Notes under the pieces: generated by a model
The model's database searches: none
What the model saw: the letters and a program-made list of their open reading frames with translations, nothing else
What the model was told of the DNA's origin: nothing
Shown: positions 1 through 64,000 of the stretch, one piece after another
How positions within the stretch are numbered: the stretch's first letter is position 1
Layout: every line of letters starts with the position of its first letter
Assembly: GCA_050949565.1 (NCBI GenBank)
Contig: JBMNFY010000007.1
Span: 128,001 to 192,000 of the forward strand
Reading direction: 5' to 3'
DNA from: Kiritimatiellia bacterium
Lineage (GTDB): Bacteria; Verrucomicrobiota; Kiritimatiellia; RFP12; UBA1067
Length of the DNA: 64,000 nucleotides
Program-made: the position numbers and the translations under genes

Positions 1-1372
1 CGTTCGCATCGGCGGCATACGTCAACGTGTATGACAGATCGCCCTGCGGGACGATGTCGAACAGGTGCAGTTCGTCGAGCCGCTGGTTGCCGGTTTTCAA
101 GTAGCGGGTGGAGGTCCAGACGTTGTTGCTGTTGACCACCGTGCCGTCGGGGCGCAAGACCTGAGCGATACGGCGTTTGTTCTGGCCGGGGTCGGCCACG
201 CGCAGATAGACCGGGCCTTCTGTCAACGTCGTGCCGGTGAGGGTGAAGGTCGATGCGTTGACCGGAGTGATCGCGCACTCTTGCGCCAGATTGACCGGCA
301 GAACCGTGCCCTCGCTTTCATAGAGGGCGTCCGGCAGTTGGTCGGGGTCGCGGTCGGTGTCGGCCAGGAAATCGCGCACGTTGTCGCGGCCGACAGTGTC
401 GTTCAGCACCTCATGCACAATGAAATGGGCGTTCATTGAGCGGATCAGCGAAGTCTCCTCGCCGCCGAATTCGGGGGCATGGGTGTAGGTGGCCTTGAAC
501 TCGGTAAAGGTTCCTGAGAGCGAGGTGATCATGTCCCACGCGGCGACACGCGCCTGACCCGGCTCGATGTCGCCGATATTGACCGTGAGCGAGGATCGGT
601 CGAGCGGCGCGTCCATGACGCGGCAACCGATGAGTTGCGCGATCAGCAGTAGCAGTTGCTTGTTCTCGACGATTCTCGGTTGTTCAGAGCGGATCACGAC
701 ATTGCGTGCATTGCCGTAGCCGACGTTCTTGACGAGCACGCCCAGCGTGAAAGGAACCGGTGCCTCGACCCGTTCGGTGAAGGGGTCGTCGCCTTGTACG
801 TCGCGCGGCTGGAAGTAAGTGATCTCCAGTTCGGGCTCGGGTTTGACGGTGATCATGTCGGGGATGGCGAACATGACGTTTTCTGGGATTACCTCTCCAC
901 GCATGCTTCCCGCGAGGTCGCAGTGCACGTAGTAGCGCACGCCGCTGGGGGATGAGCCGCCGGCACCGGGTTTGGGCACGATGAACCACTTGACCGTGGC
1001 CTTTGCGCCCGGTGCGATGTTGCCTTCGCCGTCGATGCCGTTGATATTGATGAGTTCGGGTTGGCGAACCCAAAACAGGGAGGTAGCATCATCTTGGACG
1101 CCGCCACTCTGCGGTTGCGTGAAACGCAGCCCCGCCGTGAAGCCGGTGATGGGATCCACCGCATCGTTGTTGGTTACCTCCAGCGTGGCCAGAAAACCGA
1201 TCCGCTCCAGCGTCAGCTCTTGCAGGATCTCGATCTTTGCAAACGCGCAGAACCCTTGGTACTGCTGCTGGGCGCGTGCAGCGAGGGTCAACGTAACAGC
1301 TACCCCGACCGCACACGCCAACGACGCGGCGGGGCGGCTCAGGGCATTGATGGTCGCGAAAAGGCGCTTCAT
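1..1372 (-). CDS. Secreted beta-rich/Ig-like large protein, partial (runs off window start); translationally coupled to the upstream giant Hint protein
   Basis: Not in the ORF track because it has no stop in the window. ATG at 1372-1370 overlaps the TGA of the upstream gene (ATGA). Manual translation gives MKRLFATINALSRPAASLACAVGVAVTLTLAARA|QQQYQGFCAFAKIEILQELTLERIGF...; frame appears open to position 1; signal-peptide-like N-terminus. Confidence 0.85.
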   Translation of the reverse strand, partial: MKRLFATINALSRPAASLACAVGVAVTLTLAARAQQQYQGFCAFAKIEILQELTLERIGFLATLEVTNNDAVDPITGFTAGLRFTQPQSGGVQDDATSLFWVRQPELININGIDGEGNIAPGAKATVKWFIVPKPGAGGSSPSGVRYYVHCDLAGSMRGEVIPENVMFAIPDMITVKPEPELEITYFQPRDVQGDDPFTERVEAPVPFTLGVLVKNVGYGNARNVVIRSEQPRIVENKQLLLLIAQLIGCRVMDAPLDRSSLTVNIGDIEPGQARVAAWDMITSLSGTFTEFKATYTHAPEFGGEETSLIRSMNAHFIVHEVLNDTVGRDNVRDFLADTDRDPDQLPDALYESEGTVLPVNLAQECAITPVNASTFTLTGTTLTEGPVYLRVADPGQNKRRIAQVLRPDGTVVNSNNVWTSTRYLKTGNQRLDELHLFDIVPQGDLSYTLTYAADAN

Positions 1373-4300
1373 TGGGCACCTCCCTTCGTCCGGCTCGGTG
1401 TTCCATGCGTGGGCGTCATGCGAGGGAACTGCATGCCGCACAGGTGCCGGACCAGCACGCCGTGCGCGTAGTACGCGATATCCTCACGCAACTCAAAGGT
1501 GTAAACGGTGGTGGACTGCTGCACGGGGGACGATGCCGTCACCGTGGCGGTCGCATCATTCGTGCAGACGACACGGTCGCCGACGCGGATATCTTTGGCG
1601 AGCGTCCAGCCGTGCGCGTCTGTCCAGATGCGGTGTTCCGCCGTGGTGCGCAGCGTGGTGCCGTTGTCCAGCGTGATCTGGTGGATTGGCACCTCCGGCC
1701 GTTTGTAGGTCTCGGTGACGCGTGCCACATCCTCCTTGCGCGGCCCGGTGCGCACAACATCGCCGGGCTTGACCGCCTCGATGGCGCGCGACGTTCCATC
1801 GGCCATCAGCACGGGGGTTCCGGCCGCGAAACAGCCGCCGCCAGCACCGTTGTAGCCTCCGGTGTTACCGCCGCCTCCGCCGCCGCCTCCGCCACCTCCT
1901 CCGCCGCTTTGTGCGCCGCTTGACGTGACACCCGTCATTAACTCGGCCATACAGAGGATAGTCTGATACATCGTCGCCATGTCGCTGATACCGATCGGCA
2001 TCTGGTCGCTGTCGGCTATTTCCCACATGATGGTGAGCGCGGCTTGCGCCTGCATCAACGTGGTGCCGGACATCGAACCGTACCTGCCGTTTAGGTAGGA
2101 CATCAGGTTCTGGACCGCCTCCATGAAATCATCGGTACAGGGGTTGTACTGCGGCGGGTCGCTCAGCGGCCCGACGCCGCGTCCCATGCTGGCCGTGCCG
2201 CGCGGTGCGGACAGCGGTCCGAACACCGGCTCAGGTTCTGGCAAGGCCAGCGGCCCAGGCGCGGGCGCAGGAGCGGGAGCGGGGGGCGCGCCCTGTTCGC
2301 CCCAATAACTCACCGTGTAGGGAATCTCGATCTGCTCCATCGGTGCCAAGACCGGCAGGTAGGTGATCGCAGGCGTTATCGACGCCGTTGCGGTCTGCGT
2401 GCCTTTCACGGTGAAATCTGTCAGCTTGATCAGGCCGTGGTTTTTGGCGGTCGCCGTGAAGGTGTACTCGAAGGGTCCCGACATCTTGCCGAGATTGCGG
2501 TACACGGGATCAACGACCAGCACGGGCGCCGGCACATACGTGGAGAAGGTCTGTTCAATCTTGATCTCGTAGCGGTCGGTGAACGGCACCGGCACGACCG
2601 TGAAGGTCACCGTCACCAATTCGCGCGTCAGGACCGGCTCGACCGACGTGTCGAGGTCAGCTTCAACTTGCAAAGTGCCAGCCTGTGTGGCGTGCCCGGA
2701 TGCGGAGACCTGCCAGTGCCACCGGCCTTCCATGAGGCCGCTGATGAGCACGTCACCGTTGGCGTCGCTCTTGAACCCGGTGCGTTCGGTTCCGTCCAGC
2801 GCGCTGCGCACGCGGACCGACGCATCCGGCACCACTTGGCCGAGGTTGTTGGCGATGTGGAAGGAGAGGCCGCCGCGGCGTTCCGATGTAACCTTGGCGT
2901 ACAGGTTCAGCGCCTTGGTCGTGACCGAATTGGTTCCGGTGATGGCGAGCGCATCGCTGTAGTACTTCATCTCCACATCTTCGCCCGGCGCGTAAAGCAC
3001 CTGGAAGGTGAAGCTTTGGCCCGGTGCCAGATCGGGCAGCGCGAAGGTGCCGTCCGGCTGCGGGGTCAGCGCGACATGCATCCACGGGATTGTGGGCGCG
3101 GTCATCTTGACGCCGAGTAGCGGCTTGAAGCCGTCATTCCGCAGCTCCACGTCTGTCGAACGGGTCTTGCCGCGATCCAGGCTCATGTCCACATACCCGT
3201 TGGCGGGCGAGGCCACGGTGATAAGCGGCAGCGGCGCCGTCACCGACACGCGCGCGTCGAACGGAATCCGCAGCCCTTCCGGCGTGACCAGCTCGTAGCG
3301 GCAGTTGAAGGCGGGCAGTGCGTCTTCGGTCGCGAAGAGCTTCAGCGTGACTGGCGTCAACTGCTTGGGCGGCAGTCCGAGCCCTTCGACGTTTTCGACG
3401 GCACCGCTTACCACGTTCATGGGCAGCATGTTGGTGACGCCTTCCGTGATCTGCCAGGCGGTGAATGCGGCGGTCAGGTTCGTGAACGTGAAGCTGCCCG
3501 GATTGTACGCATTCAGGCGCAGAGTCAACACGTCATTGGCGGCCATCCGCACGTTGCCCTCGGGCGGTCGGAAGTAAGCCTGATAGATGGCGGTCTGGCC
3601 ATGGTTCAGGCGGTCGCGCACGTCGGGATGTGCGGCCCAGATCTGGCAGAGGCCCGAGATACCGTGGACAATCGGCCATTCAGCGCGGAAGCAGCCGTTC
3701 GAATCGCTGACAGTATCCACATGCCATGCGAAGCCGTCGAGCCCGATGCCGGCGCTCACAAGGGCGTTCGTCATCGGCAGGCCGGTGACGCGCTCAAAGG
3801 CGTAGCCCGTGATCACCAGCGTCTCGCCCGCGCGGTATGCCGACTGCTCGGGCAGGCCGAAGGCCGTGTAGGGCGTCAGCCGCGGCGTGATCGCCAAGCG
3901 CGCCTGCAACGGCCCCGACAGCTCTTCACCCGCCGTGCCGCATGCCGTGTAGACGAATGCCGCCGCGACTTCGATCGACGCCCGGGCCTGCTCGCCCAGC
4001 GCCTCGGGCACGATGATTTCAGGCAGTATCATCAAGGTCGAGCTGTTGGCGGGAATCCGCACAAACCCGCGCTGGCCGTCCGGCGTGGCGATCAGCGATG
4101 ACTTGGGCATCATGACATCGATCCGGTTGACCTCTGTTTCGTTGGCGTCCAGCACGCGGATCGCGACGTCGCCCGGCTGGCCGTTGCGCCACATGACGAT
4201 GTCAATCGGTACCTGGCTGCGGTTGTAGAAGCGTGCCTGCGGCGCACATGCCGCGCCGGCGACAGGCTGTTGCTCAACCGTGATTTCAAGTTGCGCTTGC

Positions 4301-7300
4301 GCCAGGCTCGGTGTGCCGCCGTCAAAGGCTACTTCATAACGCACGGACGCGCTCGCGTCATCCAACGCTTGCAGCAACACGCCGGAGTAGGTTTGCAGGC
4401 CGGCTTCGGTCGCGCACGGATATGTAACGGCCAGTTGCACGGTTCCACCGGGCATCGCCGATTGTGCGCTTGTCACGGTGCGCGTCAGGCTGGCGCCACC
4501 CGCGATCGCACGGGTGAGTTCCAGCCGCGCCACATCGAGCGTGGCACCGCCGGTCAGGTTGCTGACGGTGACCACGCACTGGTCGAAGTAGCGCAGGAGC
4601 GCATGACCGCCGGCCTCGGGATTGACCGCCAGCGCGAAACCGGTGTGGTAGACCGGAAGCTGACGCGCCGCACTCTCAGCACCTTCACTGTTGACGCCGC
4701 GCACTTCGTAGCGCGTCACGGCGTTGCCGGAAAGCCCGTAGTCGGTGTAGCTCGTGCCGGTCAGCGGCGTAGCGTTCAGCTTGACGCCGTTGCGGTAGAG
4801 GTTGATGCCGACATGCTCGGCGCGCGTCTGCCAGGTAATCCGCGGAATGCGGTCGAGGCCGACGATCACGTCGGTGCGCACCACGCCGGGCAGCGTCAGG
4901 TCGATCGATGCCTCGTTGGAGAGCGCTTCATTGCGGTTGATGTCCGCTGCGGCGACGCGGTAGATCCAGGTTCCCTTGGGCGGGTTGTCGAGGATGTAAC
5001 GCGTGCTGGCGGAGAGCCGGTCGCGCAGCAGGGTACCGTTGCGATAGACGCGGAAGTGGGCCGGTTGCTCACCGGATGTGGCATACTCCCACTCGACGCG
5101 CACACCGGAACTGGAGAGCGCGGCGGTGAGATTCTGCGGTGCCGGCGGCGGTGTACGGTCGGAGATACCCAGCGCGATGGGGCTGGGATCGGCCATGGCA
5201 CCGCGCCGCACCGAGCACACCACGTAGCGGAAGAAGCCGTCTTCCGGCGGCAGGTCTTCGTAGGTGGCGGCCGTGATGCCTGCGGCAAGCAGCGTGTCCG
5301 GCATCGTGCCGGTCATGCCCGCCTGCCGGTAGAGCGCATAGCTCTCGGCGGTGGGCACTGCAAGCCACGCCAGCTTGATGACGCCGTCCTTCTGGTCGGT
5401 CGAAGCGCGCAGGTCGGTAACTGACGGCGGCGGTTCTGGTGTGGCTGTGTTGTAAAGTTCAGCCTGGGCCGCGCCGCCGAGTTGCGTACCGGCGTTGCCG
5501 AGGATGTCGCTGACGGCGAGCGTGAAGGTGGCGATGCCGCTGCCCATGGAGGGCAACAGTTCGAGCGTCCCGCTCCAGTTCGTGCCGCCGCCTGTCAGCG
5601 TGACCGGCAGAGTCGCGCCCTCGGGCGGGGTGAAGCGCAGCAGCGGGGTGTCGGCCGGTGTCTCGTCCAGCATCAGCGAGATCTGCATCATGACAGGATT
5701 GGTGACCTGGATCAGCCCGGCGGGCACGGTGTTGAGCAGCCCGGCCGGTGCGCGGGTGTCGAGAATCACGACCGGCCCGGCGGGCGTCACGCCCGTCGCA
5801 CGGTTGCCGGCGAAGTCCGTGCCCGACACCTTGATCGCGAGCGGCCCCGAACCCGCTACGCTCTGTACGTTGTATACGCAGGTGTAGCGGTTGGGCGCGG
5901 TGTTGCTGACGGTCAGCATGGTGGGGCCGCTGGCCGCAGGCGGCTGCACCGTGACGATGGGCAGCCCCGACAGCGGTTCCGACGACTCGATTTCGATCTG
6001 CAGCGGACCTGTGCCGCACGGGCTCGGCTTGTTGAAGGCGTTGGTGAAGACGGGCGGCGTGCCGTCAAAGTCGTTGGTGATCACGTTCGAGATCAGCGAC
6101 ACATTATGCGCAGCGTCGCGCCCGATCACAGCGAAGTACCAGCGTCCGTCGGACGGCGGCGTGTGAACCAGCGGATTGGCGGTGGTCCAAGCGCCCTGCC
6201 ATGTCGCGCCGCTGGCAGCGGTGAACGGCGCTGCCGCCCGCAACAGGGCTACGCTGATCGGCTGCTCGCCCTCCGGCGCGAAGAACCAGTCAAACTGCAA
6301 CCCCGTGCCCGGCTTGTAGCTGGGTGCATCCAGCGTCACGGGTTCGGGAGCACCGGAGTCGCGTGTGACGCGGCGCTCGTTGGAACGACCGGAACCGAAG
6401 TCGTCGGTGATCCAGGCGGCGATGATGTTTTCACCCTCGGCCAGCGGGACGGTCGCGGAGAACGCGCCGTTCTGTGCGGCGGGAACCTGCTGCACGACTG
6501 CACCGTTGCGGCGCAGCGCCACGGTTGCGAACGGCTCCGCCGTGCCGCTGGCGATGACCGTGGCTTCGGTGGTCAGCAAGCCGTCTTGCGGCGCGGTCAG
6601 CACCGGATTCGGCGGCGGCTGGATATTGGCCGTCACGTTGAACGCGCGTGTGCCCAGGTTACCGCGGGTGTCGAGCGCTTCAAGCCGCACACGGTGCGTG
6701 CCGGGGGTGAGCGTCCGCACGTCCCAACGTGCGTTGAGGCTGGCGGCGTTGGTTTCGGCGACGACCGTTTCATCGACCAGTGCGCGCAGAGAGACAACGC
6801 CCAGTCCAGACGATGCGCTCGCAGTCAGGCGGAAGGGCCGCGTCAGAACTGCGCCTTCCGCGATGTTGCAGGCGGTGATTTGCGGACCGCCGGTGATGTA
6901 GGTGATCGGCAGTGCAACGGTGTCGCTGATCTGTCCCGCCGCGTTGCGGAAGCGGATGTAAAGGGTCTTGAGCCCGCCGCCTGCGGAGAGCGCCACGTTC
7001 TTGGGCGTGGTGAACGGATCGAAGAAACTGCCTGTAAAGGAGGAGTCTTCGCTGATCTGTACCGCTTCTGCTACGCGCGCGGCCAGTGCCAGTGTGATGT
7101 TCGCCACACCGACGGTGCGGTTGCCGTCATGCGCGTCGGCAGCCGGCGTCAGCACCGGTTCGTCGGTCAGCATCGGCTCGCACGCGACGGTGCCCACATG
7201 GTTGGACCGCACAGTGGCCAAATCGGCCGCGCCCCACCAGACGTTGGTGGCGGTCATTTGCGAGCCTGCAACCGCCAACGCGTTGGTCTGGTTGTTGCGT

Positions 7301-10300
7301 ACGATCGAGCGCGAGACTTCCAGCGTGGCATCGGCTTCAGCGAGTAGAGCCACTGCGTTGTAGAGCAGCAGTGCGTCGGATGTGCGCAGCGTGGCTCCCG
7401 CGCGGGCGCGCAACGCCGCCGGTGCGTTGTACTGTGCCGAGCAGGCGTCGATGGTCGGGGCGCAGCCTTCAACCGTCAAGCCGCTGCCGTATTCGATCCA
7501 GACGTGCCGCAGCAGTGACGCGCCGGCGCCCGCGCCGAGCGTGATGCCGGACCAGTCGCCGGCCTGGAGCACGCGGCCATCAGGATTGGCCGCCGTGAAG
7601 CGGATGGGTGCGAGCGCCGTGCCGTTGGCGACCAATGCACCGTTCTCGACCACGATGCCCGCCCCTTGGCGGAACGACAGCGTGGTGCCCGCCGGGATAG
7701 TCAGGGTGGCGCCGTTGCGTACTGTCAACGTGCCCAAGATCTCAGTGGTGCTGCCGGGTGTGCCCAGCGTGAGGTTCTGCGTGATCTCGCCCTGATACGG
7801 ATCGCGCCAGGCGCGTGCGGTGACCTCCGGAACAAATTCGCCGCGCGTGTTGTAGCCGACGACAGCGAACCAGTGCGTTACCGATCGATCCAACCCGCTC
7901 GCCGTATAGGTGCGGGTGACTTTGCTCAGCGTCGTAATCGGGGTCATCCCGGCGACACTGTCAAAGGGCGCGGTGGCACTGTAGACACGGAAGCCCGCGA
8001 AGCCGAAGGAGTTGCCGGCATAACCATTCCAATTCAGCAATGCGGTGTCGGCACCCGGCGCGGTGACGGTCAGCGTCACGGGAGGCGGCACGGCACTCGG
8101 CAGACGGATGATGATGGGGGCGACGATCGTCTCGGTGTTGCCTGCGCGATCAGTCGGCACTACCGCCACCCAATAGTTGGTGTCGAGCGCCATGGAGGAA
8201 ACCGTGTAGGTGCGCGCGCTCTTACCGATGAAGGTGCGCGGGGAGACGTCGGCCAGATTGGTGAATGCGGCCGTGCTGACGTAAATGCGGAAACCGTTCA
8301 GATCTTCCGGCGCGGCGTAGTCCTGCCAGCCCACGGTGCAGGAGGTTTCATTCGAGGCCGTCACACGCAGCGTTGGGAGTGCGGGCGGCGTGGCGTCGAC
8401 TGTGAAGATCCAAGCGTTGGTCGGCATCATGATCGATCCGAACGGATCGCGTGCTGCTGCGGCCACCAACGCGTAGGTGCCGTCCTCGCCGCGCGCGAAC
8501 GAGGCGGGCGGGCAACGGTAACTGTCGGTCGTCGTGTTGATGCGTTGCCAGACTCCGCCTGCCAGCGGCAGGGTGCGGATGACCGTGCCGTTGAAGTTGG
8601 AGAAGGTGACCGTCGGCACAACCGTCGGGTCCATCGTGCGGTCAAAGACCAGCGTGGCCACGAGATTCGTGGTGATGGGCACCGGTGTGTCCAGCGTGCG
8701 CCGCACGTCGATGACGCGCGGGTTCAGCGCATACGTGGCATATTCGGCGCGCACGGTTGCGCTCACGGGATCGGCGCGGGTCAGCGTCCAGTTCCAGACG
8801 TTGGTGGCGGCGGCATAACTGCCGTCGCGCGTGTAGCGCTGGAACAGGTAGCGGTTCTCGCCCGAGACGATCATGTGGGGCGCTACAAACTGCGCGGTCT
8901 CGCCGTTCTTCCAAGAACCGGCACCGCTGACGGCGGCGAGCCCCGGCGGAACGGTTTCGGTCGTGATGGCGTGATTGCTGTTGACCTCGGAGAAAATCGC
9001 TACCAGTGCACGATTGTCGGTAACCGCGAACGCATAGCTGGGCGAGGTGGAAACGACCGCATAGGTGGACTGGTCACGCCACTCCACAAAAGCGCACAGC
9101 CGGCCGCGGGCGTTGCGGTCAAGGTGTTGGTGATGCCGTAATTCCACCAACCGCCGCCGCTGACGCTACCGAAGCCCACCGGCGAGACGCTGGCGGAGAC
9201 CGTGAAGCGTTTCAGGTCAAAGACAGCGGTCAGCGTGCCGGTGTTTTGAGCCGTGAAGGTATAGGGGTTGGCATAGCTGACGGTCGAGCCGTTGAACAGC
9301 CAGCGACCGAACACATAGCGCTCGGTATCTGTCACCGTGGCGGTTGCCGTGAACGACGCGCCGCGGCGCAGCGTCGCGCCGTCGGACACGGTGCCGACGC
9401 CAGTCGTGGGCGAGGCGGCGGTGGTGATCGTGACATACACCACCTCGGCGACCGTGACCTGCGCGGTGGCCCACTCGGACCAGAGTCCTTCGGAGTCTTG
9501 CACGCGCAACCCGATGGTCTTGACGCCGGGCGTGTCGAAGGTCCACTGCGCGTCGGGCGTGGTGGAACTGACATCCGCGATCGTGTCGCCGTTGAAGTCC
9601 CATGCGTACACCGCGATGGTCTGTCCCGGATCGGGATCGGAGGAGGCAGCGCCCGAGAAGCTGATCGGTGCGTCCTCTTCACCGGCGTAAGGACCGCCGG
9701 GCACGGCCGCCGGCTGCCGGTTCGCCACGATCACCACGCTTGCCTCCGCCCATTCCGAAGTCAGGCTCACGCCGTTGTTGAAGAGCCCGTCGTCGAGTAC
9801 ACGCAGGCGGATGGTGTAGGTTCCGGGAGTGTCCCACGACCATGTGGCCGTGGGGGAGGCCGTGCTGACGTCCGGGGTGCCATCCAGCGTGAAGTCCCAC
9901 TGGTAGAGGGTGATGCCGGCGTGCATGTCGGGCTGGTTGTCGAGATCGTAGGAGCCGCTGCCGTCAACCGTCACGGCAAGATTCGTCAGTCCCAGATACG
10001 GCCCGCCCGGCACGGCGAATGGCGCGAACGGGGAGTCGCCGAACTGGATGACGACCGAGGCCGTGGCCTGTTTGGGTGTCGGAGCGTCGTCCGTGACACG
10101 CAAGGTGACCGTGATGTTGGTAGCCGGGTCAGAGACACCGGATGTGGGATCGGGCAGGGTGAAGACCGCATTCGTGTCTGCCGGATCGGATGTGACCAAG
10201 TCGTAGGTGCCGTCGCCGTCGAAGTCCCATTCATAGCGCACGATGTTACGCGACGGGTCGGCGTGGTGCGAGAGATCGGCGCTGAGGGTCAGCGGCAGCC

Positions 10301-13022
10301 CATAGGACCAGTAGCGCGGCGCGGTGATCACGGGCTGCGGCAGCAGGGCGACCGGTGCGCCGGAGAGCATGTCCACGACGAGGGCGGTGGAGAGCGCATG
10401 ATAGAGGTGGCCTGATGTGCCAGGGCTACAGTAGCCGTCCCACCGTCCATTGGAGTTTTGTTCGGTCAACAGCTTCTGGCGGAGGCCGACCGCAGGGTCG
10501 TCAAACCAATCGCGTCCGGAGTGCCACAGCGCCGTGACCGGCTGCGGCGTCGCTTCGCGCAGAACAGCACTCAGACCCCAGAGCATCATGTAGGATTTGT
10601 CGTTGTTGCTGAGCGGCCAGGGCTGGTCGTCGAGCCAACGCTCGGCATTGCGCCAGAAGGGCTGCGTGCGGTCAAAGCCGTGGAGTCGGGCGAAGTGCAG
10701 ACCACCGACCGTCGCGGACCAGAGATCGGAGCCGCCCTGCGGATAGGGGGTCGTATTGCCGAATGATCCGTCGGGACGCACCTGCCGGTTGAGCCAGCTC
10801 AGGTTCGCGGCCTTGAGGCTGTCCGGTATCATCACGCCCAATTCGCGTTGCGCCGAACGCAGCGCAAGGGCGACATGCATGCCGGCCGCCGTGTCGCCGC
10901 GGTAGGAATCCAAACGGCTCCAGGAGCCGTAGTAGGTGTCGTCTGTGCGCTGGCGCGCGACCAGCGTGTCGGCCAGATCGGCCGCGAGGTCGGCGAAGTG
11001 CCGGTGCTTGACGCCGTCCGCGCCCGTGCCTGCCATTGCGAAGTGGCGTTGTGCGCGGGACAACGTGTCGAGAATGCGCGACACCGTGACATCCGGGTAG
11101 TCGCCGTTGGGTGTCGTGAGCCCGATGCCGTTGTTGTTGCTGTCGGCAGAACCAGAAATGGCGACCGTGGCGAGTTTGTTGAAGAGCCAGTCGTAGCCGA
11201 GGCGCACGGTCTCAACATACGGGTTGTCCGCCGCATTCCCGTCCAGCCGGTGTCCGTTCTTTTGGAAAGCGTTGATGCAGGCACCGACCGTTTCGATGCC
11301 GTTCCAGCCGCCGTACATGCTGTTCCACTGGCCTGTACTCTTGTTCTGGTCTTTGTGCAACCACCAGAGTGCCAGATCGATCGCCAGATCGGTACGGGTC
11401 ACGGGCGTGTCTTCCACGAGGACGATCGGATAGGTAGCTTCACCGACGTTGTTCGCGGCGTCCCATACCCGTAACGTGGCGGTGAAAGTCTGGCCCGGCG
11501 TGCCGGTGTAGGTGTACGTGGACTCGATCTTGTTGCGGTCGCCCACGTTAGCGACATTGTTGCTGGTGCCGTCGCCGTAGATCCATTGGTAGCGCAGGGT
11601 GCCGCTGTCGCGCGCGACGCCCTTGAGCAGATGCGGCACACCCGAAATGACGGGATGGGGGGCTGAGGGATCACCCTGATAGAAGGGCGTTATGACCTGC
11701 GGTGCGCGGTCGGCCTCGACCGTGACGGTCACGCTGTTGGTGTCCGCCTGTCCGGCGCCGTCCACGACGACCAGACGCACGGTATAGGTGCCGGCATTGG
11801 TGTATGTGTAGGATGGACTGACGCCGACCGCATCGATGTCGTTGGCCGGATCGCCGTCGGAGTCGGAATCCGTCGCGGTATCCATGTCCCAGAAGTAGGA
11901 GACGATGCCCTGCTGCACGCCGGGTGCGGCGTTGTCGGAGGAGTGTACAGCGTTGAAGTAGACTGGAGGTCCGCCCGCGCCGCCGATGGTCGGGGTGCCG
12001 GGGTCAGCAGTCGGGGGCGTGGAAGCTGCCACGATGACCGGCAGGGTTGCGGCGGCGGATTCGCGGCCGGCGGCGTCGGTCACCACAAGCGTCGCGGTAT
12101 AGGTGCCGGCGGAGCGATAGCGGTGCAGCGGCGTCGCGCCCTCGCCGGTTGTGCCGTCGCCGAAGTCCCAGCGGAAGGTCAGCGAGCGCGACATCGCCGG
12201 TCGAGGCGTTGCCATTGAAACGCACCGTCCATCCGGTCTCAGCCGTAAGCTGGCTCGCATCGGGGACATCGGTGCTGATCACCGCCGTCGGGGTGCTTCC
12301 GGGTGCCGTGAGCGTGACCGGGCAGACCGTGACATGCGTATGCGCCGCCGCCTTGGTTGGTTGGCCGTGTTGCCGATGAAGACGCAGTTATGGCACGTGG
12401 AATACATTGCGCCGCCGCCCTCTGCCATTGCACGGTTGTTCAGAATCCGGCAATCGATCACGCGCCCCTCGTGAACGCCCCCGCCGGAGTATGCGGCGTT
12501 GCCGGCCACCACGCAGTTCGAGAGGGTGACATCCCAGTACCCCAGGTACGCGCCGCCGCCCGAGCTGTCCGTCGCCCAAGCGTCTGCGGCGGTGAAGCCG
12601 TTGGTCAGGGTGAACCCCGCGATCAGCGTGCCATCGAAGGTCGCATGTACGCAACGGATGGCGTCAGCACCCAAGTCGTCCGCGTTTGGATCGGGGGCGC
12701 CGACGATAAACGTTTGGTCGGGGCCTGCGGCCGCGAGCAACGTGAGCGCCTTGTCAATATACACGCGGTTGTTTAGCGTGTCGTCGCCAGATTCGGCCGG
12801 ACGCCCGCCTTCGGCATAAAAGCCCGGTGCGGCCAGCACCACATCCCCCGGCTCAGCGGCGTCGACGGCCGCTTGCAGCGTTCGCTTGGCGGTGGCGGCG
12901 GTCAAGCCGTCGTTGGCATCGGAACCGCTGACCGCATCCACATAGTTCGTTGTGGCGCCGGTTGACAGGGCGAGAAAGAAACTCAGGCAACCGCTGAGCA
13001 AGAGGGAGGATTTGATTTCCAT
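1369..13022 (-). CDS. Giant (~3,900 aa) secreted multidomain protein: signal peptide, beta-helix-like region, PKD domains, QW-repeat (alpha/alpha) barrel, FN3 and Ig-like domains, Gly-rich linker, C-terminal Hint domain; broken by frameshifts
   Basis: ORFs 12279-13034, 12004-12282, 9000-12269 and 1369-9150 join into continuous domain sequence across frame switches near 12355, 12335, 12195 and 9095 (e.g. TLTATPAAG to FVEWRDQSTY). Start MEIKSSLLL at 13022; PKD WDFGDG/WDFDGDG motifs; CFAAGTPVLMADG...TAEH Hint motifs. Confidence 0.8.
1438..1833 (-). other. Hint (intein-like/PT-HINT-like) domain at the C-terminus of the giant protein
   Basis: CFAAGTPVLMADGTSRAIEAVKPGDVV (block A), LRTTAEHRIW (block B TxxH), VYTFEL...YYAHGVLVRHLC (block F/G lacking the terminal Asn). 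Confidence 0.9.
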
Positions 13023-13109
13023 GGCATCTCCCAAGACGTTAGGGCAGGAAGCTTCAATACACGGAGGGACATAACGGGATGCCGCTACGTGCCCAAACCA
13101 AGGTTGTTG

Positions 13110-13655
13110 TCTGCGAGTATAGTGTACCGCTCCAACGGATGCAAGGGCCTCTGCGGCAGGGCGACGGTCATGGCGCCGAACTCCAGCTTATAGCTTTTCA
13201 CCCCGTCCCCCGTCTCCCTCGTGACGATCTCGATGTGCTTCATGGGGCAGGATGCCGCCAGTTCTTCGGCCAGCGCGGTCCGCCGGCCGTGGAGCAGGTT
13301 GCGGTTGCCCACGAGGCGCACGATGTAGTCCAGTTTGCGCCGGTCCAGGCCGTCGAACAGCCAGTCTCCGTCGCCTCCGCGGTCGATGACGTAGATGCCG
13401 CGCTTCTTCGCGCGGGAGCTGATCTGGTCGATGACGCCGAGCACCTCGTCGTTCTGGCTGATGAAGCCCTCCGCCTCGCTCGACCACAGCCGCATGTGCA
13501 ACGGCGTGATCCGGCGGCCGCCGCTCTCGCAGGCGACCGCCAGGCAGGCGCTGTATCCGTTGCCGATCTCCCCCGTGCTCCCGTCCCGGACGCGGGCGAG
13601 ATATTCCATCTTCTTCGCGTACAGCTTACGGATGTCGGTCGGGTCGATGAGGAAC
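13110..13655 (-). pseudogene. Internal fragment of a DDE transposase (IS4-like family)
   Basis: IYVIDRGGD motif and DYIVRLVGNRNL; no N- or C-terminus; near-identical to the fragment at ~29960-30196. Confidence 0.8.
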
Positions 13656-13745
13656 CGGTTGTTTTTGGGTTAAGATTCGGTTAAGGTTCGGTTTTTGAGG
13701 TTGAGTGCTCGGATTAGTTGGGTCGGCAGGATCATTTCTGGAGAC

Positions 13746-13777
13746 AAAAAAGGCCAGCGTTGCCGCTGGCCTTTTTT
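13746..13777 (-). terminator. Intrinsic terminator downstream of tsf (bidirectional form)
   Basis: AAAAAAGGCCAGCG-TTGC-CGCTGGCCTTTTTT perfect inverted repeat with A/T tracts. Confidence 0.85.
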
Positions 13778-13805
13778 ACGATTGTCCTGTCGGAAGCGTC
13801 GGGTT

Positions 13806-14663
13806 TTACGCCGCGCCGAGCTGGAAGCGCACGAAGCGCGTGATGGTGATCGCGTCGCCGGTGGCCTTTTCGCATGCCTTCACGATATCCGTGATGGACT
13901 GCTTGGGCTCTTTGACGAACGGCTGGTTGATCAGGCAGACCTCGGAGTAGAACTTGTTGACGATGCCTTTGAGGGCGTTCTCTACGATGTTCGCCGGCTT
14001 GCCCTTGAAACGGTCGCTGTTGCGCGCGATCTCTTTCTCGTTCTCGATCACATCGGCCGGAACTTCGGCGGAGAGCAAATAGCGCGGAGCCGCCGCCGCG
14101 ATCTGAAGGGCGAGGTCGTGAACCAGCTCTTTGAACGCATCAGTTTCCAGCGTTTCGGCTTTGCCGGCGGCCACTTCGACGAGTACGCCGACCTTGCCGC
14201 CCATGTGGATGTAGGACTCGATCATCGCATTATCCGCGCGGACATAGTGTGCCGCACGGCGGATCTTGACGTTCTCGCCGGTCTGCGAGACGATCGTCAT
14301 GAACGGATCTTTCAGCGTTGCGGCCAACTCTTCCGGGCAGGTCTTGCCGGTCTCGAGCACCGTCTTGGTCACCAATTCGGCAAAAGCCTTGAAGTTATCG
14401 GTCTTGGCGACGAAATCGGTCTCGGTATTGACCTCCGCCATCGCGAAAACCTTGCCGTCATCTGAGGCCAAAGCGCTGATGATGCCCTCCTTGGACTCTT
14501 TATCGGCGCGCTTGACCTGAATGGCCAGGCCCTTCTCGCGCAAGATCTTGACTGCGGCTTCCATGTCGCCGCCGGTCTCGGTCAGCGCTTTCTTGCAGTC
14601 CATCATGCCGGCATTGGTGAGCTGGCGCAGTTCATTGATAAGTGCAACAGTGACAGTAGCCAT
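13806..14663 (-). CDS. tsf: Translation elongation factor Ts
   Basis: LRQLTNAGMMDCKKAL, EVNTETDFVAK motifs; follows rpsB. Confidence 0.98.
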   Translation of the reverse strand: MATVTVALINELRQLTNAGMMDCKKALTETGGDMEAAVKILREKGLAIQVKRADKESKEGIISALASDDGKVFAMAEVNTETDFVAKTDNFKAFAELVTKTVLETGKTCPEELAATLKDPFMTIVSQTGENVKIRRAAHYVRADNAMIESYIHMGGKVGVLVEVAAGKAETLETDAFKELVHDLALQIAAAAPRYLLSAEVPADVIENEKEIARNSDRFKGKPANIVENALKGIVNKFYSEVCLINQPFVKEPKQSITDIVKACEKATGDAITITRFVRFQLGAA

Positions 14664-14737
14664 AAGTGTCTCCTCAATTAGAAAGGGTTAGTGTTGGTGG
14701 GGGGGGGCGGTCCGGCAACAGACTGCCCCGTCGTGAA

Positions 14738-15937
14738 TTATTCAGCCTCCGGAGTCGCGCTCTCGGCGGCGGCTTCAGCCTTTGGCTCGGCGGTTTTTGC
14801 GTCAGCCTTCTTCGTATCAGCCTTGGCAGCCGGCGCTTCGTCCTTCTTGGCGTCAGTTTCAGGCTTCGGCTCAGCGGCCTTGGCCTTTGTCTCAGCCTTA
14901 GCTTCCGGCGCGTCAGCCTTCTTCGCGGCGGCCTTGGTGTCTGGTTCGGCCTTCGCAACGGCCGGTGCTTCGGTCTTCTTGGCGGCAGTTTCAGTAGCAG
15001 CCTCAGCCGAGGTCTCAGGAGCGGCCTCGACTGCGGCGATCTTCGCATCGACCGCATCCTTCGCGGCCTTGGCAGCGCGCTTACGGGTTTCAGTCAGCTT
15101 GGCCTTGGCCTTGGCGGCACTTTCGGCATCGGCGGCATCCCGGCGTGCCTTGCGTGTCGCACGCTCCTGCGCGTCCTTGGCGGCCTGTTCAGCCTCGCGC
15201 TGACGTTGACGTTCGGTGGCAATCCGGCTGTACTCTTCGTTCGCCTCTTTGATGACCTTGCTGAGGCCGTCCACGATTGCCTTGACACCGCGCACGGCGT
15301 CATCGTTGGCAGGGATCACATAGTCAACGAGATCAGGGTCAGCGTTGGTATCGACCATCGCCACGATCGGGATGCCGAGACGGACCGCCTCCTTGACAGC
15401 GTTCTGCTCCCGGCAGATGTCAATGATAACGAGCGCACCGGGCTTGTTATCCATGTCCGCCACGCCGCTGAGGTTTTTCTGCAACTTGTCCAGTTCGCGG
15501 CGCAAGCTTGCCGCTTCTTTCTTATGGACGGAGAGCACGCCGTTGTTGTTGCGGGCCATCGCCTCAATCTGGCGCATACGGCGCACGCTGCGACGGATGG
15601 TCTGATTGTTAGTGAGGGTGCCGCCCAACCAGCGTTCGGTCACGTAGTACTGACCACACGCGGAGGCCGCTTCCTGCACAACCTCCTGCGCCTGCTTTTT
15701 GGTGGCTACGAAAAGCACCTTTTTGCCAGCCAGCACAGTGTCGCGCAGGAACGCGGCTGCCTCGTCGATCAGGGGGATCGTCAGGGTCAGGTCGATGATG
15801 TAGATCCCGTTGCGCTTATCAAAAATGTAGCGCTTCATCTTGGGATTCCAACGCTTGGTCTGGTGGCCGAAGTGTAGACCTGCATCCATCAGGTCTTTCA
15901 GGGTGAGCCCGGTGAGGCTCGACACTGGCATTTGCAT
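14738..15937 (-). CDS. rpsB: 30S ribosomal protein S2 with long Ala/Lys/Glu-rich C-terminal extension
   Basis: AGLHFGHQTKRWNPKM, RWLGGTLTN, IPANDDA motifs. Confidence 0.98.
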   Translation of the reverse strand: MQMPVSSLTGLTLKDLMDAGLHFGHQTKRWNPKMKRYIFDKRNGIYIIDLTLTIPLIDEAAAFLRDTVLAGKKVLFVATKKQAQEVVQEAASACGQYYVTERWLGGTLTNNQTIRRSVRRMRQIEAMARNNNGVLSVHKKEAASLRRELDKLQKNLSGVADMDNKPGALVIIDICREQNAVKEAVRLGIPIVAMVDTNADPDLVDYVIPANDDAVRGVKAIVDGLSKVIKEANEEYSRIATERQRQREAEQAAKDAQERATRKARRDAADAESAAKAKAKLTETRKRAAKAAKDAVDAKIAAVEAAPETSAEAATETAAKKTEAPAVAKAEPDTKAAAKKADAPEAKAETKAKAAEPKPETDAKKDEAPAAKADTKKADAKTAEPKAEAAAESATPEAE

Positions 15938-15939
15938 GG

Positions 15940-16070
15940 TGTCGTTTCCTTGAACGTGTAGGACGGTCCATCACACCGTCCCCAGGGTTAATCCGCTTTG
16001 ACGCCCGGCGACACGCCGACACGCCTTCGCTTCCGCACGAAGGAGCCACTCGGCAGTTCGTGCTGATGTG
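15940..16070 (-). promoter_or_regulatory. Probable structured rpsB 5' leader (S2 autoregulatory element)
   Basis: Position upstream of rpsB-tsf; GC-rich hairpins such as GGACGGT...ACCGTCC; not matched to a model. Confidence 0.35.
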
Positions 16071-16125
16071 AAAAGGAACAGATTACCGCTTCACGGCGGC
16101 AAAAGCAAGGGCAAAGCCTGCAAAA

Positions 16126-16818
16126 TTACGCTCTCTTGGCGATGTCTGCACCGAGGCGATAGGCTTTATCACAATCCTCTGGGAACTGTGTCTGCCGAAC
16201 CGCATCCTTATGCGCCACATCAAAACGCCCCGCATGGAATTTTGCGTAGTCGCTGAACTGATAGGTGTCGCAAACGAACAGTGACTCCGGCTTCCCATCG
16301 CCGAACAGACGCGCAGCGGTTTCCGGGAGCAAGCGGAACCGCTCCGGATAGCCCATTTTTTGCGCCATCTCCTCCGGCACATTCATGGTGTAGACGAACG
16401 CTACCGGAAACCTTTTCTGGGCCATGCTAACGGAAAAGTCATCATAGCTCAGCGCCGGGAAAAACAGGCGTTCAATCAGATTCCGGCACATGCCGGATTC
16501 GCCACCGAAGTAAACCGGCGTGCCAATGATGAGCCCGTCTCCCTTGCAGACCTCCTCCAGAACCGGGGTCAAAGCATCGTTGAGAGCGCACATTCCGGTG
16601 CTGTCTCTATCTTTCCGTTTGCAGACAAAACAACTGCTGCAACCACTGAATGTAAGATCAGCCAGATGAATGAGCTTTGTTTCCGCACCGGCGTCGGCCG
16701 CGCCTTTCAAAGCACTTTCAAGAACCTTGGCGGTGTTCCAGTTCTTACGCGGGCTGCAGTTGATGGCATAGACTTTTTTATCGCCACGGCATGCTGCGGA
16801 TACATTGGGGGTGGTCAT
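16126..16818 (-). CDS. Flavodoxin-family / iron-sulfur flavoprotein (NADPH-dependent FMN reductase fold)
   Basis: AINCSPRKNWNT, GCSSCFVCK...C, IGTPVYFG motifs. Confidence 0.9.
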   Translation of the reverse strand: MTTPNVSAACRGDKKVYAINCSPRKNWNTAKVLESALKGAADAGAETKLIHLADLTFSGCSSCFVCKRKDRDSTGMCALNDALTPVLEEVCKGDGLIIGTPVYFGGESGMCRNLIERLFFPALSYDDFSVSMAQKRFPVAFVYTMNVPEEMAQKMGYPERFRLLPETAARLFGDGKPESLFVCDTYQFSDYAKFHAGRFDVAHKDAVRQTQFPEDCDKAYRLGADIAKRA

Positions 16819-17011
16819 AGGTAGGTGATCTCCTTTTCGGGGGTGGTTTCGTGTTCGTGAAGGATGAAGGCGAGCATGCCGTCAGGGTTTCGGCATTCCG
16901 TCATGGTCGCATCAGGTCTCCCGAGGCTCCCTTAACTAGAGAACTGGGGCACTGTAACAGATGCGAGCATCACATTCAAGCACACACGCGAGAACGCGAC
17001 GCGTTTCCCTC

Positions 17012-19407
17012 TCAACGAAGGAAGTAAACCGTGCCGTTTGGCTTCCGCGCCACGATGGCGAACCAGCCCGCATTCCACGTTTCCGATGAGGCGTCAACGG
17101 CTGTCGTGGTTTCGATGTACGGATTGGCAGGGTCAAGCGTGACCAGTGTGCCGCTCACACGTGACCATCCGCCCGAAGGCGAACCGTCGTGATGGTAGAC
17201 CCCCAACTTGTGGTCTGGCTCAATGCCCTCCGGGTCGTAGCGGAACTTGACGGTCATGCCCTCAAACGTGACCGGTGTTGGTTCCGCGGCACTGCCTGAT
17301 ACCGAGGAAAAGCCTACGCGCCATACACCTTTCACGAGGTCATGCCGGTTGTTTGAAAGACCGACCGGGATGTCGCTGCGGTCAGCAGCATAGAGTTCGG
17401 CGAAATTGTAGAACGTCCCCGCCGGATACGTCGTCATCGTATAGCGGAAGCTGTTCACGAGCGAGAAACCCGCACGTGTCGGGTAATCACCCACTGTGGT
17501 GTGAGAACTCCCCGAACAATTCTGCATTCGCGGGTAGATGAGGCGCCCCTTCCCGACGGCATACCAGCCGTTTGTGCCTGACGCATTGTTTTCGACGTTG
17601 TAGCCGACTGTCCTGAATGCGCTGAAATCCAAGTCATGCTCCTCGCCGCCGCCATCCGCGACAAACTGTCCGTGCGGCGTGAGGCGGAGTGTGTTGGACG
17701 CTACTGCACGTTTGATGCTTCCCCACCCGTGGACGCGGCTGGCCGACATGCTATCGCTTCGCCCCAGAAAGAGCGACCAGTAACCGCTACCGCCGCCAAC
17801 GAAAGCAATGGTGCCGCCCTGCATGTTCAGAAGACCGATCGCGGTTTGGCTATTGGCGGCGATCGAGAGATTCGTGATCGGCCCGAGAAAGACATTTTCG
17901 TCCACGGTCAATTGACCATACGAACCGGTCCCCGCGGCGATATCGATGCGTTGGCTGGCGATATTCGTAATGGACGCGGAATCGAGTACCTCCACGATGC
18001 CCGTCGCACCTGCACCATACCCGATCGTGAGTGATTTCGGGCTGTCGATCATCGCGGTGTCGTTCAGTGTCACTCTGCCCGAACTCGCACTGCCGCGCCC
18101 CACATGCCAATCGGCATTTCCCGCCACGCAGCCCGCGCCGTTCAGCGTCATCGCTCCGTACGCCTCGCGACCGCTCGCGACCAGACAATATGTGTTGATG
18201 TCAAGGGTGGCGTCGGTAACCGTCACACGCCCTGTTGCTGTTGTCTGATTGCCCAACGTCACATACGTGCCCGTCGACCAATCGTCGTCCAATACCAGTT
18301 CACCCGTCCCTACACTACCGACGATGATCTCCCGGCTGCCGGCCGCCATGTTGATTGTACCCCCCGGCTTCAGATGAAAACGTCCAAACCCGCTACGCCC
18401 CAGCGTAAATTTTCGCGCAACGTTCAATATTTCGCTGTTCTCGGCGTATCCAACACTGCTCGATTCGCCGCCGACAAAGAAGTCGGTCACTGTGATCTCG
18501 CCATTGTTCGTGAGCGAACTGCCCTGGCCGCGTACACTCACGATGAATTCGCCCGCGTCGCTATTGATGAAACATCCCCCCTCATCCACCGTCAAGGAAC
18601 TGACGCCGGCGGAGTAGCCGATGTAGACGTGCTTCTTCGTGCGCCATTCGCCGCCCGAGGCGATGCGGATGTGCGCTGCCGTGTCACTTGTGCTCGTGCC
18701 GCCCCCCCCAGAATGAGATTCTCGGCATTCGTCACCGTGCCCCCGTCTTCCACGAGAAACTGCTGATGATATGTGCTGTTCCCGATAGTCATGCGACGCG
18801 TCTCGGCATGGACACCGTTTCCCACGCGAAGCGGCACGTTCACGTTCTTCGAAGAGTAGAGAACCACGTCATCGCCCAATGACGGCAAGAAATTTAGGGG
18901 GTCATAATTGCCTGGGCTCGAAAACCAGTCCTTTGCCGAGTCCCAGGGATAGTCGCTCAGGCCAGCCGGTGGCTTATAGCACATCTGAGTGAAGCCCGCC
19001 GGGGTGGTGAACGTCGTCTCATTCGTGGCAGCCGGTCCGGCCGACCCCGTGGCGATCGTCCGCACGTAGTACTGTGTGCCCGGCACGAGTTCAGTCCAGC
19101 CAAATACCGCACTGCCCGCCTCGGTTAGGGAGGATGTGCCGACGGACAGAATGTCACCTTCGGCAAAAACATCGGTGGCGGACAACTCCACGGTGAACAC
19201 CGCCGATGTGTTGCCATCCCCGAGAGCCGATAGGAAGGCCGTTGTCGTGGCCGTCAAATAGGACGCCGTGCGTTCCGCAACCTCTGTGGCGGAATCGGCC
19301 AGCGTGGGCGCCTCGGCCGCGCCCGCACCCGAACACAGAAGAGCAAGCCCGCTCACCACCAACAGGCGTACCACATTCACAGGCATTACCGGTAGCATCT
19401 CTTTCAT
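17012..19407 (-). CDS. Secreted beta-strand-repeat (autotransporter-passenger-like) protein, frameshifted near 18600-18700
   Basis: RBS plus MKEMLPV and signal peptide (ORF 18592-19464) continue into Gly-rich beta repeats of ORF 17012-18595; ends KPNGTVYFLR. Confidence 0.7.
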
Positions 19408-19683
19408 TTGCACGTCACTCCTTCTGCGCGAGCCATTACCCAAGCAAACCGTAGGGATTTGCAATCTCTTCGTCCGATATATAGTAAACCTTGTTCCCGT
19501 TAGATGAGCGCGTCGTTTCTGTCAGAAAACAGTTAGAAATTGTTTTTTGCTTTTCAACCTCAAACCGATTGACTTTCCGCCTGTCGCTCATTTATCATCA
19601 CGATACTGCGTGCTTTGGGGAGGGTCCCCTGCGCTGGAGGGCGACGATATTTACACCGAAACCGAGATGTGCTGGAGGTGCGT

Positions 19684-22631
19684 ATGCGTAATCCGTTGGT
19701 AGGGGGGGGTATCATTCTTTTTGCGGTCGTGAGCATGAGTAGCGCTCAGGAATCGGTGACGCTTCCCATCGAACGGCGCATGTTGTTTAACGAATGGATG
19801 TTTTTGCCTGCGGTTCGTACTATCACCCGAACTGGACGCATGAGGGGCCTAATCCCCCTGGTGTTGTGCCGCCACGCCGCATGTTGTTGCCCGGAACGAA
19901 TCACTATCATGCGGCGGGATGGCGGTTGACGGCGTGCCGCACCGGCACATCGGCGGGGCCGACGGGGCAGGGCGTTAATTTCATTCCGCCGCTCTCTTAC
20001 AACCCCACGATCCAGACAAACTGGCAGGCGAATTTGCAAAACACCTTGGATGCAAAAATCGAGAGCCCGTTCTACCGGAGGGTATCGGCACCCTCTATTT
20101 TGAGGCCATCAACGTGTTCTCATCCTACCCGACTGAAATCACCGTTGAGATCGCCACCAATATGCTGGAGTATCTGTATCTGGGGGGCGGCGTCACAAAT
20201 GTCATGTACCCGGTCGTCAGAGCAGTTTTCATACAATTGGCAAGTCCTCGACGTGTTGCCCCTTGCGGCGGCATCATCTAACGATTTTACGCGCTATCAA
20301 CGGTTGTTGCAGTGCCGTACGCCGGCCAGATTTCGTATTCGTAGAACGGGAGACGTATACTCTACACAACCGCTAGACAATGCGCTTACCGCGATCGATA
20401 ACATCTGCGCCTCATATCCCCCGGCGGATGTCGTGTTGGTTCGTCCGGCCGTGGTCTTCAAGCCGGGGTATCCCGCCACCGGTGAGCCGTGTGTGATCCG
20501 GTGCGAAGTTAGTTGCGTGGGGACAAACTGGAATGAACGGACCGATCATACGAACCGCGCGATGACGGTTCACTATAGATGGCGGTATCTGGACCAGATG
20601 TCCAACGCATGGGCCAGTGTACCGATGAGCTATGTTGCGGGGTCGGGCGTCGGCGATGGCGAGATGTATGAGGCGACCTTGCCCGCGCAGGCCGATATCG
20701 GCGATCTGGAGTATTTCTTTGAATGTGACTTTGAAGGGTATCGTTATAGGCACCTTGATTATACGGGCTCGGGCTATGCGTACACGACGGAGTGGCTGTC
20801 GCCCCGTATTTTGCGCGGCGACACGGCGGTGGAGGGCGGGCGCGAGTTTTACACGCGGTTGCGGCCCATGGCCTCGTCCTTTGGCGAGATGCTGCTGGTG
20901 GTCGGCGAATCGGGCGCCGAACAGACGACGGTGGTTATGACGCCGCTTGAAACCGGACGCTGGCGCGGTATCATCCCGCTTGCGGGCCGAGCTCCTACCA
21001 ACATCTGCTTCTACCTGCGCGGCGAAGGCCAGTATGACGCGGTCGCCGATGCCTTCCTGCCCGATCCGGTGTATTGGAGCGACGCATCACAGACGGTACC
21101 TTCTCCCTTGCCGCTGACAGGCACGTGTGACAGCGGTGCCGTTCCGCCGAATCACCGCATCCGCATCGCAACGGCCGGAAGCAGTTGTGTGGAGGTCTTG
21201 TTTGATGAGGTGTCCGGCACCTATTGGACCGCGCGCGCGGAGTACCAGAATTTCAACAGCCAGACGGCGGACACGGATCCGATTCAAGATCGTGATCAGC
21301 CTTTCCTGCAATCGCCAGCGCTCTCCTTCCCGTTGGGGTCGCTCACATTCATGGCCCGCGCCTACGACGTGGCGTCTCCGGCGCGGATCGCGGTGTATGC
21401 GTCGACCAACGGATGGGACGCGCCCGCCGAGAGTTGGTTTGAGGTACATGCGTTCTCCGGCATTGCGCACGTTCCATACCGAACCTACCGATTTGTACCG
21501 GCGACGCCGGTGCAGTATGACGCGATCCGCTTGGTGGTTGCGGCGGATGGATCGTCGGGGCGGGCTTGCGTGGATGAGGTGGTGATCAGCGAGCTGGGGG
21601 CTGCGGGGGTGCCGCCTAGCGTGAAGGTGTTCGTCCCCACGGAGCCGGTTTCGGAACTCGCGGGGACAGGGGCATATATAAAGAAACGCTTGATTGTCAG
21701 ACTCTCGGAGCCCTATGCGCAGGATGTGACGGTGCGCTTGGATCTTTCGCCGGATGCCAATGCGCAAAATGGTTGCCTTGGCTTGTCGCAAACCAACTTG
21801 GTCTTCGCGGCCGGTGCGGAAGAACAGGTTGTCGACATTGGCCCCCTGGACGGCACGGCTCTTTCGGCAACGGATGGCTTTACGGTCACGCCAGTGGTTG
21901 TGTCGCCGGTTGCCGCGCAGCACCACTACTTGTCTTTGGTCGCGGTTGCGGTGCGGGTCCTAAACGAGGCCCCCGTGATTGTTGAGCCAGCCGGTGGCAT
22001 CGCATCGCTGCCCGCGTCGTTCTTCGTCCAGAGCGGACAGCCGCATTCCTTCTTCTGGAACGTAACGGATGCCGCAGCGGACAGCAGTGCCGATGTGGGG
22101 AGTGGAATGAAGATCACATGGCACTTCGGCGATGATACGTGGTCGGTGGCTTGGGGGGCAAGCGGCACGATCGAGCATACGTATGCCAACGTGGGTGACC
22201 GGGTGGTCAGAATGATAGCAGAAGACAAGGACGGCGGTTTTGATGAAGTTCAGTTTAGAGTCAGAGTCGCGACAGAACCCGTGACACTGTCGACCCCGGT
22301 GCCGGTTCCCCTCGCATGGTTGGATCTGTATCCGTCGGCGTTGGCAGCGGCTGGCGGCAATTACGAGTCGGCGGCGCTGGGCGACGTGGACGGCGACGGC
22401 CATACGACTTGGCAAGAGTATGTAACCGGCTCGGATCCGACGAACACGCTCTCTATCCTCCGCGCCCACATCACCGTTGACGGCGGGACGGCGCAGGTCA
22501 CATGGACGCCGGATCTCGGCCCGGTCGCCCGGTGCTACACGGTTGAAGGCAAGACGAACCTGACGGATGGGGTTTGGCTGGAAAGTGGACCCGGCATGCG
22601 TTTCTTCAGGGTCAGGGTGGCGTTGCCGTAA
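19684..22631 (+). CDS. Large secreted protein with PKD domain and C-terminal DxDGDG...QEY..GSDP / RFFRV domain; frameshifted near 19800
   Basis: GGAGG RBS plus MRNPLVGGGIILFAVVSMSSAQE signal peptide; WHFGDD PKD motif; DVDGDGHTTWQEYVTGSDP. Confidence 0.7.
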
Positions 22632-22642
22632 AGGTGAGAAAC

Positions 22643-22917
22643 GGGATCGTGTTTTGACGCGAGACAGTCGAGGGGTGCAAAGCGTTTTCGCGGTGCGGTA
22701 AGGTGCCGCCGTGGCAAGGCGAACGAGACACCGCGGACAGGATGGACGGCGTGGCTGAAAACACGAAATGTCTAATGTCAAACGCGAGACAGTCGAGGGG
22801 TGCAAAGCGTTTTCGCGGTGCGGTAAGGTGCCGCCGTGGCAAGGCGAACGAGACACCGCGGACAGGATGGACGGCGTGGCTGAAAACACGAAATGTCTAA
22901 TGTCAAACTACGACCCC
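22643..22917. repeat. Repeat family A: MITE-like element with imperfect terminal inverted repeats and an internal 125-bp tandem duplication
   Basis: Left GGGATCGTGTTTTGAC (22643-58) and right GTCAAACTACGACCCC (22902-17); identical 125-bp units start at 22657 and 22782. Confidence 0.85.
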
Positions 22918-23361
22918 GGTAACCTGGAAATCATTGATGCGGAATTCACGCCTGAGTTCCTTAAGATTTCACCAAGTGCATTAGCGATGGATACCGTGCT
23001 TTCGGCGTCGAAGCGTTATTATCGAGACTGCGGAAAGTGGCCTGATCTCGGCGAAGGACTTGCGTCACTCGTTCAGGAGGATCATGTAGAAGGATGGAAC
23101 GGGCCGTACATTCCTCACCGTCTTTTGAGTGACGGGTTTCTTTGTGACTCGTGGGGAAATCAATATCGGATTCTTATGACGCAAACACGGCTGTCTCTCG
23201 TCTCTGCTGGGCACGACGGCATGTTTGAAACTAGTGACGACATTGTTGGTTCTGTCACGCTCGAATCCGGAACAGTGATTGAAGCAAATGTGAAGGGCTT
23301 AACACAGAACGAAAAATTTGTCTTCCCAAGTTCACAAGAGGAGTTGTCATGTCGAAATTGA
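22918..23361 (+). pseudogene. 5'-truncated type II secretion GspG-like pseudopilin domain
   Basis: YYRDCGKWP..EGLASLV...GWNGPYI...DSWGNQY...SAGHDG...DDI; no prepilin N-terminus; abuts the GACCCC end of repeat A. Confidence 0.7.
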
Positions 23362-23735
23362 TCGCGGGGGTTTCGATAGTGGTGGGCGGTGGCTTGCTAG
23401 CTGTTGTCCATCAGGACGTGACCGGGATATCGACGGATATGATCCCGATCGGGGTGCGCTTTTTTATTTACCCGCTCGCTGTTCTTGCATACCTCACAGG
23501 CTCGGGCATCTGCCTGTTTTCCTGTTTCAGTCGCTCCCGAAGACATTTATGGTCTTTTGCCGGGATAACGATCAACCTCATTTCCATGATACTCCTGCTT
23601 AGCACATGGCTTTTGATCATTCGCCTCTACGTTCTGCCACTAGGAAGAAGCACATGCGATCAAGGTGAAATTGACGGGATATTAAGGAGAAAACCATGGC
23701 AAAACGTATGCAAGCCATACTTTCGGTGTTTGTAA
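23349..23735 (+). CDS. Hypothetical membrane protein (about 3 TM)
   Basis: Hydrophobic segments; GAGGAG RBS; overlaps neighbouring ORFs. Confidence 0.55.
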   Translation: MSKLIAGVSIVVGGGLLAVVHQDVTGISTDMIPIGVRFFIYPLAVLAYLTGSGICLFSCFSRSRRHLWSFAGITINLISMILLLSTWLLIIRLYVLPLGRSTCDQGEIDGILRRKPWQNVCKPYFRCL

Positions 23736-24280
23736 TGGGTTGTCTCGTGTTTCTGGGGTGTTCATCTCCGCCCAAGAACGTTTTCTATTTACGGGACGAG
23801 ACTAACGGTTTCATACAAGGGCCGTTCTTCACTGAAGAGAACGTGACACCGGGGCTTCATACGCTGAGGGCTGTTTTTCCAACAGACGAGGAATTAGCGA
23901 CCCTGGAAACGTTGAGGACGACTGTCGTTAGGTTCCAGCCGTTCTGTCTTGAAATTGAAGAGGTGATCGAGTATCTAAACGATGCGTTAAATGGGGCAAA
24001 CGATGCCCAAAGCAAAGTCAGCATCAGGGTGGAGTTTCCGCCGTCGTGGGACTTGCCCCAATTTTCAGCAGAAGAGTTGAAACGATGGGGTTACAAAGAA
24101 GGCTTTGGTGGTTCACGAAAATCAAACCTGCCGAAGGTGTCACTCAACACCGCCGGAGAACTTTCTGTTTACAACATATTACATGCGCTGCCGGTGATAT
24201 GGTCGATACCGATCCGGTTTTCGATTGATGGAGAGACCGCTGTGTTGACAGTCGCCGATTATGATGATGTCTGTTATTGA
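23696..24280 (+). CDS. Hypothetical lipoprotein
   Basis: AAGGAG RBS; MAKRMQAILSVFVMGCLVFLG|C lipobox-like. Confidence 0.7.
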   Translation: MAKRMQAILSVFVMGCLVFLGCSSPPKNVFYLRDETNGFIQGPFFTEENVTPGLHTLRAVFPTDEELATLETLRTTVVRFQPFCLEIEEVIEYLNDALNGANDAQSKVSIRVEFPPSWDLPQFSAEELKRWGYKEGFGGSRKSNLPKVSLNTAGELSVYNILHALPVIWSIPIRFSIDGETAVLTVADYDDVCY

Positions 24281-24334
24281 ATGTGTTTCACTACATGACT
24301 TCAGGAGAAAATGAGATGGAGGTAAAAGCAGAAA

Positions 24335-24988
24335 ATGAGCACCAATATTTTTCAAAAACCAAAGAAAGTCAGGAAATGTTTCCGTTTGTTTTTTTTGATA
24401 TTGTCGTTGGCATTGCTTGCCACAACAGTGAAGGCATACCTCTCTGTCCGGCTGGAACTGATGGAGGCACGTGGCGTTTTGTCGGATGTTCTGTTTAGCA
24501 CATGTGTGATCAGCAAGGCCCTTGCAAAAGGAGACGTCGACAAAGCGTTGGCGCTTTCGATAACGAACCAACTTAAAGGGATTCAATACGCGATTAGACG
24601 TGATGTAAAAGATGCCGACATTGATCTGGCAACGGATTTTTGTTTTAGGGAAGGGAGGCTGCCTCTTAACGATGAACAACGTAGTTTTTATTTTGCGTAT
24701 GCGAAGAACTACAGGAATTGGGAATGTTCTGGATGGCTTGGCAACAATCATCCCTTAATGGTTCAGATGATGGATGTTCTATATTACTATTGGGCCGATT
24801 GCCGTCCGAGGTGGACAACATGGAAACCCCGCGATTACGCGACAAACATCAAAGTCGGCTCACCGCAGGAACGCTTGAGGAAACGCCAACCCTGTTTGGA
24901 AGACCAAGTGTCGATCGACGAAAAGCTGCGCCGAGCGCTCGAAAAAGTGGGCGCTGAATCCGACTCGGACGAGGAGAGTGAAGACTAG
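24335..24988 (+). CDS. Hypothetical protein with N-terminal membrane anchor
   Basis: 217-aa ORF, one hydrophobic helix, lower GC. Confidence 0.65.
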   Translation: MSTNIFQKPKKVRKCFRLFFLILSLALLATTVKAYLSVRLELMEARGVLSDVLFSTCVISKALAKGDVDKALALSITNQLKGIQYAIRRDVKDADIDLATDFCFREGRLPLNDEQRSFYFAYAKNYRNWECSGWLGNNHPLMVQMMDVLYYYWADCRPRWTTWKPRDYATNIKVGSPQERLRKRQPCLEDQVSIDEKLRRALEKVGAESDSDEESED

Positions 24989-25024
24989 CATTAGACAAGA
25001 CTTGTGGTTGTCACCGTGAGAAGC

Positions 25025-25170
25025 GGGGTCGTATTTTGATATTGGGTTGCGATGCGAAGCGTTTTCGCGGTGTGGTAAGGTGTCGCCGTGGCAAGGTGAA
25101 TGAGGCACCACCGGAAGGATGGACGGCGTGGCTGAAAACACGAAATGTCTAATGTCAAACTACGATCCCC
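25025..25170. repeat. Repeat family A, single copy
   Basis: GGGGTCGTATTTTGATATTGG ... CTAATGTCAAACTACGATCCCC inverted ends; interior matches the 125-bp unit. Confidence 0.85.
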
Positions 25171-25206
25171 AATGACTCATTCTTGTCTTCTTCCCCCTCC
25201 AGTCGC

Positions 25207-25405
25207 ATTTCCACATATTGAAAGGTGTGGAAGTGAGGGAGCGGCAGCCAATACAGGGGGGGAAATATCGAAAACCCTTTATTTACTACTGTTTTCCGTA
25301 CTATCGGCTTCCATTTTCTCTCTGGCTACTTTTCCACACCTTGAAAGGTGTGGAAGTAGAGTGGGGCGTTTTTGGAGGTGGTTTTTTACGCAGAGACGTA
25401 GGGGT
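25207..25405. repeat. Repeat family B (~200 bp) with two TTCCACA..TGTGGAA hairpins
   Basis: Hairpins at 25209-25232 and 25332-25355; second copy at 28578-28778. Confidence 0.85.
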
Positions 25406-25478
25406 TGGTTTTGTTTTTCCCAATCGAACAGCACAGTAGGGCGGGACGTCTCGGACCGCTCATTACTTGAGACGCCGC

Positions 25479-25507
25479 TTGACCCCAGTAATCAGAATGA
25501 ATACGAT
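25479..25507 (+). promoter_or_regulatory. sigma70-type promoter, repeated module copy 1
   Basis: TTGACC-17 nt-TACGAT. Confidence 0.7.
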
Positions 25508-25580
25508 TTTGACTGAACGGAGGGGCCTGTCCGCCTTTATGAGGCAGACTTAAGAACACTGTTCAGAGCAGAGGATAAAA

Positions 25581-26252
25581 ATGGATGATGCAACAAGCAA
25601 AACCATCGGCATTTTTGCTTTTATGTTCCTGCCGTTGATTGTTTCAGTCATCGTGTTTCTACTTGGCGATGGCTTTAAGCGGCGGATCTCATCTGGCCTT
25701 TCAATACTGTTTTCTTTGATCTTATGGGCCTATGTCTGCAAAGTGACTGCAAATCCGGAATATATGTTTCCCATTTTGCATGCTATCTATCCCATAGTCT
25801 GCGCAGGCGCTTTTGTTGTGTTTTTCATATTTGAGCTGTTCTTTTGGTATGTTGTAAAGAAAAGGCGTATCGCCAAATTGAGAAAACATCTCCAAATGCA
25901 AGGCAAGCTTGGGACCACAGACTTTATTGCGCAGGTGTCGATAGATGACGTTGGACGGCTGCGTATCGCGCCAAGAACACAATCCTTTCCAGCCATACAG
26001 AAAGTGTATGACGATATTATGTGGGATGCTGAGCGGCATGACCTTTGCCCGGCAAAACGGCATGAGTGGGGCTGTCTAAGGTGGTGCCGACACATAATAA
26101 AGGGGGTGGCATCGTCATATGGGTGCACGCTTGCGCTTCATCCTGAAACGCACTGGGTGGATGTCCCGTCAAGGCTGAAGTCTGACATTGAAAGTCTGCT
26201 CAAAAAATCATGGGAGCGTCATGTTGATGACAACATCAACCGAGTCGGTTAA
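25581..26252 (+). CDS. Hypothetical membrane protein (3 TM plus soluble C-terminal domain)
   Basis: GAGGA RBS; 223-aa ORF. Confidence 0.7.
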   Translation: MDDATSKTIGIFAFMFLPLIVSVIVFLLGDGFKRRISSGLSILFSLILWAYVCKVTANPEYMFPILHAIYPIVCAGAFVVFFIFELFFWYVVKKRRIAKLRKHLQMQGKLGTTDFIAQVSIDDVGRLRIAPRTQSFPAIQKVYDDIMWDAERHDLCPAKRHEWGCLRWCRHIIKGVASSYGCTLALHPETHWVDVPSRLKSDIESLLKKSWERHVDDNINRVG

Positions 26253-26266
26253 CCGAAGAACGATGC

Positions 26267-26295
26267 TTGACCCCGGCAGGCAGAACTAATATGAT
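26267..26295 (+). promoter_or_regulatory. sigma70-type promoter, repeated module copy 2
   Basis: TTGACC-17 nt-TATGAT. Confidence 0.7.
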
Positions 26296-26331
26296 CCGTT
26301 AGCTTCAGGACATGAACAAATTACAGAAGAT

Positions 26332-27896
26332 CACTAGCATCCCATAGGCGGGATAATTCACCCTTACCCATGTGGATTTGCTTGGATTTTTGATGTCTTT
26401 TTTGAGGTTTCAGGTTAGAGGTTTTCCCGGAGCGACCGGCCGTTTCGCGTTTTTGTTGGGTTTTACGGCCCTGCTGTCCCATAGTCGAGCCGCCAAAAAT
26501 CGAAAAAGGCCTGTAAAGGCGGGGGTTTTTCGCGGGGTTCACCAGGTTTTGGCCGCGGTGCTGTCCCATAGATTTTGAGGATCTCGACCAGGTCGCGCTT
26601 GACCCACACCGCCGCGCGCACGACGCCCGCGAGGCGCGAGAAGCTCAGCTCCCAGTCCGCGACATGGCTCATGAACCGCAGCAGGAGATGCACGAGCATC
26701 CCCGTCCAGATCTGCCACTTGACCGCGTTCTCGTTGTAGCCGACGAAGTCGCGGATCTGGCAGGTCTGCTTGAGTTCCTTGAAGAACAGCTCGACGGCCC
26801 ACCGCGCCCGGTACAGTTCCGCGATGGTGCGCGCGCTCCAGTCGAGGTTGTTCGTCAAGAAGGTCATCTCCTTCATCTTGCCGTCCACCTCGACGTTCGC
26901 GGTCACGCGGCGCAGGGGGACGGGATAGAGCTTCTTGGAGCGGGCGAGGGCGGGCTCGACGAGTTCGTCGCCGACGATGCTCGCGTCCCGGTTCTCCGGC
27001 AGGCGCCTGACGCGTTTGAACTTCATGTTCGTTTTCTGCCTGACCACGAAGAAGATGCCGCGGGCTCGCAGGCCGTCGAGGAAGGAGAAGTCCGTGTAGG
27101 CGCGGTCGGCGAGGCACACGTCGCCCGCCTTCAGCCCGGCGCAGAGCGTCTTCGCCCGGGTGGAGTCGTGGTGGCCCGCGTCCTCCACGACGGCGAAGGC
27201 GGGCAGGCGGCTGCCCACGTCGAGGTTCATGTGCAGCTTTGCCGCCGCCTTCTTCCTGCGGTGCCGCGCCCAGTCGATGCAGTTCAGGCACAGCCTGATC
27301 GTGCTGGAGTCTATGGCGAAGATCCCGCGCTTCATCCGCGCTAAGAAGCCCTTATGCCTTTTGTACTGCCCGAACCCCGGACAGACGGAGACCAGATGCT
27401 CGAAGACTTCCCAGTACAGTCGCTCGGCCATGGCCGCGTCACGGTGCCGGTTCGCGTTGGAAAACGTGTTGCGTTTCGGCGGCTGCGCACCCCGGATGTT
27501 GCGCCACTCGCCCTCGTGGACGCGCGCCGCGTCCACGATCCCGTTGAGGCTGTCGCAGCCCGCGAGCTGCCCGTACATCAGCGCGACAACGTGGCTCACG
27601 GCCGACCACTTGCGGATGTCGAGCTTGTGCCCGTCGGCGAGCCGCTGGATCATCCCGGGAGGAATCCATTGGACGAGCTGCCGCAGCACGGTGTATTCTG
27701 TCTTCGTCGGCTTCGGGGGCGTGGCCCCGAGCAATTGGGGTATCAGCTCTTTCATGCGCCTGTAGGCTACAGGCAATCGCCTCCGAAGCCGACACTTTTT
27801 TGCGAAATTTCGGGGTTGACGGTTTTCGCCCCCCCAGCATAATAAGTGCCAATCATGGGGACCGGTGTTGCCGGTCTGCCCTATGGGATGGTAGTG
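26332..27896 (-). mobile_element. Complete IS4-family insertion sequence (1,565 bp)
   Basis: 17-bp TIRs CACTAGCATCCCATAGG / CACTACCATCCCATAGG; 9-bp TSD ACAGAAGAT at 26323-31 and 27897-905. Confidence 0.95.
26463..27755 (-). CDS. IS4-family DDE transposase (DUF4372-like N-terminus)
   Basis: AIDSSTI, DRAY, YRARWAVELFFKELKQ motifs; likely start MKELIPQ. Confidence 0.92.
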   Translation of the reverse strand: MKELIPQLLGATPPKPTKTEYTVLRQLVQWIPPGMIQRLADGHKLDIRKWSAVSHVVALMYGQLAGCDSLNGIVDAARVHEGEWRNIRGAQPPKRNTFSNANRHRDAAMAERLYWEVFEHLVSVCPGFGQYKRHKGFLARMKRGIFAIDSSTIRLCLNCIDWARHRRKKAAAKLHMNLDVGSRLPAFAVVEDAGHHDSTRAKTLCAGLKAGDVCLADRAYTDFSFLDGLRARGIFFVVRQKTNMKFKRVRRLPENRDASIVGDELVEPALARSKKLYPVPLRRVTANVEVDGKMKEMTFLTNNLDWSARTIAELYRARWAVELFFKELKQTCQIRDFVGYNENAVKWQIWTGMLVHLLLRFMSHVADWELSFSRLAGVVRAAVWVKRDLVEILKIYGTAPRPKPGEPREKPPPLQAFFDFWRLDYGTAGP

Positions 27897-28361
27897 ACAG
27901 AAGATCATCCTGATGGCAGCGTTTCTGATGAGCGCGTGTGCGCTTCTTCGGACATTTTCTTTGTTTCCCGTCACGAGGATCAACAATGAAAAGGATTCGC
28001 CTTTTGCGGCTGCGACCGCAACTTACATGAGGAATTGCCTGCGCGAGATGACCCGTCAGGGGAGTGCCGTGCACTTTGTCTTTCCCGAAAACAGTTACGG
28101 CATAATGGTGGAGACCACGCCTAACACAAACTATCCAAACCTGAAATATCCCAGATGGACCGGCGATTTTGTCTTGGGGGTTGGCGAATCATTCAGGGGT
28201 CGCCCGGATCATCATTCCAGCGGAAGATATACGCTCAAAGCGATTGAGCCGACCGGTGTCGTACTGGCCTACGACACCAGATTTGACCACAGGTCTTTCG
28301 GTAAAAATCTGATCAACGTGAACCGAGGCGAACTTCGGATTCCGTGGAAGAACAAGGAAGA

Positions 28362-28421
28362 GGCCAACAAGCTGCCGGAAGGTACACGCTGACGTGCCGT
28401 TCCTCACCACTGACATTGAGT
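28362..28421 (+). other. Degenerate attC-like site overlapping the 3' end of the cassette gene
   Basis: GGCCAAC...GCCGGAAGGTAC...TTCCTCACCACTGACATTGAG; the CAAC start and TGAC(G/A)TT end resemble attC, with R' degenerate. Confidence 0.45.
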
Positions 28422-28577
28422 AAGAGAAAATGAAAATGTAGTACATTCATAAACACCAATGCGCTTGATCTCGTGGTGCCGCAAGATGGGACATTACGGT
28501 TTTGTATTTCTATGAACGGAGGAGGTGTTTCGCGTAACGAAACACTGCTATACCTCAAGCCTGGAGAGAGGGCTGGT

Positions 28578-28778
28578 ATTTTCCACATATTGAAAGGTGT
28601 GGAGATAAAAGAACGGCGGTTGACACAGGGGCGAAAACATTAAAAACCCTTTATTTACTACTATTTTCCGTACTATCGGCTTCCATTTTCTCTCTGGCTA
28701 CTTTTCCACACCTTTCAAGGTGTGGAAGTGGAGTGGGGCGTTTTTGGGAGGACTCTTTTTTGACACAGAGACGTAGGG
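28578..28778. repeat. Repeat family B, second copy
   Basis: Hairpins at 28581-28603 and 28704-28727; same 123-bp spacing as copy 1. Confidence 0.85.
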
Positions 28779-28801
28779 GATTGGCTCTATGAAAGCGACG
28801 C

Positions 28802-28830
28802 TTGACCCTGGCAATCAGAATGAATACGAT
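28802..28830 (+). promoter_or_regulatory. sigma70-type promoter, repeated module copy 3
   Basis: TTGACC-17 nt-TACGAT. Confidence 0.7.
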
Positions 28831-28856
28831 CTTGCTCCATCAGTTTGGTGTGCAAC

Positions 28857-29297
28857 ATGAACTCATTCGAGAAAGCGGTGTACAGCGTCCTTGATGTCTG
28901 CATCTCCTCCGATGTCGGACTGGTTGTTTTTCTTTTAGGCGGCTTCGTGCTTTGCGGTATCTTTTCCCTTCTGCTCCTCGTCCCATGATCACGTCAGATT
29001 CCACACCGTTTCTATGTCGCTGCGGCTGCGGCACTTCCGGTGATCGTCCTAATCTATGCTCTGGTTTTCCATCTATTGGTCAGGGGCCGAAAGCCGACTA
29101 TCATGTTGGCGCTCAGCCCTGCGCTCCTGGCAGTCATCCCGTCGGTCGTTGCCTTGGTCTCTACTATCCGGAGAGACTCGGTGCCAAGGCGCGCTCTTAT
29201 CGTCGTCGTATTGGTTTGCGTGATTCTCGTTCAACTCTGGACGGCACTTGTCCTTTGGCTTGCGACGAACTATGGATTCATGGGAGCTTCGTGTTGA
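28857..29297 (+). pseudogene. Small membrane protein gene with in-frame TGA at 28986-28988
   Basis: MNSFEKAVYS...LLVP* continues in the same frame into hydrophobic ORF 29040-29297. Confidence 0.65.
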
Positions 29298-29340
29298 TAA
29301 CAACATCAACTGCGCGAGTTGATTAACTGAAAAGCGACAC

Positions 29341-29369
29341 TTGACCCCAACAATCAGAACGAATACGAT
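29341..29369 (+). promoter_or_regulatory. sigma70-type promoter, repeated module copy 4
   Basis: TTGACC-17 nt-TACGAT. Confidence 0.7.
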
Positions 29370-29439
29370 TTTGATCGGATGAGGGGGGGGGCTATTCGCC
29401 CTTGTGAGGTGGATCGAACGACACTGTTGAGAGATAAAC

Positions 29440-29935
29440 ATGAAGATGGGGTTGATACTCTTGGCCTTGATGCTTTGCCCGTCCGGCGGAATATGGGCCA
29501 ATGAGCGCCCGCAAATGCTCGACATTGCCGTCGGCGGTTTTGATGGTCCATCGTACAGCGTCACGCTTACAAACGGTGTCTTGGCATATCGATCCGGCGG
29601 AAGTATGTCTCTGCTCGCTCTTGGAGACAAAGCCGGAGATAGTCTCACCGACCGATTCCGAATGGAGAGCGTTCAGAACCTCGCGCGATCAGATCGGGGC
29701 CTGGAACTGGAAGACAAACTACGTGGACCCGAACGTACTGGATGGTACGGAATGGCATGTCATAGTGAAGTATGGCTCGAAGGCCGTTGAGAGTGAAGGA
29801 GCAAACGCTTATCCACACGGGAAGGGCGCAGATCCAGGCCCTGCCTTCAAAAAACTGCTGACCGCAGTGAGCAAATTGCTTTCGGAGAGAGAGTTCAAAT
29901 GCTGGTCGAATTTGAGGCCGGAGGGTACACACTAA
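29440..29935 (+). pseudogene. Secreted hypothetical protein, frameshifted near 29600
   Basis: Signal peptide plus GGFDGPSYSV (ORF 29440) continues as EWRAF...VLDGTEW...EGANAYP (ORF 29501). Confidence 0.7.
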
Positions 29936-29959
29936 GAATGAAATCAATTCTCGCGTGCG

Positions 29960-30302
29960 TGCACGGGCGAGATCGGCAACGGATACAGCGCCTGCCTGGC
30001 GGTCGCCTGCGAGAGCGGCGGCCGCCGGATCACGCCGTTGCACATGCGGCTGTGGTCGAGCGAGGCGGAGGGCTTCATCAGCCAGAACGGTGAGGTGCTC
30101 GGCGTCATCGACCGGATCAGCTCCCGCGCGAAGAAGCGCGGCGTCTACGTCATCGACCGAGGAGGCGACGGAGACTGGCTGTTCGACGGCCTCGGACGGC
30201 TCTGCGCCACAGAAAATGGAACGGCTACAAGCCGCCAGACCCCGAATCAAACCCGCTCGGACTGGTCTTTCTGGAATGACCAGATTTTTTGGGGAAACTC
30301 CT
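29960..30302 (+). mobile_element. IS remnant (internal transposase fragment plus probable right end)
   Basis: Matches the 13.1-13.6 kb fragment (VIDRGGDGDWLFDGL); TTTTTTGGGGAAACTCCT resembles an IS end. Confidence 0.7.
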
Positions 30303-30352
30303 TGCACCTAAAGCGTTGTTGGCCACGTCTAAATCGGGTATAGTATCCTTCC

Positions 30353-30862
30353 ATGATTCGGACGGGAATAGGGTATGACTCGCATCGGCTGGCCGAAGGG
30401 CGTCGTCTGGTTATCGGAGGGGTCGAGATTCCGCATACGTGCGGGCTGCTCGGGCACTCTGATGCTGACGTGCTGGTCCATGCGCTGTGCGATGCCTTGC
30501 TCGGTGCGGTCGCTGACGGCGATATAGGCACTCACTTCCCCGACCGCGATCCGCAGTGGGAAGATGCCGACAGCACGGTGTTGCTGCGCCAGGTGACGGA
30601 GCGTTTAACGCAGGCGGGCTGGCGCATTCTGAATACGGATGCCACGGTCGTGACTGAAGCGCCGCGCCTGGCGCCCTACATCCCTTCGATGCGGACGCGA
30701 CTGGCCGAGGTGATGGGGCTTGAGCCGTCGCGTGTGTCTGTCAAAGCCAAGAGCAATGAGGGCATGGATGCCGTCGGCCGCCGTGAGGGCATCGCCGCCA
30801 TGGCGGTGGCGACGGTCTGCCGTGCCTCTGCCGCCAACCTTTCACTTTCAGGAGATCAATAA
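30353..30862 (+). CDS. ispF: 2-C-methyl-D-erythritol 2,4-cyclodiphosphate synthase
   Basis: GIGYDSH, GHSDADV, GDIGTHFPD motifs. Confidence 0.97.
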   Translation: MIRTGIGYDSHRLAEGRRLVIGGVEIPHTCGLLGHSDADVLVHALCDALLGAVADGDIGTHFPDRDPQWEDADSTVLLRQVTERLTQAGWRILNTDATVVTEAPRLAPYIPSMRTRLAEVMGLEPSRVSVKAKSNEGMDAVGRREGIAAMAVATVCRASAANLSLSGDQ

Positions 30863-30864
30863 CT

Positions 30865-32271
30865 ATGCACATTTACAACAGCCTGTCGCGCACCAAAGAG
30901 GAGTTGCGACCGATCGAGCCCGGCCATGTGAAGTTTTACACATGCGGGCCGACCGTCTACAACTTTGCGCATATCGGCAATTTCCGCGCCTACACCTTTG
31001 AGGATATCCTGCGGCGCGTCATCCTTTACAATGGCCTGCGGGTGACACAGGTGATGAATCTGACGGATATCGATGACAAGACGATCTGCGGCGCACAGGA
31101 AAAAGGCGTACCGCTGAAAAGTTTCACCAAGCCCTATATCGATGCGTTTTTCGATGACCTCAAGGCGTTGAACATTCAACCGGCCGAGCACTATCCGGCG
31201 GCGACCGACCACATTCCCGAGATGATCGCGCTGATCGCCAAGCTCTTCGAGCGCGGACTGGCCTACACCTCTGAGGACGGCTCGGTCTACTTCAGCGTGG
31301 ACAAGCTGCCGGGCTACGGCAAACTGGCGCGTCTCGACCGCCAAAATCTGCGGGCCGGTGCGCGCGTGGCGCAGGATGAGTATGAGAAGGAGAGCTACGG
31401 CGACTTTGCGCTGTGGAAGGCCTGGGACGAGGGCGATGGCGAGGTGGCATGGGATTCGCCGTGGGGTAGGGGGCGGCCGGGCTGGCACCTGGAGTGCTCG
31501 GCGATGTCTATGCACTATCTGGGCGAAACCTTCGACCTGCACACCGGCGGCATCGACAATCTCTTTCCGCATCACGAGAACGAGATCGCGCAGTCTGAAG
31601 GTGCGACCGGCAAACCGTTTGTGACCTACTGGATGCACTGCGCGCATCTGCGCGTCAACGGCGAGAAGATGTCGAAATCGCTCGGTAACTTTTTCACCTT
31701 GCGCGACCTGATCGAGAAAGGCTGGAGCGGGCGTGAGATCCGCATGGTGTTGATCAACGGCCACTACCGTCAGCCGCTCAACTTTACCTTTGACGCGCTG
31801 GAGGCGGCGCGCACCGCGTTGGCCCGTATCGACGAGTGTGTGGACGCGCTTGAAGAGTACGCGGACGGTGCCGCGCCTGCCGACAGCGTGCCGGTCTGGG
31901 CGTCCGAGGCGCGCGATGCGTTCACGGCGGCGGTCAACGACGACCTCAATATCCCGGAGGCGTTTGCCGCGCTGTTCGCGTTGGTGCGCGGCAGCAACAG
32001 CGCGCTGCGTGACGGCAAGCTGAGTGCTACCGACGCGGCGGCGTTGCTGACGCTTTTCGACCGCATGGACAGCGTACTGGGCGTGATCCGGTTCGGCCGG
32101 GCCGCGCGTACGGATGCGGTACCCGCCGAGATCACGGCGCTGGTCGAGGCGCGCGCGGCGGCGCGTGCCGCCAAAGAGTGGGCGGAGTCCGACCGTCTGC
32201 GTGACGAGCTGGCCGCCAAGGGATGGGAGGTCCGCGATTCCAAAGAGGGCCAGAAACTAAAGAAGCTGTAA
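30865..32271 (+). CDS. cysS: Cysteine--tRNA ligase
   Basis: CGPTVY, HIGN, PGWHLECS, KMSKS motifs. Confidence 0.98.
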   Translation: MHIYNSLSRTKEELRPIEPGHVKFYTCGPTVYNFAHIGNFRAYTFEDILRRVILYNGLRVTQVMNLTDIDDKTICGAQEKGVPLKSFTKPYIDAFFDDLKALNIQPAEHYPAATDHIPEMIALIAKLFERGLAYTSEDGSVYFSVDKLPGYGKLARLDRQNLRAGARVAQDEYEKESYGDFALWKAWDEGDGEVAWDSPWGRGRPGWHLECSAMSMHYLGETFDLHTGGIDNLFPHHENEIAQSEGATGKPFVTYWMHCAHLRVNGEKMSKSLGNFFTLRDLIEKGWSGREIRMVLINGHYRQPLNFTFDALEAARTALARIDECVDALEEYADGAAPADSVPVWASEARDAFTAAVNDDLNIPEAFAALFALVRGSNSALRDGKLSATDAAALLTLFDRMDSVLGVIRFGRAARTDAVPAEITALVEARAAARAAKEWAESDRLRDELAAKGWEVRDSKEGQKLKKL

Positions 32272-32272
32272 C

Positions 32273-33019
32273 ATGAATCGTGGCGTTTTCATTACCTTTG
32301 AGGGCCCCGAGGCCAGCGGCAAGAGCACGCACATCCGGCTGCTGGCCGAGCGGCTGCGCGAGCGCGGTATCACGGTGACGTTGACGCGCGAGCCGGGCGG
32401 CACGCCGCTGTGCGAGGCGATCCGGCGTCTGCTGCAACACGACGGCTCGGGTGAAGCGCCGGTGCCGCAGGCGGAAGTTTTGTTGTTCCTCGCCAGCCGG
32501 GCGCAGCATGTCGCGCGCGTGATTGAGCCTGCTTTGGCGCGCGGCGAGTGGGTGCTGTGCGACCGTTTCAGCGACTCCACGCTGGCGTATCAGGGATACG
32601 GGCGCGGGTTTGATCTGGCGCAGCTCCGCGCAATCGATGCGTTTGCCACCCGCGAGCGAACGCCCGATTTGACCGTGCTGTTGGATGTGACACCGGAGAC
32701 AAGCCGTCAGCGCCTGCGCACGCGGCAGGTGGAGAACGCAGCGGCGCCGGATCGCATCGAGCGCGAGGCGGATGCCTTTCATGCGCGGCTGCGCGCCGGT
32801 TTTCTGGAACTGGCGGCAACGGAGCCTGAGCGTTTTGTGGTTTTGACGACGGAGCGCGAGCCCGATGAGGTCGCGGCGGAGATTCTGGCGGCGATTGACC
32901 GCCGTTTTTTCAAAGGTGGTGTCGGCACCCTCCCTTGTGGCATGGGCGTCCCGCCCATGAAACACGGGCAAGATGCCCGTGCCACACCTGCAAGCAAGGG
33001 AGCGGAAGATGCCGAATGA
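32273..33019 (+). CDS. tmk: Thymidylate kinase (C-terminus reads through a REP-like repeat)
   Basis: FITFEGPEASGKST, TREPGGT, DRFSDSTLAYQG motifs. Confidence 0.96.
   Translation: MNRGVFITFEGPEASGKSTHIRLLAERLRERGITVTLTREPGGTPLCEAIRRLLQHDGSGEAPVPQAEVLLFLASRAQHVARVIEPALARGEWVLCDRFSDSTLAYQGYGRGFDLAQLRAIDAFATRERTPDLTVLLDVTPETSRQRLRTRQVENAAAPDRIEREADAFHARLRAGFLELAATEPERFVVLTTEREPDEVAAEILAAIDRRFFKGGVGTLPCGMGVPPMKHGQDARATPASKGAEDAE
32936..32999 (+). repeat. REP-like palindromic element, copy 1
   Basis: TGTGGCATGGGCGTCCCGCCCATGAAACACGGGCAAGATGCCCGTGCCACA; two internal hairpins; three copies in the window. Confidence 0.85.
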
Positions 33020-33980
33020 CGACACCTTCAAGATGGTGAAGCGTGCGCTGGATTCGGGACGTCCGGCCAACGCATACCTGATAGTGGGGCCGGTGCGCGG
33101 GATTGCCATGGATCTGGCGGTGCGCATTCTGCAGGCGCTGTTCTGCCAATCGGAAGAGAAGCCGTGCGGGACTTGCGACGGATGCAGGCGGGTCGTCGAA
33201 CGGAGCGAGCCGGATATCCACTGGATTTTCCCCGAGAAAAAATCGCGGATCATTGGCATAGACCAGATTCGTGAAAATTTGATCAACGAGATCACACAAA
33301 CCGCATTCCGCGACGGCTGGAAAGCCGGTGTGCTGGTCGGCGTAGACCGTTTGAATGAAGCTTCGGCCAACGTCTTCCTGAAAACACTCGAGGAGCCGCC
33401 GCAACGGACGCTGTTTTTGCTGTTGACCGACGCACCGCAGCAATTGCTGCCGACGATCGTGTCGCGGTGCCAGCGTGTCGATCTAAACGCGGTGCGCGAG
33501 CTGGACGAGCCGTGGCGCGGCAGGGTGATCGAGACGTTGGCGAGCCCGCTGCTGAGATCGCCGATCGAGAGACAGGTGATGGCCGGCATGCTCTTTGCGA
33601 TTCTGGCAGAGATGAAGGAGAAGGCCGAGCAGTTGGTCAAGGAGGAGGACGCGGCGAGCGCGGTGGTGGAAGAGGAAGACCAGGACGTGTTCGAAGCGCG
33701 TGTTAGAGCCCGTTATCTGGAGATGCGGACCGACTTTTTGCTGACGGTGATGCGCTGGTTTCGGGACCTGATGTTGATCACGTCGGGCGGTGCCGACGAG
33801 CTGGTCTACCATGCATCACAACTCGCGGTGCTCAAGGAGCGCGGCGCACGGTTGACCTTGGCGCAGGCGCTCTACAATGTGGCGGCGGTCGAGGAGTTGG
33901 CGCGGCAGATGGAACGCAATCTCTCCGAAGAGAACGTGCTGGCCTATACGCTGGATCGTATCAATCATGGGGTGGCATAA
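33009..33980 (+). CDS. holB: DNA polymerase III delta' subunit
   Basis: C...CGTCDGC zinc motif, ANVFLKTLEEPP, TIVSRC; follows tmk. Confidence 0.92.
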   Translation: MPNDDTFKMVKRALDSGRPANAYLIVGPVRGIAMDLAVRILQALFCQSEEKPCGTCDGCRRVVERSEPDIHWIFPEKKSRIIGIDQIRENLINEITQTAFRDGWKAGVLVGVDRLNEASANVFLKTLEEPPQRTLFLLLTDAPQQLLPTIVSRCQRVDLNAVRELDEPWRGRVIETLASPLLRSPIERQVMAGMLFAILAEMKEKAEQLVKEEDAASAVVEEEDQDVFEARVRARYLEMRTDFLLTVMRWFRDLMLITSGGADELVYHASQLAVLKERGARLTLAQALYNVAAVEELARQMERNLSEENVLAYTLDRINHGVA

Positions 33981-33990
33981 TGGAGAAGCG

Positions 33991-34869
33991 ATGGTAGCGG
34001 TCGCACGTGTACGGATGCCTGAAAACGGCGTTTTTCAATGCCGTGTGCCGGAAGCATTGACGTTGCTGCCCGGCGACCGCTGTCTGGTTGAATTGGATTA
34101 CGGGCTGGATATCGGAACGGTGCTTTATCTGTACGGGATAAGCGAGGGGGTAGGGGAGGAGGACAGGACGCCGGCCTACCGTGTGGTGCGGAAGTGTTCG
34201 GAAAACGAGTTGGCGCGTGAGGCCGAACAGGCGGAGCGCGCGGAGAAAGCCAAGCAGGCCTTCATGTTGTCGGCGCGCCACGAGAAAGGCCATGTCAAGG
34301 TGTTGCACGCACGCTTTTCATACGGCGGCGGTCGTTTCTTTATCCGTTACACGGCGCAGGTGCCCGTGGACTTGCGGCGTTTTGTCGGGCAGGTCCAGCG
34401 TGATTTTAAAACGCAAGTGGATCTCTGGCAGGTGGGGGTGCGCGACGAGGCGGCCCTTATCGGTTGCTTGGGGACGTGTGGACGTGCGGTGTGCTGCTGC
34501 ACATGGCAACGTCAGTTTCAGTCGGTCAACGTGCGGATGGCCAAAACGCAGGAGATGTCGTTAAATCCTGGGTCGATCAACGGGACGTGCGGACGGCTGA
34601 AATGCTGTCTGCGTTTTGAGTATGAGCAGTACCGCGTTGCTGGTGAGTTGCTGCCTGATCACGGCAGCCTGGTGCGTTGCGAGGAGCATGAGGAAGCCGA
34701 GGGCGTAGTGATAGGACGCGATGTGATGCGCGGACGAATCACCGTACGCACGACGGATGGACGCTATCTCACCGTGGCGGCCGACCGTGTGACCGTTAAG
34801 GATAGGGCGATTCGCGATGAACGCGCCGAGGAGGAGGAGGAAGAAGAACGTGAGGATTTTGCTGATTAA
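33991..34869 (+). CDS. ricT: PSP1-domain RicT/YaaT family protein
   Basis: VGVRDEA, GTCGRAVCC, GTCGRLKCCLRFE; tmk-holB-ricT synteny. Confidence 0.88.
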   Translation: MVAVARVRMPENGVFQCRVPEALTLLPGDRCLVELDYGLDIGTVLYLYGISEGVGEEDRTPAYRVVRKCSENELAREAEQAERAEKAKQAFMLSARHEKGHVKVLHARFSYGGGRFFIRYTAQVPVDLRRFVGQVQRDFKTQVDLWQVGVRDEAALIGCLGTCGRAVCCCTWQRQFQSVNVRMAKTQEMSLNPGSINGTCGRLKCCLRFEYEQYRVAGELLPDHGSLVRCEEHEEAEGVVIGRDVMRGRITVRTTDGRYLTVAADRVTVKDRAIRDERAEEEEEEEREDFAD

Positions 34870-35305
34870 TGGGCCTAATCTAAAACTGCTCGGCACGCGC
34901 GAGCCATCCATCTACGGCCACGAGACATTGGAGCAGATCGTGGCGCGCGTGAAGGCCGCCGCGGCGGCGAAGGGCGTGACGCTCGACGCCGTGCAGAGCG
35001 ATGTCGAAGGCGAACTTGTGTCGGCGATCGGTAAGGCACGCGGCGTGTATGATGGTATTTTGATCAATCCGGCAGCTTACACGCACACCAGTGTGGCGGT
35101 GCGCGATGCGATCGCGGCCAGCGGTTTGCCCACCGTTGAAGTGCATCTTTCGAACACACATAAGCGCGAAGGGTTCCGTCATATCAGTCTGACGGCCCCG
35201 GTCTGCGCGGGCCAGGTAATGGGGTTCGGTGGCGCGGGTTATCTGCTTGCGCTGGACGGGTTATTGCATGTTTTAAACGCGCATCAGGAGAAAACGGTAT
35301 CATGA
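34850..35305 (+). CDS. aroQ: Type II 3-dehydroquinate dehydratase
   Basis: INGPNL..LGTREP..YG, NPAAYTHTSVA, EVHLSN motifs; GTG start. Confidence 0.96.
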   Translation: MRILLINGPNLKLLGTREPSIYGHETLEQIVARVKAAAAAKGVTLDAVQSDVEGELVSAIGKARGVYDGILINPAAYTHTSVAVRDAIAASGLPTVEVHLSNTHKREGFRHISLTAPVCAGQVMGFGGAGYLLALDGLLHVLNAHQEKTVS

Positions 35306-36222
35306 GCAAGGAAAAGGCTTCGGTAAAACTATGGATCGTAGGCTCGATCGGAATCGACGACATCAAAACCCGCACTGCTGATCGCAAAAATCTGTTGGGC
35401 GGCTCGGTGCCTTACAGCACGGTGGCGGCTTCCTTTTTCACAAAGACAGGCGCGGTGGGGGTGGTGGGGTCCGATTTTCCGGCCGCGTTTGATCGCCGCT
35501 GGCAAGCGTTCGGCATTGACCTCACCGGTGTACAGCGTCAGCAGGGCAGCACATTCCGTTGGGCGTGTGAGTATGACGACAACATGATCGAGCGGACTAC
35601 ATTGAAGACCGAACTGGGGGTCTTTGCGTCGTTCATGCCTGAACTGCCGGCGGCTTACCGTACAGCGCCGTTCGTGCTGCTGGGCAACATTCAGCCCGAG
35701 CTGCAGATGCATGTGCTAAAACAGGCGGATGGGGCGAAGTTTGTAGCGCTGGACACGATGAACTTGTGGATCGAGACCGCACGTCCGGCCTTGCTGAAGG
35801 TGATCCGGCGGGTGAATCTGCTCACGGTGAACGATGGCGAGGCGCGCCAACTAACCGGCAAGTGGAATCTGAGAGAATGCGCCGAAGCGATCCTCAAGAT
35901 GGGACCGAGTTATGCGGTGATCAAAAAGGGCGAGCATGGTGCTCTGCTGTTTTCAAAGGACGGCGTGTTCATTGTGCCGGCTTACCCGGTGCGCAAATTG
36001 GTGGACCCGACCGGCGCGGGGGATTCCTATGCGGGCACCTTCATGGGGTATCTGGCGCGGGCAGGACGCGTTTCGGACGGCATCTTGCGCAAGGCGCTTG
36101 TGCATGCCAGCGCGGTAGCCTCATTTGGCGTAGAGGGCTTCAGCCTCGAACGTTTCCAGAAACTGTCGACACCGGATATTCAGGTACGTGTCGACGAACT
36201 GAAGAGCATGGTGAAAGTGTGA
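35302..36222 (+). CDS. PfkB-family carbohydrate/nucleoside kinase
   Basis: GGS, DPTGAGDSY motifs. Confidence 0.92.
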   Translation: MSKEKASVKLWIVGSIGIDDIKTRTADRKNLLGGSVPYSTVAASFFTKTGAVGVVGSDFPAAFDRRWQAFGIDLTGVQRQQGSTFRWACEYDDNMIERTTLKTELGVFASFMPELPAAYRTAPFVLLGNIQPELQMHVLKQADGAKFVALDTMNLWIETARPALLKVIRRVNLLTVNDGEARQLTGKWNLRECAEAILKMGPSYAVIKKGEHGALLFSKDGVFIVPAYPVRKLVDPTGAGDSYAGTFMGYLARAGRVSDGILRKALVHASAVASFGVEGFSLERFQKLSTPDIQVRVDELKSMVKV

Positions 36223-36331
36223 CAGATGTGGTAAGTGGTCAGAGGCGCGGTGGTTGATCACATTGACATCGACAAGGACCCGATTTTTCGGCAATATGGA
36301 CGACGTATTTCTTGGTAAGTACTAGTATGGA

Positions 36332-39097
36332 GTGAGGATGATGGACGACGTTCACAACGATTCCAACATTTTAACAGATCCGGTGGCTTCAGCGGCATGT
36401 CCGAAATGCGGGGCAATGCTGGGTGTGAAAGGGCTGCCGCCCTTCAGCGTCGTGCAGTGTCCGACCTGCCAGTTTGAATTTCAGGTTCCGGCCCGTTTTG
36501 GCACCTTCATGCTCTTGCAACTGTTGGGAGCGGGTGGAATGGGCGGTGTCTATCGGGCGCGCGACGAGGGCCTGAACCGCGAAGTGGCGATTAAAGTCAT
36601 GCTCAAGAGCCTCGGCGACGACCCGCAGTTTGTCGAGACATTCCAGCGTGAAGCCCAGGCTGCCGCGCGTTTGAACCATCGGCACATCGCCCAGATCTAT
36701 TCGTTCGGCCAAGAAAAGGGACAGCCCTACATTGCGATGGAACTGGTTTCCGGTGGTAGCCTAGACAAGATGATGGCCGAGCAGGGGCCGCTCGATCCGA
36801 CTGTGGTGATTCATGTCGGCGCGCAAATCGCCGAGGGCCTGAGTATGGCCGCCGATGCCGGCATGGTGCATGGCGATGTGAAGCCTGAGAATATTTTGTT
36901 CGATACTGACAAGAACGCCAAGCTGGTGGACTTCGGTCTTTCGGCCATGCAAAGCGGCCCCGGAAACGAAGTGTGGGGGACTCCGTATTACATTGCGCCC
37001 GAAAAGGTGCGCCGTCAAAAGAGCGACTACCGCTCCGATATCTACAGCCTTGGCGGAACGCTCTACCATGCGATCACAGGAGTGCCGCCTTTTGAAGGCG
37101 TCGATGCCACGGCTGTGGTCAAAGCCCGTTTCGAAGGTCCGCCCAAACCGATGAGCGAGATTCGCGATGGGATTCCGAAAGAGGTTGAGGCCATCATTGC
37201 GCGCATGCTGGAGGTCGAACCCCAAACACGTTTCCCCACATACGGTTCGCTACTGGGCGATATGAAGCGTTATCTGTCCAAAGCCGGCCCGGTAAAGATG
37301 GAAAAAAGCAGCAAGCGGATCGTGCTCAAGGGCAAGCGTGGCGTGACCGGCAAAGTGTCCGCAACCGGTATGCTTGCTGCAACGGGGAGCATGACCGGCA
37401 ACGTGGACGAAGTGCCTGCAGATATGACGCCGGTGGAGGCCATTGAAGAGGTACAAGAAACGGAAGAAGAGGCCGGAAAGCGCGGCTGCCGGATGATGGG
37501 ATTGATCATCGGTGGTGTTGTTGCGTTGGTGGTGGTGCTGGGCCTTATTGTGTTCGGCGTGATGAAGCACTCGGAACGCAAAAAAGCGAATGCCGAGCAG
37601 GCGCAACTTGTAGCGACCCAAGATAAGGCGAGAACTTCCATCGCCACGGCTGTGGCCAATGCAAAAGTTTTGGTCGAGAGGATGCAGGGGTTCGTTCCAG
37701 AAGCCATGGGCTACCCGAAAGAAGCGGCGGATGAGGTCGTCAAGGCTTTGGGCGAGGAGGCTCGCGCACTCATGGTGCCGCCAGAGCCGGACGACAGCGC
37801 CATCGCTGTTGCGGCCGACGGTGGACAAGCGGCGGTACCCGCTGACGCCATCCCGCTGGACCCGGCCCAGCTTGCGGAACTTACCAAGCTGTTGCCGCCC
37901 GAGGCGGCCAAGATGCTCGAAGGACTCGACAAATTGCCGCCCGACCAAGTGATGGCCAAGCTGGACGAGATCACCAAGGCATTGCCGGCCGACCAGATGG
38001 CATCGTTAACGAACAAACTGGCGACACTCATGGAGACGATGGCGGAGGGTATGGCCAAGGGCATTGCGGAAGGCATGGCGGCGATGCTAACAAACGCGCC
38101 GGTGCAGGCCGCACAGCCGCCGGCTCAGCCTGCTGCGGCAGAAACTGCTCAAGATGATGCTCATCCCGTGATCGCCATCGTACGCGGTATGTATCTCGAT
38201 GCTTACTCGATAAAGAGCGCGGCCGCGCTGGCCGAAAGGAAACTACAGGAAATCGAGCAAAAGGCAAAGGAGGCCGAGCAGTTTACGCAGGTCACCAAAC
38301 AGGACACGGAAGCGATCGCCAACCTTAATAATGAGTTGGTCAGGTATATCAACAGCCTCGGTAACGAGTCTGCCTTTACTGAAGCCCCGCGTAAGGTGTC
38401 GCAACTCCGGCGTACTTTGGAAAGTGTTAAGACCGAGGTCGCGTCCTTGATCGAAATCAAGCGCCGAGAAGCCATCGAAGCCGAAAAACAGAAACAGGCT
38501 GAGGAAGAGGCAGAGAAAAAGCGCCAAGAGAAAGAGGCGTATGAGAAAAAAGTGGCCGAGGAACGAGCGCGGGTCGTCGAAGCAGAGGAGGCAAGTGTCG
38601 AGGAGCTTAGGCAATTGAAGTTCCGCGAAGTCTTCCGTGCGTTGAGAGAACTCAAAGAAAACTTGGAAACCCCAGAAGCACAAGATACGGCCTCTGTGGC
38701 GATTGACCGTGTCACCCGCATCAAGGATTTCCACGAGTATTTGGTCTCAGCCGTGCCGGGCTTCAAATCAGCGCGTGGATGGTCGGTTGACAGTGCAGAT
38801 GCCAGAAGCCTCACGGTTGGCGGCCGTAAAATTCCTTGGGTCGATGTGTATAAAGAGCGCCTCGACATTGTCGGCGAGTTGATCAATGAGCTTGCTGCGA
38901 ATCCGGAAAACACCAAGAAGCTGAGCTTGCGTGAGCGGACACGCGTCATGACCAACGCCGCGCTTTGCATGAATTTCTTCTACAAGGAGTTTCCATCGGC
39001 CAAGGAGCGCGCCAAGACGTTAGCGACCGAGGCGGCGCGCCTTTTCGATATCGATGCTGACATCATCAAGGGTCTGCTTCCGGAGTTTTTTGAATAA
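36332..39097 (+). CDS. Hanks-type Ser/Thr protein kinase with N-terminal zinc ribbon, TM helix and large helical C-terminal domain
   Basis: CPKC...CPTC, LGAGGMGGVY, VAIK, HGDVKPEN, DFG, GTPYYIAPE motifs. Confidence 0.93.
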   Translation: MRMMDDVHNDSNILTDPVASAACPKCGAMLGVKGLPPFSVVQCPTCQFEFQVPARFGTFMLLQLLGAGGMGGVYRARDEGLNREVAIKVMLKSLGDDPQFVETFQREAQAAARLNHRHIAQIYSFGQEKGQPYIAMELVSGGSLDKMMAEQGPLDPTVVIHVGAQIAEGLSMAADAGMVHGDVKPENILFDTDKNAKLVDFGLSAMQSGPGNEVWGTPYYIAPEKVRRQKSDYRSDIYSLGGTLYHAITGVPPFEGVDATAVVKARFEGPPKPMSEIRDGIPKEVEAIIARMLEVEPQTRFPTYGSLLGDMKRYLSKAGPVKMEKSSKRIVLKGKRGVTGKVSATGMLAATGSMTGNVDEVPADMTPVEAIEEVQETEEEAGKRGCRMMGLIIGGVVALVVVLGLIVFGVMKHSERKKANAEQAQLVATQDKARTSIATAVANAKVLVERMQGFVPEAMGYPKEAADEVVKALGEEARALMVPPEPDDSAIAVAADGGQAAVPADAIPLDPAQLAELTKLLPPEAAKMLEGLDKLPPDQVMAKLDEITKALPADQMASLTNKLATLMETMAEGMAKGIAEGMAAMLTNAPVQAAQPPAQPAAAETAQDDAHPVIAIVRGMYLDAYSIKSAAALAERKLQEIEQKAKEAEQFTQVTKQDTEAIANLNNELVRYINSLGNESAFTEAPRKVSQLRRTLESVKTEVASLIEIKRREAIEAEKQKQAEEEAEKKRQEKEAYEKKVAEERARVVEAEEASVEELRQLKFREVFRALRELKENLETPEAQDTASVAIDRVTRIKDFHEYLVSAVPGFKSARGWSVDSADARSLTVGGRKIPWVDVYKERLDIVGELINELAANPENTKKLSLRERTRVMTNAALCMNFFYKEFPSAKERAKTLATEAARLFDIDADIIKGLLPEFFE

Positions 39098-39098
39098 C

Positions 39099-40478
39099 AT
39101 GCGTTATGTAAGCACGCGCGGCGGTGGCGAACCGCTGACGTTCAAGCAAACCATAATGACGGGCCTCGCCCGTGACGGCGGTTTGTATTTGCCGGCGACG
39201 GTCCCAGATGTCCGTGATAGGCTATCAGGGTGGCGCGCACTGAGTTATCAGGATCTGGCGTTCGAGATCATTCGGCTTTTTGCCGACGACATTCCGGATG
39301 ATGTGTTGCGCGATATCGTGGCGCGTAGTTATGCGACGTTCCGGCACCCTGAGATCACGCCCGTGGTCAAGGTCGGGCCGGTCCACCTGCTCGAGCTGTT
39401 TCACGGGCCGACGCTCGCCTTTAAGGATGTGGCGCTGCAATTCCTTGGCAACCTGTTCGAGTATGTCTTGGGGGAGACCGGTGGGGAGATGAACATTGTC
39501 GCCGCGACGAGCGGCGATACCGGCAGCGCCGCGATTTACGGTATGCGTGGCCGCGAGCGTATCCGCATCTTTGTCATGCATCCGCACGGACGTGTGAGCC
39601 CGGTGCAGGAACGCCAGATGACCACTGTGTTGGATGACAACGTCTGCAATCTGGCCGTGGAGGGGACCTTTGACGACTGCCAGAACATCGTCAAGGACCT
39701 TTTTAACGATCTGCAGTTCCGCGATGCCTGCCGGTTGGGAGCGGTCAACTCGATCAACTGGGCCCGCGTGCTGGCGCAGATTGTCTACTATTTCTATGCC
39801 GCATTCCGTGTGCAAGATACCACTGGCGCAGCGCAAGTGCGTTTTAGCGTGCCGACCGGAAACTTTGGTGACATTTTCGCCGGCTATATGGCTCGCTGCA
39901 TGGGCTTGCCCATTGACCGACTGGTGCTGGCGACCAATGAGAACGACATCCTCTGGCGTTATTTCAATACCGGCGTTTACAGCATGGGAGAGGTCGTCCC
40001 GACACTCAGCCCATCGATGGACATCCAGGTTGCCAGCAATTTCGAGCGTTATCTCTATGACCTTGCGGGGAGAGATCCAGCCCGGCTGTCGCACTGGATG
40101 GCGACGTTCAAAGAGACGGGCACGCTGACGCCGGACGTCGCTCCGGACGCGTGTTTCAGTTCAGGTCGCGGCGACACCGAAATGACGCTAAAGGTCATTA
40201 AGGCGTACTGGGAAGCGTGCGGTTACCTGCTTGATCCCCACACGGCGGTTGGGGTAGGGGTGGGGCTGCGATATCTGCAGGAGGAGATCCCGCTGATCTG
40301 CCTAGCTACTGCGCATCCCGCGAAATTCGGCCAAGCGATTATACAAGCCACAGGTCTGGATCTAGCGCGCCACCCGCTGATCGACGCGCTTGCCGATATG
40401 CCGACGCGCGTGCGTGTGGTGCCGGCCAGCAAGGAGGCGGTCGCAGAGATCGTGCGCGCAACCATTGCGGAAGGCTGA
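39099..40478 (+). CDS. thrC: Threonine synthase
   Basis: MRYVSTRG, ELFHGPTLAFKD, ATSGDTG motifs. Confidence 0.97.
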   Translation: MRYVSTRGGGEPLTFKQTIMTGLARDGGLYLPATVPDVRDRLSGWRALSYQDLAFEIIRLFADDIPDDVLRDIVARSYATFRHPEITPVVKVGPVHLLELFHGPTLAFKDVALQFLGNLFEYVLGETGGEMNIVAATSGDTGSAAIYGMRGRERIRIFVMHPHGRVSPVQERQMTTVLDDNVCNLAVEGTFDDCQNIVKDLFNDLQFRDACRLGAVNSINWARVLAQIVYYFYAAFRVQDTTGAAQVRFSVPTGNFGDIFAGYMARCMGLPIDRLVLATNENDILWRYFNTGVYSMGEVVPTLSPSMDIQVASNFERYLYDLAGRDPARLSHWMATFKETGTLTPDVAPDACFSSGRGDTEMTLKVIKAYWEACGYLLDPHTAVGVGVGLRYLQEEIPLICLATAHPAKFGQAIIQATGLDLARHPLIDALADMPTRVRVVPASKEAVAEIVRATIAEG

Positions 40479-40485
40479 GCGCGCC

Positions 40486-40850
40486 ATGTTGGTTGATCCT
40501 GCGAGCTTCCGTTGCCGACAGTGCGGTGCCTGCTGCCGGGCACCGGGTTACGTCATCCTGCAACCCAGCGAACCTGAAGCCATTGCGGCATTTCTCAACC
40601 TCGATGTTTACGCATTTACCGAGGCATACACGCGCCTGACGTGGAACCGCCACGATCTTTCGCTCATCGAACGCGAAGACGGCGCGTGTATCTTCCTGCA
40701 ACCGGACAACACCTGTCGCATCCAAGCGGTCAAACCGAAGCAGTGCCGTGACTTTCCTTTCCTTTGGCGCACACCGACTTTGGTCGAGGTCTGCCCGGGT
40801 CTCCGTTCGGAGCACACCCGTCCACTATTTGACATAACATATATTATGCG
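40486..40850 (+). CDS. YkgJ-family Cys-cluster (Zn/Fe-chelating) protein; 3' end uncertain
   Basis: CRQCGACC...CIFL...CRI...KPKQCRDFPF; the ORF runs on to 41085 into the opposite gene, probably through an indel. Confidence 0.8.
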
Positions 40851-40870
40851 ACGTTATTGGCGAGCGGCTT

Positions 40871-41914
40871 TCAGCCCTCAACTTGCACTGTTCTACCGGT
40901 CCGAGCTGATTCGTAAATCGCGAGAATTGTCGCCACGGAACGCCGCGCAGACACACCATCGATACGGAACGGCGTACGCGTCTCCACCGCCTGCACGAAA
41001 TCACGGAAACAAGCGGCATGCAGGTCGTCCGTCATTGCCGCGGTTGGATCAGCGGCACCACAGGCCGGTGCAACACCGGTGCTGACGATCCGCTGATCGT
41101 CTGGACGCGGTTCGGCAAAATCGAAGACCGTTAACCGGTCATCCAGAAATACGGCCGTTCCGCGCGTGCCTGAAATCTCGAGACGCTTTGGATAACCCGG
41201 CCAGGTTGCAGTGCTGCCATGGATGATCCCCAACGCGCCGCCTTTGAAGCGTAACGCCGCACAAGCTACATCCTCCACCTCCAGCCCAGTGTGACCGATC
41301 GCGGCCGTCATGCCGCAGACTTCCTCGATTGGCGGCAGAAGGTCGCATAATATGTCAATCATGTGGATGCCTTGGTTCATCAAAGCACCTCCCCCATCCA
41401 ATGCCTGCGTTCCGTGCCAAGCGGAATCGTGGTAATAGGCATCGGCTCGCCACCATGGAATATAGACGCCCGCTGACGTAATCCTGCCAAAACGTCCTTC
41501 ACGCAACGCCGCCCGTAGCGGTTCTAGCGCGGGCGTGTAGCGGATTTGGAAGGTGCAGCCCAAAGCCGTGCCCGCCTCTCGGTGCGCGGCGATCATCGCG
41601 TCGACTCGCTCCAATGTCACCTCCAGGGGCTTTTCGCACAAGACATGCTTGCCGGCGCGCGCGGCGGCGACCGCGGCTTCACAGTGAGCGCCGGACGGCG
41701 TGGCGATCAGCAGGATATCCACTTCAGGCAAGGCCAACATCGCTGTCAGATCCGCATAAGCGGCACACCCGAACTCAGCCGCGAATGCTTCAGCACGCGA
41801 CAGTTGCCTGCTGCAAACTGCCACCAGTCGCGCACCGATGGCCTGGACGGCGCGCGCATGCACGCGCGCGATCATCCCTGTCCCTGCAATCGCAAAACCG
41901 ATCTTTCGTCCCAT
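40871..41914 (-). CDS. Gfo/Idh/MocA family oxidoreductase
   Basis: GTGMIA, GKHVLCEKP, GGGALMNQGIH motifs. Confidence 0.92.
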   Translation of the reverse strand: MGRKIGFAIAGTGMIARVHARAVQAIGARLVAVCSRQLSRAEAFAAEFGCAAYADLTAMLALPEVDILLIATPSGAHCEAAVAAARAGKHVLCEKPLEVTLERVDAMIAAHREAGTALGCTFQIRYTPALEPLRAALREGRFGRITSAGVYIPWWRADAYYHDSAWHGTQALDGGGALMNQGIHMIDILCDLLPPIEEVCGMTAAIGHTGLEVEDVACAALRFKGGALGIIHGSTATWPGYPKRLEISGTRGTAVFLDDRLTVFDFAEPRPDDQRIVSTGVAPACGAADPTAAMTDDLHAACFRDFVQAVETRTPFRIDGVSARRSVATILAIYESARTGRTVQVEG

Positions 41915-42111
41915 CGCTCCCCCCACCTTCTCGTTTCTTGCGTGCGCCCACTGCGCATAACATGTGGACACTTTACCTATGATCCGTTCCATCGTCAAAT
42001 CAATCACTGTTTAATCTCCACTCTTTGCTGCTTGACCCCCTACCCGTTGAAGCGTACCATACGGGTTGTTTGAAGCTTTACTTTAATCAAACTGTGGAGG
42101 AAGAGTCGGAT

Positions 42112-42840
42112 ATGAAGAACGTGAAGAAATTGTTTGTGCTCACTTTAGCCGCGGCTGGATTCGTCGGCTGTTCAACAACCACCACCTGTCCGGATACGGA
42201 CGGCAAAAAAGCGGATGTGCGTCCTACCCCGGCGGCAGTCGTGTCGCGGCCGGCCTACAGCACGCTGGGCCTGGAACAGAAGATTCAACGGATTACCGAG
42301 GAGCTGCGGGTAATCGGTGTCGCGATGCAAAAGTACTCCTGGGATCACGAAGGCAAGTTCCCGCCCCGCCTTTCTCACCTCGTAACGAAGGGCTACCTGC
42401 CGGCCAGCGCTCTTGTGTCCAGTGCCGACCCGACAGGCGGCAAGGAGGGCGGCGTGCCGGACGCTTACAGCGAGTGGGGGCAGGCCAAAGAGACCGACGA
42501 GCCGGGGTGCAGTTATCTGTACGAGTTTAGCGAAGCCGTTTGTGAATGGGATTGGAAAAGCTATCTGGGCGGCAAACCGAGCCTGTCGGATATCGACACC
42601 AACCGCGACGGTAAGGTTACTTGGGCGGAGGCAAAGAGCTGGCAGCTTGCGCATGGCGACACCACCCAGCAGCCGTCCAACCGTGCCTACTCCAAGAACC
42701 GTTTCCCGATCGTGCGCTGCTATTGGCTCGACTACCCCAACGCCGGTGCCAACCCGGAAAGCCGCTGCACCGTCAACCTGTCAGTCGATCTCCAGACTGT
42801 TTTCGTGTCGAAACCCTGGTGGGAAAAAGACACGCCTTAA
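42112..42840 (+). CDS. Hypothetical lipoprotein with EF-hand-like DTNRDG motif
   Basis: MKNVKKLFVLTLAAAGFVG|C lipobox; GGAGG RBS. Confidence 0.75.
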   Translation: MKNVKKLFVLTLAAAGFVGCSTTTTCPDTDGKKADVRPTPAAVVSRPAYSTLGLEQKIQRITEELRVIGVAMQKYSWDHEGKFPPRLSHLVTKGYLPASALVSSADPTGGKEGGVPDAYSEWGQAKETDEPGCSYLYEFSEAVCEWDWKSYLGGKPSLSDIDTNRDGKVTWAEAKSWQLAHGDTTQQPSNRAYSKNRFPIVRCYWLDYPNAGANPESRCTVNLSVDLQTVFVSKPWWEKDTP

Positions 42841-42847
42841 GGTCACA

Positions 42848-43603
42848 TCACGGATAGTTCTGCCCGGTCGGCCGGATCATGATCTCGCTGACATGGACGT
42901 GCGGCGGTTGCGCCAGCAACCACGACACGCTGTTGGCGATATCCTGCGGCTCCAGCACCCTGCCGTAGGTTTCCACGGTCTTGCCAAAGTTTTCGCGCGT
43001 GTACCCCGCCACCTGCTGGAAACCGCTCTCCACAATACCCGGCATCACAGTCGTGACACGCACGCCGCTTGCGCACACCTCGCGGCGCAGCGCCTCGGCA
43101 AGCGCAGAGGCGGCGAATTTGCTTGAGCCATAAAAACCGCTGAACGGCGAGACGTTACGTCCCGCTACGGAACTGAGCACCACGATGTCGCCGCTCCCTT
43201 GTTGTGACAAATACCGACCGGTCTGCCGCAACAGATGCGCCGTTCCCAACACGTTCGTCTGATACAGCTCCTGCCACTGGGAGTTATCACTAGTGGTTAT
43301 ACCGCCCGCCAGCCCGCGCCCTGCATTGGCGATTACAATTGAATACGCGCTGCCGCCCTCCTGCCAAGCCAACACCGCCTCCAGCAGCGCATCGATCGCC
43401 GATGCCTGCCCGGCGTCGCCCGCGACAATCAGGGCACGTCCCCCACCCTGCCGGATCTCATCGGCCACCTCCCGCAAGAGCGCTTCGCGTCGCGCGTGAA
43501 GCGCGACCGCCGCCCCTTGGCGGGCCAATGTCAGTGCAATAGCCCGTCCGATACCTGAACTTGCCCCGGTTACAATCGCCGTCTTTCCTTGAAATGGTTT
43601 CAT
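42848..43603 (-). CDS. SDR family oxidoreductase
   Basis: TGASSGIG, NAG, YGSSK motifs. Confidence 0.93.
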   Translation of the reverse strand: MKPFQGKTAIVTGASSGIGRAIALTLARQGAAVALHARREALLREVADEIRQGGGRALIVAGDAGQASAIDALLEAVLAWQEGGSAYSIVIANAGRGLAGGITTSDNSQWQELYQTNVLGTAHLLRQTGRYLSQQGSGDIVVLSSVAGRNVSPFSGFYGSSKFAASALAEALRREVCASGVRVTTVMPGIVESGFQQVAGYTRENFGKTVETYGRVLEPQDIANSVSWLLAQPPHVHVSEIMIRPTGQNYP

Positions 43604-43708
43604 CTGTGCTCCTTATCACGCCGCGCCACAACGCGCGGGGCGGGTTATCATTTAGACTTGCGTTCAGGGTAGCACCCTCCCCTTCTCGACGACAAGCCTA
43701 AAGCGCCC

Positions 43709-44671
43709 TCAGCCCAGCGCCACAGTCAACCAGAGCGGGATCGTGACAAGACAGAGCACGTGCGTTGCTAGAACCGCTGCTGCGGAAAACTCAGCATCGC
43801 AATCAAACGCTTCGGCCATCGTCACACTGGCCATGGCTGCCGGCTGCACCGCTATCAGGATCAACACGCGTCGCACTTCAGACGACATCGGCACGACCAG
43901 CAATCCGGCTATACATAAGGCTGGAATAACTGCCAGCCGCAAAAGGCAGGTGCCGGCCATCAGCGGCGACAGGATGCGGCCGGGGTGCAGCATTGCAATA
44001 CGGGCACCACAGATCAAGGCCGATGTCGGAATTGTCGCACTGCCCATCATCTGGCAGGTGTCGAGTATCGTTTCGAATAAGGAGTGACAGATCGTGCCGT
44101 CTTGCGGTAGCAGAACGCACGCCGTCAATTGCGAGCGCAGCACGAGAATGATGATCGACGCCAGCAACGCCAGCATCGGCACGCTGACCAGATTACGCAG
44201 GAAGCGCCGATCCAGCTTCTGGCCGGTCAGTGCTTTGACGCCCAATGTCCAGACGCACAGCTCGGCACCCAGACTGGAAAAGATCACCAGTGCCACCGCC
44301 ATCTCACCCCACAACGACGCCGCGATCAAAATCGGCAGAAAGGAGTAGTTATTCGCCATGCAGATGAAGTGATAGCACCGTCGCGTGCCCTCCGTATGAT
44401 GGCGAAGCAACGGCAGCGTGACACGTCCAATCAGCCAGCCCGTCACAAAGATGAATGCCGCGCCAGCCGGTATCATCCAGTTTTGAAGCAACGAATCCCA
44501 TGTGAAAGACCGTACGATGGAACTGACGATCAAGCACGGATAAAACACGTTCACCAGCACCAGTGACAGTTGACGGTTGAATGCCGCGTCAATCACTCGG
44601 TGCTTGCTGAGCATGTAGCCCGCCAGCGTCATCAACACCAGCGGGAGCATCTTGATGAAAAGGGTCAGCAT
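43709..44671 (-). CDS. AEC (auxin efflux carrier) family transporter
   Basis: About 10 TM helices; NNYSFLP and QPAAMAS motifs. Confidence 0.85.
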   Translation of the reverse strand: MLTLFIKMLPLVLMTLAGYMLSKHRVIDAAFNRQLSLVLVNVFYPCLIVSSIVRSFTWDSLLQNWMIPAGAAFIFVTGWLIGRVTLPLLRHHTEGTRRCYHFICMANNYSFLPILIAASLWGEMAVALVIFSSLGAELCVWTLGVKALTGQKLDRRFLRNLVSVPMLALLASIIILVLRSQLTACVLLPQDGTICHSLFETILDTCQMMGSATIPTSALICGARIAMLHPGRILSPLMAGTCLLRLAVIPALCIAGLLVVPMSSEVRRVLILIAVQPAAMASVTMAEAFDCDAEFSAAAVLATHVLCLVTIPLWLTVALG

Positions 44672-44685
44672 AATCGTTGGCGGCT

Positions 44686-44750
44686 CCTGCTTGCAGGTGT
44701 GGGCACGGGCATCTTGCCCGTGTTTCATGGGCGGGACGCCCATGTCACGA
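44686..44750 (-). repeat. REP-like palindromic element, copy 2
   Basis: Reverse complement of the 32936 element, between hydG and the AEC gene. Confidence 0.85.
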
Positions 44751-44770
44751 TGGAAGCAAGAACCGCGTTA

Positions 44771-46321
44771 TTAGAAAAAGAGATCTCGTTCGCCATTGCA
44801 GATACGATCATAATGCGCTTTGACCGTCGGATAGAATTTGGGCAGCGTCGCTTCAATCGCCGCCAGTTCCCGTTCCAGAAGCGGCTCGCAAAGCGCACGT
44901 GTCGCATCACTGGCGAAATCGTCCAGCCACTCGCGGAAAGTCAGCACCGCATTGATCTTGCAAAACTTGCCCTCTTTGCCGGTTTTGAGCGCGTCCATGA
45001 TGCAACCGCCAGTACGGCCGCAGCGGTACCCTGCCGTGCAGAATGAGGTGATGATCCCCTCCCCCGCCAGATGCGCAATCAACTCTTCCAACGTGCGTGT
45101 GTCGGAAAGCACAAATTGCTGACGGTCTTTTTCCTGATACGTCTCGCTTGCGAAATCACTGTAACCTTTGATCGCGATATTGCTGCTCGCGTCCATCTGC
45201 GTGACGCCGCAGCGCACAAAGGCGTTGCGCGACTCCGGTCGCTCGCGGCAGGTCACGATCATGCCGGTATACGGCACGGAGAGCCGTGTGATGACCAAGA
45301 TACGGTGGAAGGTGTCGTCATCCACCAGATACGGCGAAGTGGTCGGCAAGTCGGTTCCACTGGCCGGTTCTAGGCGCGGGAACGAGATCGTGTGCGGCCC
45401 GATGCCGAACTGGCGTTCCAAATCGCGCGCGTGGTAGAGCGAGGCCATCAGCTCGAACTTCCAGTCATAGAGCCCGTACAGCACCCCCATGCCCACGTCA
45501 TCGACGCCCGCCTCCAGGCAACGGTGGAAACAGGTCGTGCGCCAATCGTAATCGCCTTTCACCGTGCCGGCCGGATGCAACCGCGCATAGGTTTCACGGT
45601 GGTAAGTCTCCTGGAAAACCTGGAAGGTGCCGATCCCGACCTGCTTGAGCACACGCAGGTCTTCGACCGGTAGCGGCGCCGCGTTGACATTCACGCGGCG
45701 GATGCCGACCGGCGTGCCTTTCGGCGATTTGACCGGATGGTTGTAGATGGTACGGATGGTCTCCGCAAAATAATCGGTCGACGTATCCGGATGTTCACCG
45801 TAAACCGCGATCAGCCGCTTATGACCGATCTTGCCGGCCAGCACGTCGATTTCCTGACGCACCTCATCCATGTCGAGCACGCGACGTTTTTGATCTTCGT
45901 TGCCACAACGGAATCCACAGTACGTGCAGCGGTTGACGCACAGGTTGCTCATGTAGAGCGGTGCGAACATCACGATCCGGTTGTCATACACCGCGAGCTT
46001 GACTGCCAGCGCCGTCTCCTCCATCTCTTGCAGCAGGTCAGGATCGGTCACATGAATCAAAGTGGCGGTTTCCTCCGGCAGCAACGTCTCGATGGCACGG
46101 GACTTGGCGAGGATTTCACGCACGCGCACCGCGTCATTTGCGGGCTGATCGGCCGCCGCCGACAGGTTGCGCATGATTTTTGCGTCATCAATAAAATGTT
46201 TGCCGCCCGGCAGATATTTGTCGATTTGTTCGCGGATCACGAAACGCTTGCGATAATCGGCGGCATTGGTGAAGTGACGGATGCCCGGACTGGGTGTTGT
46301 GGCTGTAGCTGTTGTTGACAT
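44771..46321 (-). CDS. hydG: [FeFe]-hydrogenase maturase HydG (radical SAM)
   Basis: RIVMFAPLY, CVNRCTYC, VFQETYH, GPHTISFPR, C-terminal SFCTAGYRC...FC and GERDLFF. Confidence 0.9.
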   Translation of the reverse strand: MSTTATATTPSPGIRHFTNAADYRKRFVIREQIDKYLPGGKHFIDDAKIMRNLSAAADQPANDAVRVREILAKSRAIETLLPEETATLIHVTDPDLLQEMEETALAVKLAVYDNRIVMFAPLYMSNLCVNRCTYCGFRCGNEDQKRRVLDMDEVRQEIDVLAGKIGHKRLIAVYGEHPDTSTDYFAETIRTIYNHPVKSPKGTPVGIRRVNVNAAPLPVEDLRVLKQVGIGTFQVFQETYHRETYARLHPAGTVKGDYDWRTTCFHRCLEAGVDDVGMGVLYGLYDWKFELMASLYHARDLERQFGIGPHTISFPRLEPASGTDLPTTSPYLVDDDTFHRILVITRLSVPYTGMIVTCRERPESRNAFVRCGVTQMDASSNIAIKGYSDFASETYQEKDRQQFVLSDTRTLEELIAHLAGEGIITSFCTAGYRCGRTGGCIMDALKTGKEGKFCKINAVLTFREWLDDFASDATRALCEPLLERELAAIEATLPKFYPTVKAHYDRICNGERDLFF

Positions 46322-46729
46322 GGCACGCTCCTCGTTATGTGCGGCGGTAAGCGTGCGAAGCTGTCGTCCATACGCTTACGCGAACAACGGCCCACAGGCA
46401 CTCTCGTCCATCCTTGGGTCAGAGCCTCGCTCCTCCACCGCAGAAAGAAAACGGCGTGAATATACGTGATTCGCGTTGCTGTTTCAAGTGCTTTGCATAA
46501 TTTTTTCATTTTGTCCTTGCCTATAAGAACAGAATGCCATTATTATACCCCTATAACTGGTTTTCGGTTTTCTTCGGGGTCCCTCGCCTTTTGCGTAACG
46601 CAGGTGATGCATACGGCGAGGTTCCGGGGCATGATGACATGCCCGTTGCAGCAGAACGGGCCATGGGTTTTGGTGCAACCGGCGCAAACAACAACATGGC
46701 TGGACAGTGGAAACACAAGGAACGCAGGC

Positions 46730-47032
46730 ATGGACATCTATGTTGGCAACCTTCCGTACTCAACGACAGACGACGACCTGAGAGGTCTTTTCGCGGCACA
46801 TGGTGAGGTTGCCTCGGCGCGTGTCGTTATCGACCGGATGACGGGCCGGTCGAAAGGGTTTGGGTTCGTCGAAATGGCGGACCGGGCTCAAGCTCAACAA
46901 GCGATCGACGCGCTGAACGGTTACGAGGTCGAGGGGCGCAAGCTGCGCGTCAACGAATCGCAGCCGAGGCCGCCACGCGAAGACCGTGGCGGCGGATTTC
47001 GCGGACGCGACCGCGGTGGTAGCCGCTGGTAG
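46730..47032 (+). CDS. RRM (RNP-1) RNA-binding protein
   Basis: IYVGNL and KGFGFVEM motifs; Gly/Arg-rich tail. Confidence 0.95.
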   Translation: MDIYVGNLPYSTTDDDLRGLFAAHGEVASARVVIDRMTGRSKGFGFVEMADRAQAQQAIDALNGYEVEGRKLRVNESQPRPPREDRGGGFRGRDRGGSRW

Positions 47033-47056
47033 TTCAGCAAACGAAACTATCGCTCT

Positions 47057-47090
47057 AAGGCGGCACCTCTGCGGAAGAAGCCGCCTTTTT
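47057..47090 (+). terminator. Probable intrinsic terminator
   Basis: AAGGCGGC...GCCGCCTTTTT between convergent genes. Confidence 0.55.
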
Positions 47091-49149
47091 ACTGTTGCGG
47101 CGGCGGATAGGCCAGAAAGAGTGCCCGGCACATTTCGCAGGTCACGTCGGTCTGCAGGAGCGTGCCGTATGATTCTGGATATATGGCAGTCAGTTCAATG
47201 AGCAGCCCGAAGCGTCCGCGTGCACCTGTATTTTGCAGCGTTGGGCGTGGGCTGTCGGAATAGACACGCTCCAAAAGGTAACACGAGGCAAACGTTTCGT
47301 CGTTCTGCCGCAGCAGATGCCGTCCGCGTAGTCGCTCATTGGTGATCCGTTGCAATTCCCATGCCTTCAGTTCATTGTCGGGATGTGCGCTAAAGGCATG
47401 GAATGCCAATTTGTTGTCGTTGGCCCCCGAATTGCCGTGGAAGTCGAGCAGGCAGAAAAGCGCGGGGTCGCTCACGATCTTTCGGTACACGCGCGCCTCG
47501 GGTTCACTGAACGGCGCCGTTCCCTTCCAGTCAAAATCATTCGGCCCGTACACGCCGTCTTTGTTGCTGTCGCGTCCCGAGAACCGCTCCCACTCGAAGT
47601 CGCCTTGCCGGTTGAGATCCACACCCCGCGCGTTGTGACGCCGCATTTTCTCGTACCCGTATGGGTTCAGCAACGGTAGGATTTTGATCCGCACGCGTTC
47701 CAAATCCACCACGTCGCGAAGTCGGCCTTCCGCCAGTCGCCGCGCAAAAGTGATCAGCCCATAGCCCGGCTCCCACTCGGCACCATGCGCAGCCGCATAG
47801 AGGAAGTAGAGAGGCGCATCGGGTTTTCCCAGATTCAAGCTCCAGATCCGGTTTCCGTCTGAGGCCTCCCCTTCTTCCTCAAGGCGGATCACATTGGGAT
47901 AGGCCTGCGCCAGCCGCCGCATCTCCTCGACCACGCCCTCGTAACTCAAGCGCTTCTCATAATACTCCCCAAAGCGGACCGGATTGCCTAACGCACCGCT
48001 CACGGGGGTAAAGGCGTAGTAGGCATCCACATGCCGGCAGTACGGCTCGCGCAATGAAAGCAGATCGCAAGCGGTGATCGCGCCCTTTCCGACCGGCTGC
48101 CTGACTAATCCCGGCTCGCCGCCCGGCGCCACCGCCAGCACTTCGATCCCCGGCCATGCGCTGCTTTCCGACGGCAGAACGGCCAGCTTGCCGTCCGGCC
48201 ATCCCGCGCGCGGCATGATCTGTCCGAGGCGGAAACCGGCCGTCGCATCTCCCTCTTTGACGACGCGCAAACCAGCCGCCATGCGCGCCTGCCAGGACAA
48301 ACCGGCGGCGACACCCCCTACTTCGGCCATCCGGGCCTCTACACCCCGACTCCGGGCAAACGCCCGCATGTCCATGAATACCCGGCCGCCAGCTTGGGCG
48401 AATCGGTTGAGTTCAGGCACGAGCGCCGGCGGCAGGTTACCCTGATAGAGCACCAGAGCCCCGGCGGCGTTCGACAGCGCGGCAGCCGGATCTTTCGTGT
48501 TTAGGATTAGCCCCTCTTCAAACAGGACGCGCGCGCGTTGGATCACGACATTCGTTGCCGACAAATCCGTGAACAGTGCGATTCGCGGCGGCGGCACTCG
48601 CGGCACCGGTGCTCGCTTGACGGTCAGCGCCACATCATCAAACATCACACGGCCCGCGCCGTTACGCGTCTGCAGATAGACCATGACGTAGGTTGTTCGA
48701 TCCGGAATCTGAGTCCGCAATCTGACTTGTGTCCAGTCACATGCACCGAAAATCGGTCGTGATGTCGGCTGCGATAGTATCCCATCCTCGGTGTCCATGC
48801 AGTAGAGCTGAAGGGTCGTCACGGCGTTAGTATCTAACTCCGACCGGATCCACGCCGCAAGTTCTACGAGGCTACCGGCCTCAACAGAGATCGACCGGTC
48901 ATGCCCTTGGCGCAGGCGCGTATAGGCGGGAACCGCATTTTCCAACACGGCCCCCGCCCCGCTGCGTCCCCCCTCCCCTACCCGATACAACTTGCGCGCT
49001 GCATCTTCAGGCGTGCGTTTTTGCCAGACTGGCTCCAACGCCTCTTCAAACCCGGGGTTCCGCAACAGGTTGCCAGCCAGCGCAACCGATGCAAAACCTG
49101 CCAGCAACCACGCACACATCTCCCTCGCCCATCTGCAAGCCACGATCAT
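47089..49149 (-). CDS. Secreted protein: CBM-like N-terminal domain plus M14 zinc carboxypeptidase-like domain
   Basis: NLLRNPGFE...FDDV (CBM4/9-like), HGAE, NPYG, RHNARGVDLNR, FSEPE, DFH motifs. Confidence 0.8.
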   Translation of the reverse strand: MIVACRWAREMCAWLLAGFASVALAGNLLRNPGFEEALEPVWQKRTPEDAARKLYRVGEGGRSGAGAVLENAVPAYTRLRQGHDRSISVEAGSLVELAAWIRSELDTNAVTTLQLYCMDTEDGILSQPTSRPIFGACDWTQVRLRTQIPDRTTYVMVYLQTRNGAGRVMFDDVALTVKRAPVPRVPPPRIALFTDLSATNVVIQRARVLFEEGLILNTKDPAAALSNAAGALVLYQGNLPPALVPELNRFAQAGGRVFMDMRAFARSRGVEARMAEVGGVAAGLSWQARMAAGLRVVKEGDATAGFRLGQIMPRAGWPDGKLAVLPSESSAWPGIEVLAVAPGGEPGLVRQPVGKGAITACDLLSLREPYCRHVDAYYAFTPVSGALGNPVRFGEYYEKRLSYEGVVEEMRRLAQAYPNVIRLEEEGEASDGNRIWSLNLGKPDAPLYFLYAAAHGAEWEPGYGLITFARRLAEGRLRDVVDLERVRIKILPLLNPYGYEKMRRHNARGVDLNRQGDFEWERFSGRDSNKDGVYGPNDFDWKGTAPFSEPEARVYRKIVSDPALFCLLDFHGNSGANDNKLAFHAFSAHPDNELKAWELQRITNERLRGRHLLRQNDETFASCYLLERVYSDSPRPTLQNTGARGRFGLLIELTAIYPESYGTLLQTDVTCEMCRALFLAYPPPQQ

Positions 49150-49269
49150 GAGTATCCTCTCCTTACACGCGCTATAACTCACCCAGCACGAGTATTATGA
49201 CACTCAGGAATACGTTGTTCAAGCTCTAGCCCTAGGCGCGTTCGGATACACGTGCTTCGATCGAACGAA

Positions 49270-50700
49270 TTATTTGCAAAGCGTGTAGAGCACGCCTGCG
49301 ACCACCGCCGAACCGATCACGCCTGAGACGTTCGGCCCCATAGCGTGCATCAGCAGGTAGTTGTCAGGATCGGACTCCAGACCGACCTTGTTGGACACGC
49401 GCGCCGCCATCGGCACCGCCGAGACGCCGGCCGAACCGATCAAGGGGTTGATCGGATCCTTGCAGAACTTGTTCATCAGACGACCCATCCAGCAACCACC
49501 GGCCGTACCAAAGCTGAAGGCGATCAACCCCAAGATCAAAATGCCCAACGTTTCTGGATTCAGGAACTTTTCGCAGGCCAACTTGGAGCCGACCGCAAGC
49601 CCCAGCATGATCGTCACGATGTTGATCAAGGCGTTCGCCATGGTGTCGGCGATACGCGCCACACTGGGGCCAACCTCGCGCGCTAGGTTGCCGAGCATCA
49701 ATGCGCCAATCAGCGGCACCGCGCTGGGCAACAGCAATGCGCAGAGCAACAGCACGGTCAACGGGAAGCAGACCTTCTCCATCTTCGAGACGTGACGGAG
49801 TTGCTTCATCACGATCTTGCGTTCACTTTCAGGGACGATCGCCTTCATGATCGGCGGCTGGATGATCGGCACCAGCGCCATGTACGAGTAGGCCGCCACC
49901 GCGACCGCCCCTAGCAGGTGCGGGGCCAACTTGGTCGTCAGCCAGATGGCAGTCGGGCCATCCGCGCCGCCGATGATACCGATTGACGAAGCTTCTTTCA
50001 GTCCGAAGTTGATGTGCTCGGGGAAGATCATCGAGAGGCAGAGCGCGCCCAGCAGCGCGACGAAAATGCCAAGCTGCGCGGCCGCACCCAGCAACGCCGT
50101 ACGCGGGTTGGCGATCAGCGGACCAAAGTCGGTCATCGCGCCCACACCCATGAAGATGATGATCGGGAAGAGGCCGGTGTTGACGCCGAACTCGAAGAAG
50201 TAATAGAGGGATCCGCCGGGTTCGAGCACCAGCTTCGTAGCCGCATCCACCAGCGGCGGCGCGGTGACATTCGCGAACGGCATGTTGGCCAGCAGGCCAC
50301 CGAAGCCGATCGGCAACAGCAGCAGCGGCTCGAACTCTTTGACGATCGCCAAATAGAGCAGCACAAGGCAAACAAGGATCATGACCGCCTGCCCCAGCCC
50401 GTACGGCATCCCGAAGATGACCTTCACCGCCTGCCCCGGCATGTGGGCACCCGACGGCGTCAGGTAACCTTCAGTCACATATTTAGGCGGATCTTTGGCG
50501 AGAAACCCTTTGATCCCGGTATCATCCTTGAGTTGCTTCACTTTGCGGACCATCGTCCGCCAATCGTCGCCCGTGGCAGTCTGAGCGACCGCACCGTCAG
50601 CCGTCGCAACCGGTGCCGCAGGCTGCGCCCCGGCATCTGCCGAAAACGCCGAACCGGCAAGCACCACCACACACACCATCATCGTATAGAGAAATTTCAT
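49270..50700 (-). CDS. oadB: Na+-translocating decarboxylase beta subunit, copy 2
   Basis: [43 protein letters not shown] motifs. Confidence 0.95.
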
Positions 50701-50722
50701 ACAGCAATCCTTTCATTCATCC

Positions 50723-51176
50723 TTACGCCAAGAGAGCCAGCAGGTCGTCGGTATTGACCTTGTCACCGACATTCACATACACCGCAGCGACACTTCCGGC
50801 ACGCGGAGCATGTACCGGGGTTTCCATCTTCATGACATCCAGAACGATCAGAACGTCATCTTGTGCCACGGCATCGCCGGGCTTGACTTCCACGCGCAGC
50901 ACCGCGCCCGGCAACACTGCGCGGATCTCTTCCTGTTCGGTTGCGTCAGCGGCGACGACCGGCGCCGCGGCGGCGGCCGCTGGCGCGCTTGGCTTTCTGG
51001 CGCGCGGTGCGCGTCTTCTTTTTAGGCTCCTCATCCGGCAGGATGTGGTTAAAACGGGGAATAATCACAGCAAAACGGTTCATCACCCAAACCATGAGGG
51101 CGAGGAACACATAAACAATGCCCATGCCTGCAACCAGCAGGACGAGGCCTTGCATCAAGGTGTTAGTGTTGACCAT
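50723..51176 (-). CDS. OadG-like membrane subunit apparently fused to a biotin carrier domain (frame switch near 51000)
   Basis: GLVLLVAGMGIVYVFL (OadG), then Ala/Pro linker and DVMKMETPV biotinyl motif in the adjacent frame. Confidence 0.75.
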
Positions 51177-51351
51177 ATACGACTCCTGGGGCCAGTGCCC
51201 CCTTCTACGAATGACAAAAAGGGAAAGGAAACTGAACAAACGTGACCGCACGCGAAACGGCGGCAGATTAAGACACCGTCCACAAAACGGGGTCACAAGA
51301 AAAAGAGACTGAGCGTCGAATCTAGGTACTGAACGCTTAAGTCATATCGAA

Positions 51352-51385
51352 CTCTCAACGTTCAACGCTCAACGTTCAATGTTCA
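51352..51385. repeat. Short heptamer tandem repeat
   Basis: CTCAACG TTCAACG CTCAACG TTCAATG TTCA. Confidence 0.7.
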
Positions 51386-51395
51386 GGATTCAAGG

Positions 51396-51848
51396 TCAAC
51401 ACAGCACCGGAGAGGCGTGTGCGAGCAAAAAGAAATACGGATGCAGAATGCTCCGCAGCGAAGAGAAATTGCAAAAACCCGCCCTAGCACGCCGAAGCGG
51501 CGGCCGCATATTATCGTGAAATCTAGACCACACGACGTCCGGCGCACGGGTAAGGCGGAGCGCATCCGACGCAACGACAAGCCCGCCCCGGCGCGCGGGC
51601 AGCAGTGCGTCGCACTGTAGCCCGTCCTCGACGCCCGTCCAAGAAGAACCCGCCGCGTCGCCGCCTTGACCGCCCCATGACGATTCGGAATTCGCGACGC
51701 CGCCGGATGTGAGTGCGCCGAGCAAGGTTCCGGTGCAGACCCGTCCACCCGTCTGCAACAGGAACGCCAATGCGAACAGTGCCGCGAACGCCGCCCTGCG
51801 GATAACGTTCACGGACTGTCCGTTAGACTCTTGCCCAAAACGCTTCAT
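51396..51848 (-). CDS. Hypothetical protein
   Basis: ATG 5 nt after the oadB stop; hydrophobic N-terminal segment. Confidence 0.4.
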   Translation of the reverse strand: MKRFGQESNGQSVNVIRRAAFAALFALAFLLQTGGRVCTGTLLGALTSGGVANSESSWGGQGGDAAGSSWTGVEDGLQCDALLPARRGGLVVASDALRLTRAPDVVWSRFHDNMRPPLRRARAGFCNFSSLRSILHPYFFLLAHASPVLC

Positions 51849-51853
51849 TTAAG

Positions 51854-53287
51854 TCATTTGCAGAGCGTGTAAAGCACGCCCGCGACCACCGCCGAACCGA
51901 TCACGCCCGAGACGTTCGGCCCCATGGCGTGCATCAGCAGGTAGTTGCTCGGGTCGGATTCCAGACCAACCTTGTTGGACACGCGTGCCGCCATCGGCAC
52001 CGCCGAGACGCCGGCCGAACCGATCAAGGGGTTGATCGGATCTTTGCAGAACTTGTTCATCAGGCGCCCCATGAGACATCCGGCACCCGTGCCGCAGGCG
52101 AAGGCCAAGAGGCCAAGTGCAAGAATACCCAGCGTTTCCGGATTCAGGAATTTTTCACACGCCAGCTTGGAGCCGACCGCAAGACCCAACATGATGGTGA
52201 CGATGTTAATGAGAGCATTCGACATGGTGTCAGCAATACGTGCGACGATAGGGCCAGCTTCGCGCGCCAGATTGCCGAGCATCAGCGCACCGACCAGCGG
52301 CACTGCGCTGGGAAGCAACAACGCGCAGAGCAGCAACACGATCAGCGGGAAGCAGACCTTCTCCATCTTCGAGACGTGGCGCAGCTGCTTCATCACGATC
52401 TTGCGCTCCGCGCTCGGGCACCATCGCCAGCGCATGATCGGCGGCTGGATGATCGGCACAAGAGCCATGTACGAGTAAGCCGCCACTGCAATCGCTCCTA
52501 GCAAGTGTGGAGCCAGCTTAGAGGTTAACCAGATGGCGGTCGGGCCGTCTGCACCGCCGATAATGCCGATTGACGCCGCCTCTTTTAGTCCGAAGTTGAT
52601 ATGCTCGGGGAAGATCATCGAGAGGCAGAGTGCACCCAGCAACGCGATGAAAATGCCGAACTGCGCAGCCGCGCCCAGCAGCGCCGTGCGCGGGTTGGCG
52701 ATCAGCGGGCCGAAGTCGGTCATCGCACCCACGCCCATGAAGATGATGATCGGGAAGAGACCGGTGTTGACACCGAATTCGAAGAAGTAGTAGAGAAAGC
52801 CGCCCGGTTCGAGCACCAGCTTCGTGGCCGCGTCCACCACCGGCGGCGCGGTGACATTCGCGAACGGCATGTTGGCCAGCAGCCCGCCGAAGCCGATCGG
52901 CAACAGCAGCAACGGCTCGAACTCCTTGACAATCGCCAAGTAGAGCAACACAAGGCAAACAAGGATCATGATCGCCTGGCCCAACCCGTACGGCAGTCCG
53001 AAGATGACTTTCACCTCCTGCCCCGGCATGTGGGCACCCGATGGCGTCAGATAGCCCTCAGTCAGATATTTCGGCGGGTCCTTGGAGAGGAACCCCTTGA
53101 TCCCGGTATCATCCTTGAGTTGTTTGACCTTACGGACCATCGTCCGCCAATCGTCGTCTGCGGCTGTCTTTGCGACCGCACCACTAGCCGTTGCAGCCGG
53201 TGCCGTAGGCTGCGCACCGGCGTCCGCCGAAAACGCCGGACCGGCAAGCGTGAGCGCGACCGCGCAAGTCAGAATAAAAGTCTTCAT
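51854..53287 (-). CDS. oadB: Na+-translocating decarboxylase beta subunit, copy 1
   Basis: Same motifs as 49270-50700; highly similar paralog. Confidence 0.95.
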
Positions 53288-53358
53288 AGCAAATTTCCAA
53301 AATTAGGTTAAGGTGGCGGGCCGATCGTGTGGTGAGACAGCGTCGGCCCGGTGACACA

Positions 53359-55185
53359 TTAGCCAACCACAACCAGCACTTCGCCGGTGTTGACCTTGTC
53401 GGTCTGGGCCACAAGAACGGCCTTCACCATGCCGTCGCAGGGCGAGACCACAGGCGTCTCCATCTTCATGACGTCCAGCACGACCAGCTCATCGCCTTCG
53501 GCGACGACGTCGCCCTCCGACACGTTGACGCGCAGAACCACGCCGGGGACTGCAGCCTTGACCTCGGTCTCCGCGCCACCGGCGGATGCCGCCGGGGCTG
53601 CCGGGGCGGCAGAAGCGGACGGCGCAACGGTGAGACCGTCGGCCACGCTCACGGCGTACTCCTTGCCATTCACCCGCGCCTTGCCATCCTTCAGCTCGAC
53701 AGCAAAGGCTTTGCCGTTGACCGTCACCGTATAGCCGTCCGGTTTAGCGCCGCCAGCGGCGGGCGCGGCCTTCTTGGCAGACGCGTTCTTGCGGATGCCG
53801 AGCTGTGCCTTGCCCTCGAGGAAGAGAATACCCTTCTCCTGACAGGCGGCGGCGATAAAGACGTTCTCGTCGTTGACCGGAAGGTTCTTGTCGGTCAGCA
53901 TCTTCGTGAAGTGGGCGATCGACTTATTCGGGTCGGCGTCGTTGATCTCCAGCACCGTCTTCGTGGTGGGCGGCAGATCGAGTTGTTCAGAAGCGATCTT
54001 GACAATCTCAGGGTCAGGCTCGACCGGCGTCTTGCCGAAGTAGCCAAGCACCATCTTGCCGTAGCCGGGGGCGATCTTCTTCCACGGCCCCTGCAGCACG
54101 TTGTTGAAGGCCTGCTGGAAGTAGAACTGCGAGACCGGCGTGACTGAGGTGCCGAAACCACCACGACGCACGACTTCAGACATCGCGGCGATGATCTCGT
54201 TATAGCGGCTCATCAGATTGTTGTCACGCAACATCTGGGTGTTGGCCGTAAGCGCACCACCCGGCATGGGGGACCAGGGGATCATCGGTTCGACCTTGGT
54301 CGCCTCCGGCGGTAAGAAGTAGTCCTTCATGCACTCGTTGAAGATCTTCTCGGCCTCGCGTACCTTGTCGATATCGACGTCCAAATGATACTCGCTACCG
54401 CGCAACGCATGCCACATGACGATCACGTCGGGCTGGCAGGTGCCGCCCGAGACCGGCGAGAGCGAGAGGTCAATCGCATCCGCACCAGCGTCGAGCGCGG
54501 CCTTGTAGGCAGTGACACTGCAACCGGCGGTCTCATGCGTATGGTATTGAAGCTGCGTGCCTTCCGGCAGCATCTTGCGGGCGCGCTTGATCGTCTCGTA
54601 GACGTAAGCCGGCACCGAGGTGCCGGAGGCGTCTTTGAAGCAGACCGAATCAAACGGGATATCCGCATCAAGAATCGAGCGCAACGTCTTCTCGTAGAAG
54701 TCCGGATCGTGCGCGCCAGTGCAGCCCGGGGGCAGCGCCATCATGGTCACCACGACCTGATGCTTGAGACCGGCCTCGTGAATACAGCGGCCGGAGTAGA
54801 TCAGGTTGTTGACATCATTGAGCGCGTCGAAGTTGCGGATCGTGGTGATGCCGTGCTTCTTAAAGAGTTGCGCATGCAGACGGATAACGTCCGACGAAGC
54901 GGAGTCGAGGCAGACGATGTTCACGCCGCGGGAGAGCGTCTGCAGGTTCGCGTCCGCCCCGGCCACCTCGCGGAAGCGGTCCATCATGCGGAACGAATCT
55001 TCATTGCAGTAGAAGTAGAGCGATTGGAACATCGCGCCGCCACCAGCCTCGAAGTAGGTAATACCGGCGTCGCGGGCCGCCGCCACAGCAGGCATGAAAT
55101 CCTCGGTGAGGACGCGGGTGCCGTAGACGGATTGAAAACCGTCACGGAAAGCGGTACACATGAAATCAACTTTTTTCTTAGCCAC
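53359..55185 (-). CDS. oadA: Oxaloacetate decarboxylase alpha / pyruvate carboxylase B-type subunit (carboxyltransferase plus biotin carrier)
   Basis: FRDGFQS, FDALND, KDASG, HTH, VTPVSQ, DVMKMET motifs; lies between oadG and oadB. Confidence 0.88.
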   Translation of the reverse strand: MAKKKVDFMCTAFRDGFQSVYGTRVLTEDFMPAVAAARDAGITYFEAGGGAMFQSLYFYCNEDSFRMMDRFREVAGADANLQTLSRGVNIVCLDSASSDVIRLHAQLFKKHGITTIRNFDALNDVNNLIYSGRCIHEAGLKHQVVVTMMALPPGCTGAHDPDFYEKTLRSILDADIPFDSVCFKDASGTSVPAYVYETIKRARKMLPEGTQLQYHTHETAGCSVTAYKAALDAGADAIDLSLSPVSGGTCQPDVIVMWHALRGSEYHLDVDIDKVREAEKIFNECMKDYFLPPEATKVEPMIPWSPMPGGALTANTQMLRDNNLMSRYNEIIAAMSEVVRRGGFGTSVTPVSQFYFQQAFNNVLQGPWKKIAPGYGKMVLGYFGKTPVEPDPEIVKIASEQLDLPPTTKTVLEINDADPNKSIAHFTKMLTDKNLPVNDENVFIAAACQEKGILFLEGKAQLGIRKNASAKKAAPAAGGAKPDGYTVTVNGKAFAVELKDGKARVNGKEYAVSVADGLTVAPSASAAPAAPAASAGGAETEVKAAVPGVVLRVNVSEGDVVAEGDELVVLDVMKMETPVVSPCDGMVKAVLVAQTDKVNTGEVLVVVG

Positions 55186-55253
55186 GGTATGCTCCTTGCG
55201 GGATAGGTAATGGGTGTTAGGGGTTGTTGAAAAAAAATGGTTGGTGTTTGGTC

Positions 55254-55487
55254 TTAGTTTACGCGTGCTTGAGCCGCCGCAACCGCGATCGCGATCAGCA
55301 CGGTGTCGTCATCAGCCCGTGCGACAGGACGCGTCCGCTTCTTGGGCTCCTCATCCGGCAGGATGTGATTAAAGCGCGACACAATCGTAGTGGAGCGGTT
55401 CATGACCCAGACCAACAGGGCGAGGAACACGGAAACGATGCCCATGCCTGCGACCAGTAAGACCAAACCTTGTTGAAAAATAGCCAT
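55254..55487 (-). CDS. oadG: Na+-translocating decarboxylase gamma subunit
   Basis: QGLVLLVAGMGIVSVFLALL and IAIAVAAA; GAGGAG RBS. Confidence 0.88.
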   Translation of the reverse strand: MAIFQQGLVLLVAGMGIVSVFLALLVWVMNRSTTIVSRFNHILPDEEPKKRTRPVARADDDTVLIAIAVAAAQARVN

Positions 55488-55639
55488 CTAGAGACTCCTC
55501 TGTGATGAAAATAACATTTTGCCGTCCGATTATATCGGAAATCGGGGGGGGGTGTATAGCTCAAAATTTAACTAAAAAATCGCCAAATCGCCATCGCCAA
55601 TCCGCCGGCAACACAAGCCTGACAACTTACGACCTCGCG

Positions 55640-55682
55640 AAAGAAAAGAAGGGGTTGCCGGAACTTGAAACCGGCAACCCCG
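55640..55682 (-). terminator. Intrinsic terminator after the Gfo/Idh/MocA gene
   Basis: GGGGTTGCCGG...CCGGCAACCCC stem next to an A-rich tract (U-tract on the minus strand). Confidence 0.75.
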
Positions 55683-55699
55683 ACTTGAAACGCGTTGTG

Positions 55700-57082
55700 T
55701 CAAAGCTTCCAAGGCGCACGCATCGGGCGTTCCAGCATCCGGTTCGCCTCATCGTCGCCCGCGAACACCTCTTTTACGGGATCCCACTTGAGTGAGCGTC
55801 CCAGCTTATAGGCAATTATCACCAACTGCCCAAGCGATGCGGAGCGGTGCCCGATTTCCTCGTGCGAACTTGGACGCTCGCGGCTCTTGATGCATTCGAA
55901 CCAGTTGGCGTGATGGTTGTTGGCACCGCTCACCTCCCGCCGCGTCAGTTTCATTTCGTCGAACAGGCTCTCCGGCCCCGCCTCCAACTTGCCGCCGCCG
56001 TACAGGATCGTCAGCCAGCCGCGTTCGCCCACAAACACCCCGCCAAAATTCCCCACCAAGCGTGCCTCTTGTGGCAGCACGTCTTTGTATAACTTCTTGG
56101 CCTGATCCCAGTTGTCGACATGGTGCAGCAGAACCCCATTGGCATAACGGCAGGTCAATGTCGGGTAGCCGCCGTCTGACGGCTGAATCAGTTCAACCGG
56201 ACCGCTCTCCTCAAGGCCCAGTGCGTACTGGATCACATCGGTCGCGTGCGAGTGGTAGCCGGTCGACGCCCCCAGTCCGAAATCTTCGCAGAAATTCCAC
56301 GGCACCACACCCGGAATCGGATTGCGGTGGTAGTGATGGTTGTACGGATGCCACGGCGCGGGACCGACCCACTGCTCCCAATCCAAACCTTCGGGCACCG
56401 GTTCTTCCGGCAACACCGGATTCAGCGGCACGCGTGATTTGCCGAGCAACGGAATGTTCTGCCACCCCCAGATGGTAAAGACATGCTTCACTTTACCCAG
56501 CCCGCCCGCGCGCACGAAAGCGATCGCCTGGTTGAGCGTCTGCATCGAGCGGTACTGCGAGCCGGTCTGGAATACGCGCTTGTTGGCGCGCACGGCTTCG
56601 ACCAGCGCACGGCCTTGGCGCAGCGTCAGCGAAACTGGCTTTTCGCAGTAGACGTCTTTGCCCGCCTTTACCGCATGCACGGAGATCGGCGTGTGCCAAT
56701 GGTCGGGCGTCGCCACCACCACGGCATCAATGTCGGCGCGCGCCAACATTTCGCGGTAGTCGGAGTAGGCCGCGCATCCGCTGTAGCTGCCTTCGGGACG
56801 CGACACCGCGTAGTTCGATTCGACAACCTCCTTGCCATCTTGGCAACGCGACCGGTCGGGATCGCACACCGCCAACACCTGAATGCCCTTGTCACCGACC
56901 AGCCGCCGCAAATGTCCCCGTCCCATGCAACCGTGTCCGACCAGTCCCACAGCGATCCGGTTGGCCGGTGCTGTTGTCCCGTCGGCGCCGCGCGCCGATG
57001 CGGGCACGATCCACGGCATCGCCAGCGCGCCTGCCGTCCCACTCATGAAAGCCCGACGTGATAGTGAATGCTTGAGTGACAT
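55700..57082 (-). CDS. Tat-exported Gfo/Idh/MocA oxidoreductase
   Basis: SRRAFM Tat motif, ATPDHWH, GKDVYCEKP. Confidence 0.92.
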   Translation of the reverse strand: MSLKHSLSRRAFMSGTAGALAMPWIVPASARGADGTTAPANRIAVGLVGHGCMGRGHLRRLVGDKGIQVLAVCDPDRSRCQDGKEVVESNYAVSRPEGSYSGCAAYSDYREMLARADIDAVVVATPDHWHTPISVHAVKAGKDVYCEKPVSLTLRQGRALVEAVRANKRVFQTGSQYRSMQTLNQAIAFVRAGGLGKVKHVFTIWGWQNIPLLGKSRVPLNPVLPEEPVPEGLDWEQWVGPAPWHPYNHHYHRNPIPGVVPWNFCEDFGLGASTGYHSHATDVIQYALGLEESGPVELIQPSDGGYPTLTCRYANGVLLHHVDNWDQAKKLYKDVLPQEARLVGNFGGVFVGERGWLTILYGGGKLEAGPESLFDEMKLTRREVSGANNHHANWFECIKSRERPSSHEEIGHRSASLGQLVIIAYKLGRSLKWDPVKEVFAGDDEANRMLERPMRAPWKL

Positions 57083-57096
57083 CTCTTCCCCTTTTC

Positions 57097-58824
57097 CTAT
57101 TTGCTCAACGACAAGCTGAGCTGATTGAAAAACTCAATACAACGTTGCACAGGCGGCTCGTTCTCCAGCCAGTCACGTGAATACTCGAGCCCCACCATGA
57201 CCGGTTTTACCTGTAGTTCGTGCATTTTGCGCAGCAGCGCCTCGGTCTGTCCCGCGCCGCTTCCCCACGGCACATCAGCCCCCTTCGGCCCCGCCACGTC
57301 CAAGTCGTGAAGTTGCAACGTGATCAGGCGATCTTTCAACTGCTCGATGCCCTTGACCGGATCGATCCCGTCGCGTATCCAGTAGCCCACGTCCGCGCAC
57401 GCCCCCATGTAACTGCTGCGTCCCGCGCACACACGCAGGATCGCCTCGGGGCTCCAATAGTGCGGCGAGGCCTTGCGGTCATGGTTGTGCAGCCCGACTT
57501 TGATGCCGTACTCCTGACAGAAGCGATCGATCATCGGCAGCGCCTCCACCGCCGGTTCCGTCATAAAAACCTCAATGCCCATCTTACGCCCGAACTCAAA
57601 AACCGCGCGGCATCCCGCTTCATCGTTCGGGATAGTATGGTAGTAGTAGGTCAGCATGCGCACGCCTGCTTCGTCCATTTTCAGCCGGATGGCTTGCAAC
57701 TCATCGTCCGAGAGGTTCGGCGTGAAATTCTTGGGGATATCCTTGCTAACCTTTTGGAAACTCAGGCCGCCGACATACGGCAACCCCAGCTTCGCGGTCT
57801 TCTCGATGGTTTCGAAAAGGGTGTACTTGTGGAAAGTGTAGGCCTCGATACCCAACCGCCATCCCAGTTTCTCCTGTGCCCGGAGCGCCGGCGTGAGCAG
57901 ACCGCTCGGCAGGGTCGGTGCGGGCAGGTCGCCCAGCGCGAACTGCGCACCGGCCAGGAAGAACGGTAGCAGGTTCGGGTTTTTGAAGATCGCCGGATGA
58001 TGTCCGAACCCCGCGTAGAACACGCGCCCGCGCCCGTACTGCCGGACCCACGCCATCGCGTAATCCTTGTCCGCGCGATACGCGCCGTCGCGCGGCTCGT
58101 TGGAAAGGTCGGTCCGTTCGGTATCGATGCTGAGCAGCACGCGGTTGCGCCGACGCGAGTAGGTGCGCTGCGGACGGAAGAACTCATCCTGCAGCTTGAA
58201 ACCCTGACCGCCGAAACAGGCGAGCAGCGGATGGTCGGGATCGTCAAGCTTCATGAAGACCTGCTCATCCGCCGCACGATGAGCCGCGCCACGCGTCCCC
58301 AACATGATGCCGTACTCCGGCCAATCCTCTTTCCCGCCCTCTTTCCAACGCAGGAAGGCCACGGAAGCACCGTGTACTCCCATCAAGCCGCCGCCTCCGA
58401 CCACGAACTCCAGCAGATTTTTCCGCAGTTGCGGATCGGTAAAGAGATTGCCGACCGTGTTGTTCAGAAAGACAGCGTCGAACTGCGCCAGCGACTCACG
58501 CTGGAACACCGCCGGATCACGCGAAATGACCGTCTCAAACGCGCCGGTCTTTTGGCCCATGAGCGTGAAGGCCTGCTCGGCCGTCGGGATCGAACGGTGC
58601 CCGCCGTATTCCACATTCAAACTGAAGATCAACAGCTTGCGCGGCCGCAGCGGTTTGACCGGCGCAGTCGCCGGCAAAGCTGCCTCAATCGCGGCCCGCT
58701 CATCCGATCCGGCTGCGAGACCGCTGATCGGACATGTCAAGACCGCCGCACCCAAAGCCGCGTCCCGCAAAAACGCCCTACGTGAAAACCGACCTCTCTC
58801 CCCTACTCCGGCATCGTATCGCAT
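57097..58824 (-). CDS. Tat-exported ThuA-like domain plus sugar-phosphate isomerase/epimerase TIM-barrel fusion
   Basis: SRRAFL; YGRGRVFYAGFGH (ThuA); AYTF, LHNH, DVG, HD motifs. Confidence 0.85.
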   Translation of the reverse strand: MRYDAGVGERGRFSRRAFLRDAALGAAVLTCPISGLAAGSDERAAIEAALPATAPVKPLRPRKLLIFSLNVEYGGHRSIPTAEQAFTLMGQKTGAFETVISRDPAVFQRESLAQFDAVFLNNTVGNLFTDPQLRKNLLEFVVGGGGLMGVHGASVAFLRWKEGGKEDWPEYGIMLGTRGAAHRAADEQVFMKLDDPDHPLLACFGGQGFKLQDEFFRPQRTYSRRRNRVLLSIDTERTDLSNEPRDGAYRADKDYAMAWVRQYGRGRVFYAGFGHHPAIFKNPNLLPFFLAGAQFALGDLPAPTLPSGLLTPALRAQEKLGWRLGIEAYTFHKYTLFETIEKTAKLGLPYVGGLSFQKVSKDIPKNFTPNLSDDELQAIRLKMDEAGVRMLTYYYHTIPNDEAGCRAVFEFGRKMGIEVFMTEPAVEALPMIDRFCQEYGIKVGLHNHDRKASPHYWSPEAILRVCAGRSSYMGACADVGYWIRDGIDPVKGIEQLKDRLITLQLHDLDVAGPKGADVPWGSGAGQTEALLRKMHELQVKPVMVGLEYSRDWLENEPPVQRCIEFFNQLSLSLSK

Positions 58825-59016
58825 GAAACCCCCTACCACTCAAATGATGGCTGATGACTGTTTTTCAACTATGGTAAGACTGTACGCCGGAACTGCTCCC
58901 CGCGTCAACGAAAGAAAATGTAACGCGGCGTTGCCTTGCCACATCCCGGCCAAACATGTTAACCTTCCAAACAACTCCGTTCGGTTGTACCGAACATTAC
59001 TCTCAAAGGGGAAACC

Positions 59017-60411
59017 ATGACGACATCACGTAGAAGTTTTCTTAAGGGCGCCTCGCTGGCAAGTGCGCCGTTCATCCTTCCTTCACGCATCTGGGCCGCT
59101 GAAACCAAGCCCAACGACAAGCCGCGCATGGCCTTCATTGGCTTCGGTATTCAGGCGCGCGGACTGCTGGGGAATTTCTTGCACCAAGATGTATCGGTTG
59201 TTGCCATCTGCGATGTCGATACCACCCGCCGCGAGGAAGCAGTCCAGCGTGTGGATAACTTTTACAAAAACAATCCAAACAAAGGCACCCCCGGCAACTG
59301 CAAGGGATACAACGATTTCCGTGACGTCATCGCACGCAAGGATATCGACCTCGTCTGCGTCGCCACGCCGGATCACTGGCATGCGTATATCACTATCGCC
59401 GCAATGGCCGCCGGCAAGGATGTCTATTGCGAGAAGCCGCTGACCTACAACATCCACGAGGCCGTCGCTGTGATGGCCGCCGCGAAGAAATACAAGCGCA
59501 TCCTCCAGACCGGCGCGATGCAGCGTTCCGGCTTTGAATTCCTGACCGCCGCCGAACTGGTTCGCAACGGTTGCATCGGCAAGATCAAGCATGTGGATTG
59601 CAACTTTGGCGGCCCTTCGCGTCCGCACGTCGACCCGAAAGAAGACATCCCGATGGAACCGGGGCTCGACTGGGATCTGTGGTGCGGCGGCGCGCCGCTC
59701 GTCAAGTACAACGACAAGCTTTCGCCGCGCGGCGTCCACAACTTTTTCCCCATGGTTTGGCGCATGGATGACCTTTTCGGTTCCGGTTATTGCGGCGACT
59801 GGGGCGCGCACCACCTTGATATCGCCCAGTGGGGTCTTGGCATGGACGAGAGCGGCCCGGTGAAGGTAATCCGCGCCGAGCGTTCTGAAAAGGACAAGGC
59901 CAATGTCGAACTCGGCGGCCGCGCACAATCCGGCGTGGTGCTCGAATTCGCCGGGGGCATCACCCTCAAGCACAATCCCTTCTCGCTCTTCGGCACGATC
60001 TTCCACGGCACCGACGGCACGATCTCGGTCAATCGCGGTAAATTCGAGATGACCCACGGCACCGAGTTAATCTCGCGCTTCACCAAAAAAGAAGATGGCG
60101 GCTCGCTCGACGGCGCGCTCGCCAAGGCGCGCAAGGCGTTTCTCACAGACAGCACGTACAAGACCAAGCTCTACAAAACCAAGGGCGGACATCCGGCCGA
60201 TTTCGTGGCTTGTGCAAAGTCGCGTCAACCGGCCTGCTCCAACGAGGATGTCGGCGGCCGCGCGGCCATCCTCTGCCATCTCTGCAACATGTCGTATGTC
60301 CGTGACGCTAGCTTCGACTGGGATCCGCGCAAGAACACCTTTGCCAACGGTACCGGCAATGCCGCCTGGCTGGTGCGCGAGGGTGGTTACCGCTCCAAGT
60401 TCTCGGTCTGA
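59017..60411 (+). CDS. Tat-exported Gfo/Idh/MocA oxidoreductase
   Basis: SRRSFLK, ATPDHWH, GKDVYCEKP, DWGAHHLD motifs. Confidence 0.92.
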   Translation: MTTSRRSFLKGASLASAPFILPSRIWAAETKPNDKPRMAFIGFGIQARGLLGNFLHQDVSVVAICDVDTTRREEAVQRVDNFYKNNPNKGTPGNCKGYNDFRDVIARKDIDLVCVATPDHWHAYITIAAMAAGKDVYCEKPLTYNIHEAVAVMAAAKKYKRILQTGAMQRSGFEFLTAAELVRNGCIGKIKHVDCNFGGPSRPHVDPKEDIPMEPGLDWDLWCGGAPLVKYNDKLSPRGVHNFFPMVWRMDDLFGSGYCGDWGAHHLDIAQWGLGMDESGPVKVIRAERSEKDKANVELGGRAQSGVVLEFAGGITLKHNPFSLFGTIFHGTDGTISVNRGKFEMTHGTELISRFTKKEDGGSLDGALAKARKAFLTDSTYKTKLYKTKGGHPADFVACAKSRQPACSNEDVGGRAAILCHLCNMSYVRDASFDWDPRKNTFANGTGNAAWLVREGGYRSKFSV

Positions 60412-60438
60412 TTGACCCGCATACGAAAGGAAACCCAC

Positions 60439-61599
60439 ATGACCTCTTTCACCTGCTACAACCCGGTAAAGCTCGTGTTCGGCAAAGGCATGATCGCCGA
60501 ACTCAAAGACCTCATTCCGCCCGACCTGACCGTCATGCTTACGTACGGCGGTGGTTCGATCAAGAAAAACGGCGTGTACGATCAAGTGCGCGCCGCGCTC
60601 GCAGATCGCACGGTGGTTGAGTTCGGCGGCATTGAGCCTAATCCGCGTTACGAGACCTGTATGCGGGCTGCGGAGTTGGCGAAGAGCGAAGGTGTGGGTT
60701 TCCTGTTGGCGGTTGGCGGCGGCTCGGTATTGGACGCTACCAAGTTCATCGCCATTGCCGCCCTCTACGATGCGGGCGATCCGTGGGAGATCATGGAAGG
60801 ACGCGCGCCGATTGAAGCCGCAATGCCGCTGGGGGCAGTCCTGACCCTCCCCGCCACTGGATCAGAGATGAACACCAATGCGGTCATCTCACGCGAATCG
60901 ACCGGTGAGAAGCTATCGTTCGGTTCGCCGCATGTCTATCCGCAGTTCTCGATCCTGGATCCGGAAACGACCTATTCGTTGCCGGAACGCCAGACCCAGA
61001 ACGGCATTGTCGACACCTTTGCCCATGTGATGGAGCAGTACATGTGCGGCATCGGACGTGCGCCGCTTACCGAGCGCATGGCGGAGGCGGTTCTCATCAC
61101 ACTGGTCGAGGAAGCTCCCAAAGTCAAAGCCAATCCCGATGACTATGAGGTGCGGGCCAATCTGATGTGGTGCGCCACCGTCGGCCTGAACGGTTGGCTC
61201 GGCTGCGGTGTTGCGGCGCAAGACTGGGCCACGCACATGATCGGCCACGAGTTGACCGCGCTGTACGGCATTGATCACGGCCGCACCCTGGCTGTGATCA
61301 TGCCCGCTGTACACAGGCATCAGCTTGAGCGCAAACTGCCGCGACTCGTGCAGTGCGCCGAGCGTGTCTGGGGCATCACGCAGGGTGAGGATAAGGACCG
61401 CGCCGCGCAGGCGATCGACCGCATGGAGGCTTTTTTCCAGTCGGTTGGTGTACCGACGCGCTTGAGCGCCTACAACGTGGATGCGGATGAGGCCGCTCCG
61501 CTTGTCGCCGAGAGGTTGGCGCGGCGCGGCGTCAAGATCGGCGAATATGGCGACCTCGGCGAACAGGCAGTGCGTGAGATTGTCATGCTGGCGCGATAG
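60439..61599 (+). CDS. Iron-containing alcohol dehydrogenase (YqhD/BdhA-like, NADPH-dependent)
   Basis: YGGGSIKKNG, AVGGGSVLD, TLPATGSE, DWATHMIGHE motifs. Confidence 0.93.
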   Translation: MTSFTCYNPVKLVFGKGMIAELKDLIPPDLTVMLTYGGGSIKKNGVYDQVRAALADRTVVEFGGIEPNPRYETCMRAAELAKSEGVGFLLAVGGGSVLDATKFIAIAALYDAGDPWEIMEGRAPIEAAMPLGAVLTLPATGSEMNTNAVISRESTGEKLSFGSPHVYPQFSILDPETTYSLPERQTQNGIVDTFAHVMEQYMCGIGRAPLTERMAEAVLITLVEEAPKVKANPDDYEVRANLMWCATVGLNGWLGCGVAAQDWATHMIGHELTALYGIDHGRTLAVIMPAVHRHQLERKLPRLVQCAERVWGITQGEDKDRAAQAIDRMEAFFQSVGVPTRLSAYNVDADEAAPLVAERLARRGVKIGEYGDLGEQAVREIVMLAR

Positions 61600-61655
61600 A
61601 CGCACCGCTTTGGCGTTCGGGCCGCAGCGTGGACACAGTTTTAAGGAGGACACGC

Positions 61656-62333
61656 ATGAGAACGATGCTTTGCACGCTGGTCATCTGCTTGACCGTAGGG
61701 GCTGCCGTCTTCTCAACCCGCTCTTACGTGCGGGAGGAGGGACGCCGCACCCGTGCGGCGTTCGGCCGCTCTCTCGATACGGACGTTCCAGTCGATGACA
61801 CGCAAAATGTCATCGCCAAAAAACTGGAGTCCATACAGAGCCAGCTTGCGGCGCTAAGCCGCCGCATGACCGTGCTAGAAGAATCCATCGCGGCACGCCC
61901 TCAAGTTGCGGACAACACCGCCCGCCTGCAAACGGATCTGACCGCCACGCGGCAGGAAGTAAAAGCGATCGCCTCTTCGCAAGCCCGGCTGTCAGGGGTT
62001 CCCGGATACTTGGCCGACCTCACCCGCTATCTGGACCGTTCCTTTGCGCACATCGAAAACCGCGTTGCCGATAGCGGCACACCGGAAGCGCTTCTTTTGG
62101 CTGTTGATGATCTCACGCAACGCCTCAATGTGATCGAAGAGTTGGTCGCCACGCTCAATGCGACCTTAGGCGTCTTGCCCGACACGCAAGACGGCGCCCA
62201 AACCACAATACTCTCGTTGGACACGCGGTTATCACAGCTTGCCGAGCAAAACGAAAACATCCGCAAGGACATCGTCGCTTTGCGCGAATGGATGACGCCA
62301 CGTAACATTGATCCGGTCAAAAGGCCGCGCTGA
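61656..62333 (+). CDS. Hypothetical membrane-anchored coiled-coil protein
   Basis: AAGGAGG RBS; N-terminal hydrophobic helix; heptad-like Leu pattern. Confidence 0.7.
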   Translation: MRTMLCTLVICLTVGAAVFSTRSYVREEGRRTRAAFGRSLDTDVPVDDTQNVIAKKLESIQSQLAALSRRMTVLEESIAARPQVADNTARLQTDLTATRQEVKAIASSQARLSGVPGYLADLTRYLDRSFAHIENRVADSGTPEALLLAVDDLTQRLNVIEELVATLNATLGVLPDTQDGAQTTILSLDTRLSQLAEQNENIRKDIVALREWMTPRNIDPVKRPR

Positions 62334-62356
62334 GACAGCGGCCACAAGGAATCCCC

Positions 62357-63316
62357 ATGACAATCTTCAAACGCTTACAAACGCCGCTTATTCTCGCCAC
62401 GCTCCTGCTGTTGGTTATCTCAGGGCTCATGACTGGTTGGACGGCCCGCATCATCGAACCGCTGACGCAACGCAATCTCGATTTCCTCGACGCCTCAATT
62501 ATGGACACCTTCCACCTTATGCTTCCGGTCGGCGCCGCCAAAGCCGCCGCCGACATCGTGGAAGGCTCTACCCTGAACGTCGAGGCTGGCGCGGTCCTCG
62601 CCAAGGCCGGTATGACGATCGAAGTTGGCGACTCGCTACAGCCGTTGCTCGACTACATTGAGGTCGCGTGGGACCTGTTGCTTGCCAGCATGATCTATCT
62701 GGTAACCGCCAAGTGCGTCGTGACGGGCGCGAGCGCTACCGCCGGTCCGCTACTGATTTTTGCGCTGGGCGCCTTTCTGCTCAACAGTTTGATCGCCTGC
62801 TTTGCCGCCAACCAACAGGTGCTCCGCCAGATGCTCCATCGCCTCGGCGCGATTTTCTTGCTCTGTGCCCTGCTCTTCCTGCTGATCATCCCCTTGACCG
62901 TCGCTGGCTCGGCCTATCTCACGCGCCATACCACCGCGCCCATGCGCGAGTCAGTCAGCACTTCGTTCCAGAAGATCGGCAAAGTCTTTTCAATGGATCG
63001 CTTCCATGCGACCGATGACCTCAAGGAAAAGGCGGTCGCACTGCGAGACAAGGTATCCGAGTTGAGCCTATATGCCAAAGACGCCATGTCCGACGTAGCG
63101 GTCGCGGTCTGTACACTTGCCGCCGTCAAACTGCTCAATGGCGTCGTCTTCCCGCTTGCTTCGTTCGGTTTTCTAATCTGGCTGGTGCGCGGTTGTCTCT
63201 GGCCTGTGCTCGGCCTGAGTGACCGTCCTTTGGACAGTGACGATTTCCGGCGTCTCCGCGATTTTCTGCATCATCCGCATCCCGAAAAAACATCGGCCAC
63301 ACCTCCTAAATCCTAA
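62357..63316 (+). CDS. Hypothetical integral membrane protein
   Basis: Multiple TM segments; AAGGA RBS. Confidence 0.75.
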   Translation: MTIFKRLQTPLILATLLLLVISGLMTGWTARIIEPLTQRNLDFLDASIMDTFHLMLPVGAAKAAADIVEGSTLNVEAGAVLAKAGMTIEVGDSLQPLLDYIEVAWDLLLASMIYLVTAKCVVTGASATAGPLLIFALGAFLLNSLIACFAANQQVLRQMLHRLGAIFLLCALLFLLIIPLTVAGSAYLTRHTTAPMRESVSTSFQKIGKVFSMDRFHATDDLKEKAVALRDKVSELSLYAKDAMSDVAVAVCTLAAVKLLNGVVFPLASFGFLIWLVRGCLWPVLGLSDRPLDSDDFRRLRDFLHHPHPEKTSATPPKS

Positions 63317-63332
63317 CTCCTAATTCCTAACT
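63302..63332. repeat. Short heptamer tandem repeat
   Basis: TCCTAAA TCCTAAC TCCTAAT TCCTAAC. Confidence 0.65.
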
Positions 63333-64000
63333 GAGGCTCTTGCAAAACCCCCTCGTGACATGGGCGTCCCGCCCATGAAACACGGGCAGGATGCCCGTGC
63401 CACGCCTGCACGCAAGGGATTTTGCAGGATTTTCTGACGAAGAGGCGCAGCGGTTGCTGAAAAACGGACGCGACAGGGCGTTTTTCCCGTTTTTCGGATG
63501 TTTCCGGGCAGACCCCGGCGCCTCCGCCCGGTCGCGGGCGGGTTTTCAGGGAGGGCAGTCTGCCGCGGGGCCGGTCAGGGAAGCATTCTGAGCATCTGCT
63601 CGGCGGCGATGACCAGCAGCCCGAAGGCCAGATGCGCCGCCACCTTCGCCGGGCCGCGCACCCGGACGTTCCGTCCGCCGTGCTCTTCGTGCAGATGGCT
63701 GTTGACGCGCTCGGACGGCCGTGCGTTCGTGGTAGCGCCGGGCTTCCGCCGGGGAGAACTCGATCTTCTCGCCCCGGCGCGGGTTGTGGTCGATGAGCGC
63801 CACGTGCCCCAGCCGCGCCGACATCTCGCGGATCTCCTTGGCGTCGTAGGCGGCGTCGGCCAGATCATAGAGGTTGACGATCCGTCCGGCGGTCATCTGC
63901 GCCAGCGGGATGGCGGCCTGGCTGTCGTGCAGGCTGGCGGAAGTGAGTATGAAGCTGACCGGGATATCGCCGTCGATCACGTCCAGATGGGCCTTGTAGC
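63333..64000 (-). mobile_element. Partial IS (IS5/IS1182-like DDE transposase C-terminus, frameshift near 63718)
   Basis: TSASLHDSQ, DAAYD, RY.ERTAV/ERVNS motifs; stop at 63575; putative end GAGGCTCTTGCAAAA. Confidence 0.8.
63354..63418 (+). repeat. REP-like palindromic element, copy 3
   Basis: CGTGACATGGGCGTCCCGCCCATGAAACACGGGCAGGATGCCCGTGCCACG. Confidence 0.85.

Follow-up and report, generated by a model that had tools for sequence, protein, structure and literature searches.

REPs carry GTAG. In the REP/REPIN-RAYT and IS200/IS605 families, short repeats with this motif border a Y1/HUH transposase on both sides, in inverted orientation. Clusters of attC sites without an integron integrase are known as CALINs, and integrase loss, rearrangement and IS activity are among the origins proposed for them (Cury et al. 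2016, PMC4889954). Integrase-mediated insertion of cassettes has also been described outside att sites, at loosely defined genomic sites (Loot et al., bioRxiv 10.1101/2022.09.11.507474).

The array described here lies at positions 22640-30302 of the window (the whole stretch of 64,000 nucleotides that was analysed, on contig C7). Its GC content was 0.47-0.57 vs. ~0.60 in the flanks. ORF, GC and repeat analysis bore out the eight co-oriented, low-GC small genes and the repeat modules of the original prediction. The modules comprised three copies of A, two of B (88% identity), two of C and four of P (two full, two truncated). Whole-genome searches for integron integrase (TIGR02249) and Y1 transposase (PF01797) gave no match on contig C7, window included, which agrees with the statement that the window holds neither. 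The region is probably what remains of an integron-type cassette platform that has decayed and lacks an integrase, and that unrelated mobile repeats colonised later. The features are as follows (promoter elements are predicted).

22644-22917, + strand: A1-A2 tandem pair; degenerate left inverted repeat from ~22644, right repeat 22893-22917, ending GACCCC
22918-23361, + strand: GspG-like pseudopilin gene without N-terminal leader and helix; the right end of A2 abuts it
23349-23735, + strand: ORF3, 128 aa, hydrophobic
23696-24280, + strand: ORF4, 194 aa, lipoprotein-like N-terminus
24335-24988, + strand: ORF5, 217 aa
24989-25169, + strand: A3; degenerate left repeat 25025-25049, right repeat 25145-25169, ending GATCCCC
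25170-25472, no strand: B1, REP-like doublet; TTCCACA..TGTGGAA at 25209-25232 and 25332-25355, then GTAG
25467-25568, + strand: P1, full; -35 TTGACC 25479-25484 (GACCCC at 25481), -10 TACGAT 25502-25507
25581-26252, + strand: ORF6, 223 aa; membrane N-terminus and Hfx_Cass5 domain
26208-26311, + strand: C1 and truncated P; -35 TTGACC 26267, -10 TATGAT 26290, GTT 26298
26312-28392, + strand: ORF8, secreted/lipoprotein-like; parts 26312-26331 and 27897-28392
26332-27896, - strand: IS4-family IS; DDE_Tnp_1 3e-31, inverted ends
28393-28579, no strand: unique spacer (first 'attC-like' element); short hairpin GTGTTTCG..CGAAACAC, the only copy in the genome
28580-28795, no strand: B2, REP-like doublet; palindromes 28581-28604 and 28704-28727
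28791-28856, + strand: P2, truncated; -35 TTGACC 28802 (GACCCT at 28804), -10 TACGAT 28825, GTT 28843
28857-29297, + strand: ORF9, membrane protein; split by a frameshift or stop into 28857-28988 and 29040-29297
29278-29334, + strand: C2, second module C copy; palindrome GTTGATAACAACATCAAC
29328-29433, + strand: P3, full; -35 TTGACC 29341 (GACCCC at 29343), -10 TACGAT 29364
29440-29935, + strand: ORF10, secreted protein; frameshifted, 29440-29790 and 29501-29935
29961-30303, no strand: IS remnant, internally deleted copy of a ~1.1-kb multicopy IS (IS positions 200-439 and 990-1113)
30353-30862, + strand: ispF, right flank; start of synteny conserved across genus and family

Like CALINs and degraded sedentary chromosomal integrons, the array holds co-oriented small orphan genes (low-GC by composition, orphan by family searches) without an integrase, while IntI lies elsewhere in the genome. 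One of its products, that of ORF6, falls into a Pfam family whose name refers to integron cassettes (PF18287, Hfx_Cass5, 'integron cassette protein'; 7.1e-9, 36.2 bits, cut-off 25). Unlike CALINs, the array retains attI-type sites with a promoter, and several attI paralogues occur in this one array and ~13 in the genome. The route described by Loot et al. likewise gives cassettes away from the integron platform with the integrase in trans. However, it would not copy an attI-plus-promoter module, whereas in the array the docking site itself is repeated.

Another close counterpart is the integron of the same genome on contig C17, whose attI region has the P promoter, hairpin and ACACTG|TT core in common with the array. 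As in cassette 1 of that integron, the putative cassette ORFs of the array start 10-25 nt past GTT. Unlike the C17 integron, the array has no intI in the window or on contig C7, and no long-hairpin attC was found in it.

The P promoter reads TTGACC-N17-TACGAT and points at the downstream ORF, and a consensus promoter scan flagged all four P copies of the window. The -35/-10 pair was the best conserved part of P and was retained in truncated copies too. In P1, a small hairpin is followed by the attI-type core AACACTG|TT (GTT at 25561), and P3 carries GACACTG|TT (GTT at 29426); in both, the ACACTG|TT core lies 10-20 nt upstream of the ribosome-binding site of the ORF. The core is gone in P2, as are core and hairpin in the truncated P beside C1. 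The crossover G|TT is ~60 nt downstream of the -10 box, just ahead of each ORF. Changes in the hairpin were mostly one-sided (compensatory in 1 of 10 pairs).

An alignment of 14 P copies (alignment A1) gave AAAATGnGCGCTTGACC-N17-TAaCAT ... GCCCGCCTTCGCGAGGTaGGCTCAATAACACTG|TT in common with the C17 stretch between intI and cassette 1. With a P profile built without the window or G004 copies, P1 (E 7.7e-12), P3 (3.6e-11) and P2 (0.011) were recovered as the only matches in the 64-kb window. By alignment and profile, P is homologous to the attI-plus-promoter region beside the genome's own integron integrase. The window copies form a diverged subgroup with -10 TACGAT and an altered core flank; the putative integrase-binding part of P1 and P3 is GGCAGACTTAAGAAC and GGTGGATCGAACGAC vs. 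the family consensus GGTAGGCTCAATAAC. Multi-copy P accompanied a 494-aa integrase frame: a covariance model gave 13 hits in this genome (G000) and 9 in G092, and G004 had 7 BLAST matches.

The complete integron at C17:745-751.4k holds the single intact integron integrase of the genome, with an open frame and a score above the family cut-off, and has near-identical copies in G001, G004 and G092. The integrons of G000 and G001 were 97.2% identical across intI and P, then diverged right after ACACTGTTCGA, beyond which the first cassettes differ. Because intI and P are common to both and the divergence begins directly beyond G|TT, the crossover is placed at the G|TT of P. Furthermore, a genome from a different family has GTAGGCTCAATAACACTGTTC in the corresponding position upstream of intI, and there the promoter part is not conserved.

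The P copy at C10:66.8k has no integrase; it is the sole P copy keeping an intI remnant (35 nt). Between G000 and its congener G004, a different species, both flanks of this locus were 97-99% identical, and the cassettes differed exactly from the attI G|TT to the last attC G|TT. P-bearing segments were variable (present or absent) between these genomes in all five loci compared, and downstream of the P copy at C17:491351 lie a 200-aa ORF and then an attC-like hairpin. These comparisons showed the arrangement in trans, with intI elsewhere, and a replacement of cassettes at another integrase-less P copy.

Intact attC sites were not found by a home-made scan of the intergenic stretches of the array. 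The best candidates reached -0.045 to -0.114 kcal/nt and were branched, compared with -0.227 and -0.264 kcal/nt for the true attCs of the C17 integron; the scan recovered two of two known sites and gave ~4 weak matches per 8.5 kb of background at a looser threshold. Two 'attC-like' elements had been predicted, and both were rejected. The first (28393-28560) is unique sequence and scored well short of true attC sites (best -0.073 kcal/nt, branched), and the second (near 29936) corresponds to a hairpin at 29974-30043 within an internally deleted IS copy; this IS is present ~17 times. As the array yielded no attC, we only infer that its ORFs arrived as cassettes.

The array modules are four unrelated things and not one repeat family. 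On the + strand of the array, GACCCC occurred five times vs. 1.3 expected from window density. GACCC(C) was present at each position originally listed, but it is no common recombination core: it is the tip of an inverted repeat in A and part of the -35 box in P. C1 contains a small palindrome (GTTGATGACAACATCAAC at 26223-26240).

In A, GACCCC forms the outermost end of the terminal inverted repeat, which is 25 nt long. The A1-A2 pair contains an exact 125-nt duplication (22657-22781 = 22782-22906), the right repeat of A2 matched at 25 of 25 positions (C7:150893-150917), and A3 has an additional partial left-repeat unit. A full A element at C8:242458-243598 carries a 351-aa Y1_Tnp ORF between the same inverted repeats (Pfam Y1_Tnp 1e-11). 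Hence, A is a miniature element that arose by deletion from a Y1/HUH (RAYT-like) transposon. Like REP/REPIN-RAYT, A has a Y1/HUH transposase between inverted copies of a GTAG-holding short repeat, many non-autonomous copies and tandem repeat clusters. Unlike REP/REPIN-RAYT, its 25-nt repeat is no palindrome able to form a hairpin, its short copies retain both ends of the transposase gene, 5' and 3', as MITEs formed by internal deletion do, and its protein is long, scoring 53.7 bits with the best NCBIfam model (REP-associated tyrosine transposase), whose cut-off is 80. The A repeats occupied 48 genome places (36 with ≤2 mismatches), mostly away from variable orphan genes, and occurred in congeners too; the B palindromes matched 28 times, at 13 places. 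Both A and B are selfish repeats spread over the genome; they are not specially tied to the array and do not organise it.

ORF8 is split after codon 7 by the IS4-family element, which is flanked by a 9-bp target duplication (ACAGAAGAT at 26323-26331 and 27897-27905); both junctions were found in contigs of runs X5 and X9. In G004, ORF8 is IS-free with an internal deletion, ORF9 is missing from the array version, and the ORF10 orthologue, also behind P3, has an internal deletion. No turnover at P1 or P3 themselves was seen. The genomes of the relatives are bins from metagenomes, and in G004 the orthologous array sits on a contig that is a mosaic of five contigs of G000; some of the differences in context may therefore stem from assembly. 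Positions 27950-29950 of the window were partly present in 20 runs, with at least 99% of sampled words in 14 DNA runs from 10 studies (2016-2025). Contigs of two DNA runs were letter-identical over 27867-29998, IS junctions included. The array looks frozen rather than active because it has no attC, two coreless P copies, broken genes and near-identical sequence across the runs of ten studies.

In the preferred reading, ORF6, ORF8, ORF9 and ORF10 would have entered as cassettes at P sites, with the integrase acting in trans, and would have been expressed from the P promoters. The system would then have frozen, with attC partners no longer recognisable and two P copies reduced to the promoter. 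Decay may have followed: the IS4 element struck ORF8, ORF9 and ORF10 were frameshifted, and the IS remnant closes the right end. It is unlikely that the platform is still active, i.e. that the C17 integrase serves ~13 dispersed attI-type docking sites including P1 and P3, with the array as a live capture site whose partners went unrecognised. The exact cassette replacement at C10, the five variable loci and the open, well-scoring IntI frame argue for activity, as does one low-depth contig of run X9 that joins 25472 to 29334 (B1 directly to P3). However, the shorter side of this joint has just 53 letters, and a G004-like relative with that arrangement may be its source. The missing attC sites, the coreless P copies (two of four), the broken genes and the near-identity of the 2-kb part in 14 DNA runs also speak against an active platform.

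Somewhat less probable still is that P is merely the promoter or leader shared within a regulon whose products are small exported proteins, and that the array formed by local B-P and C-P duplication and decay without site-specific recombination; the likeness to the intI neighbourhood would then mean that the first integron gene has the same promoter. This would account for the conservation of the -35/-10 pair even in truncated P, for B-P and C-P as duplicated blocks (78-88% identity) and for array differences between G000 and G004 that are mostly microhomology deletions. It fits poorly with two independent comparisons in which homology breaks off at the P G|TT, with a core, but not a promoter part, conserved beside intI in another family, with the co-occurrence of multi-copy P and the 494-aa integrase frame, and with ORFs between the duplicated flanks that are not paralogues. 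A gene-shuffling platform run by a Y1/HUH (RAYT) enzyme cutting at a GACCC(C) core of all modules is highly improbable. A does stem from a Y1-transposase element with a full-length transposase on C8, and its GTAG-containing repeat ends in GACCCC and abuts a truncated gene. Yet GACCC in P is the -35 box, ~80 nt off the demonstrated crossover, P and C resemble the A repeat only in the hexamer, the 48 A repeat places are mostly not beside variable orphan genes, and no gene except the transposase itself was seen between A ends.

The original prediction was thus partly supported. Its recombinase in trans and integron link agree with the homology of P to the C17 attI, the Hfx_Cass5 ORF and the five variable loci, but the array itself looks frozen. 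The proposed HUH/RAYT enzyme holds for the origin of module A only, and nothing shows such an enzyme moving genes.

Module A would have inserted beside the GspG-like gene, probably truncating it; this gene matched Pfam T2SSG (6e-10, profile positions 17-100 of 108) and TIGR01710 (1e-4). The left four genes, from the GspG-like gene to ORF5, stand without P and are possibly unrelated to any integron. Family searches gave no match for ORF3, ORF4 and ORF5, and the DNA of ORF5 had a 67%-identical counterpart in the congener G001.

The host genome comprises 4.66 Mb in 21 contigs, and the window covers C7:128001-192000 of it. Between positions 22640 and 30302 of the window, the GC content was 0.47–0.57, compared with ~0.60 in the surroundings. 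This array contains eight ORFs, all in the same orientation, and the repeat modules A, B, P and C described in the original prediction were confirmed by a repeat search. The features are as follows (positions in the window).

up to 22631: 3' end of the gene for a PKD-domain protein, left border of the array
22657-22781 and 22782-22906: two exactly identical copies of module A
22917/22918: point at which the second A copy abuts a GspG-like gene lacking its N-terminus (Pfam T2SSG, 6e-10)
23349-23735, 23696-24280 and 24335-24988: three ORFs without family matches
25034-25158: further copy of module A (82%)
25208-25375 and 28580-28747: module B, two copies (88%)
25473, 28796 and 29335: module P (P1, P2 and P3)
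25581-26252: ORF6 (Pfam Hfx_Cass5, 'integron cassette protein', 7.1e-9)
26208/26241 and 29278/29315: module C
26332-27896: IS4-family element, which interrupts ORF8
downstream of P2 and P3: ORF9 and ORF10, both frameshifted
29961-30303: internally deleted copy of an IS of ~1.1 kb (~17 copies present), which closes the right end of the array
30353: ispF, right border of the array

The element at 26332-27896 is a member of the IS4 family: it has a DDE transposase (DDE_Tnp_1, 3.2e-31), inverted ends of 17–18 nt that are 94% complementary, and a flanking 9-bp target duplication, ACAGAAGAT. ORF6 and ORF9 are unrelated, though each has B-P upstream and C downstream. Neither Rfam (at gathering thresholds) nor a tRNA scan gave matches in the window. 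Another partial copy of the multicopy IS that closes the array (~506 bp, inverted) was found at 13145-13650 of the window.

The + strand of the array has five occurrences of the motif GACCCC, with 1.3 expected. It had been proposed that GACCC(C) is a core shared by the modules, and this did not hold: the excess stems from two unrelated sources, the end tips of A and the −35 hexamers of P. In module A, GACCCC (22912) and GATCCCC (25164) are the outer tip of the right repeat. At 25481, 26269, 28804 and 29343, GACCC(C) is part of the −35 hexamer, since both the promoter scan and the layout of P place it there.

Copies of module A were found on nine further contigs by BLAST against the genome. In the full form, an inverted repeat of 25 nt (GGGGTCGTAGTTTGACATTAGACAT ... 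ATGTCTAATGTCAAACTACGACCCC) marks both ends; this repeat had 48 matches in the genome with at most 6 substitutions (36 of these with at most 2); several loci showed tandem runs with a 40-nt period. The copy on contig C4 bears a partial ORF with the motif ...YHITSRG...NHYHLL. A complete form lies at C8:242458-243598 and encodes a 351-aa ORF with a Pfam Y1_Tnp match above the cut-off (1e-11). The best NCBIfam model for this transposase was 'REP-associated tyrosine transposase' (REP_Tyr_transpos), with 53.7 bits and thus under the cut-off of 80; IS200 reached 17.3 bits. Between the same repeats, the A modules retain the leader and both the first and the last codons of this gene, so they are internal-deletion derivatives of the element. 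With the terminal inverted repeats of the complete element, an internal deletion and no intact ORF, module A can be classed as a MITE or IS deletion derivative. No target duplications were found at the A copies. The 25-nt unit contains no hairpin and has a direct GACAT..GACAT instead; inverted pairs are present, and the unit is not a REP palindrome. Its tandem runs (2–4 units, ~40-nt period, ahead of the element body) resemble REP clusters and occur at C8:224096-224200, C8:40813-40992 and C4:29796-29859.

The palindrome of module B, TTCCACACCTTGAAAGGTGTGGAA, had 28 matches with at most 4 substitutions at 13 places, 11 of which were doublets or longer arrays. The palindromes were mostly followed directly by GTAG or ATAG, and the sites were intergenic DNA of normal GC content. 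Judged by the palindrome next to GTAG and its clustered intergenic copies, module B is REP-like. It has no special tie to the array.

Only one integrase above the TIGR02249 cut-off was found in the genome (C17:750483-751412, 358.6 bits, in an open 494-aa frame), with low-GC cassettes upstream of this intI gene. The layout between intI and cassette 1 matches that of module P: GCGCTTGACC, 17 nt, TAACAT, a small GC hairpin with the loop TTCGCGA, ...GGTAGGCTCAATAACACTGTTCGA, a ribosome-binding site and ATG. In a MAFFT alignment, the C17 attI region was colinear with P1 and P3. P1 carries the core AACACTG|TT (GTT at 25561) ahead of ORF6, and P3 carries GACACTG|TT (GTT at 29426) ahead of ORF10. The copies before ORF8 (26267-26300) and ORF9 (28802-28845) have kept the −35/−10 pair and lost the hairpin and the core. 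An independent profile, built from eight P copies with those of the window and of the related genome G004 left out, matched P1 (7.7e-12), P3 (3.6e-11) and P2 (0.011) and nothing more in the window. The promoter scan flagged all four P copies of the window (TTGACC-17-TACGAT/TATGAT), which were four of the nine sites found. Across the genome, 12 copies of P were found with an nhmmer profile (E ≤0.0032) and 13 with a covariance model. By these comparisons, P1 and P3 are homologues of the attI/cassette-promoter region, with predicted attI and promoter roles.

Two other views of P were considered. Several R''/R' assignments of P or C+P as an attC site, made by eye and by folding, gave no long imperfect hairpin and poor R''/R' complementarity, and the homology to attI was preferred. 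As for a conserved RNA structure, RNAalifold yielded one 10-pair hairpin with one compensatory pair, which is insufficient for an RNA element. Metatranscriptome contigs touch parts of ORF6, ORF9 and ORF10 at low depth; as starts are invisible in contigs and DNA carry-over is possible, they give no evidence of transcription from P.

Another small array of similar build was seen at C17:881300-883300, where one P is followed by a membrane ORF (171 aa) and other repeats, and a second P by a secreted ORF (208 aa) and a small ORF. In the related genome G005 (L047, G005:C202:5700-10834), a P module and ~100 nt upstream of it share 96% identity with the C17 attI region; this locus has no adjacent integrase sequence, and neither flank matches the source genome. 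Moreover, a near-perfect 62-nt hairpin, ACGGAACACAC...GTGTGTTCCGT, occurred in opposite orientations at two P-linked sites: C7:199.4k (~650 nt after the P at C7:198682) and contig C11 (~3 kb downstream of the P at C11:11146). It is not an attC site and forms a separate repeat family.

The first cassettes on C17 each end in a long-hairpin attC (ATCGAAC...GACGTTGGGA and TCCCAAC...GACGTTAGGG). We searched for such sites with a home-made scan (forced AAC/GTT pairing, folding with DNA parameters), which weak or degenerate sites could escape. It recovered both C17 sites, ranked first and third in 6.5 kb (−0.264 and −0.227 kcal/nt). Between the ORFs of the array, as had been predicted, it detected no intact attC: the scan of 22001-30500 gave nothing comparable to the C17 sites, and the hits were weak or inside IS elements. 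On the + strand, there were 6 hits at −0.12 or below; 25 background segments gave 4.2 per 8.5 kb. Taken singly, the intergenic stretches reached −0.045 to −0.114 kcal/nt with branched folds, and the same scan found no attC there. The best 'attC-like' hit, the hairpin at 29974-30043, lies within the remnant of the multicopy IS and is evidently the attC-like element that had been proposed near the right end.

The absence of an integrase and of an HUH transposase from the window was borne out by the TIGR02249 and Y1 searches of the whole genome, neither of which had a match on C7. When the 6 kb ahead of every P copy were searched with IntI by tblastn, the copies of the window gave no match; a remnant of intI beside P was found only on C10. 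With intI absent and attC sites undetected by the home-made scan, the array does not qualify as a CALIN, which would have two or more attC sites and no neighbouring intI. Measured against a complete integron, it has a predicted attI with cassette promoter, judging by the homology of P1 and P3; it lacks an adjacent intI, and the scan detected no attC sites in it.

The crossover point was derived from the comparison with the related genome G001. Its integron was 97.2% identical to that of the source genome through intI and P, and the identity ended right after ACACTGTTCGA, with different first cassettes beyond. As the homology stops there, the region is taken to be an attI with crossover at G|TT. 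In G048, a genome of another family, GAAGTAGGCTCAATAACACTGTTC was found at the same place upstream of intI. On C10 (66.8k), a P has attI-proximal sequence and a 35-nt intI remnant (94% identity) ahead of it, and G004 has an orthologous locus with both flanks 97–99% identical. Between the attI G|TT (C10:66931|2) and the terminal attC G|TT (C10:67775), the two genomes carry different cassettes, each ending in attC-like hairpins. Because the loss of intI is common to both genomes and the cassettes differ nevertheless, an integrase must have worked in trans at this locus. Downstream of the P at C17:491351 come a 200-aa ORF and ACCTAAC...GACGTTATGC.

The P-bearing segments differed between G004 and the source genome in all five loci compared: one replacement, two clean presence/absence differences (820 bp and 1277 bp), one 9.2-kb block and one locus without counterpart. 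At the unit borders of the P-bearing insertions in G004 (L043 and L045), neither a target duplication nor a consistent left boundary was found. The 1277-bp segment (L043 2900-4300, G004:C39, compared with C10:36730-36763) is present only in G004, with a full P at its start and a P-core fragment (GGACTCAATGGCACTG) at its end; two ORFs seem to be enclosed by a pair of attI-type cores. Multicopy P accompanied the 494-aa integrase frame: the covariance model found 13 copies in the source genome, 9 in G092 and 2 in the fragmented bin of G001. Any hit was found in 18 of 61 genomes of the family, with at most 2 hits each apart from these three. In G004, which was outside this genome set, BLAST with the C17 P module gave 7 matches.

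From ispF rightwards, synteny was kept in every relative whose sequence covers this part. On the upstream side, the array was absent in all four relatives with sequence (G006, G003, G016 and G009), whereas G004 and G005 have contigs that stop at ispF. The PKD gene of G005 is directly next to the homologue of window position 46473. The array thus sits at a rearrangement breakpoint, and no 'empty site' could be defined. The 3' end of the PKD gene in G005 (L017, G005:C272) lies 40 nt from the 46473 homologue, in inverted orientation; the segment from ~22.6 kb to 46.5 kb (ends at 22627 and 46473), with the array at one end, may have been inverted between species.

G004 contains an orthologous, more eroded piece of the array (93–97% identity) in another context, which is to be taken with caution as the contig is a mosaic of five contigs of the source genome. 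In this piece, the IS4 insertion and the P2-ORF9-C2 unit are missing, and ORF6, ORF8 and ORF10 bear microhomology deletions; it runs on into an extra P-like module and a gene missing from the source genome. The array is stable within the species: fourteen DNA runs from ten studies (2016–2025), some of which may be the source sample, contained ≥99% of the words sampled from 27950-29950. Contigs of two runs were letter-identical over 27867-29998, including both IS4 junctions. One low-depth contig joined 25472 to 29334, which is the G004-like arrangement (B then P3); its shorter side has only 53 letters.

The best reading of the array is that of an old docking cluster, frozen by now, which belonged to an integron-type system. 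The attI/promoter modules would have been retained and recognisable attC sites lost, and the RAYT-derived element, the REP-like doublets and the two IS elements would be later invaders. We infer that the ORFs arrived as cassettes and that the P promoters fire. It is possible, though rather doubtful, that this lineage has a 'distributed' integron, in which one integrase serves about a dozen dispersed promoter-bearing attI-type modules, cassette capture and expression take place at many points of the chromosome, and the array of the window is an old docking cluster. If so, some cassette clusters without an integrase would have a concrete origin, as they would have their own attI. According to Cury et al. 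2016 (PMC4889954), the attI site of most integrons is not known, and the origin of CALINs is discussed as open. Here, comparison alone was enough to define attI, as two genomes share the platform and differ in the first cassette; the module including its promoter is repeated ~13 times in one genome, and cassettes were swapped precisely at the G|TT of one integrase-less copy. If this were general, the site beside intI would not have to be the only place of capture, and cassettes off the platform would not necessarily be silent. The literature search gave no description of dispersed attI paralogues, with a 'second attI' met only for Salmonella genomic island 1, and yielded only resistome surveys on integrons in Kiritimatiellaeota. 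For the window itself, the meaning is more modest: the array would be a relic, and most of its conspicuous repeats (A, B and the IS elements) are unrelated selfish DNA.

Some further observations concern the C17 integron. Its second cassette (L006 ~4500-6150, minus strand) contains two ORFs followed by a textbook attC; by eye, one of them (307 aa) resembles an adenine DNA methyltransferase and the other (249 aa) an HNH-type endonuclease. In G092, which is filed under another genus, the integrase, attI module, cassette 1 and attC1 were 99.65% identical to those on C17 over 2601 bp, with divergence ~40 nt past the attC (L020, G092:C4:5000-17000, compared with L006, C17:743001-752000). This reflects either recent horizontal transfer or cross-binning of metagenome contigs. 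The integrase itself (L006 6934-8415) has an open frame of 493–494 aa in which the TIGR02249 match starts at residue 184, meaning an N-terminal extension of ~180 aa. Integrase frames of 475–514 aa were also found in several further genomes of the order.
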